From positions 1,680,001 to 1,712,000 of the forward strand of contig NC_007181.1 of NCBI RefSeq assembly GCF_000012285.1: 32,000 nucleotides of DNA, written 5' to 3'. The translations under genes and the position numbers were made by a program. Source of the stretch: Sulfolobus acidocaldarius DSM 639 (GTDB lineage Archaea > Thermoproteota > Thermoprotei_A > Sulfolobales > Sulfolobaceae). The notes beneath the pieces are model-generated. The model did no database searches and was not told the DNA's origin. It saw only the letters and a list, made by a program, of their open reading frames with translations. How positions within the stretch are numbered: position 1 is the first letter of the stretch; the number at the start of each line of letters is the position of its first letter. Positions 1 through 32,000 of the stretch are shown piece after piece.

Positions 1-63
1 CGTTATGAACTTCTTGTCGCCGAACTCCTTCTCAAAGGTTTTTGTAATGGTCTCAGCTTCCAT
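1..63 (-). CDS. 5' end of an unidentified gene running off the left edge (partial)
   Basis: The reverse complement of 1-63 reads ATG GAA GCT... = MEAETITKTFEKEFGDKKFIT, with no stop before the window edge. Only 21 codons are visible, so no family can be assigned. Confidence 0.25.
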   Translation of the reverse strand, partial: MEAETITKTFEKEFGDKKFIT

Positions 64-299
64 GATAATATTTACGTTGAATATGTATTAAAGTGTGACC
101 TTTTCTCAGTGAAAGGTGGAAAGCCTGTGAATGAGTGATGACATGAATTTTTAAGAAATGGCTCCCTCTATAATTTAACTTAATCCTGGTTATGGTAATA
201 CTCTTATCTAAGCTGTGAGACTTTACAACGTTAATTTTGCAGTGTAGGGGTTACGATACCTGACCTTTCCCACTAAAACAGTTTTTGAGCGTTAGCAAA

Positions 300-885
300 G
301 GTATTCAGTTGCTTTTTCCTAGTCTCTGACCAATCAGAACACGGTAAATATTGAACTCCTCATACTTTCATCTTTTACCTCGTCCTTGTCTATGCAGGTA
401 TGTCTAATAAAGACTCTATGCTCTTTTATAGTGTCTTGCAACATCTTATCTCCTTCTGCATTCTTAGCTTTACTACAGTCTGAAAGGAGTATCTCTCTAA
501 TCCTTGCATCAATCCTAGCCTTAGAACATTTAATATGTTCTATAGCATCATTCATATACCTTTCATCTAGCGTTTCCTTGATCTCCACGAAAACGCCTTA
601 TAACTGTAGTCCTTTCCGCTCTCAAAGCAGTATCTTACTTCATCCTTCTCATAACTAACTTTCTGAGTTACACAGAGTGCATCTACGCTTTTCCATATGT
701 TGTGAGCTTATCATATTTTATGCACAAGACTCCTTCTCCAACACTTATGAGCCCATTTAGTTTCAATGTTCTCTTCCTCCCTGCTTATCAGCTCTTTTAT
801 ACCCTAATTAGAAGCAGGGAATATAGTCTTAAATGACTCCACAAAGCCCTCCTCATCTACCTTCCTCCCCTTTTCGTGTATTTAA
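300..885 (-). pseudogene. Decayed inverted copy of the 3' end of the ABC-type ATPase gene plus its small partner gene (paralog of 3990-4540)
   Basis: The reverse complement of about 300-885 aligns by eye with 3990-4540. Example: 700-752 versus 4110-4160 (ataagtgttggagaaggagtcttgtgcataaaatatgataagctc). The ATPase tail reads VDEEGFVESFKTIFPASN*GIKELISREEENIETK, with an in-frame stop and the terminal TGA changed to TGG. The partner-gene copy needs at least two frameshifts to follow MKLNGLISVGEGVLCIKYDKL..KSVDALCVT..VEIKETLDERY. Only the last 84 codons (334-588) remain as an intact ORF. Confidence 0.65.
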
Positions 886-2047
886 TCACAAGTAGTAACA
901 GTACCACCACTACTAGAGCCGTGATAACAACATATAATGATAGACCCTCTGTGGTCGTCGACGATGAAGGACTAGAGTTACTAGAGGTATTCATTGAAGT
1001 AGAGTTACTAGAGCTATTGATTGAGGTAAAGTTAATGGAAGAGTTAACGTATTCTGCCACAAGCCTCCCACCCTCATCTATATACACGGTCTCAGGAGAC
1101 GGTAGGTAAAACACCTTCGACCTTACACCGTCTATTTCCACAGGTTGGGGAAAACTCAACTCTATCTTCTTCTCTAGTGCGAACGTGTAGTTTATGGTCA
1201 TGAACGGGCTTACCCTATCTCCACTATCAAATGGAGTTTGATTTTCGAAAAAGTGTTCACCATTCGAAACCCACAGGCTGTCTGGAGGGAAAGTGTATAC
1301 CGTGTTATTGACTATAACGACACTGAAGTTATAGAGTAGCTGAGGGCTAGTAACGTTACCATATACTACCCAGACCCTTCCGTTGTAATAGTAAGCTGTA
1401 CCGTTATAGGCTCGCTCTCCGGTGTTAACCCAACCGCTGTAAGCTACTGGCGGGACATACCAGCTCCCATTGTACTTGTATAAGCTCACTATCGATATGT
1501 TAAAACCCTTAGCCAGATAGGATATCTCCCCATTTCCATAGCCCGCTACAACAGTACCAATGGTATAGCCATCGTATATTATGTCCAAAAACTTTCCTTC
1601 CAAGATGTAGGTCTTCTCGAAAGTTGAAGTCCCGTCTGACGCGTAGAAGGTTATCACGGTGTTGTTTCCTTCAGGAGTCCAAATAGTGGTCAAGTTTATC
1701 TCATTTCCCATAAGGTAAGATAGACGAGAGACGTCATAGTGCCCGTTATAGTAAACACTGGTGGTCCAGATAGACTCGTTGTTAGTTAAAGGTTGTATTA
1801 CGTTCTGGACGAACGTGCTCTCTCCGTTCACGTTCAGGTAGATGTTCTGCTGTACGGAGATCATAGGTGATCCAGAGGCTAGAGAAATGTTATACATAGT
1901 TATTATGGACTGGATTCCTTCCATTTCCACGTATCCGAATTCATATCCATAGTTTGTGGGTTCATAAATTATCTCCCCAGAGGAGTGGGTTGATGAAAGA
2001 GAGAGGAGTAATAACAATAGAGGGACTACAAATCTTAGTATGCACAT
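857..2047 (-). CDS. Secreted, C-terminally membrane-anchored surface glycoprotein (function unknown)
   Basis: N-terminal signal-like segment MCILRFVVPLLLLLLSLSS. Many N-x-S/T sequons across the body. Ser/Thr-rich stalk (SSSNSTSMNTSSNSSPSSSTTTE) followed by a hydrophobic anchor (LYVVITALVVVVLLLLVI) and a basic tail KRGGR. This topology is typical of Sulfolobales surface proteins. Confidence 0.75.
   Translation of the reverse strand: MCILRFVVPLLLLLLSLSSTHSSGEIIYEPTNYGYEFGYVEMEGIQSIITMYNISLASGSPMISVQQNIYLNVNGESTFVQNVIQPLTNNESIWTTSVYYNGHYDVSRLSYLMGNEINLTTIWTPEGNNTVITFYASDGTSTFEKTYILEGKFLDIIYDGYTIGTVVAGYGNGEISYLAKGFNISIVSLYKYNGSWYVPPVAYSGWVNTGERAYNGTAYYYNGRVWVVYGNVTSPQLLYNFSVVIVNNTVYTFPPDSLWVSNGEHFFENQTPFDSGDRVSPFMTINYTFALEKKIELSFPQPVEIDGVRSKVFYLPSPETVYIDEGGRLVAEYVNSSINFTSINSSSNSTSMNTSSNSSPSSSTTTEGLSLYVVITALVVVVLLLLVIKYTKRGGR
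975..1028. repeat. Two tandem 27-bp units (24/27 identical) inside the Ser/Thr-rich stalk of the 857-2047 gene
   Basis: 975-1001 is gagttactagaggtattcattgaagta and 1002-1028 is gagttactagagctattgattgaggta. A more diverged third unit follows. The units encode the 9-aa repeats INSSSNSTS / MNTSSNSSP on the minus strand. Confidence 0.8.
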
Positions 2048-2916
2048 ATTAATCTAGGTAAATATATTAAAAACATTTTAGCTCACAATTAGGTTATTGA
2101 CCACCCAAATTAAAGGTCTCGAAAACTTTACATGGTTTAGCTCCGCTGTTATGAAGATTTTAACCTTGGTGATAGTGTAGATAGGGTGAAATTATAAGGA
2201 AGGATCAAGAAAGAGGAGGTCTAAAAGGGATTGAGGTAAGGGAAATAGAATAAGCCAAGGAGCATACTTATAGGTTTGTATAGCGACTTTGCATAACTAC
2301 AAGTCGTTCTAGACAAGTTTCTTACAAGTTTGAGGGTATCACTTTTAGAATTAAATTTGTATTATTCTATCAAGTAAAGGTATTAATTGAGGATTATGTA
2401 AAGTATGCTTTAAATTCTTTTAATGTGACCTTATTTGAGGTTTAGATTTTAACTCACTTTCTGAAGAAGTAATCCAAATAGCCACAAACTTCACCACAAG
2501 ACTCTTGATGTGCTTCTAGTAATTTCAGCTTCTCTCTTAAGACCCTCGGCTTTCACAACTCCTGTATAGACATGATAAGTATAGTAAAGACATACAATAA
2601 TCAACGTTTAAGGATTAGAGGTTCAGAATCATTTAAAAGATTAAGGTATAGATACTAAAGTGATTATCCTTACTTTATTATGTTGGATCAGAGGTGTAGT
2701 ACACCGCTCAAGCAGTGAAGTGTAGAGGTTTAGAAACCTATCTAATCCCTTATCTACCAGTATTACCAACTTTCCCATAACCCCAAATAAAGGATAAGCT
2801 ATACTTAAAGAAGAAAATAATTCATATCTAAAGCCAGTATAAAGGCTATATTTAATTATGTCTTCTAGAAAAGGCTTTAGGAAAGTATTTTACCTTGGCA
2901 AGTTTTAACACAAAGT

Positions 2917-4107
2917 ATGAAAATAAGAATTAACAACATTGGTCCCATTAAGGAGGCTGACCTCGAGTTTTCTGATAAAGCCGTGATAGTTGGTGGAAAT
3001 GCGACCGGAAAGACGTTCATTGCCGCGTTAGTGTACTTTTTACTTAATCCATTGATCATGGTAGACAGACCCTTAAAGTATAAGCTAGAGCTCCCTGCTA
3101 AGATAGAGGAAAATAGGGAGGTCTCCCTCGAGATTCCAGTAAATTATAAGGACATAATGGAAGAGAATAAAGATTTAATCGGTGCAGCAGTTAAAAGGAC
3201 ACTAACTTCTATATTTGGAGCCAGTATCGGAGAGCTTATAAGATTTCGGGAGACTGAGGGTGTTGTAGAAAACGAAAAAATTAAAATTATTCTACATAAG
3301 GAAAACGTTGAAGTAATTCCAAAAGTTGACCAGAGAGAAAACCTAAACGTCCAAATATTTAAGACCTCCAATAACTTTCCAGGCTGTGTTACTTCCATAA
3401 GCCCAGACGGTAAAATTGTGGTAATGGGTAACAGACCAGAGATATGTCTTGAGAATTCAATAGGGAATTTTATCCTCACAAGGTTCTTAGTTGACCCTTC
3501 CTATTCTCCTGTGGCATACATTAGTACTGAGAGAATAGCATCAATATTTTATCTGCCAAGCAACTTAAACAGGCTAATTCTACCTCCAGTGTCCGCTAGC
3601 CTAGTTAAGCCCCTAATCGCCGATTTTCTAAAGTATATAACGCCTAATACTAAATTTACTTTGTTTGGTCATGAAATAGAGGTCAATAAGGAGCTGATGA
3701 TTAAGGTGTCTAAAGAGGGAAAAGAGGTGAACTCTTCACTGGTGTCTACTGGAATATACCAATTTATCCCTGTGGAGCTTGCCCTACAGCATCCGCTATT
3801 GAAGACGGTGATAATAGAAGAACCCGAAATAAACTTGCACGTTAATGCACAGATTGAGGTAGCAAAAAGATTAGCCCGTGAAAAAGCTAAAAAGTTGCTT
3901 ATAACTACTCACAGTGAATGGATACCAATGTATGTAGCAAAGCTATCTAAGGGTTCGAAGATCTACGAGATTGTAGAAGGTGTGTTAGAAGAAAGGAAAG
4001 TAGATGAGGAAGGTTATGTAGAAACGTTTAAGACTATATTCCCTGTGGCTGATAAGGGTATAAAAGAGCTGATAAGCAGGGAGGACGAGAATATTGAAAC
4101 TAAATGA
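2917..4107 (+). CDS. ABC-type (AAA_15/AAA_21-like) ATPase
   Basis: SMC/ABC-like N-terminus MKIRINNIGPIKEADLEF..VIVGGNATGKTF (Walker A at aa 26-33). Signature-like LVSTGIYQ. Walker B TVIIEEPEINLH. H-loop LITTHSEW. The layout matches stand-alone ABC ATPases that are often paired with a small effector gene. Confidence 0.8.
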   Translation: MKIRINNIGPIKEADLEFSDKAVIVGGNATGKTFIAALVYFLLNPLIMVDRPLKYKLELPAKIEENREVSLEIPVNYKDIMEENKDLIGAAVKRTLTSIFGASIGELIRFRETEGVVENEKIKIILHKENVEVIPKVDQRENLNVQIFKTSNNFPGCVTSISPDGKIVVMGNRPEICLENSIGNFILTRFLVDPSYSPVAYISTERIASIFYLPSNLNRLILPPVSASLVKPLIADFLKYITPNTKFTLFGHEIEVNKELMIKVSKEGKEVNSSLVSTGIYQFIPVELALQHPLLKTVIIEEPEINLHVNAQIEVAKRLAREKAKKLLITTHSEWIPMYVAKLSKGSKIYEIVEGVLEERKVDEEGYVETFKTIFPVADKGIKELISREDENIETK

Positions 4108-4540
4108 GCTGATAAGTGTTGGAGAAGGAGTCTTGTGCATAAAATATGATAAGCTCTACAGGATTGGAAAGAGCGTCGATGCGCTATGTGTGACTATGAA
4201 AGTTAATGAAGAAGAGAGAAAGAGGTATTGCTTCGAAAGCCAGAATAATGAAAGTTATGAGGCAATTCTGGTAGAAATCAAAGAAAAGCTAAACGAAAAG
4301 CATCTGAAAGAAGCCATAGACCAGATTACATGTTCTAAGTCTAGGATCGATGCAAAGATCAGAAGGGCATTTATACTCCTTTCAGACTGTAGTAAAGCTA
4401 AGACTGCACAGGAAGATAAGATGTTATTGGAGGCAATGAAACAGTACAAGATCCATATTACAAACGTTTGCCTAGATGTGGATGAGGTTAAAGATGAAAG
4501 TACAAAGAATCTGATAAATACTGCAACTGAGTTGAGTTAA
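4094..4540 (+). CDS. Small partner protein of the ABC-type ATPase (unknown function)
   Basis: The TTG start lies 14 nt inside the end of the ATPase gene. A diverged paralog survives at 334-588 on the minus strand, about half of residues identical by eye over the shared C-terminal region. Conserved CSK(S/A)RIDA..LLSDCSKAK..DEVKDES segment. I recognise no catalytic motif. Confidence 0.6.
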   Translation: MKLNELISVGEGVLCIKYDKLYRIGKSVDALCVTMKVNEEERKRYCFESQNNESYEAILVEIKEKLNEKHLKEAIDQITCSKSRIDAKIRRAFILLSDCSKAKTAQEDKMLLEAMKQYKIHITNVCLDVDEVKDESTKNLINTATELS

Positions 4541-4781
4541 AGAGTAAGTAATAGAAAATATAACTGAAACATCTTTTCCTACTTTCACAGCGACTCTATA
4601 CATTTTTAATTATTTGAATGAAGTGTCGTTTCTCAAATTTAATTTGAGTTAGATAATAAAATTGGGAGAGCCTTTTAATTCAGGGAAGCGAGGTATTCAG
4701 AAATTCTCAGTGATATTTGCCTCATCGGGAGTTTTCGTATAATTACCTTTATTCTGTTTAATTATTAAAAAAATACTTGTA

Positions 4782-6024
4782 AGTCCACTGACAACGGTTT
4801 ATAAATATCTTGTCAGTAAACTATCAAATAAGGAAGTAATAAACAGGATTAATCCTTGGTGGTTCTACGAGAACTGGGAGTCAAAGGATAAGCACCTAGC
4901 AGAGTGGAGTTCTCAGAAGTACAGGTGGACTCCACGGTGGATCAGCGAGCTTTCTCTAGAGCCCTTCAGCTTAAACTTTGTTTATGGCACTAGGCAGACT
5001 GGAAAGACCACAGGACTAAAGCTGTTGATAAAGGAGGTAATAGAGAGGGGGAACTTTTCGCCAATGGCTATCTACTACATGGATCTGGACTATGTCACAT
5101 CCCTTTCAGAGTTCAGGAGGATTTTAGGGAATGTGATCAAAGAGAGGAAGAAAAGGGGTCAGACTGAAAACTTAATAGTCCTCGATGAGGTTACGTCTGT
5201 TGACGAGTGGTGGAGGGTACTAAAGTTCTTCCTTGACGAGGGGGAGTTTAAGGATGATGTTATCATAGTGAGCGGTTCCTCCACGCTAGGTCTAACAAAG
5301 GTTCCAGAGAAGTTTCCGGGAAGAAAGGGTAAAGGGAAAGGGATTAAGGTGCCCACATTATCTTTCCCGGAATTTGCAGAGGTCTTAGGTCACAAGAGAG
5401 AGGGCTTACTCTACGATAATTCCAGAGCCTTAGCTCTGTTTGAAGATTATAAGATGAAGGGAGGATTTCCTAAGTCTATTAACGGTAACCGTGATGCGAG
5501 AGGTGCCCTAATCGACGGGATATTGTCTGAAGTGTACAAGCACAGTAGGAGTCCAAGAATAGTTCAGGATATTCTGTACTCACTGATGGACAAGATACCT
5601 TCAGCAATATCTTACAATTCAGTAGCTAATGAACTTGGGATTTCCCACAACACGGTAAGGGAGTACCTAGATTTTCTCTCCGACATACTCCTGATTGGAA
5701 TTGCCTTTCTAAAGGAGGGAGACGAAGTAAGCTGTCAGAAAGGAAAAGAAAGTGTTCTTTCGGGATCCATTCATATTACACTCAACCTCTGAGTGGGTAG
5801 GAAGAGAATTTAATAACAGTGCTCTCTTGGAGAGCGTAGTCCAAGAGCATCTGTTCAGGAAGTTCGGTGAGGTCTACTTCTTCAAGGGCTCCTATGAAAT
5901 AGGCGTGGTCTCAGGAGAGTATAAGATAGAGGTGAAGAGTGGGAGGGCTCATAGGGGATACCCAAGGGGTGTTACTGTGCTATCAGAAGAGAGTATTCCA
6001 AGGTTCCTGTTGGAGCTCCTGTGA
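4782..6024 (+). pseudogene. AAA_14 / DUF4143-type ATPase, disrupted (no canonical start before the P-loop, plus one frameshift)
   Basis: The frame is open from 4782 and encodes ..INPWWFYENWE..LNFVYGTRQTGKTTGLKLL (P-loop at 4986-5012). No ATG/GTG/TTG occurs in frame before the TTG at 5025, which is downstream of the P-loop. The frame also breaks at about 5725-5735: ..AFLKEGDEV then continues in frame +1 as RKEKKVFFRDPFI.. (ORF 5752-6024). Confidence 0.7.
4798..4807 (+). promoter_or_regulatory. TATA-box-like element upstream of the AAA_14-type ATPase pseudogene
   Basis: tttataaata matches the Sulfolobus TATA consensus (TTTAWATA-like). It lies just after the in-frame stop at 4779-4781 that opens the reading frame. 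Confidence 0.35.
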
Positions 6025-6231
6025 AAAATGGGATTAATTGAGGTATGTGTAGACATCTTTTACTATATACCACCTCTGAATTCATCACTGGATTGTGGGA
6101 CTCGTCCTCACTTTGTCGTGCAGGCAGATGGGAATTTTGTTATCATGATTCTGTGCTAAACCCACACTCATGAATTTCTTCGGGAGGGTATAAATCCTTA
6201 AAGTACCTCAGTATGTAAACCCCTCTAAAAA

Positions 6232-6642
6232 ATGGAAGTTATTATACATCCCCATGTCTATACTAAAGGTATTTCCATAGACTCCTACACAAAATTATTC
6301 GGAGAATTTTCTGAATTACATTGGAGTAATAGTGAGTTGGGTGAAAAAGGTTTAAGAGCTATTGAACCTTATAAGGATGTAAGATCTAAAATTGTCATCT
6401 TATTTGGTACATACGGCATAGGAGACTACACAGATGACAGTGACGTCAACCTTCTGGTAATATCTAGATATTGGCTGAAAGATCACATAGAAACCTTTGG
6501 TACGCTATATAGGATTTGGAGACATAAAGTGATTCTGACACATATGACTGTTAATATTTTCCTGAACAGGTTTAGAGCCTGTAGCATTTTTGTCCTAAAA
6601 ATATGGAGGATGGAAACATCTCATGTGATGAGGAGGTGTTGA
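6232..6642 (+). CDS. Minimal nucleotidyltransferase (MNT-like, HEPN-MNT toxin-antitoxin family type)
   Basis: ILFGTYGIGDYTDDSDVNLLVIS matches the MNT signature G-[ST]-x-x-x-G-x(4-6)-SD-x-D-L-L-V. The C-terminal third is odd. An alternative frame near 6600-6690 reads PKNMEDGNISCDEEVLISEVYRIFR, so the 3' end may be frameshifted. Confidence 0.6.
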   Translation: MEVIIHPHVYTKGISIDSYTKLFGEFSELHWSNSELGEKGLRAIEPYKDVRSKIVILFGTYGIGDYTDDSDVNLLVISRYWLKDHIETFGTLYRIWRHKVILTHMTVNIFLNRFRACSIFVLKIWRMETSHVMRRC

Positions 6643-6865
6643 TTAGTGAGGTTTATAGGATATTTCGTTAGGTCGGGAAGAGGTTTAGTTGGTAAAGATT
6701 CTTCGAGTCTTGAACAAATAAAAACAGTATAGTCCTGATGTTATATGAGATTTAATAAGGCATAGGTTGTTAATCATCTCATAGTTCTCAAGTGTCTTTA
6801 CGCTTTAATGTGTTTTGTTTTTAATAACTTTGTAGAACGGTTAACGTAAAGTTTAACTTACTAAA

Positions 6866-6874
6866 TTTTTAAAA
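6866..6874 (+). promoter_or_regulatory. TATA box for the plus-strand RAMP/protease operon (leaderless-type spacing)
   Basis: tttttaaaa is centred about 25 nt upstream of the ATG at 6895. That is the spacing expected for a Sulfolobales leaderless first gene. Confidence 0.4.
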
Positions 6875-6894
6875 TCCTATAACAATATTTAATT

Positions 6895-7158
6895 ATGCAG
6901 AACAAAAGGACTGAGAACGATATCGAGAAGTTGAAGGTAATACTCAATGTAGTGATGCAATACAAACTATCTGGACATGTTAATGATGAAATAGTAAAAA
7001 GACTAGCCCTAAGCGTAAAGTCATTGAAGTACCTGAGAAATGAAGAGTATGGACCAAGAATTGACAAAACCTTTAGCCTTTTAATACAGAATAAACTCGA
7101 TGAGGCAATTAAAGAGATGAGAGATATAATACTGAGTTTTTATGGTGGGCATGATTGA
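6895..7158 (+). CDS. Small, apparently all-helical protein, first gene of the RAMP operon (possible Cas11-like small subunit; unproven)
   Basis: 87 aa with a charged, helix-favouring composition. Its TGA (7156-7158) overlaps the TTG start (7155) of the Cas7-like gene. The Cas11 idea rests only on position and composition. Confidence 0.5.
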   Translation: MQNKRTENDIEKLKVILNVVMQYKLSGHVNDEIVKRLALSVKSLKYLRNEEYGPRIDKTFSLLIQNKLDEAIKEMRDIILSFYGGHD

Positions 7159-8339
7159 TTAAGGTCATACCTGTATTAATAAAAACCATGTCGATAACTA
7201 GGATAGGATCTACGGGTGTATATTTTGACTACGCCTCTGCTGATATAGTAACTTATAAATTGCCCCTTCAAGATTCTAACGAAGTTTACTATATTCCAGC
7301 AATACCTGCGACATCTTTTAAAGGTTTACTGAGGTCAACATATGAGAAATACCTAAGATGGAATAATGTAGGTTATCAGAGGAGAGAGGTTAAGAAAGAA
7401 CGAATCAAGAATATAATTAATGAATATAGTGTTAATCATGGCGATACGGTTAAGGAACTGGTTGAGGAAATGAAGAGCGAACTACGGAGGTATATATCGG
7501 GTGGGCTGATTAAAAACACAAATCTTCCTGACGACATTACAGAGCTAATTATACTCTACTTAAACGTAACTGGTTGGAACAGTAAGGACGCATGTTACGT
7601 AACTTCAGACCTAGACCAATGTGTTAATTTAAGTATTATAGAAGACGAAGGTGTGAGAAAAAAGAAAGAGTTGTGGTTAAAGCTTATGGAGAGAGACCAA
7701 ATATGTAAGGTGTGTAATGTTTTAGGTAGTTCAGGGGTAAGGGGAAAAGTCAAGTTTACGGACTTAATAGCTGTGGACCCATTCCCTGTGTATATCGAGA
7801 GAAGTACTCATATAGCCATAAATAGATTGACAGGTACTGCAGAAAAAGGGAAGATCTTCACGGAAGAGATAATACCTCCGGGTGTTAAATTCTTGGGTTT
7901 TGTTGCAGTGCTAGATAACTCTATCCTCAACCAGGTTAGGGAGATGTTAAGAATACTAAAGACCAAGGCAGAGAGGGGAGAGGTCTGGATAGGAGGTAGG
8001 GGTACAGCTGGGTACGGTACCTTTGAGATGCACCTCCCACCTGAGATAATTGAGTTTTCAACACACTCCTTATTTAGGGGTAGACGTTTAGGGTTAAAGG
8101 AGAGTGAGCCAGCTCCTAATCCGACTATAGTTAATGGTATCATTAGTAAGCTATACCCGAGTAGTTTTACTTCTTCGTTGGTAGAGGTCACTGAGGGTGA
8201 GGTAGAGTACGAGGTGGTTATTGAAGGTGAAGGAGTAACTAAGGTTAAATCTGTTGATGATTTAAAGAAAATTACAAGTGAGCTTGATAAATCTGGTAAA
8301 AAGTACCAAATAAAAACACATGGTGAATATCACCTATGA
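7155..8339 (+). CDS. cas7: Type III Cas7-like RAMP protein (Csm3/Cmr4-like) with a long internal insertion and a C-terminal extension of about 100 aa
   Basis: RAMP hallmarks in the translation are: N-terminal strand MIKVIPVLIKT..RIGSTG; IPATSFKGLLRS (aa 50-61, cf. IPGSSlKGalRs); CKVCNVLGSSGVRGKVKFTD (aa 184-203); HIAINRLTGTAEKGKIFTEEIIPPGVKF (aa 219-246, cf. iDR.TG.a...LF..E.vp.G..F); and the Gly-rich loop IGGRGTAGYGTF (aa 279-290). The TTG start at 7155 overlaps the upstream stop. The in-frame ATG at 7188 is an alternative start. Confidence 0.8.
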   Translation: MIKVIPVLIKTMSITRIGSTGVYFDYASADIVTYKLPLQDSNEVYYIPAIPATSFKGLLRSTYEKYLRWNNVGYQRREVKKERIKNIINEYSVNHGDTVKELVEEMKSELRRYISGGLIKNTNLPDDITELIILYLNVTGWNSKDACYVTSDLDQCVNLSIIEDEGVRKKKELWLKLMERDQICKVCNVLGSSGVRGKVKFTDLIAVDPFPVYIERSTHIAINRLTGTAEKGKIFTEEIIPPGVKFLGFVAVLDNSILNQVREMLRILKTKAERGEVWIGGRGTAGYGTFEMHLPPEIIEFSTHSLFRGRRLGLKESEPAPNPTIVNGIISKLYPSSFTSSLVEVTEGEVEYEVVIEGEGVTKVKSVDDLKKITSELDKSGKKYQIKTHGEYHL

Positions 8340-8653
8340 ATCTCGATTTAAACTTAAACGGGATTAACGTTAGTTTCAAGATAGATACTGGCTTTGACGG
8401 AGAGTGCTTACTTCCACACGATATATTCAGTAAAATAGGTGGATATGAATATGACGGCCCTCCGGTCAGCTTGAGCGATGGAAGGGGATACCTGACGAGG
8501 GCTAAAATTGTGGAAGTTGTCTTTAACGGAAAAAATCTCATTTTGGAGTGTATATCAGTAGTGTACATAAATAAGACATTGCTAGGAGAGAGGGCACTCT
8601 CTAAATTAGGAATATTGATAGACTACAAAAACCAGGGGGTCAAAGACCCATGA
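8336..8653 (+). CDS. Retropepsin-like (clan AA) aspartic protease, single-domain monomer
   Basis: FKIDTGFDGECLLP carries D17-T18-G19 (nt 8384-8392). VSLSDGRG follows, and the C-terminal TLLGERAL (aa 81-88) corresponds to the retropepsin I/L-x-G-R-x-x-L motif. At 105 aa it is the size of one retropepsin subunit. ATGA overlaps occur at both ends (8336-8339 and 8650-8653). Confidence 0.75.
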   Translation: MNLDLNLNGINVSFKIDTGFDGECLLPHDIFSKIGGYEYDGPPVSLSDGRGYLTRAKIVEVVFNGKNLILECISVVYINKTLLGERALSKLGILIDYKNQGVKDP

Positions 8654-9336
8654 TTAAATTGGTCATAAGGTTAGAACCATCTACTGGTTATGTTATATCT
8701 GGTGAACCCTCTCCAGATAGAAAAGTAGAGTTCAACGCTAGTATATTTTATAGTTATCCTTATATCAACCCATCTACAATAAAAGGCTTTTTGAGGTCTG
8801 CAGCCGTTTACGGGTATCCTGATGTCTCATGTGAAATTCTAAGTTCCAAAACCATTATAAGTAACATAGATAGAATAAAGAAAAAAATACATAATGAGGA
8901 GCAAATTAGACTAAGTTTTATGTGCTCTGATATAGAGGATCTGTTAGAGAACAGGAATAGTAGGGAGGCAAGCGTATATTTAGAAGTGTTAGGTGATATA
9001 ATCCGTAAGCTAAAAAGACCTTGTAAGGTCTGCAGAGTTTTTGGTAACGGTAGTGTGAAGGGGAAACTCAGAATTATTTATCAAATTCGACCTTTAAATA
9101 CTACTGAGATTAAAGGGTTAAAATTCAGTAGGGAGTATAAGGAGAATAGGGAAGGTCTAAGTGTAATGATGTCCAAAGATCCCATAGAGTTCACTGTTTT
9201 GTGTGAAGATAAAGAGTGTCAGGAGGTAATAAAGAGAGCAGTTAGTGTAATTAACGATAGTGTAGTGAGACTAGGTAGGTTTAAGTCTAGAGGGTTCGGA
9301 ATAGTTAATGCAAAAATAGTATCAATGAGTACTTGA
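8650..9336 (+). CDS. cas7: Second, shorter RAMP protein (Cas7-group, paralog of the 394-aa protein)
   Basis: MIKLVIRLEPSTG..; INPSTIKGFLRS (aa 39-50); CKVCRVFGNGSVKGKLRI (aa 125-142, nearly the same motif as in the 394-aa protein); Gly-rich loop RLGRFKSRGFGIV (aa 207-219). Confidence 0.7.
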   Translation: MIKLVIRLEPSTGYVISGEPSPDRKVEFNASIFYSYPYINPSTIKGFLRSAAVYGYPDVSCEILSSKTIISNIDRIKKKIHNEEQIRLSFMCSDIEDLLENRNSREASVYLEVLGDIIRKLKRPCKVCRVFGNGSVKGKLRIIYQIRPLNTTEIKGLKFSREYKENREGLSVMMSKDPIEFTVLCEDKECQEVIKRAVSVINDSVVRLGRFKSRGFGIVNAKIVSMST

Positions 9337-9705
9337 ACATTCCGATAAAATTTCCTCCTCTTTCTTCCTATCTATAATGTTTCTGCTCCCATTTTCCTTA
9401 ATAGTTATGTAATTTAGGGCATTCTCGATCATATTAAACAGTCTGTCGCATTCCTCTTGCTCATTTATCAAGCAAATTATTTTTAATTCATTAGGTTCAT
9501 AAGACATTAAAATCCTCGACATGAAAGGTAGGTCTTTTTTACCACTACCAAATACACTCCTGTCAAAATCTCTGTTGCATAGAAGTGCATAGCATCTTAT
9601 AAACGACTTCAGTGTCCAAAGACTCCTCTCGATATTAGAACCCAACTCAACTCTAATTGCGTATATTTTAGGGCTCTTAGGGTCATACTTCAATATCCAT
9701 CGCAT
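9322..9705 (-). CDS. Hypothetical protein, last gene of the Cas10-like operon
   Basis: 127 aa. The start overlaps the end of the upstream 245-aa gene by 16 nt. The stop region overlaps the 3' end of the convergent RAMP gene by 15 nt. No motif recognised. Confidence 0.5.
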   Translation of the reverse strand: MRWILKYDPKSPKIYAIRVELGSNIERSLWTLKSFIRCYALLCNRDFDRSVFGSGKKDLPFMSRILMSYEPNELKIICLINEQEECDRLFNMIENALNYITIKENGSRNIIDRKKEEEILSECSSTH

Positions 9706-10427
9706 GGCGCAATCACTCCTGTACCCGCTTTCACATACTCTTTAGTATAATGCTCAATTGAATCCAGTGAACCAGGGAATTTATTGTAGAAACTACCAAA
9801 TTCATTGGATTCGTTGTACCTAAATGTGCATAGTAACACATTACGATCATTTTGCACCTCCTTTACCTTTTTGTCTTGCATATCAAAATAATACACTTTT
9901 CTATCTAGACCTAAGAAATTAGTGTTGTTAAACCTTTGAACAGTAATTCTCCTTAAGTAACCTCTATATTCCCCTAGGCTTTCCACGTCTTTCACAGGAA
10001 GATTGTGAACGCATAACTCATTACTTCTAGCCGTATACTCGGATATTTCAACCATCTCGAATACAGTATAGTTATTCCCAACTAGAACTAGATACTTTTT
10101 CAACAAATCTTCAACGGATCGCAGGTCACTAGATATCACATAACCTTGAAAGTCCACATACGGACCATCCTTTGAGATTAGCTTATGGTACAAATATGGC
10201 ATGGAATAGTTCACAACTCTATCTAGCCTTATCCTTAATCTATCATAGTGTTTAACTTTGTTACCATTTCGTTTAACGATGTAGAAATTAGTGAACATTA
10301 TATCATAACTCCTTGTGTCCTTATTTATCACCATACCGTAGACTAAACCACCTGCAATAGTCGTAGATGGTAGTACATCCGCTCTATATCCATTGTATGC
10401 CCTTAGAACAGCCTTTAACAATTTCAT
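9690..10427 (-). CDS. Cas5-group RAMP-like protein (Csm4/Cmr3-like), tentative
   Basis: The N-terminal VLPSTTIAGGLVYGM (aa 18-32) resembles the lPS.Tl.GAl motif of Csm4/Cmr3. A weak C-terminal Gly loop KAGTGVIAP is present. An ATGA overlap (10424-10427) joins it to the upstream Cas10-like gene, the usual cas10-cas5 adjacency of type III loci. Confidence 0.5.
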   Translation of the reverse strand: MKLLKAVLRAYNGYRADVLPSTTIAGGLVYGMVINKDTRSYDIMFTNFYIVKRNGNKVKHYDRLRIRLDRVVNYSMPYLYHKLISKDGPYVDFQGYVISSDLRSVEDLLKKYLVLVGNNYTVFEMVEISEYTARSNELCVHNLPVKDVESLGEYRGYLRRITVQRFNNTNFLGLDRKVYYFDMQDKKVKEVQNDRNVLLCTFRYNESNEFGSFYNKFPGSLDSIEHYTKEYVKAGTGVIAPCDGY

Positions 10428-13081
10428 GCCAACAACCTCGCCACGTATGCCATTATAATATCATCTCTTTCATATTTAACAGAGAATGGTTTTCGATCTG
10501 ATGAATACCTCTTTACGTATTTCTCAAACCCTTCTACTTTCTTATACTCCCTGAACTCTGGATAAGTTACATCTGGCGCAGAAGATACTACGAATTCATT
10601 GAGCTTCTGAGGATCTCCATGCTCAGATATCCTTTTGAAAGCAGTAAATAGTTCATTATAACTGAAAGAATTAAGGTCACCTATGGGCATACCACCTTTG
10701 TTCAATATCACTGGCACCACATCTACTACCCTGATATCGTCCTTGCCATTAATCTCTGTAACTTCTCTGTCTAAGAGCCTAAATACCATATATAGAGGTG
10801 TTTCAGGCTTTGCCTTTATAAGGAAAATTTTTATTGAATGTTCAAGGATTGCTTCCTGAGCTCTACCAGGAGTGTCAAAGATACCAAAGACCTTGCCTAT
10901 TAAATCTAATACTTTTGGTAAATCATCTTTCTTAATAGCGAGCATAGAATACTCAGTAGTTGATGATGAAGGTATCAAAGTGATATAATCTATGTTGCTA
11001 TTTATTAGTAGGTATTCAAGATATTCTACTAGAATTGAGAAATGGATCTTTAGTGAGAAAGTCCTATCTAAAGAGATGGATATATCAATCATTTCATTGT
11101 TTTCAGCACTAATCATCTTTACAAATTCTAGACGCTTTTTAAAAAATTTTAATCTCATTTCATTCTCTGGATCATTTGTCAGTGTCTTCCGAGCTATATT
11201 GTTTATTAACATGTTATCCTTCTTTTTTGACTTGTCAACCCCATTTATCATTAGTATACTTTTTATCATACCTTTGAGAGTTGTTCCATTTTCAGACTTG
11301 CACAGACACTCTACTAAAAATTCAGAAATGGTGTCTGCGTCTGGTTTACTTAAACTAGATAGTTTTTCTAAATATTTCCTCAAGAATAATTCTATACATC
11401 CTTGAAAATTCTGATTGAAATTACAATCTTTCTTTACAGGGTAAAAATCTTTTATTTTTTCGGTCATGCCTTTAATTACATTTATAATTTCAGACAAGAA
11501 TTCATTTAGGCTAACTTCTAGTTTATTAACCTCAAAGAAATCTGATATACTAATTTTTCTGTCCTTTAAAACGTGCTTCATATCTAACTTGAAAACAAGG
11601 TAAATAAGATCTTTCCCCTTTGCAAATTCATCGATGCTTTGTCTCACTAAAATTTTCTCAGTCCTCTTTAGATACAATCCCTCATCTCCAGTCTGTTGCC
11701 TAACCTCTCCAATTAAGCTACTTGCTATTCTAGTGGTTAAACAAATGTCACAAAGCCTTTCATCCTCCTTGACAATAAACATGCTCCTAAGTTCATCCCA
11801 TATGGAATCTTCCAACTTTACGGCTTTCCTGACTTTACACTTATCACATAACTTATCCGAAGTGATACTTCCATCGTACTCAATTTTAATGATCCTGAAA
11901 TAATCGGTATGATCTGTGGTTTTCAGTAATTCATTAACTTTCTCAGCTAACTTTATCTTATCCTCGCTGTCCTTTTCAACCTTACCTAACTCTGAGACTA
12001 CTAATATTATATCGCTTTTCCTTTCAGTGCGTTTAGGGGGTTTGTCGGATACTAATTTAGGCCACGCATGTGTGTATATTGTCTCAATGGTATCTTTAAG
12101 ACTAGTCTTTGTACATTCTTCTAGAGATTTTTCATCGTTATAGAAGACAGTTAAAAAGCTCTTTATTTGACTAGGATTAATCTCCTCAGATTCATGGATG
12201 TATACGTTGAACACGAATGAGTTGAAGAAGTCTACTATGGACATATTTAGGAAAGCATAAAGCCCTAAATTCTCCGTGTCTAGAACCTTCTCTAGAGCCT
12301 TTTGAAAATCTATATTAAGTTTATCCCACAGGCAAAGATTAAGATGATACAGGAAAATATTAGTAATGATATATAGTCCCCTTACATCCTTAAGGGTTCT
12401 TAGATCGGTCTCGAAAGGATTAGAAATGCTGAACACTTTCACGACGCCTTTCCTAAACAATAGATCTGCTAATAAAGCACCCTTAAGGTGTGCTAAAACA
12501 GATATATCGTTACCAGAAATCCAACTTCTCTGGGGAAAAAACTTGATCGAGTCAATTAGAGAACTAAAAGTTTTCATGTCAAACGGCTTACCATTTTCTG
12601 CAATATTACGTAGTTGATCATAAGTCCCATTACCATACTTGAAGTCAATAAAATTCCTTACGTACTCACTACTAAGGTCTTTAAACCAATTTTGGAACAA
12701 TGATCTTTCTACCTTGATTGATCTTCCATTATTTTCCTCTAATAAAATCGGAAACCCCCTTAAATCAAAGGAAATGACTATTTTTGAAGGCAAATCATTC
12801 ATGACATTTTTAAAGAGCTCCTGGTCTCTTGACTGTGCCTCTATTAGTTTTTCCGACTCTTCTGCAATACTTGCAATATGGTCGCATATCTCGTAGTAAG
12901 TAGAGTCATTTTTATCTCTACCTGCTGGTAAAATACCCTTAAAGAGGTCATGTATATAACACATTACAGGGCTTTGCCCATAATCTGCCAACATATAATT
13001 TCTAAGTACTTCATCATGACCTAGTGAACCCACATGTAGAATTAATGAACTATAAAATAAATTCTTTATCCTACTCGTCAT
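10424..13081 (-). CDS. cas10: Cas10-like large subunit, divergent (zinc finger retained, canonical GGDD cyclase motif not found)
   Basis: 885 aa. CDKC-x28-CDIC (aa 412-447, nt 11741-11848) is like the Cas10 treble-clef zinc finger. ISVLAHLKGALLADLL (aa 193-208) resembles the conserved sL.dH...taaiA.aL segment. LIYLVFKLDMKHV (aa 492-504) is a candidate first Palm2 strand. IDYITLIPSSSTTEYSMLAIKKDDLPKVLDLIGKVF (aa 697-732) sits where vYaGGDDl.lvG.wd.v would be expected. N-terminal His/Asp candidates are LILHVGSLGHD and YIHDLFKG. The RAMP gene context supports the call. Confidence 0.55.
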   Translation of the reverse strand: MTSRIKNLFYSSLILHVGSLGHDEVLRNYMLADYGQSPVMCYIHDLFKGILPAGRDKNDSTYYEICDHIASIAEESEKLIEAQSRDQELFKNVMNDLPSKIVISFDLRGFPILLEENNGRSIKVERSLFQNWFKDLSSEYVRNFIDFKYGNGTYDQLRNIAENGKPFDMKTFSSLIDSIKFFPQRSWISGNDISVLAHLKGALLADLLFRKGVVKVFSISNPFETDLRTLKDVRGLYIITNIFLYHLNLCLWDKLNIDFQKALEKVLDTENLGLYAFLNMSIVDFFNSFVFNVYIHESEEINPSQIKSFLTVFYNDEKSLEECTKTSLKDTIETIYTHAWPKLVSDKPPKRTERKSDIILVVSELGKVEKDSEDKIKLAEKVNELLKTTDHTDYFRIIKIEYDGSITSDKLCDKCKVRKAVKLEDSIWDELRSMFIVKEDERLCDICLTTRIASSLIGEVRQQTGDEGLYLKRTEKILVRQSIDEFAKGKDLIYLVFKLDMKHVLKDRKISISDFFEVNKLEVSLNEFLSEIINVIKGMTEKIKDFYPVKKDCNFNQNFQGCIELFLRKYLEKLSSLSKPDADTISEFLVECLCKSENGTTLKGMIKSILMINGVDKSKKKDNMLINNIARKTLTNDPENEMRLKFFKKRLEFVKMISAENNEMIDISISLDRTFSLKIHFSILVEYLEYLLINSNIDYITLIPSSSTTEYSMLAIKKDDLPKVLDLIGKVFGIFDTPGRAQEAILEHSIKIFLIKAKPETPLYMVFRLLDREVTEINGKDDIRVVDVVPVILNKGGMPIGDLNSFSYNELFTAFKRISEHGDPQKLNEFVVSSAPDVTYPEFREYKKVEGFEKYVKRYSSDRKPFSVKYERDDIIMAYVARLLA

Positions 13082-14012
13082 ACTAGTAGTGTAATTGCAC
13101 TTTGCAACAAGTATTTGTGTTAGAATGAAAATTTCGATAACGTCGTTGAAGGGTCTAACCCTATTAGGACGTATATTCTTTAAGTTGACATGAAAACATT
13201 TTATGTTCTCCCTAGTTCTAATGAACGTAAAAACTTGTTATTCCTTTGAACCTCGTCTCATATAAACTATGAGAAAAGATCAGTCTTCTCTTACTTTCTC
13301 CTATTAACTATGATTCTTGTGAGAGGTATACAAATTCGTCTGTATGATTATAGTACAATAATTTTTCACGTTTCTACCTTTGTTTTTTCCTCAACTATGT
13401 CTACGCGTGATCTCTGGTAGACCAGTTTTAACGTTAAAGCGGTCAGAATAAGACTTCCATTAAACAACGGCAATTGATCCTCGATATTAGAAGAAAGGTT
13501 GATGAGTCATATTACGGAGTATCTAACTTCACCATTGCCAAATGTTATAAAAAGAGACGTTTTACTTTCTTTAGACATGGATCGCATCATAACTCTAACT
13601 GTAGGTAAAAGAAATACTTATTCATAGGTTAAGATGAGGTTCCATTTTAAGAAACCTATTGAAGTATTCTTCTCCATGTTTTCTGTGTATGGTTGTATTG
13701 CATTTATGAAGGTAAAAACTCTGATAACGCTTTTTATATATACGGAAAAATTAAGGCTGTCAAAATTGTAAAGGAATTTAAGAAGCTAGAATTACAGAAG
13801 AGGCTTTAAAGATTTGAGGGAAAGTTAAATTGAGGGTCTAATATATAGAGTTAATGAGGTTTTTAAATCTTTACTCTAGTTATCATAATCTAGTTAAAAC
13901 TGTAAAAAATATCTGCTTCTACTTAAAATATACTACCATCAATAAATATCTTTCACTTAAAAGAGGATTATTTATCATATAAAAAATCTCTCTACTACTT
14001 CACATTATAAAA

Positions 14013-14750
14013 GTGGGTTATTCACTAGTTCGCTTAGTGTTGAAAAGCTTTAAAGTTAGGTATTACATTCTTATTCACGTGCCAAGAATTAGTAATGAGG
14101 AATTGCAGCGGATCTATAACGACCTACCAAAATTTTATGATCGAGCTAACGCCTTAATTTCATTCTTTAAGGATGTGGAATGGAGGGCAACTCTGGTAAA
14201 ATATATATCTTACTACTATCCTGATACAAGAAGAATATTAGATGTTGCATGCGGTAAGGGTGAACTATCTTATGTCATTAATAAAATGATAAAAGCTGAA
14301 ACGGTCATGGTTGATTATGCTGAAAATATGTTATTAAACTCTTTTGTTAAAACAGATCGAGTTCAAGGGTCATTCTATAAATTACCTTTTAGAGATGAAA
14401 GTTTTGATTGTGTAGTAAGCAGTTTCGCTTTACATTCTGCAGATGATATAGGGGAAGTAGTAAAAGAGATGGCTAGGGTGTCCAGAAATTGCGTGGGAGT
14501 GATAGCAATGGGGAAATCAGATAACGTGATGTACAGGAAGTATGCGTCATTTTATTTAAGTTACATTCAGCCTTACTTAGCATGTCTGGTCGGAGCTAAA
14601 TCAAGGGATTACAAATACATTTTCTACATTTATCAGAGGATACCCACAAATAACCAATTGAGAAACATTATAAGTAAAATCCTTGACCTAAAGATCTTTG
14701 AAGAAAAAGCTCTTGGAACAGTTTACATATTTTTAGGTTCAAAACATTAA
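14013..14750 (+). CDS. Class I SAM-dependent methyltransferase, UbiE/MenG-like
   Basis: FYDRANALISFFKDVEWR matches the UbiE-family YD.mN..mS.G.hr.WR motif. ILDVACGKGELS is SAM-binding motif I. LPFRDESFDCVVSSFALH is motif II/III. The true start may be the in-frame GTG at 14079, which has a tttaaag element about 25 nt upstream. Confidence 0.8.
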   Translation: MGYSLVRLVLKSFKVRYYILIHVPRISNEELQRIYNDLPKFYDRANALISFFKDVEWRATLVKYISYYYPDTRRILDVACGKGELSYVINKMIKAETVMVDYAENMLLNSFVKTDRVQGSFYKLPFRDESFDCVVSSFALHSADDIGEVVKEMARVSRNCVGVIAMGKSDNVMYRKYASFYLSYIQPYLACLVGAKSRDYKYIFYIYQRIPTNNQLRNIISKILDLKIFEEKALGTVYIFLGSKH

Positions 14751-16735
14751 ATAATGGAACATTAAATCCTTAAATCGTTAGTACACAAATGAGTCATAAG
14801 GTTTGTTTTAGCAACTAATTTTTATGAGTCTCTTTAAAGGAGCAGGAATTTCACTTTAAATACATCTTTGGCAGTCAAACCAAAAGCATAACTGTTCAAG
14901 TTAAGGCACCTTTGATATCACCTAAAGTAAGTGATGAGAGAGTTGTAGGAAAACATAAACATGGCTCAACTCCTATAACACAAAATTCCTTTACGCCTTT
15001 AATACTCCCACATCAGTTTGATTTGTTTTGACCAGGACGAGAAAGGAAGGTAAAGGGCGATGATGTCCGCTTTGGAAGCCTATTTAAAATTGAAAAGTAT
15101 CCCATGAGCGAGAAGACATGTAAACCTAAGCAGGAAGCTATTATACCTAGAAGGGTTAACGTTGAGATCTATGAAAAAGAATGAAGATTTTGGAATATGA
15201 GATCAAAGGTCATGGATATCTTATATATTTTATGTGAGTAAAAAGAGGGTATAGTACCAAACAATGATTCTAAAAGTAATAATTTTACTGTTGTTATGGA
15301 TCATTATGATATTCTCATTAGTCTCCACTACCATGAGAATGAAATTTTTTAGTGTACAACTAGATTTGAGGAATGACTACGTTCTATGGCTGGGTATATA
15401 ACTGCGTACTTAGTAAACTTTTCAGATCGTATAATATTATGTTTTTTAAAAGGGTTTTATTTATTCATGGTAGAAGGTCAGGGTACAATTCCCTACATGT
15501 GTATAGGAATGTCTTTAAAGTACTCGTTGATAGAGCTGTATTTAGTACCTTTAAATCACATTTAGTTATTAAAGTACTAGTGTAGTCTTTCAAAAACTAT
15601 TTGCGTTAATTTTATACGATATAGACTTAAACCTTTAATTAGCCGGTCTGATACATTTTGATAACATAATTTTTGATAATAAAATAGGATACGAAAAGTC
15701 GTTCTTACTCTCGGTTAAGGATAGGTAAGAAAAGACCTAAGGAGTCGAACAGACTACTAAACAGTAAAATAAAGTAGATCTCCACCACCTCTTCTTCTAT
15801 GAAATAACGTCATAATACAACAATTCAATGAGAGTATATACACGTCACGAGAACCTTTAGACTTGAGATGATTAACATGAGCAATAAATAGACTGGGATC
15901 ACTCTAACATGAAGTAACCACTGAAATGTGGATTTATTATGATTTATACCTTTTCTCCAATACTATAATAAATACTATAATAAAACATTTACCGCATATG
16001 GATATAATGAGAACAGGGTTTCGTAGAACAGCTCATTCCCTAGTAGTCTTAACCACAAAGGTAGATTCGAAGTAATAGTTTTGTGCTAGAGAATCAAGAT
16101 TTCTACGTGTGGGAGTACGAGAGGTGAGAAGTTTAAGAAGAGAGCCGATGAGTGGCTATTTTCTTCGGTAACGAGTTTTCAAGGTTATTTACAGAAATGG
16201 ATTTAGAGTCAATAGAAGACGTTCACACAGAGGCTTAGAACGAAATATGCAAGGAGTTCACAAAACAGCCTACTTGAAATGGGATTATGAAAAACTTCGC
16301 ATACTAGTATTTAATCTCTGGAAAATTTTTATGGTTAAATTAGCAATGTTTCATGGCCTTTAGTGGGTTAACTGATTATCTCGATCTATTGCTTAGTAAT
16401 ATGCCATATCGATCTTGTGATGAAATAAGGAGAAAACTATGGACTTTAAAAGTTCTTGTAAGAAAGGGGAGGTAGGACTTAATCTTTGCAAAATTAAGAA
16501 AGTTGTGTTATTCTTATGTTCTAAAAGTAAGTATGTGTGTTAATGCCTTGTAGAGCAAACAGGTTTACAACACGAGAGAGGCTAAGGGCTCATCCTTTAT
16601 AAGTGAGATCATATCTGCAAACTCAGCGAGAGCGCTAAGATTAAAGTTCACTCTACCTAGATGCTTTTAGCACATGAAAATTTAATTATCTCTGCGTATA
16701 CATGAAAAGACTTATAATAAAAAGAGTCCATAATC

Positions 16736-16743
16736 TTTATAAA
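16736..16743 (+). promoter_or_regulatory. TATA box for the 16766 gene (leaderless-type spacing)
   Basis: tttataaa is centred about 26 nt upstream of the ATG at 16766. Confidence 0.45.
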
Positions 16744-16765
16744 TGCCGTTAAACTTATATCTATC

Positions 16766-17422
16766 ATGTCATTTCCGCCCCCAAATACTCCAAGCTCTCC
16801 CCCACCCCCTCCCCCTAGAAGACCATTAAAGTACGTGATTTTAGGAACAGTGCTTGCAGTAGTGATAGTTGTGGGATTAGTGGTTTATTTCTCCTTTTTC
16901 AGCACCAGTGCACAGGCTAAGATAATCCCTGCAAGTAGTGTAGGATCTGCTTTAGGCGGGAGTTGTCAAATAGAGTCCAATAAGTCAGTCCAAATAAATA
17001 AATTAGCAAATGGAGAGTATGAACTGACGTATGTTAATGGAACCCATACCACTACCTACTTATCTAACATCTCAATAAGTCTTATTGGAATTGTTCCATT
17101 AAGGGGATCATTGCTCCAAGTTATATTCTCAGGAGTAGTGGAATTCCTAAACTGTAATATTAACGGACAAAATGCCACTGTCAACATATTGACAATGGTG
17201 TTTACCAACTCAAGTGAGGCAAATCAAGAATTCAGTATTTACAAGGCTTTTGCATCACTTTATCCTAACGCGTCAGTGAGCCAATCATACATTTACTACT
17301 CGCTCTTTGATTACTCCTATGGCGCGGGAGTAAGAAATAACGTATTCAGTTCGGTTGTTATTCAAGGCCCAATGATTGGAGAGAACCAGGTATTAGGAAT
17401 TGTAAACCTTGCACTATCATAA
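16766..17422 (+). CDS. N-terminally anchored membrane/secreted protein with a proline-run cytoplasmic tail
   Basis: MSFPPPNTPSSPPPPPPRRP is followed by one hydrophobic helix (YVILGTVLAVVIVVGLVVYFSFF), then a sequon-containing extracellular domain. Confidence 0.65.
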   Translation: MSFPPPNTPSSPPPPPPRRPLKYVILGTVLAVVIVVGLVVYFSFFSTSAQAKIIPASSVGSALGGSCQIESNKSVQINKLANGEYELTYVNGTHTTTYLSNISISLIGIVPLRGSLLQVIFSGVVEFLNCNINGQNATVNILTMVFTNSSEANQEFSIYKAFASLYPNASVSQSYIYYSLFDYSYGAGVRNNVFSSVVIQGPMIGENQVLGIVNLALS

Positions 17423-17441
17423 TCAGCACATTCTGAAACTG

Positions 17442-17454
17442 CTTTTATTTTTTA
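17442..17454 (+). terminator. Oligo-T tract, candidate archaeal terminator
   Basis: cttttatttttta lies 20-32 nt after the TAA at 17420-17422. Archaeal RNA polymerase terminates at T-runs. Confidence 0.3.
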
Positions 17455-17719
17455 TAACATGATTTTTGTAAGGAGAAAAATTTTCTCTCAATTCTCACTC
17501 AGCCGTCTTTATTTTCACATTTTGAATGTCTCGGCTGAACTTTAGATAAAGTCGACAGAGATATATAAGAGTATGGATAAAAACTAATTCCTCAACTAAT
17601 CCAATCTATCAGGGAGTTTTAGCAATAAAGGTGTTCAGTAAGTTTTGAATGATAAATGATCTAGAAATACAATAACGTCAAAGGAGTATTTCCATTATTA
17701 CACTCCATGTAGTTTATCG

Positions 17720-17938
17720 TTGTCCTCACGCTATCCTAAATTAGACTTCAAGAACGGGACTTTTCGAGCTATTGAGGAATCCGACATTTTTATCAGACTT
17801 AAAAAGACTTTACAGAAGTTTGACGTGTCACCTTTCATGTTAAGCGGCAGTCCTATTGACGTAAATATGTTATGTTTACCTTATGTATATGAAGGCATAA
17901 TACAAGGTCCTCTCTCCTCGTCATTAGAAAAGGATTAA
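17720..17938 (+). CDS. Hypothetical small protein (weak call)
   Basis: 72-aa ORF with a TTG start, lying immediately upstream of trmO on the same strand. No motif recognised. Confidence 0.3.
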   Translation: MSSRYPKLDFKNGTFRAIEESDIFIRLKKTLQKFDVSPFMLSGSPIDVNMLCLPYVYEGIIQGPLSSSLEKD

Positions 17939-17963
17939 ATATTTGTCGGTCTAGACTTCTTTA

Positions 17964-18386
17964 ATGTCGTGTTGTTTTAAGTACATAGGCTACGTGAAAA
18001 GAGAAGACAACTCCCCGTCAAGGAGGAGTGTAGTGAAGATTGTCGTGGACAAGGAGTATGAAGAAGGGTTAAGGGGTATAGAGGACTACTCACACCTTAT
18101 AATCGTCTACCACCTCCACCTATCCCAATTTGACGGTAATCTGGTGAGAGATTTCCATGAGGGGGTAAGGGTAGGAGTGTTCGCCACTAGGACCCACGAG
18201 AGACCCAATCCCATAGGGATATCTGTTGTCGAGTTACTAAAGGTAGAGGGTAATATACTCCAGGTTGGAGGTATAAACGCTGTTGATGGTACTCCAGTCC
18301 TCGATATAAAGCCCTATGACTACTTTGACAGAGTAGAGAATATTAGGGTCCCAGGCTGGTGGTTGAAGAAGTTCTATCAACACTAG
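17964..18386 (+). CDS. trmO: tRNA (t6A37-N6)-methyltransferase TrmO / TsaA (YaeB, UPF0066) family
   Basis: SHLIIVYHLH.., GVFATRTHERPNPIGISVVELLKVEGNILQVGGINAVDGTPVLDIKPY is the characteristic TsaA/YaeB core (F.tRsp.RPNpiG.s.v.l...g..l.v.g.D..dGTPvLDIKPY). Confidence 0.85.
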   Translation: MSCCFKYIGYVKREDNSPSRRSVVKIVVDKEYEEGLRGIEDYSHLIIVYHLHLSQFDGNLVRDFHEGVRVGVFATRTHERPNPIGISVVELLKVEGNILQVGGINAVDGTPVLDIKPYDYFDRVENIRVPGWWLKKFYQH

Positions 18387-18636
18387 TTTGCGTTAAGTAA
18401 TGGGTTTTATTTCTCTTCTCTGCATAGGTTCATGTACTTGACTAATTGTCGACAAAAACCCACTAATGAGAGGATTTGTACTCTTACCTTACAGACTGCC
18501 CTTAAAACCCTCGATATACAGGAATCTCGTAATCTAACTGTGACTTGAGGAGGAGAGACTTCGCTGGGTTAAACAAAAGAGGACAACACAATAGGTGAGG
18601 TCTCACTGAAAAACAGTTCTCCCTACACGTCTCCAA

Positions 18637-19764
18637 TCACTTTTTAACAGTCTCAGGTATTTGAGTTGCCGACATTAGGACTAAAACTGAAGATATGACT
18701 GTAGATATCGCCAAGTCCCTCCCCAGCCCAAACGGTAGCAGAAGTACAAGTGTCACCCCAAATCCTCCACCTATCAGTCTACCCAGAAAGAGTGTAATGT
18801 TGGTACCAGTCGCCTTGAAGTTTACAGGGTACACCTCGCTCATCCATACCCCAAAGTAGGCAAAAAATGAAGACCCAACTATCAGAACTATGAAAGAGCC
18901 AATTAGCAGAACTGGGTCAGAGAGAGTAGCTCCCAGGAAGAGTGTGATAGACGACACTATACTTATCCCTGCAAATATGTAACTCGACAACCTCCTACCG
19001 ACCGTGTCTGAAATCCTCCCAGACACCATGAAGCTTATCATCCCCAGTATAAAGGCTGAGAAAATAACAACGTAAAGCCTAGAGCCTAGAAATGAGAACA
19101 GGGTAAAACTTAGGGAAACAAGGGGGACTAGATATAGGAATGAGCCTATTGAGAAAATTGATCCAAACACTGTCACCTTAAGCATATCCCTTGGTAGTTT
19201 AAAGGAGAAGTTACCCTTCCACTTGGACTCAGGAATAAACACCCACAGTGGTATACTGAGTAGTGAGAGGATAGAAACTATTAAGAAATAAACGAAGATA
19301 TCACCCTTAACTATGAAAGATGTAACAAGACCTAATATTGCCCCAAGGAAGTAGAAGCCCTGCATTATACTCCCTATGAACCCTCTGGTTCTAGATGGGG
19401 CAAGCTCAGTAACATAGACGTAACTTATCCCGTTTACAGCGTTAACTCCAAACCCTATGAGGAACCACACTATGTAGAACACTATAATGTTCAGCTGAAC
19501 GACATTTGCCAACATGGGTAGTGCAAAGAGTACTATAGAGAGTAAAAGGGCATACCTCTTACTCTTCAGGTCACCGAAAACACCCATTATGAGACCCCCT
19601 ATACCTCCACCTATCCAGCTCAGGGCTATTGAAAACGCCACAGCCTCACCGTATATTTGCATAAGAGTGGGTAAGACAAAGCTTATTGAGTAGATCGCCA
19701 AAGCTGAGAACAAGAATATCAGGAGTAAAGAAGTCAATTGTATGTGTTTGCTGGCGTCACCCAT
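18637..19764 (-). CDS. MFS-family transporter
   Basis: Hydrophobic throughout. MFS motif-A-like loops occur in both halves (GVFGDLKSKRYALLL and GRISDTVGRRLSSYIF). Confidence 0.75.
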   Translation of the reverse strand: MGDASKHIQLTSLLLIFLFSALAIYSISFVLPTLMQIYGEAVAFSIALSWIGGGIGGLIMGVFGDLKSKRYALLLSIVLFALPMLANVVQLNIIVFYIVWFLIGFGVNAVNGISYVYVTELAPSRTRGFIGSIMQGFYFLGAILGLVTSFIVKGDIFVYFLIVSILSLLSIPLWVFIPESKWKGNFSFKLPRDMLKVTVFGSIFSIGSFLYLVPLVSLSFTLFSFLGSRLYVVIFSAFILGMISFMVSGRISDTVGRRLSSYIFAGISIVSSITLFLGATLSDPVLLIGSFIVLIVGSSFFAYFGVWMSEVYPVNFKATGTNITLFLGRLIGGGFGVTLVLLLPFGLGRDLAISTVISSVLVLMSATQIPETVKK

Positions 19765-20296
19765 AAAATCCCTGTTAGTAAGTGATAATAAAAATGTTTG
19801 TTAGCAAACTTACTAAACTGTCGTTAGGAGAGGGGTATCCGTCAAGTAAGAGAATATGAATATGAAGAGTCTCTTCTTCGAGTATGAAGCTGGAGCATTG
19901 TAAGCGTAATTTATGTAAAAGAAGTCTATCAAGATAAAATAAATAAGTAATTCAAATAAATCGGTTAGTAACTAACATGGGGCAGTTCATCAATCTTCAA
20001 TAAATTGGTCTGGGACTGGTCTACGGTTAGATAACATTACATGGTGATAGGTAAAGTCCCGCATCTTATTTAACAAGAACCCACTGGGAAATGACATATA
20101 TATTTTATATGAGAATCCTTTTGTGTAATGAACTAATTTAGAAATTTAATCCCTGCTTAGAATTGGGCTATATGCATTACTAATCATATGCGAAGATACG
20201 TATGTACATACATACTTCTCCTTATTCATTTCTTCTTTTCCCTGATAATACCCTAAGAATCCGATGGTAACTTCTGTGTAACATTGCTGATTATCT

Positions 20297-21406
20297 TTAA
20301 CTCTTGACACCACAACGTAGTTGGTTTAAACAATTCAACCACTCATCAGCAATCTTCTTGACGTCATATTCCTGTGCGTTTGCTAAACACTTATTTTTAA
20401 TTGAACTCTCGTCATAACCTTGCTTCCATATCCTTATAGCTTCTCTTACCAACTCCTCGTCATTAGATACTAACCATCCTGTCCTGTTATGGCTCACAGT
20501 GTTTTTTGGTCCTTGTTTATCATAAGTGATTACAGGTGTGCCACATGCCATGCTTTCGACTGGTATATACCCAAAGGGCTCATGGGTGAAAGTGAAAAGA
20601 GTGAAGAGAGCATTGGTGTAGAGGTCAACTAATGTATTATCGTCTACATATCCTAAAATTTCTATGTTTTGGGAGCTTAGCTCTTTCTCGTATTCTTTAG
20701 ATGATTTGCCAAAAGCCTTGATCTTAACACCTTGTCTAGCTAACTCTTTAATGACCTTTAGGTTAGTCTCCTTTCCTCTAATACCCAAGTATGCTAATAC
20801 ATAGTCCCTGCTTGGCTTTTGGGTTGTTGGTCTGAAGACCTCTAGATCTAGGGGAGGGTATATTACATGGTCAACCTTAATCCCCCAGCTCTCGTAAAGG
20901 CTTTTAGTGAAGTTTGAGTTAGTAATAAAAAGTGCTGAGTTTTCTCTAAATTGCATCATTAGTCTCTTCTCGAGGTTGACTAGCATTCCCCTGATAAACT
21001 TGTATATTACTTTATAACGGAGTGGAAAATCCCGTGATTGTGACATATCGTCTATCGCTTTCGTGATCTGTCCCTGTCCGTAATATGCATCTGCCTCAGT
21101 TATCAGTGAACTTGATGTGTTTATGACTAAAGATTCTGATTTCTCCCTCTCGTGTACGTAGGGTAAGATCAATGCTTTCATCCACTCTCTGAGTAGTGGT
21201 ATTTTAGTTAAGACAGTTTTACCACTCCTCTGTATTTTTTCTTTTATTTCCGCAATCCTCACTTTATGAAAGTCACTTAACATGCTATAAGGGGTTAAAA
21301 TGGTCACATCATGCCCTCTTCTTGCAAGTTCCTTTGAAACTGTCAAAGCAGGTCTCACTGCACCATAGACTGAAGTCAGTGGATCTGTAAAGAAGACAAA
21401 GTCCAT
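20297..21406 (-). CDS. Glycosyltransferase, GT4 (GT-B fold) family
   Basis: C-terminal EPFGYIPVESMACGTPVITYDKQGPKNTVSHNRTGWLV matches the GT4 E-x7-E region (E.fG....EAmA.G.PVi......g..e.v.....G.lv). Confidence 0.8.
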   Translation of the reverse strand: MDFVFFTDPLTSVYGAVRPALTVSKELARRGHDVTILTPYSMLSDFHKVRIAEIKEKIQRSGKTVLTKIPLLREWMKALILPYVHEREKSESLVINTSSSLITEADAYYGQGQITKAIDDMSQSRDFPLRYKVIYKFIRGMLVNLEKRLMMQFRENSALFITNSNFTKSLYESWGIKVDHVIYPPLDLEVFRPTTQKPSRDYVLAYLGIRGKETNLKVIKELARQGVKIKAFGKSSKEYEKELSSQNIEILGYVDDNTLVDLYTNALFTLFTFTHEPFGYIPVESMACGTPVITYDKQGPKNTVSHNRTGWLVSNDEELVREAIRIWKQGYDESSIKNKCLANAQEYDVKKIADEWLNCLNQLRCGVKS

Positions 21407-21688
21407 TAGTTATTTCAAGACAACTATACATTAATAAAGTTTATTATCTTTGTTTATATACACCTTGAATAACATATTAATTGTATTAATCTACATACTA
21501 GACATTTTTCAATTTAAGTGGCTCTTCATTACCTCCACCTCTCTCAACAGTTAAAATAAGAAAATTATGAAGAGGGTAAGACATCAACGTCAATCTAACC
21601 TCTCTACTTTCAACTAGAGTATTACTAAACCTAATGGAAAAGAACCCAGTTGAGATAACTCTGTTAAAACAACTAAAGAGCCCGTAAC

Positions 21689-23074
21689 TTAACTTGATAT
21701 GAGTAAAAGGATTTTTCCAAATAACTTTAGTTGTCTCGGTAATAAGTTAAGTGTTAAAATAGCTTCTTCACGGCTAATGATTTTCAAGAACTTAATAGCT
21801 ACCAGTAAGATAACCAGAGACGCTTCCCAAGAGATAAACGCTAAGAAGGGAATAGGCAGTAACAGGAGACTCCTCTTTTCCATACTACCAAGGACTAATG
21901 CCTTTTGTCTGAGACAAATGTACAGTAGTAGAATTGAAGACGTGAGTGCGTTAACTACCTGTGCTATGGCAGCACCTAAAATCCCTAGACGGGGTATCAA
22001 GTACAGTGACAACACCAACACTTCAACTCCAGATATTACTCCCACATAAAGTAAGGGCTTATAGTCTTTCTTCAGGGAGATAATTGGAGTTGAGAGGTAG
22101 AGTAACGGAGAGAGAGCTGAAAGAGCGACTACCAGGAGCTGTAGTACTAAAAGACCTGGCAAATACTCATGAAAGAAAGTGGTTAAAAATACTGTTGAGA
22201 GGACATAAGAAATTACAGCTGTGGGGGCTGATAATAGGACGTAAAATCTCAGGGTCAATGATGTCATGTAAGACATGTCCTTATTCAGTGACAGGTAATA
22301 GGCTGAAGAGGGAAGAAGTGAGCTGATAAGTGAAAGTAGCATATTGTTAGGAAATGTTGACATTAAGGTAACTAATTGGTATATTCCCAGGTCATACAAG
22401 CCTAAAAGGTATACAGTTATCAACCTATCTCCCTGAGAAGCAATAAAGTTTATGACATTGGAGATATATATGGGAAGCCCCTCCTTAATCAACTTAGAAG
22501 CAACTCCAGTTTTGAATTCTAGCTTTCTAGGAAGCTTTAACCAATAATAAATAGCCTGTAAGAGTGCTCCCGAAGTCCATATAAGGATAATAATTTCGAA
22601 ATTGTTGAAAAATATTGCGGGAATCGAAAACAACCATCTGAAGGTTAAGAAAATGACTAGACCTATGTTGGCCTCAGTAAACTTACCGAGTCCACCTAGA
22701 ACGGATCTTTGATAGTTACCATACAAGTAAAGGAACATGTAAGGTACGGCTAAAACTACATATCTTGGTAAGACGAACGCAAGAAGAAATATAAAGGGGA
22801 TTGCCAGAAAGGGGTAACCTAAGGAGGTTAAAATTATATCGTCCAGGAGTTTTTTATCTTTATTCAAATTATATGCTATCTCCCTACTCGCTACATACCA
22901 TGAGAGTAAACCTGTAAAGTTTGATACGAAAACCTCTAAAAGTTGAACTGTTGCTATCATTCCGACAAATTCTGGTGTAGTAAATCTTGCTGCAAGAAGG
23001 AAGAAGATTAAGGCGTAGATTCCGTTTAGAATTGTTGTGGATAAAAACTTAAGAGCCCCGCTAATAGGATTCAT
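21689..23074 (-). CDS. Polysaccharide/oligosaccharide flippase (MOP/Wzx-like)
   Basis: 461 aa, hydrophobic along the entire length with many membrane segments. Its size and its position between glycosyltransferase genes fit Wzx-type flippases. No catalytic motif can be checked by eye. Confidence 0.6.
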   Translation of the reverse strand: MNPISGALKFLSTTILNGIYALIFFLLAARFTTPEFVGMIATVQLLEVFVSNFTGLLSWYVASREIAYNLNKDKKLLDDIILTSLGYPFLAIPFIFLLAFVLPRYVVLAVPYMFLYLYGNYQRSVLGGLGKFTEANIGLVIFLTFRWLFSIPAIFFNNFEIIILIWTSGALLQAIYYWLKLPRKLEFKTGVASKLIKEGLPIYISNVINFIASQGDRLITVYLLGLYDLGIYQLVTLMSTFPNNMLLSLISSLLPSSAYYLSLNKDMSYMTSLTLRFYVLLSAPTAVISYVLSTVFLTTFFHEYLPGLLVLQLLVVALSALSPLLYLSTPIISLKKDYKPLLYVGVISGVEVLVLSLYLIPRLGILGAAIAQVVNALTSSILLLYICLRQKALVLGSMEKRSLLLLPIPFLAFISWEASLVILLVAIKFLKIISREEAILTLNLLPRQLKLFGKILLLISS

Positions 23075-23743
23075 TACACTAATTTAATTACAGAGTTTTA
23101 TAAAGTCTTTCCTAAAAATATATAAAGTTCTATAATGAATGAAATATTCTAGATCGTGATAATTTGCTTTACCTCTTGTTAAGAATAGATAAGTATAGGA
23201 ATTATTAATTAGGGAAAAATAAACGTGGCCATGAGGTATACTCTGGAGATAAGGTAAGTCCACTTTTATTTGAGGAATTAATTAAGAGCGAACAAGTCTC
23301 ATACGTATCAAGGGGAATGAAAGCTTAAATGTCGTCTTTTTAAGGACTTTCTTGATACCTCAAATGATTAGTATACCTCTAAAATAACGTTGAAATTAAA
23401 TTGTGAGTCCAGATATAAATGATATGAGGGTTGACATTCTACAACGTAATATACGACATACTTAAGGGACTATTTGTTACCTTAGATATAAAGAAAAGGA
23501 GATATCAAGCTCATAAGTATTAGTACCAAGCCTAAGTGAAAACCTTAAAGATAAGGATCGTTTAGTTATCTATGATTCTAAATATTTTATTAACTTTACC
23601 AAAGCGAATATTCAAGGATTAGAGGCTCTTAAACTTAAGCTTATAAGTGCGAGACTTTTTGATTCACTAGTGAAATCTAGGAGAGAACTCTACGTAATAA
23701 GATAAATAGTTCACAAAAATCAGAAGCCGTAAGTAATTTTTAA

Positions 23744-25675
23744 TTAATCATTCTTCCTTTTCCTGAAGATAAGGAGGGCTGTTAATATGAGTAGTACGAC
23801 AACAACGATCTCATTCAGCAGGTTTATTATCGCATACCATGAGGTTATGAAGACTGAACTTCCATTAGTTTTGACCGCAAGAAATCCTTTGTCATTTACT
23901 AATTCTCCATTGGAAAAAAGTATATAGTCGTTTCTATATACTAAAGGAGTTGTAATAAATGATGAGTGGTTGTTGAACTGAATTAGGAATCCGAAAGGTC
24001 TTTCTTCAAGACTCAAATTAACTTGGTATGGTGATTGAAGTATTACCACCTGTCTACCTATGCTCTTATATATGTTAAATCCAGTCGTGTTAATCAACTC
24101 CTGCAGGCTCAATTCTTTGGACAAAAAGGCAAAACGGACATCGTAGTTCTTATAAGTTGAAGAATTAAACCATACTACGTACTTCAACCCACTCTCCATT
24201 GCTAACTGCATAAATTCAGTCTTGTTACCCGCATATAGAGAGTACACAAGTTGGTAGTAAGGCTGCTTAGGAATTGGTGGCACTGGAACTATAGAGTAGT
24301 TAGGATACATACTGAAAAAAGTTACAGTAAACCATATTGGAAACTGTTCATCAGAGTTCACATAAGGATAATAATTAAAGTTTATTGCGTATACAGAAGG
24401 GACAAACAACACAAGACCATTTAGGGAGTTATAGGTTTGAATAAACTCCTGAGGTACTGTTACTGGAGTCCACATTGAATTTAGAAATAAAGACATAGGT
24501 ATAATTGAGATTATGACAAGGAGGATTACCATGACTGGTAACAATAACCTATATGGAAAATTGAGTAGCTCTTTCAAGTAGGCGGTTGAAACTGAATAAA
24601 ATATGGAGAGTAACACAGTATATTCGGCTGGATTCACGTGAGTTAGTATTGGGAAAATTGATTGGAATAGACTATAAAGACCAAGATAATTACTTGAATA
24701 GCTCATGACTCCTAAACTTAATATGAGAAAGGTTAAAGGAAATATACCTTCAACTTTTCTATTTAAGAGGGATATAATACAAAGGACAGAGTAAGCTATT
24801 AACAGGTAATTAAATATTTCCAGATACGCATTACCAAAAAGTATAGTCGATACATTCTGGAAGACCCTCTGGTATCCAAGCGCAGTGTTATATGTCAAGA
24901 CGTCTACTATATTGAACCCTGGAATTTTTGGTGGTATACTGTAGTCCATCAGCATATTTACTGTGTAATTAATATCAAAGATAGCATTGAAGTGAGAGAG
25001 AAGGAAGAATAACACCGTCGACAATATGGCTTTTCCTGCCACGAAAACTTCCTCCCTGATTCTCGTTCTATTTCTAACTAAGAAATAGGTCTCCAGGGAG
25101 ATTACTGAAATTCCTAAGGCTACTATAGTCGGACCATAGACACTAGAGAGGGCTAAAGGAAAAGATAGGGCATATAAATACTTTTTCTTCCTTAAAGATC
25201 TATACCTGTAGTATAGTCCAATAAACCAGGGTAGAAAAGCTAGATATAAAGCTCCTGGCGTGTCTACGATAATATTCATTACCCCTGGGTTGATTGTCCC
25301 TATTAAACCTCCCATTAAGGATATCATATCGTCATTTGACAGGGTTTTCGTAAGGTAATAAACCCCCACAGAGTACGAGAGGATGTAAAGGAAATAGTAG
25401 AGGCCTATCCCAAGATTACCTAGCAGAAGAAAGAGTGTAAAGACTAACATTAAGCCTGGGGAGAACACTATATTAAATGGGGTTCCTACATTTTGGGTTA
25501 TCCCTATCATAGAGTTAAATATGTAGGTTGGGCTAAGTTTGATGAAATAAGGTATTGTAGTGTAGTCCCAGTAAGCCTTGTAATCAAAGCTTATAAGCGA
25601 GTGGAAAAGTACCGTATCCAATATTATAAGGATCACTAATCCCTTGTTGTTAAGGAGCCATCTCGTGATCATCAT
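23744..25675 (-). CDS. Large polytopic membrane protein with a C-terminal extracytoplasmic domain and terminal anchor (possible GT-C-type glycosyltransferase or polymerase; function unproven)
   Basis: 643 aa. The first roughly 400 aa are multi-pass hydrophobic. A soluble sequon-bearing domain follows, then a final helix IVVVVLLILTALLIF plus RKRKND. It sits in the glycan cluster. No WWDYG motif, so it is not called AglB. Confidence 0.6.
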   Translation of the reverse strand: MMITRWLLNNKGLVILIILDTVLFHSLISFDYKAYWDYTTIPYFIKLSPTYIFNSMIGITQNVGTPFNIVFSPGLMLVFTLFLLLGNLGIGLYYFLYILSYSVGVYYLTKTLSNDDMISLMGGLIGTINPGVMNIIVDTPGALYLAFLPWFIGLYYRYRSLRKKKYLYALSFPLALSSVYGPTIVALGISVISLETYFLVRNRTRIREEVFVAGKAILSTVLFFLLSHFNAIFDINYTVNMLMDYSIPPKIPGFNIVDVLTYNTALGYQRVFQNVSTILFGNAYLEIFNYLLIAYSVLCIISLLNRKVEGIFPLTFLILSLGVMSYSSNYLGLYSLFQSIFPILTHVNPAEYTVLLSIFYSVSTAYLKELLNFPYRLLLPVMVILLVIISIIPMSLFLNSMWTPVTVPQEFIQTYNSLNGLVLFVPSVYAINFNYYPYVNSDEQFPIWFTVTFFSMYPNYSIVPVPPIPKQPYYQLVYSLYAGNKTEFMQLAMESGLKYVVWFNSSTYKNYDVRFAFLSKELSLQELINTTGFNIYKSIGRQVVILQSPYQVNLSLEERPFGFLIQFNNHSSFITTPLVYRNDYILFSNGELVNDKGFLAVKTNGSSVFITSWYAIINLLNEIVVVVLLILTALLIFRKRKND

Positions 25676-26779
25676 TGGGTATTAAACAAAATGGATAAAA
25701 AAGATATTCATTTGGAGTCGTCAAAGGACAATAGATTTTAGGTCACAAGAGGACTCTTCCCATGTATATGCTTTAAATGAGCCCAGTATGATTTTCTCTA
25801 GAACAGATCATTAAGATGCATATACCATAATGATAGTAATGAAGGTGAATGAGGAACCAATAATTTGAGTGAGGGTTAAGCTTCTAAATTTCGGCGTCCT
25901 GTAATTATGAAAATTTGGAGAGAAATTTGAAGTTAGGTTTTAAGTTTCGAGGATGTTACAAACGTAATTCGATGTAATTAAGAATTGACGCCTTTTATCG
26001 ATATATTATTGAAAGCCTAAAAGTTATGTTACCTTAAATCATAAGAGCTAAGAGAAGATCCAATAGCCTTAGCTACCTATGTACTGTAAACTTCAACGTT
26101 TTCCTCATCACTTACTGTAAGTAATTACATTTCAACCTATACAAATTTACGCTTCCTAGACTAAGACGCGAATGTATTAATTAGGGTCCAGGTCGGTGTT
26201 AAATTCATACTCTACCATGTATATTTTGCTAATATTTAGCCATACTAAATTTATTAAAACTAATCTTCATTTCGATAATTCAAACTTATTACCAAGTTAA
26301 TTTATACTTTTTTCCCAGAGTAAAAATCTTTATATACAAAATTTTTCCCCCCTAAATATATCAAAAATGATGTGTTCCCATACTTTATCAGAGTTATTGA
26401 AAAATTTAGGTCGAAACACTTTAGTTGTTGGCTCTTAATCATTAAACCTTTCACCAGAGTCCTAACCTTAAAGACAATTTCGTTATATAATAAATTATGT
26501 GAGTACCATTAGATCTCTCGAAACTGTTAATTTAGCCTGCAGGTATTCAGGGATACTACCCTGTATAAACTCAGCGTTAATATACCTCTTAAAGTTCGCT
26601 AAACCTTCCTTAAGATCAACTACTGCATTTAGCAACTTATCTTGAATTACAATCAGTGAACTACCTTGAGAGTGAGGCTTAAGATTAAGACGCTTTTGCT
26701 CGTTCTAACCAAGCGAGTAATATTCCTATAGTTTAAATGAAATAATAATATAAGTCTGAGAGAGCACTGTTAAGTAAGC

Positions 26780-27844
26780 TTGAAGGTTCTCGTCGTAAAT
26801 CATAGGGACATCTTCCATCCTTATGCTGGTGGCTCTGAGGTTGTAATATATGAAGTTAGTAAAAGACTAATGGAGAATGGTATAGAAATTCATTGGCTAA
26901 GTGAAAATACCCGATTGGAAGGGAGGAACGAGATTGACGGTATAAAGCTAATTCATAAAGGTAACAAAGTAACTCTTCACTTTCACTCATTAAAATACGC
27001 TAAAAATTACGATGTTGTTATGGATAGTGTAGCTCATGCTGTTCCTTTCTTTTCTTATCTAGTTAATAAGAGGACTGTAGCTTTAGTGCATCATGTACAT
27101 CAATATGTAGTTGATTATGAATTATCTAAGCCTTTGGCTTACGTTGTAAAAAAGCTAGAAAGATATTTGAAGAAGTATAAAAGGATTATAGCTGTTTCAC
27201 ACTCAACAAAGCTTGACTTAATTAAGCTACTAAAAATAGATGAGCATAAAATAGAGGTTATTCATAATGGTGTAGATCATGACAAATTCAGACCAGGAGA
27301 GAAATCCCCTGAACCTATGATCTTATGGATAGGAAGACTGAAAAGGTATAAGAACCCATTACATGCAATTAAAATATTCAAAATGCTGAAAACTAAAGCT
27401 AAGCTTATTATTGTTGGTAAAGGCGAGAAGGACATCGAGAACCAAATAATCCAAGCTTCGTCTTCTTCTGACAATATTATCTACTTAGGGAGAATTCCAG
27501 AGGATCAAAAGATTAAGCTTTACCAGTCTGCGTGGGTCGTCCTATCTACCTCATTCATTGAGGGATGGGGTATGACTATAACAGAGGCGAATGCTTCTGG
27601 AACTCCTGCAGTAGCGTACTCTGTTGGCTCATTACCTGAGATAATACAGCATGGGAAAAACGGCTTTCTGGTAGATTATGAAGATTATACAAAGGCTGCC
27701 GAGTATATTGACTACATACTGAGTGATGAAAATATTATGAAAAAAATGTCTCTGGATAGTTACCATGCTTCCTTAAAATACGACTGGAACATTGCAGCCA
27801 ATAAATACTATGACTACTTAAAGAGAATTACCGAAAACGATTAA
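26780..27844 (+). CDS. Glycosyltransferase, GT4 family
   Basis: N-terminus MKVLVVNHRDIFHPYAGGSEV and C-terminal EGWGMTITEANASGTPAVAYSVGSLPEIIQHGKNGFLV (GT4 E-x7-E region). TTG start. Confidence 0.8.
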   Translation: MKVLVVNHRDIFHPYAGGSEVVIYEVSKRLMENGIEIHWLSENTRLEGRNEIDGIKLIHKGNKVTLHFHSLKYAKNYDVVMDSVAHAVPFFSYLVNKRTVALVHHVHQYVVDYELSKPLAYVVKKLERYLKKYKRIIAVSHSTKLDLIKLLKIDEHKIEVIHNGVDHDKFRPGEKSPEPMILWIGRLKRYKNPLHAIKIFKMLKTKAKLIIVGKGEKDIENQIIQASSSSDNIIYLGRIPEDQKIKLYQSAWVVLSTSFIEGWGMTITEANASGTPAVAYSVGSLPEIIQHGKNGFLVDYEDYTKAAEYIDYILSDENIMKKMSLDSYHASLKYDWNIAANKYYDYLKRITEND

Positions 27845-27989
27845 TGGTAAGGAGTTTCACCCAAGTTCTCTGTGTAATCTAAGTAACTGCCTCACTTTCT
27901 TTAGCATGATTTAACGGAGAATTTAAGAACTTTGTAAAACTACTCCCTAATCCAAATAAGCTTATAAACTACTAGGAAGATGTAAACTT

Positions 27990-29516
27990 GTGTTTTCTTT
28001 AAGGAGTGCACTGATCCTTGCGCTATTAATTATAGCGTCTCTAGTTAATACCAAATACTCCTTACCTTTAGCACTATTAGTTGTAGGATTAACATATTTA
28101 TTAGATGAGCAAAGACTGCTCCCTTATGCATCAATAGTTTCATTTCTAATCCCTATGGTATATCCTTTAGAGACAAGCTATGTTCCAATGATATACGCTC
28201 TATCCTCAATAGGAATATTGGCGAGTAAGTATTCTAGGTTATTATCCTCAGTCCTAATAATCTTGGGAGTTTCCATTCTCCCCCTAGGTGATGTTCAAAA
28301 ATACCTTATCTTGTATCTAACTGCATTCCTACTATTAGGTGTGGATATTAGAGGTACTTTAGGTGGAGGTATAATAATGCTAATACTTGCGACACAAGGC
28401 TATGTCCCCTATGATTTAGCATTCTATACTATATTGTTTGGAGTTCTATCTCTGACAACTCTATATAAAATAAAAGTCACGAGATATCATGCCATCGCCA
28501 TATTATCAGCTATATTTCCCCTCTTGTACTCGTATTTTCCATTACCCTCATTTCTTGTATCATTAGGGTCAGCACTTGTGTTTCCACCAGCCCTCTTCTC
28601 TACTAGCATATTACTTTATGTAGAAGGGTTTAAACAAGGGATTTATGGTCTACTACTTATTTTGCTCTCTTTAGTATATAACAGATACGAGAAATACTTT
28701 AGGACAATCTCAATGGTATTGGTCAGTGCAGGACTGTCTATATTCTCATCAGTTTTTCCTCCCTTAATCTTAATACTCATAGTTATTTACTTTCTAGAGA
28801 AGGGAAAGGTATTAACTTACTCACAGTATTTTCTCATACCCCTTTCACTTTATTTACTCATTCAAGGGTCATACCAGAGCTTAGTTTACTCCTCCATAGC
28901 CTTAATAATAGTTTCAACTTTACGCATGATATTAAGGACTACGGATTCGAATAGGTTTAAAAAACTAGTTAAGCTTATGAATGCTAGAATAGTAGGAGGT
29001 ATAATTTCACTACTTATAGAGATTATCCTGTTTTTCATAGCGCTTCAATACCTTGTCTTCCCACTATCATATGTGGCATTAACCCTTTCAGTTATTTACG
29101 CTGTTTTTATCTTTAGGGAGAGAAACGCTTTCGTTCACTTCTCGCTCTCAGCCGTATTGGCACTCTTCTTTAACCCAGTTTTCGCCCTAGGGGGGATTAA
29201 ACTTAAGGATAGCCTTAATGTTATTGTGGTCGCTCTAACTATTATTATGGGAATCCTTTTTAGCCACACACTTTACTTTTCAATTATAAGTGTCTTCCTG
29301 TCTGTGTCATACTTGTTACAAAAATTTGACATTCATGATCTAGTACCCTTGTCAGTAATATCAATCGTCTCTATAATTCCTGGAATTACATGGACCTATG
29401 TATTACCTCCTATATTACTTTCCTTCTCATATCTTATAACTAAAAAGTACAGTTATGAGTTAGGATTGTCTTCAATGTTTTGTATAATAATTCTCATCCA
29501 CTATCTAATAGTGTGA
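27990..29516 (+). CDS. Polytopic membrane protein (possible Wzy-like polymerase; function unproven)
   Basis: 508 aa, hydrophobic almost throughout, GTG start, located between GT4 and GT2 genes. Confidence 0.55.
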   Translation: MFSLRSALILALLIIASLVNTKYSLPLALLVVGLTYLLDEQRLLPYASIVSFLIPMVYPLETSYVPMIYALSSIGILASKYSRLLSSVLIILGVSILPLGDVQKYLILYLTAFLLLGVDIRGTLGGGIIMLILATQGYVPYDLAFYTILFGVLSLTTLYKIKVTRYHAIAILSAIFPLLYSYFPLPSFLVSLGSALVFPPALFSTSILLYVEGFKQGIYGLLLILLSLVYNRYEKYFRTISMVLVSAGLSIFSSVFPPLILILIVIYFLEKGKVLTYSQYFLIPLSLYLLIQGSYQSLVYSSIALIIVSTLRMILRTTDSNRFKKLVKLMNARIVGGIISLLIEIILFFIALQYLVFPLSYVALTLSVIYAVFIFRERNAFVHFSLSAVLALFFNPVFALGGIKLKDSLNVIVVALTIIMGILFSHTLYFSIISVFLSVSYLLQKFDIHDLVPLSVISIVSIIPGITWTYVLPPILLSFSYLITKKYSYELGLSSMFCIIILIHYLIV

Positions 29517-29613
29517 ACACGTAACTTAAGTATTAGAGGTCCGAAAATAAATGGTTTTTTCTGCCTACGAGATTGGTAAAGTTTTATAAAACAGAGAAAT
29601 AAAGATGTTATGA

Positions 29614-30348
29614 ATGCTTAGTGTTGTGATACCGGCATACAATGAAGAGAATAGAATTGGCAATACGTTGTCATGCCTTGGTATATGGTTCGACTCCGCC
29701 GAGATAATTGTTGTTCATGACGGAAAAGATAATACGCCTGAGGTTGTGAAGAAGTTTAATGGGGTTAAGTTGCTTAAGAGTCCAAATAGACTGGGTAAAG
29801 GTCTTGCCATTAAGATTGGAATAGAAAATAGTTCAGTAGATAGAATACTGTTGATAGATGCAGATCTACCTACCACAAGAGATGATTTGGAAAAGGTTCT
29901 ATCAGTTGATGCTGATTTAGTAATAACTAAGAGAAGATTTGTTAATATCTCCTCTGAGAGATACATACTACATAAAGGTTTCATATTTCTTGTAAGGCTT
30001 CTCTTTCCTAGTCTCAGAAAAATATCAGATTTCCAATCAGGTGTTAAAGTAGTTAAGAGAAGTAAAGTGATCAGTGTTGCAGACGAGTTAATTTCTAACG
30101 ATCTATTATTTGATGTTAACATAATTTACGCGTTTAAGAGAAGAGGATATACCATAAAGGAAGTTGAAATTCAATACTTAAATGACGAGGATGGCAGCAA
30201 AATAGGAAAATCCTTGTCAAAAACTATAGTCCTTATGGCGTTATCACTTCTCAGGCTTAGAATTTTCTATTCTCCCTTCAAAAAATTACTTTACTATCCA
30301 TTAATGGTAAGGTTCCAGCGTTGGGTATTTAATAGACTGAACTCCTAG
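29614..30348 (+). CDS. Glycosyltransferase, GT2 family (dolichyl-phosphate sugar synthase-like)
   Basis: MLSVVIPAYNEENRIGNTL (GT2 N-terminal motif), LLIDADLPT (DxD-type motif), and a C-terminal hydrophobic segment. Confidence 0.8.
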   Translation: MLSVVIPAYNEENRIGNTLSCLGIWFDSAEIIVVHDGKDNTPEVVKKFNGVKLLKSPNRLGKGLAIKIGIENSSVDRILLIDADLPTTRDDLEKVLSVDADLVITKRRFVNISSERYILHKGFIFLVRLLFPSLRKISDFQSGVKVVKRSKVISVADELISNDLLFDVNIIYAFKRRGYTIKEVEIQYLNDEDGSKIGKSLSKTIVLMALSLLRLRIFYSPFKKLLYYPLMVRFQRWVFNRLNS

Positions 30349-30350
30349 CC

Positions 30351-31343
30351 TCACTTTCCTTTTCTCCTATAAATGATGTCTAAAGTGAACGCTACTGCAG
30401 TTATGGCTATGGCTAAACCGAATATAAGCATAGGCTCTACAGGGTATTCAACTTTGATACCTACACTTCCTTGAGGAGGAGACTCTCCGTATACGTTTAT
30501 CACTTTAAAGGTCTTCAGTTTAGGGAAAGTTATGTTTACTGTCATGGACGTGGAATTTACAGTTAAAGTAAATTTACCGTTACCATAATTATCTGTGTAA
30601 CCACTATAATATTGATGATTGTTAACGAAAACTACGTATGGCTCATCTGAGAACGGTGCTATCACAGAGAACTCTAAAGGTCTAACGGTGGCGTTATCTA
30701 ACCTAAAACCAACATACGTTATATTCCACGGAAAATTGGTCTTAATGCCTACATAATATTCACTACCATTTATAAATACTCTAGATAATTCTGCCTTCCC
30801 GTTATCATCAGTCAACACAACTGTATAATTAACAGGCTTATTGATTATCAAAGTATCCCCTATATAGTTTCCTGACGGACCAGGTATAGGTCCTATGAGG
30901 TCCCAACTATTATTCATGTTCTGCCATAGGTATCCGTTCAGAGCGACTGTAAGTATTGACGTGTTAGACTTATAGTCAGGTAGTGGCGGAGTAAAGTTTT
31001 GCCCATAAAAAACTATACCTGATATCCTTGAAAGATTACAAATACCCACGAATGAGACTATCATCTCATTTGATATCGAGAAGTTAACAGGGAATAGAAT
31101 ATAGTTAGCCACAAAACCTTGGTAAGTTAATAGGTTACCATTCTTTATTAACTTGACACCTGTAGAGATGTTAGGGAAATTTATTGAGTTTATCTTGGTC
31201 TCTAAGACAGAGAACTTAATTTCTATATTCTGACCCAAATATACACTATTAGGATAACTAAGTTGCACCATAAGAGAATTGGTGTAGGTTGGAATTAACA
31301 TCAAGAGAAGGAAAAGCATCAACAGAATTATCACAGATCTCAT
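30351..31343 (-). CDS. Secreted, C-terminally anchored glycoprotein (function unknown)
   Basis: Signal-like MRSVIILLMLFLLLMLIPTYT, numerous N-x-S/T sequons, and a C-terminal helix LIFGLAIAITAVAFTLDIIY followed by RRKGK. Confidence 0.7.
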   Translation of the reverse strand: MRSVIILLMLFLLLMLIPTYTNSLMVQLSYPNSVYLGQNIEIKFSVLETKINSINFPNISTGVKLIKNGNLLTYQGFVANYILFPVNFSISNEMIVSFVGICNLSRISGIVFYGQNFTPPLPDYKSNTSILTVALNGYLWQNMNNSWDLIGPIPGPSGNYIGDTLIINKPVNYTVVLTDDNGKAELSRVFINGSEYYVGIKTNFPWNITYVGFRLDNATVRPLEFSVIAPFSDEPYVVFVNNHQYYSGYTDNYGNGKFTLTVNSTSMTVNITFPKLKTFKVINVYGESPPQGSVGIKVEYPVEPMLIFGLAIAITAVAFTLDIIYRRKGK

Positions 31344-31452
31344 ACAATACTATTAAGTATTATAATATTTAAGCCAAATGAAAGCGTTTTCAAGTCTCTC
31401 TATCGGAAATGAGGGATTTTAATATAAAGCAGATAAACATAAGATAAATATA

Positions 31453-32000
31453 ATGTGGTCGATTGAGATCCCAGTTGTTCATGGGAAGTATCTAAGAAAT
31501 GTGTTAGAGTCCATAAGAACCCAAACCTATCAAGACTTTGAGGTGATAGTCGTAAATTCTGGTGACGAATTGATATCAGACCTCATAAGAGAATATGGGT
31601 TTAAGGAGGTCAGGGAGAAAGTGAACTTGTTAAATGCTAGATATTTAGCCCATAAAAATTCATCAGGAGAAAAGGCTTTAGTTCTTGATGAGACTAGAGT
31701 TCTAAGGAAAGATACTTTAGAAATACTATCAGAAATAGAACACGATATGATAATCGTGGGAGAGGCTGAAGTAGGGAATTCGTCTTTGTGGATAAGATTA
31801 GCACAACTTGACAAGGATAACCTCATAAATTGTAATGAACCAGATGCAGTTAAAGGTTTTTTACTTCCCAGAGCATTTAACTCAGAACTGCTTACTAAGA
31901 CATTTGAGTTGTTAAGGGATAAACTGGGGGATAAGTTTGATAAGGTGTTATATCCTGATCATGAGTTGATTTATTTTACGTCTCGAATGTTTTCCAATAA
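31453..32000 (+). CDS. Glycosyltransferase, GT2 family (partial, runs off the right edge)
   Basis: The frame is open from the ATG at 31453 to the window end (checked codon by codon). It reads MWSIEIPVVHGKYLRNVLESIRTQTYQDFEVIVVNSGDE.., the GT2 pattern (IPv.n....L...l.Si..QTy..fEvIvVd.gs), and LVLDETR is a DxD-like position. It is missing from the ORF track because it has no stop. The antisense ORF 31530-31826 is its shadow. Confidence 0.7.
   Translation, partial: MWSIEIPVVHGKYLRNVLESIRTQTYQDFEVIVVNSGDELISDLIREYGFKEVREKVNLLNARYLAHKNSSGEKALVLDETRVLRKDTLEILSEIEHDMIIVGEAEVGNSSLWIRLAQLDKDNLINCNEPDAVKGFLLPRAFNSELLTKTFELLRDKLGDKFDKVLYPDHELIYFTSRMFSN

Follow-up and report, generated by a model that had tools for sequence, protein, structure and literature searches.

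Gene organization of the locus

The window analyzed here is a stretch of 32 kb of the Sulfolobus acidocaldarius genome, in which positions 6895-13081 are occupied by seven overlapping genes organized in two convergent operons (Table 1). The base-level check of the ORFs and junctions recovered the same layout, with the same coordinates and overlaps, as the initial annotation, which was made from the sequence alone: the genes of the plus-strand operon are joined by TTGA (7155) and ATGA (8336 and 8650) overlaps, those of the minus-strand operon by an ATGA overlap (10424-10427) and a 16-nt overlap (9690-9705), and the tails of the two operons overlap each other by 15 nt (9322-9336). None of the seven reading frames is broken, and all of them are translationally coupled. 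The TATA-box-like element TTTTTAAAA, located 20 nt 5' of the first ATG of the plus-strand operon, is presumably the archaeal promoter of a leaderless transcript, given what is generally known of Sulfolobus promoters; a scan for sigma-70 promoters and terminators, with models that are bacterial and unsuited to an archaeon, yielded no excess over shuffled sequence.

No CRISPR array, Rfam family, cas6 or adaptation genes were detected in the whole 32-kb window, so that the locus was correctly described as array-less on this scale, and no CARF or SAVED effector is encoded near the module. The lack of an array and an adaptation module is a trait of subtype III-G. A neighbour of the module, the split AAA_14/DUF4143 gene at 5025-6024, shows decay.

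Table 1. Features of the seven-gene module in the order of their window coordinates
Feature	Size	Position	Strand	Evidence
TATA-box-like TTTTTAAAA		6866..6874	+	read from sequence
C3a64, three-helix protein	87 aa	6895..7158	+	PADLOC PDLC01058 E 3.7e-38
Cas7a, large III-G Cas7	394 aa	7155..8339	+	PF03787 E 2.5e-27; Cas7_IIIg E 2e-54
Cas7a catalytic-loop Asp D30		7242-7244	+
Cas7a C-terminal tail	~45 aa	8202-8336	+
Retropepsin-like clan AA aspartic protease	105 aa	8336..8653	+	TIGR03698 E 1.3e-31; PADLOC PEPT_D E 2.3e-55
Protease D17-T18-G19		8384-8392	+
Cas7b, small III-G Cas7	228 aa	8650..9336	+	PF03787 E 2.4e-11
Csx26	127 aa	9322..9705	-	NCBIfam NF049948; PADLOC Csx26 E 5e-39
Cas5 of III-G	245 aa	9690..10427	-	PADLOC Cas5_IIIg E 5.5e-87; PDLC01545 Csm4 E 1.5e-87
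Cas10g	885 aa	10424..13081	-	PADLOC Cas10g E 1.3e-254
Cas10g degenerate Palm2 hairpin		10961-10978	-	LIPSSS
Cas10g zinc finger CxxC-x28-CxxC		11741-11848	-	CDKC-x28-CDIC
Cas10g HD motif, D67		12881-12883	-
Cas10g HD motif, HD		12947-12952	-
Cas10g HD motif, GHD		13013-13021	-

Assignment to subtype III-G

Profile searches, which the initial annotation had proposed as a check, matched each of the seven proteins to a dedicated family model (Cas10g, Cas5_IIIg, Csx26, Cas7_IIIg twice, PEPT_D and C3a64). The cluster is therefore an already known entity, the array-less interference module of CRISPR-Cas subtype III-G in S. acidocaldarius. The cassette, including the asp gene, was drawn by 2015 as the Sulfolobales type III variant VIII-1/IIIV-1 (PMC4390879, PMC6546367), a Sulfolobales type III variant cassette with the protease gene is described in PMC7694759 as well, and the formal name, subtype III-G, is given in the text of the 2025 classification by Makarova et al. 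(PMC12669027). The asp protease gene and C3a64 had been catalogued, with example genes from S. acidocaldarius. Published III-G modules have in common a Cas10g (HD domain present, Palm inactive), Cas5, two Cas7 proteins, Csx26 and a Sulfolobales host, and the locus described here is identical to them in make-up. The published descriptions consulted report no experimental work, and the subtype is not mentioned in the main text of Altae-Tran 2023 or in the text supplements of the 2025 classification (PMC12669027).

The initial annotation had called the locus type III-like, which agrees with the Cas10-fold large subunit and the Csm3/Cmr4-class Cas7 found here, and had further proposed a new type III variant unless the locus mapped onto a classified subtype; because it does so map, with family models for all seven genes and the cassette in print, the novelty claim falls. 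Rather than a new kind of system, the locus is the textbook S. acidocaldarius example of III-G.

Searches of the assembly collection recovered the exact 885-aa Cas10g in 108 blocks, including S. acidocaldarius assemblies such as CP046615.1, many of which share the same layout, in line with the Sulfolobales host range of the subtype and with the Sulfolobales origin suggested in the initial annotation. A conservation survey yielded 10 III-G loci from several genera, with Cas10 identity down to 24%; the initial annotation had proposed a survey of this kind in Sulfolobales. A scan of genome contigs with a single Cas10 protein found nothing, and the search with the Cas10 alignment found only three loci.

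The large subunit Cas10g

Two starts can be considered for Cas10g, the ATG at 13081 versus the GTG at 13033 that yields the 869-aa, NCBI-deposited form (P0001). Judging from the alignment, the GTG may be the true start, since the ortholog sequences open immediately ahead of the conserved GH(D/E) motif and residues 1-16 show no conservation. Across 9 homologs, with identity down to 24%, the GH(D/E) motif at positions 21-23 (with H22), HD at 44-45 (H44 and D45), D67, D192, H198, D232 and the four cysteines of the zinc finger are invariant; the finger is the one that had been read in the initial annotation. This pattern points to a predicted HD nuclease domain that is apparently active. There is no GGDD-like motif in Cas10g, and the Palm2 hairpin, which reads PSSS, PQTM, NPST or PPSS across the homologs, contains no acidic residues; the protein belongs to the III-G clade of Cas10 with an inactivated polymerase/cyclase Palm. 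In its HD motifs, zinc finger and lost GGDD, as in the array-less window, the locus agrees with the published accounts.

A sequence-profile search of Cas10g against the PDB gave no matches. The AF2 model (pTM 0.73) is of the Cas10 fold, as expected of a type III large subunit: the top four Foldseek matches are ~1000-residue III-B Cmr chains (E 6e-9 to 3e-7, probability 1.00), which fit the size of Cmr2, followed by chains of Csm complexes. The earlier description of a Cas10-like protein without the canonical GGDD is therefore accurate. The Cas10-fold large subunit is shared with the III-B Cmr and III-A Csm complexes, as is a Csm3/Cmr4/Csx7-class backbone with a catalytic Asp column and a zinc-ribbon CxxC, whereas the III-G module differs from both in lacking the GGDD motif, a recognisable Cas11 (Csm2 or Cmr5) and a nearby CARF/SAVED effector, in having just two Cas7 paralogs, and in encoding, in addition, Csx26, C3a64 and the protease.

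The Cas7 and Cas5 proteins

Both Cas7 proteins match PF03787 and Cas7_IIIg (for Cas7b, Cas7_IIIg E 1.2e-54 and PDLC01500 E 6e-68), and the RAMP motifs noted earlier in the two genes are indeed present, namely KGLLRS and KGFLRS, CKVC in both proteins, and RLTG and GRGTAGYG in Cas7a. The Cas7a profile matches Cas7-11, III-D Cas7, Csm3 and Cmr4 chains, as befits a Csm3/Cmr4-class protein, and Cas7a is the presumed backbone subunit. Its D30 sits in the family-wide Asp column and is aligned to D429 and D654 of DiCas7-11, both documented as catalytic. This residue is invariant in all 10 loci and in the S. islandicus RefSeq protein WP_080513587.1; the GenBank entry for S. islandicus Y.N.15.51 (ACP49387.1) is truncated at the N-terminus just after the equivalent Asp. 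In the alignment of Cas7b orthologs, by contrast, the catalytic-loop position does not carry a conserved Asp.

According to the text of the 2025 classification, the catalytic aspartates of the III-G Cas7 proteins are not conserved and DNA targeting is predicted (PMC12669027). The alignments suggest that the loss of the Asp is not general in III-G, given that Cas7a retains it and only Cas7b lacks it, which we read as a correction of the description that does not affect membership in III-G. Ruler-like cleavage of target RNA is probably retained because Cas7a keeps the catalytic-loop Asp, although an Asp in this column is no proof of an RNase; the published DNA-only inference differs because it was based on non-conserved Cas7 aspartates.

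The 245-aa Cas5 is matched only by III-G-specific models (E about 1e-87), with no Pfam match and no solved Csm4, Cmr3 or Cas5 chain found by the ortholog profile in the PDB; its gene adjoins cas10 and is translationally coupled to it, a position that fits a Cas5-group subunit.

Csx26 and C3a64

The 127-aa protein, previously listed as unknown, is Csx26, the signature protein of III-G, as indicated by the match to NF049948 (type III-G CRISPR-associated protein; E 1.3e-38, 131.5 bits, cutoff 50). The label 'HNH nuclease' given to Csx26 in Shah 2018 and PADLOC is not supported: in the alignment of five orthologs, C38, C78 and C123 are invariant and there is no invariant His, Asn or Asp. In the text of the 2025 classification, Csx26 is a hypothetical Cas11 substitute (PMC12669027).

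C3a64 is cluster 64 of Shah 2018. It is conserved as well as the core genes, since 9 of the 10 loci have a sequence homolog in the equivalent place and the tenth has a positional ORF, and is absent from the text and figure legends of PMC12669027, including the input lists for AF3 complexes. The single-sequence AF2 model has three helices (pLDDT 70), and the fold search with this model gave only generic three-helix-bundle matches, none of them significant (best E about 1.1), a result that speaks neither for nor against C3a64 as the missing Cas11.

Profile and PDB-profile searches with Csx26 and C3a64, and the fold search with C3a64, detected no similarity to Cas11, Csm2 or Cmr5, in agreement with the initial remark that there is no clear Cas11; the absence of this small subunit, otherwise typical of type III, is a described trait of III-G. 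Sequence-profile searches of the two proteins against the PDB gave no matches, homolog searches found only near-identical sequences, and neither the small proteins nor the tail of Cas7a had a match in PHROGs.

Probable functionality and crRNA dependence of the module

[quoted passage not shown] Such a relic is, however, highly improbable: the seven coupled ORFs are intact, the exact 885-aa Cas10g recurs in the 108 assembly blocks, and invariance is concentrated in the HD motifs and zinc finger of Cas10g, the catalytic loop of Cas7 and the DTG motif of the protease. Function is argued for by the conservation of intact gene sets across all 10 loci, in several genera and at Cas10 identities as low as 24%.

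In two of the III-G loci (L006 and L008), the module adjoins CRISPR arrays and cas6, which is located directly upstream of cas10g, although in L006 the arrays could be part of other systems nearby. The 'no array' trait is accordingly not universal in III-G, with most of the other loci being array-less.

The initial annotation had also raised the alternative that a type III derivative was recruited for a non-defence, crRNA-independent role. The unusual extra subunits, and the array-less state of the locus in S. acidocaldarius and most others, would be compatible with such a history, but many bona fide III-B, III-C and III-F loci are array-less too, as an Extended Data legend of PMC12669027 states, the crRNA-binding architecture (Cas7 filament proteins, Cas5 and Cas10) is intact, and the adjacency of cas6 and arrays in two lineages supports crRNA dependence. 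With the HD and Cas7 catalytic residues kept in addition, another function is unneeded and unsupported, and we consider it exceedingly improbable.

The aspartic protease and the Cas7a tail

The retropepsin-like protease embedded in the plus-strand operon, already recognized in the initial annotation, matches TIGR03698 (109 bits, cutoff 57) and the PADLOC model PEPT_D, labelled "aspartyl protease, in the type III operon in Sulfolobales". DTGFDGE is invariant in three aligned orthologs and DTGF is present in four further sequences. A D-T/S-G motif in a single-lobe protein of ~100 aa is characteristic of clan AA, and a homodimer is predicted from these sequence features. The protease is encoded in 7 of the 10 loci, always alongside the C-terminal tail of Cas7a; the other three, including the S. 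islandicus type, are protease-less, so that the protease is an optional accessory. Most likely, it acts on, or docks to, this tail. The co-occurrence was downgraded as evidence of a functional link: the part of cas7a that encodes the tail lies directly next to the protease gene, and a single insertion or deletion would therefore explain the pattern.

The III-G module resembles III-E, in which Cas7-11 with Csx29 forms Craspase, in that the best solved-structure matches of the Cas7a profile are Cas7-11 domains, with D30 corresponding to D429 and D654, a protease is genetically embedded and cOA signalling is absent. The III-E effector, however, is a single fused protein without Cas10, as opposed to multiple subunits that include Cas10 in III-G. 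The proteases differ as well, that of III-E being a large caspase-like TPR-CHAT protein and that of III-G a 105-aa retropepsin-like one, which is missing from some III-G loci. By analogy, the protease could be the output of an RNA-guided system, activated on the complex by target RNA; the ATGA overlaps on both sides of the gene, between cas7a and cas7b, the conserved DTG, the presence in seven loci up to a distant Marsarchaeota-binned one, and the constant company of the tail as a candidate docking site are all consistent with this scenario. It appears very unlikely, nevertheless, given that three loci dispense with the protease, which is thus non-essential, that no candidate substrate gene is conserved beside it, and that Shah 2018 favours maturation of Cas proteins or crRNA metabolism for the small type III peptidases.

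Proposed mechanism

The best overall explanation, which we consider highly probable, is a III-G module that uses host crRNAs and cuts DNA with the HD nuclease of Cas10g. The module would load crRNAs from host CRISPR arrays elsewhere in the genome, a supply that we infer because the window contains no array, cas6 or adaptation genes. Cas7a would polymerise along the crRNA, with Cas7b, Cas5 and Cas10g capping the complex and Csx26, possibly together with C3a64, replacing the Cas11 filament, which is missing. Once a complementary transcript is bound, the HD nuclease would become active and cut DNA, presumably without any cyclic-oligoadenylate signal because GGDD is lost.

A broader version, in which III-G is not DNA-only, Cas7a cuts target RNA, the protease works via the tail and C3a64 is a structural subunit, is unlikely to hold in its entirety. 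If it did, the protease-bearing lineages, including S. acidocaldarius, would use a retropepsin-like protease via the Cas7a tail, either to mature the filament or as a complex-bound, target-RNA-responsive protease replacing the lost cOA signalling. S. acidocaldarius is genetically tractable.

The side observations on the catalytic Asp, the nearby arrays and the host range suggest small corrections to the published account of III-G. With respect to the last of these, one III-G locus, which is protease-bearing, lies on a contig binned to Marsarchaeota.

Classification of the locus

The seven-gene locus is real and was correctly described and typed in the initial annotation, but it represents a known subtype, III-G. 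The ORF listing of the window places all seven genes exactly where they had been called, in two convergent operons with matching start/stop overlaps and 3' ends that share 15 nt. The motifs quoted at the time are also borne out, namely, KGLLRS and KGFLRS, CKVC in both Cas7 proteins, RLTG and GRGTAGYG, as well as CDKC-x28-CDIC in the large protein, which contains no GGDD-like motif. Many Sulfolobus acidocaldarius assemblies (e.g. CP046615.1) encode the very same 885-aa protein within the same gene layout and flanks, so that the window is S. acidocaldarius chromosome. The novelty that had been proposed, that of a possible new type III variant, does not stand because dedicated family models, found in profile searches for every one of the seven proteins, together with the published descriptions of III-G, cover the entire locus. 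Both Cas7 proteins also match Pfam RAMPs (PF03787).

Features of the window and of related loci, with the family matches of the seven module proteins
Feature	Position	Strand	Length	Family match (E-value)
C3a64	6895-7158	+	87 aa	C3a64 (3.7e-38)
cas7a	7155-8339	+	394 aa	Cas7_IIIg (2e-54)
protease	8336-8653	+	105 aa	PEPT_D, 'Aspartyl protease, in the type III operon in Sulfolobales' (2.3e-55); TIGR03698, clan AA (1.3e-31)
cas7b	8650-9336	+	228 aa	Cas7_IIIg (1.2e-54)
csx26	9322-9705	-	127 aa	Csx26, NCBIfam NF049948 'type III-G' (1.3e-38; 131.5 bits, cutoff 50)
cas5		-	245 aa	Cas5_IIIg (5.5e-87)
cas10g	10424-13081	-	885 aa	PADLOC Cas10g (1.3e-254)
TTGA overlap	7155	+
ATGA overlaps	8336, 8650	+
ATGA overlap	10424	-
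Overlap within minus operon	9690-9705	-	16 nt
Shared 3' ends of operons	9322-9336		15 nt
Cas7a D30 codon	7242-7244	+
Cas7a tail (residues 350-394)	8202-8336	+	~45 aa
Unconserved start of cas10g ORF	13031-13081 region	-	16 residues
GTG start of cas10g	13033	-	869 aa
T-rich stretch preceding GTG	13050-13061
AAA_15/AAA_21 ATPase and partner	2917-4540		396 aa, 148 aa
Same pair, L007 (Sulfolobaceae MAG)	L007:8210-9860
AAA_14/DUF4143 ATPase	5025-6024		255 aa, 90 aa
ORF without family match	857-2047	-	396 aa
Tandem repeat	973-1034		27 nt, 2.3 copies
Array, L008 (Metallosphaera prunae MAG)	L008:2-2300		at least 36 repeats
cas6, L008	L008:2668-3531
cas6, L006 (Sulfurisphaera javensis)	L006:6918-7712
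Arrays, L006	L006:57-3500, L006:17080-18610
III-G set, L012 (NEXG01000035.1)	L012:6986-13230
Segment bearing on the Cas7a Asp, L009 (S. islandicus type)	L009:4672-4780

Garrett et al. 2015 described a type III variant 'VIII-1' confined to Sulfolobales, drew a putative aspartate protease gene 'asp', and noted S. acidocaldarius as carrying 'a variant CRISPR-Cas system' (PMC4390879). Shah et al. 2018 listed Csx26 (SacN8_09300), the protease (SacN8_09290) and C3a64 (SacRon12I_09300), the first two of which 'may comprise core cas genes' of a crenarchaeal IIIV-1 variant (PMC6546367), and Zink et al. 2020 counted 15 such loci, mostly in S. acidocaldarius and S. islandicus, without experimental study at that time (PMC7694759). 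The name III-G comes from Makarova et al. 2025 (PMC12669027); according to the text of that article, the subtype is Sulfolobales-specific, the Palm domain of its Cas10 is inactivated and the HD domain apparently active, Csx26 is the signature and a possible Cas11 substitute, DNA targeting is predicted, and, with neither adaptation module nor array, crRNAs would be recruited in trans. The finding as originally stated adds little; the side observations refine the published picture of III-G and have modest value because the descriptions cited here (for Makarova et al. 2025, its text) report no experimental work on the subtype.

Large subunit

For Cas10g, an AlphaFold2 model derived from nine homologs (pTM 0.73) has its best PDB matches in type III-B Cmr complexes, namely, chains of ~1000 residues (9l7c_B and 6s8b_K; E-values of 6e-9 to 3e-7, probability 1.00), followed by chains of Csm complexes; the size of the matched Cmr chains fits Cmr2/Cas10. 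Across homologs down to 24% identity, residues G21-H22, H44-D45, D67, D192, H198 and D232 are invariant, as are all four zinc-finger cysteines. At the expected GGDD site, the homologs have a hairpin that reads PSSS, PQTM, NPST or PPSS. The cyclase site is lost and the catalytic residues elsewhere are conserved. An inactive relic is the less likely reading of the locus; we favor an active module in which the target transcript would activate the HD nuclease, leading to DNA cleavage, with no cOA signaling by the module itself.

The start of cas10g is ambiguous. The 885-aa ORF opens with 16 residues that show no conservation; because H16 of the window is not conserved and ortholog N-termini begin just before GH(D/E), the GTG codon, which yields the NCBI form of the protein and is preceded by T-rich TTTATTTTATAG, is a plausible true start.

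Conserved catalytic-loop aspartate of Cas7a

The III-G Cas7 proteins are stated in the text of Makarova et al. 2025 to lack conserved catalytic aspartates (PMC12669027). The predicted catalytic-loop Asp of Cas7a (D30), encoded in all 10 loci surveyed here, is at odds with that statement. In the alignment of Cas7a with 68 representative homologs, the D30 column is Asp in 56 of the 69 sequences and sits inside the canonical signature D-x-P-V-I-(K/R)-D...P-Y-I-P-G-S-S-L-K-G; in a 34-sequence alignment, in which every member has a match to Csx7 and almost every one also to Csm3 and Cmr4, its conservation is at least 90%. The same column aligns to D429 of D. ishimotonii Cas7-11, with Ala in the D429A mutant chain, and direct alignment places D30 on D654; both of these residues are documented as catalytic. 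Cas7a further contains an invariant segment, FDY-x-SAD, and Cas7b has no conserved Asp at the catalytic-loop position in the ortholog alignment. Given the conservation of D30 in the catalytic column, target-RNA cleavage is likely to be retained alongside DNA targeting, judging from this one residue.

Many Cas7a gene calls begin just downstream of the catalytic-loop Asp. For S. islandicus Y.N.15.51, the organism of the published III-G model (PMC12669027), the GenBank protein ACP49387.1 (319 aa) begins just after the Asp and the RefSeq protein WP_080513587.1 (346 aa) includes it.

Relatives, arrays and host range

The survey of relatives comprised 10 loci, the window included, and Cas10g, Cas5, Csx26, Cas7a and Cas7b are encoded in all of them.

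Gene arrangement and presence of the protease in the surveyed III-G loci
Locus	Source	Arrangement	Protease
Window	S. acidocaldarius	convergent, seven genes	yes
L007	Sulfolobaceae MAG	convergent, as in window	yes
L011	Stygiolobus	convergent, as in window	yes
L013, L015	Sulfolobales genomes	collinear	yes
L006	Sulfurisphaera javensis	rearranged	yes
L012	contig binned to Marsarchaeota	divergent	yes
L008	Metallosphaera prunae MAG	collinear	no
L009, L014	S. islandicus type	C3a64-cas7a-csx26-cas7b-cas10-cas5	no

No CRISPR array or known RNA turned up in the 32 kb of the window in searches with Tandem Repeats Finder, Rfam and a scan for direct repeats. The modules of M. prunae and S. javensis adjoin arrays, so that the array-less state is not universal in III-G. 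In the former, the array is followed by cas6, cas10g and then the remaining genes; in the latter, cas6 lies directly upstream of cas10g, with arrays on both sides that could belong to neighboring systems. The repeats at both modules end in (A/G)TTGAAAG. The adjoining cas6 genes and arrays directly support, at the genomic level, a dependence on crRNAs, and a non-defense role of the module is less likely than a defense function, in which crRNAs would be supplied in trans from host arrays tied to I-D and III-D.

The ~51% GC contig labeled Candidatus Marsarchaeota G2 archaeon ECH_B_1, a group outside Sulfolobales, encodes the full III-G set, including the protease, in two divergent operons. The host range of III-G thus reaches beyond Sulfolobales if this contig is correctly binned.

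Small subunits and the protease

In the proposed complex, a Cas7a filament would join Cas7b, Cas5 and Cas10g, and Cas11 would be replaced by Csx26, perhaps together with C3a64. The 245-aa protein is putatively assigned to Cas5 from its match to the III-G-specific model and from the position of its gene; a PDB profile search detected no generic relation to solved Csm4, Cmr3 or Cas5 chains. Csx26 has three invariant cysteines. The label 'HNH nuclease' for this protein is unsupported because it has no invariant His, Asn or Asp. C3a64, identified by sequence in nine of the 10 loci and by position in the tenth, precedes cas7a in every case and is as conserved as the core subunits. It is predicted to be a three-helix protein, the model of which has no informative structural match, and is not mentioned in the text and figure legends of PMC12669027, the AF3 complex input lists included.

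All seven loci with the protease, and none of the three that lack it, encode the C-terminal tail of Cas7a. The tail-coding end of cas7a abuts the protease gene and, because the two regions are adjacent, one indel could explain the pattern, so that a functional link between protease and tail is only a lead. A Craspase-like role, with the protease as the output of the system, appears less likely than that of an optional maturation or docking factor, which we favor.

Neighboring genes

Upstream of the module, the AAA_15/AAA_21 ATPase, which resembles PD-T4-4_A, AriA and GajA in PADLOC, and its partner may be a separate defense gene pair. In some S. acidocaldarius strains, ATPase and partner form a single fusion protein (532-562 aa); the pair also adjoins the III-G locus of the Sulfolobaceae MAG. 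The AAA_14/DUF4143 ATPase gene (PADLOC candidate PDC-S01) consists of two overlapping ORFs, which suggests a frameshift. Farther upstream, a short tandem repeat lies within an ORF without a family match.

Follow-up and report, generated by a model that had tools for sequence, protein, structure and literature searches.

Genomic association of a retropepsin-like aspartic protease in a Sulfolobus acidocaldarius type III-G CRISPR locus with a C-terminal domain of the upstream protein

A protease gene within type III operons of Sulfolobales has been known since 2014 and is not in itself new. Vestergaard 2014 (PMC3973734) annotated Saci_1895 as 'Aspartic protease (Asp_prot)', a protein with a retropepsin domain associated in Sulfolobales with III-D and with VIII-1, the variant type III operon that is now called III-G. 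The same study described some III-G modules without the protease, and strict essentiality for interference is therefore not possible. Shah 2018 proposed the 'protease' of cluster 47 (SacN8_09290) as a core gene maturing Cas proteins, and PADLOC holds a profile for this protease family (PEPT_D / PDLC01052). These two studies contradict the view, expressed in a preliminary description of the locus analyzed here, that an aspartic protease was undescribed as an operon-core component. Type III-G was characterized by Makarova et al. 2025 through the signature protein Csx26, a diverged Cas10 with an inactive cyclase Palm and a retained HD domain, the lack of an array or adaptation module, and a distribution limited to Sulfolobales; their description of III-G does not discuss the protease, and it is not mentioned in the supplements either. 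We found no experimental study of the protease in the literature searched, and a search for Saci_1893-1897 returned no relevant data, either proteomic or biochemical, on Saci_1895 or its neighbours.

Proteases are likewise encoded together with type III effectors in Craspase (III-E Cas7-11 with the TPR-CHAT protein Csx29), CalpL and SAVED-CHAT. III-G resembles III-E in having no cOA signalling. However, the protease class differs, being caspase-like or Lon in those systems and aspartic (clan AA) here. In addition, the III-G protease, unlike the others, has no SAVED, CARF or TPR sensor, and its association with the effector complex is a putative one.

The window, i.e. the whole stretch of S. 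acidocaldarius DNA that was analyzed (32 kb), contains the following III-G genes next to the protease:

6895..7158, plus strand: C3a64, a small alpha-helical accessory protein of 87 aa; first plus-strand gene of III-G, with its stop overlapping the Cas7 start (PADLOC C3a64, E 3.7e-38)
7155..8339, plus strand: major Cas7 (RAMP), 394 aa, with a RAMP core (aa 1-~295), a linker carrying the conserved KL[YF]P motif and a C-terminal EY domain (Pfam RAMPs, E 2.5e-27; PADLOC Cas7_IIIg, E 2e-54; alignment of 9 homologues)
8650..9336, plus strand: second Cas7 (RAMP) of III-G, 228 aa, with its ATG overlapping the protease stop (Pfam RAMPs, E 2.4e-11; PADLOC Cas7_IIIg, E 1.2e-54)
9322..9705, minus strand: Csx26, the III-G signature protein, 127 aa (NCBIfam NF049948, E 1.3e-38, 131.5 bits with the cut-off at 50; PADLOC Csx26, E 5e-39)
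9690..10427, minus strand: Cas5 of type III-G, 245 aa (PADLOC Cas5_IIIg, E 5.5e-87)
10424..13081, minus strand: Cas10g, 885 aa, with an HD-like N-terminus and zinc-finger cysteines and without the GGDD cyclase motif (PADLOC Cas10g, E 1.3e-254, 845 bits)

The locus is a complete type III-G locus of S. acidocaldarius. The protease is wedged between two RAMP genes, as had been noted before, and both of these turn out to be Cas7 of the III-G operon. The Csx26 gene lies 0.7 kb downstream of the protease, and the genes for Csx26, Cas5 and Cas10g are convergent to the C3a64-Cas7-protease-Cas7 series. Judging by its sequence, Cas10g corresponds to the diverged Cas10 of III-G, in which the cyclase Palm domain is inactivated while the HD domain is kept: GGD[DE] is absent in 7 Cas10g homologues, in all of which H22, H44-D45, D67 and C412/415/444/447 are invariant. 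There is no CRISPR repeat array in the 32-kb window, and none of its scanned ORFs matched Cas1, Cas2 or Cas4 in Pfam, NCBIfam or PADLOC. Sulfolobales account for all the named homologues (Sulfolobus, Metallosphaera, Sulfurisphaera and metagenome-assembled Sulfolobaceae genomes). A gene of about the size of C3a64 occupies the same place in five other III-G loci (L001, L007, L047, L048 and L049).

The protease itself and its two hallmark motifs map as follows:

8336..8653, plus strand: retropepsin-like clan AA aspartic protease of the Saci_1895 family (Asp_prot / PEPT_D / cluster 47), 105 aa, ATG start (TIGR03698, PADLOC PEPT_D, AlphaFold, Foldseek)
8384..8392, plus strand: catalytic D17-T18-G19 codons GAT ACT GGC, within FKIDTGFDG (alignment of 45 homologues)
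8579..8599, plus strand: LLGERAL (aa 82-88), the hydrophobic-hydrophobic-Gly motif opening the C-terminal helix (alignment; helix 85-91 of the model)

The reading frame, its start and the position of the D-T-G triplet agree with the preliminary description, as does the proposed retropepsin-like identity. By profile, motifs and predicted fold, the 105-aa ORF is a genuine clan AA retropepsin-like aspartic protease. The profile matches are well above chance: the NCBIfam model TIGR03698 (clan_AA_DTGF) matches it over model positions 11-106 of 107 (E 1.3e-31, 109 bits, cut-off 57.35), and two PADLOC profiles of the family do so with E 2.3e-55 (PEPT_D PDLC01133, 1-105 of 105) and E 2.2e-48 (PDLC01052). 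Asp_protease_2 (PF13650), another profile that had been suggested as a check, scored only 15 bits (E 0.04), below its gathering threshold of 24.3. Distant homologues do carry precomputed matches to PF13650 and to gag-asp_proteas (PF13975); the protease is of the same clan as these Pfam families, but by the cut-off is not a member of the models. Other Pfam, NCBIfam or PADLOC domains were not found in this single-domain protein. It is 100% identical to an annotated S. acidocaldarius protein, and judging by that match it is almost certainly the same gene as Saci_1895. Like the other members of the family (Asp_prot, cluster 47, PEPT_D), it has ~100 aa, a retropepsin domain and a place near Csx26 in a III-G operon. 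Homologues were absent from the viral contigs and plasmids searched; metagenomes were scanned with a narrower protease alignment.

A PDB sequence search with the protease returned nothing even at E 10, so that a comparison of folds was required. The AlphaFold model (pLDDT 92.2, pTM 0.83) shows a predicted retropepsin fold: the top Foldseek matches in PDB are retropepsins aligned over the full length, including EIAV protease (1fmb, TM 0.75) and HIV-1 protease (1c6x, TM 0.72-0.76), and the best matches overall comprise EIAV, HIV-1, XMRV, SIV and FIV proteases together with the RVP domains of Ddi1 (TM 0.6-0.76). With the retroviral proteases (EIAV PR 1fmb, HIV-1 PR, XMRV PR; MEROPS clan AA, family A2) the III-G protein shares the single-lobe fold of ~100 aa, the D-T/S-G loop, and the hydrophobic-hydrophobic-Gly motif with the C-terminal helix. 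The structures superimpose with TM 0.70-0.76 and rmsd 1.7-2.5 A over 94-97 columns, and yet sequence identity is merely 12-22%. There are other differences too. The DTG occupies residues 17-19 instead of 25-27, indicating one N-terminal strand fewer in the III-G protease. The C-terminal motif reads G-E and not G-R, and the protein is non-viral and stands outside any polyprotein. LLGERAL was correctly located at aa 82-88, but its assignment to [IL]-x-G-R-x-x-L does not hold, since the residue after G84 is E85. Ddi1/DDI2 (Foldseek 7d66, 4rgh, 3s8i, 4z2z) offers a further parallel, being a cellular retropepsin-like dimer that acts in concert with a small alpha/beta recognition domain. However, in Ddi1 the small domain belongs to the same polypeptide and has a ubiquitin fold, whereas here it resides on the partner encoded upstream, for whose moderately confident model Foldseek returned no ubiquitin-like match.

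Retropepsins need to form a homodimer for activity, with each subunit contributing one Asp, and their proteolysis is sensitive to pepstatin. By analogy with the retroviral proteases, the III-G protease should be active solely in this form. It is probably catalytically competent. In an alignment of 45 sequences, which extends down to ~20% identity and includes every CRISPR-linked copy, D17, T18, G19 and F20 are invariant or nearly so, T18 being replaced by S in some close relatives of the protease; G84 is invariant, L82 nearly invariant and R86 variable. This conservation bears on the possibility that the protein is a catalytically idle structural subunit, with a protease fold that only acts as an adaptor, as already considered in the preliminary description, or that fills a Cas11-like place within the effector complex. 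Such a role might suit a very small protein encoded within the core operon. Moreover, a different 'peptidase' cluster of Shah 2018, cluster 11, includes some Cas11-like members without an identifiable domain. Nevertheless, we consider an idle subunit highly improbable: the invariant D-[TS]-G, with F20 and G84, speaks against it, the same protease also pairs with non-Cas partners (see below), and Csx26 has already been proposed as the Cas11 substitute.

The protease gene is joined to both its neighbours by ATGA overlaps (the Cas7 stop at 8337-8339 overlaps the protease start codon, which begins at 8336; the protease stop at 8651-8653 overlaps the start codon of the second Cas7, which begins at 8650). 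The upstream junction contains one more element:

8322..8326, plus strand: GGTGA, a Shine-Dalgarno-like motif 9 nt 5' of the protease ATG, within the codons for Gly-Glu in the Cas7 tail (comparison of 8 loci)

A purine-rich GG(T/G)G is found at this position in 8/8 III-G loci. As sequence features, the overlaps and the motif argue for translational coupling between Cas7 and the protease; they favor co-translation as proposed earlier, but do not establish the fixed stoichiometry that had been proposed along with it. We also considered a programmed -1 frameshift that would fuse Cas7 to the protease. There is no conserved slippery heptamer in the 8 III-G loci, only the SD-like motif, and this candidate was rejected. 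A scan for promoters and terminators based on sigma-70 tells nothing about an archaeon.

Homologues of the protease are linked to RAMP/cas genes non-randomly, with synteny in 8 III-G lineages. However, comparison of the loci indicates that what the protease is constantly paired with is a domain, here termed EY, at the extreme C-terminus of the upstream gene product, rather than the RAMP fold in itself:

8205..8336, plus strand: EY domain of Cas7, a C-terminal beta-beta-alpha-beta domain of ~45 aa, aa 351-394, EYEVVIEGEGVTKVKSVDDLKKITSELDKSGKKYQIKTHGEYHL (hhalign, tail HMM, AlphaFold)

Loci entered the comparison by way of their protease; in every one of them examined, the gene directly 5' of it encodes a protein ending in an EY domain, and the two genes overlap in all lineages except one. 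Carriers of the domain are of three kinds. The first is the III-G Cas7, which has the tail and is followed by the protease, always with an overlap, in the 8 III-G lineages (the window, L001, L007, L047, L048, L049, L051 and L054). The second is the Crn1 ring nuclease Sso1393/Sis0811, whose orthologues precede the protease in L008/L050, L009 and L052/L053. The third comprises free-standing proteins of three tandem EY repeats, found upstream of the protease in L002, L004, L012, L013, L014, L019 and L022. In the literature searched, this link between the EY domain and the protease appears to be unreported: Vestergaard 2014 and Shah 2018 describe neither the common C-terminal domain of the upstream protein nor the connection to the Crn1 tail.

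The relationship of the three kinds of tails is supported by several profile comparisons. Aligned with hhalign, 9 Cas7 tails match the EY profile with a probability of 95.7% (E 9.4e-9). A tail HMM finds, next after the Cas7s, only EY-repeat ORFs (E 4.9e-6), and matches a Crn1-like tail with E 1.3e-8, while the EY profile matches residues 279-316 of Sso1393 (PDB 3qyf) with E 2.9e-11. According to these comparisons, the Crn1 tail of Sso1393/Sis0811 is the same domain as the tail of III-G Cas7. An initial EY HMM, for which just the free-standing repeats were used, missed the Cas7 tails, and the homology emerged once more tail sequences had been added. Structural evidence is of moderate confidence: the AlphaFold model of the Cas7 tail has the b-b-a-b topology, with pLDDT 70-79 in the core, a mean of 63.6 and values <50 for the last 5 residues. 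A Foldseek search of PDB with this moderately confident model gave a best E of ~1 and did not recover 3qyf. In Pfam, both the Cas7 tail and the proteins with EY repeats gave only sub-threshold and inconsistent matches, and homologues of the EY-repeat proteins were not found in the plasmids searched.

The tail and the protease were also lost together, in one lineage. After the sole tail-less III-G Cas7 (P0148, L045/L046) comes a 94-aa ORF that is unrelated, does not overlap with it and is without DTG. We count this joint loss in favor of an explanation in which the protease acts on the EY tail, together with the maturation idea of Shah 2018 and with the finding of Molina 2021 that the tail of Sis0811 is dispensable for cA4 binding and that its removal slightly raised cleavage. 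This is a genuine and probably competent protease, a conserved, near-core accessory of III-G whose constant partner is the upstream EY tail, and taken as a whole the data make it somewhat probable that the protease docks on that tail or processes it. Most likely, the protease binds the tail, cleaves it, or both. Synthesized in translational coupling with Cas7, the protease would form a homodimer and dock on EY tails, many copies of which would be available on a Cas7 filament and two on a Crn1 dimer, so that paired tails might promote dimerisation. The docked protease might then trim or process the tail or the linker, or govern turnover of the tagged protein, and the outcome would be post-translational control over how the III-G complex assembles or acts. 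The preliminary description had suggested that the protease matures the 394-aa Cas7 by removing its C-terminal extension, which is essentially the idea of Shah 2018. This suggestion gains indirect support, as the extension proves to be precisely the constant companion of the protease; the cleavage itself is what we infer. Another suggestion made there is that target RNA might bring two complexes or subunits together and in this way dimerise and switch on the protease. The KL[FY]-P dipeptide of the linker resembles a retroviral cleavage site and was considered as a candidate, but it is kept in the protease-less variant and is not diagnostic.

The free-standing proteins suggest a different use for proteolysis. 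EY repeats stand head to tail there, and elsewhere the domain is fused to unrelated carriers, always adjoining a dedicated protease, much as would be expected if the protease freed EY units from tandem repeats and C-terminal fusions and the free EY were the functional product. We regard such processing of a poly-domain precursor as very unlikely. A conserved cleavage motif between the repeats was not seen, and the middle one of the three repeats diverges strongly from the outer two (r1 and r3, 5-37% identity). Furthermore, a free EY domain has no known function, and the idea rests purely on the analogy with polyubiquitin and ubiquitin fusions.

The same cassettes are reminiscent of toxin-antitoxin modules. 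The EY domain could neutralize an otherwise harmful protease; on Cas7 it would keep the protease latent until target RNA is bound, upon which cellular or viral proteins would be cleaved. The output could be abortive infection or signalling in place of the lost cOA pathway, or else an addiction module guarding the cas operon. We consider this protease-inhibitor arrangement unlikely, even though a number of features fit it. The two-gene cassette, with overlapping genes and the small partner first, has a layout like that of type II toxin-antitoxin systems. In bacteria, relatives of the protease likewise have an upstream partner that overlaps or lies close by; some of these partners give weak DUF5678 matches, and two also weakly match RHH-type antitoxin domains (RHH_3 with E 0.0039 and ParD with E 0.11, one each). 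The free-standing cassettes adjoin HEPN/MNT genes, and the Crn1-linked copy in L008 adjoins AbrB- and PIN-like ORFs (classed by sequence inspection). The loss of the cyclase motif in III-G makes another output plausible, and at least two EY units per partner (repeats r1 and r3, with 56-90% identity inside a protein; Crn1 dimer; Cas7 filament) would suit a two-fold symmetric dimer. On the other hand, the Sulfolobales EY domain is without a DNA-binding antitoxin domain, and its resemblance to the bacterial DUF5678-like partners (hhalign probability 23%, P 9e-4) does not establish homology and can be taken as analogy only. Single-repeat, collapsed partners do occur (L014, L019), and gene conversion alone can account for the similarity of r1 and r3.

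A further reading, which we hold to be quite unlikely, sees in the EY-protease pair a latent-protease switch that type III components took up on at least two occasions, in III-G Cas7 and in Crn1. Protease subunits would sit on the multiple tails of the Cas7 filament, and only bound target RNA would license their dimerisation or release; alternatively, the pair would act as a CreTA-like addiction module making the cas operon hard to lose. With such a switch, III-G would be an aspartic-protease counterpart of Craspase. In the case of Crn1, the same protease would exert proteolytic control over the cA4 'off switch'. More generally, control of the protease by target recognition would bring the number of protease classes in CRISPR-coupled proteolysis to three and provide an output for III-G, whose cyclase motif is lost.

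Returning to the favored reading, in which the protease docks on or processes the EY tail, the link joins two loose ends, the III-G protease and the C-terminal tail of the well-studied Sso1393/Sis0811. It also provides a testable handle on protease function, through binding or cutting of the tail and through effects on complex assembly or cA4 turnover. The carriers are otherwise dissimilar: Crn1 (Sso1393, PDB 3QYF, and Sis0811) consists of CARF and wHTH domains and degrades cA4, whereas the III-G carrier is a RAMP backbone subunit. Yet both have the same EY tail, followed for Crn1 orthologues by a protease of the same clade. Residues 269-322 of Sis0811, its C-terminal tail, have been called 'predicted disordered'. 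In one further locus (L015), the genes for the Crn1 orthologue and the protease are both frameshifted.

The window carries a complete type III-G CRISPR-Cas effector locus, in which C3a64, Cas7, the protease and a second Cas7 follow one another on the plus strand and three further genes are convergent to them:

6895..7158, plus strand, C3a64
7155..8339, plus strand, first Cas7 (394 aa)
8322..8326, GGTGA Shine-Dalgarno-like motif upstream of the protease ATG
8336..8653, plus strand, protease (105 aa)
8384..8392, plus strand, catalytic D17-T18-G19 (GAT ACT GGC, within FKIDTGFDG)
8650..9336, plus strand, second Cas7 (228 aa)
9322..9705, minus strand, Csx26 (NF049948, E 1.3e-38)
9690..10427, minus strand, Cas5_IIIg
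10424..13081, minus strand, Cas10g (845 bits)

None of the seven Cas10g homologues examined has GGDD/GGDE; they keep H22, H44-D45, D67 and four cysteines. As far as motifs can tell, these features agree with the description of III-G by Makarova et al. (2025) as a Sulfolobales-specific type with an inactivated cyclase, an apparently active HD and no array. The 32-kb window contains no repeat array.

The protease gene is real. Its product is identical (100%) to 'clan AA aspartic protease [Sulfolobus acidocaldarius]', a protein present on 247 contigs. It matches NCBIfam TIGR03698 (clan_AA_DTGF) with 109 bits (cut-off 57; E 1.3e-31) and is covered end to end by the PADLOC model 'PEPT_D: Aspartyl protease, in the type III operon in Sulfolobales' (E 2.3e-55), falling below threshold on Pfam Asp_protease_2 alone (15 bits). 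AlphaFold models the protein with confidence (pLDDT 92.2, pTM 0.83), and the PDB structures that match the model best are without exception retropepsins: EIAV protease (E 1.2e-5, TM 0.75, rmsd 1.7 Å over 94 columns), the HIV-1, SIV, XMRV and FIV proteases and the retroviral-protease-like domains of Ddi1. By profile, motifs and predicted fold, the retropepsin assignment made in the preliminary description is sound, and the DTG lies where it was placed. The second proposed hallmark, LLGERAL (aa 82-88) as an I/L-x-G-R-x-x-L motif, departs from the retroviral G-R pattern because the sequence runs L-L-G-E-R; the conserved positions are L82 and G84. The ATGA overlaps with the stop of the first Cas7 gene and the start of the second are as described, but together with the GGTGA motif they indicate translational coupling rather than the fixed stoichiometry that had been proposed.

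Searched exhaustively with HMMER, 1.84 billion representative proteins yielded only 22 relatives at E ≤ 1e-3, so the ~105-aa form is a narrow clade; a profile search reached further out, to 130 'clan AA aspartic proteases'. D17, T18, G19, F20 and G84 are invariant in an alignment of 45 sequences, and some close relatives have DSG instead of DTG.

The protease is already known as an uncharacterised III-G accessory gene; the earlier premise that no aspartic protease had been described as a core component of a type III operon was wrong. The gene was catalogued by Vestergaard et al. (2014) and by Shah et al. (2018; PMC6546367), where it is cluster 47 (SacN8_09290), co-occurring with Csx26. [quoted passage not shown] The main text of Makarova et al. 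(2025) and two of its supplements do not mention the protease, and we found no experimental work on it in the literature. What appears unreported is its coupling to a C-terminal domain of the upstream protein, which makes protease function directly testable.

This coupling emerged from the neighbourhoods of protease homologues, which were collected and read, the loci being sampled through the protease. In every locus examined the protease gene begins where the upstream gene ends (overlapping it by 4-11 nt in all but one lineage), and the upstream product ends in the same ~45-residue segment, here termed EY. The upstream proteins are of three kinds:

III-G Cas7, eight lineages: the window, L001 (Sulfolobaceae genome assembled from metagenome; protease 62% identical), L007 (Metallosphaera hakonensis), L047 (Sulfurisphaera javensis), L048 (Sulfolobus sp. 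E11-6), L049, L051 and L054
Orthologues of the ring nuclease Crn1 (Sso1393/Sis0811), directly before the protease on metagenome contigs: L008 (5049..6011), L009 (2272..3246), L050 and L052/L053 (L052, 4018..4974), and L015 with both genes frameshifted
Free-standing EY proteins (129-134 aa, three tandem copies): L002, L004, L012, L013 and L022; down to one copy in L014 and L019

The first kind bears out the expected linkage to RAMP genes. The L008 Crn1 orthologue matches PDB 3qyf over residues 1-319 (E 2e-161), scores 592 bits to NCBIfam NF040951 and contains Pfam Cas_APE2256 and the SSO1393-like WHD. The frameshifts in L015 lie on one contig (682..1930), an apparent joint decay. Repeats 1 and 3 of a free-standing protein share 56-90% identity, orthologous repeats 27-66%. 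The single 47-aa repeats (L014 1887..2030 and L019 5861..6004, compared with L013 and L012/L022) are the expected outcome of recombination between near-identical repeats 1 and 3; the downstream protease ORF is truncated too in L019 and L022.

Several comparisons link the tails. An HMM of eight Cas7 tails, run against 6271 six-frame ORFs, matched after the Cas7s only EY-repeat ORFs (E from 4.9e-6 upward, noise from ~0.9); it also matches the tail of a divergent Crn1-like protein (E 1.3e-8). With hhalign, nine Cas7 tails align to the EY profile over 43 collinear columns (probability 95.7%, E 9.4e-9), and a profile built from free-standing and Crn1 tails matches 3qyf residues 279-316 (E 2.9e-11). 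By profile similarity, the III-G Cas7 tail and the C-terminal tail of Sso1393/Sis0811 are one and the same small domain. The window Cas7 tail is predicted to be beta-beta-alpha-beta (AlphaFold, moderate confidence), and a fold search with this model gave no match. To crystallise Sis0811, Molina et al. (2021) cut off its 'predicted disordered' tail (269-322); they found cA4 binding unchanged and cleavage slightly faster, which fits a regulatory appendage. The ring-nuclease literature searched makes no mention of a protease partner.

Among nine aligned Cas7 homologues, the tail is absent only from P0148 (loci L045/L046), where the protease slot holds an unrelated, non-overlapping 94-aa ORF without DTG; this joint loss represents a single lineage among loci sampled through the protease. 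The locus (L045 665..7911, and L046) is a divergent III-G variant with a 1002-aa Cas10g. The linker before EY contains a K-[LIF]-[FY]-P motif with an invariant proline (Cas7 aa 330-335, window 8142..8159, and equivalent alignment columns). It resembles aromatic-Pro cleavage sites of retroviral proteases and is also present in the Cas7 lacking both tail and adjacent protease.

That the EY tail accompanies the protease across three unrelated carriers argues that it is probably the protease's cognate ligand or substrate. An idle structural adaptor, suggested earlier, is argued against by the catalytic motif being kept in every context. At least two EY units are displayed each time (Crn1 homodimer, multi-copy Cas7 filament, repeats 1 and 3 of free-standing proteins), which suits a two-fold symmetric protease dimer. 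We therefore lean slightly towards a dimer that would dock on paired tails, the EY-tagged protein then undergoing processing or turnover; this covers both the earlier idea that the protease matures the 394-aa RAMP and the 2018 suggestion of Cas maturation. The main rival, a latent-protease or toxin-antitoxin-like switch with EY inhibiting the protease, seems rather unlikely; if true, in III-G it could supply an output replacing cyclic oligoadenylate signalling.

The genes of bacterial clan_AA_DTGF proteases of ~120 aa (L016-L043, metagenome contigs) are likewise preceded by a partner gene, overlapping or close by, whose product (82-133 aa) shows a similar predicted order of strand, strand and helix. 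Some of these partners weakly match DUF5678, two also RHH-type antitoxin domains, and the layout resembles a toxin-antitoxin pair. Against EY, hhalign gives a probability of 23%, by which homology is not established.

The assignable remainder of the window is housekeeping. Before the III-G locus comes a gene for a 396-aa AAA_15/AAA_21 ATPase (2917..4107; PADLOC matches to PD-T4-4_A, AriA and GajA-like models), overlapped at its end by a 148-aa ORF (4094..4540). The pair, kept upstream of III-G in L001 (62% and 50% identity), is probably the 'Cas ABC ATPase + sRRM' of Vestergaard et al. (2014). Overlapping ORFs of 255 and 90 aa (5025..5792 and 5752..6024), the former matching PADLOC PDC-S01 ATPase models, have the appearance of one frameshift-split gene. 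Just upstream of the operon, a 136-aa ORF (6232..6642) has weak nucleotidyltransferase (MNT/MntA-like antitoxin) similarity and no obvious HEPN partner. Within a 396-aa ORF on the minus strand (857..2047), for which Pfam gives no match, a 27-nt unit is repeated in tandem at 973..1034 (2.3 copies).
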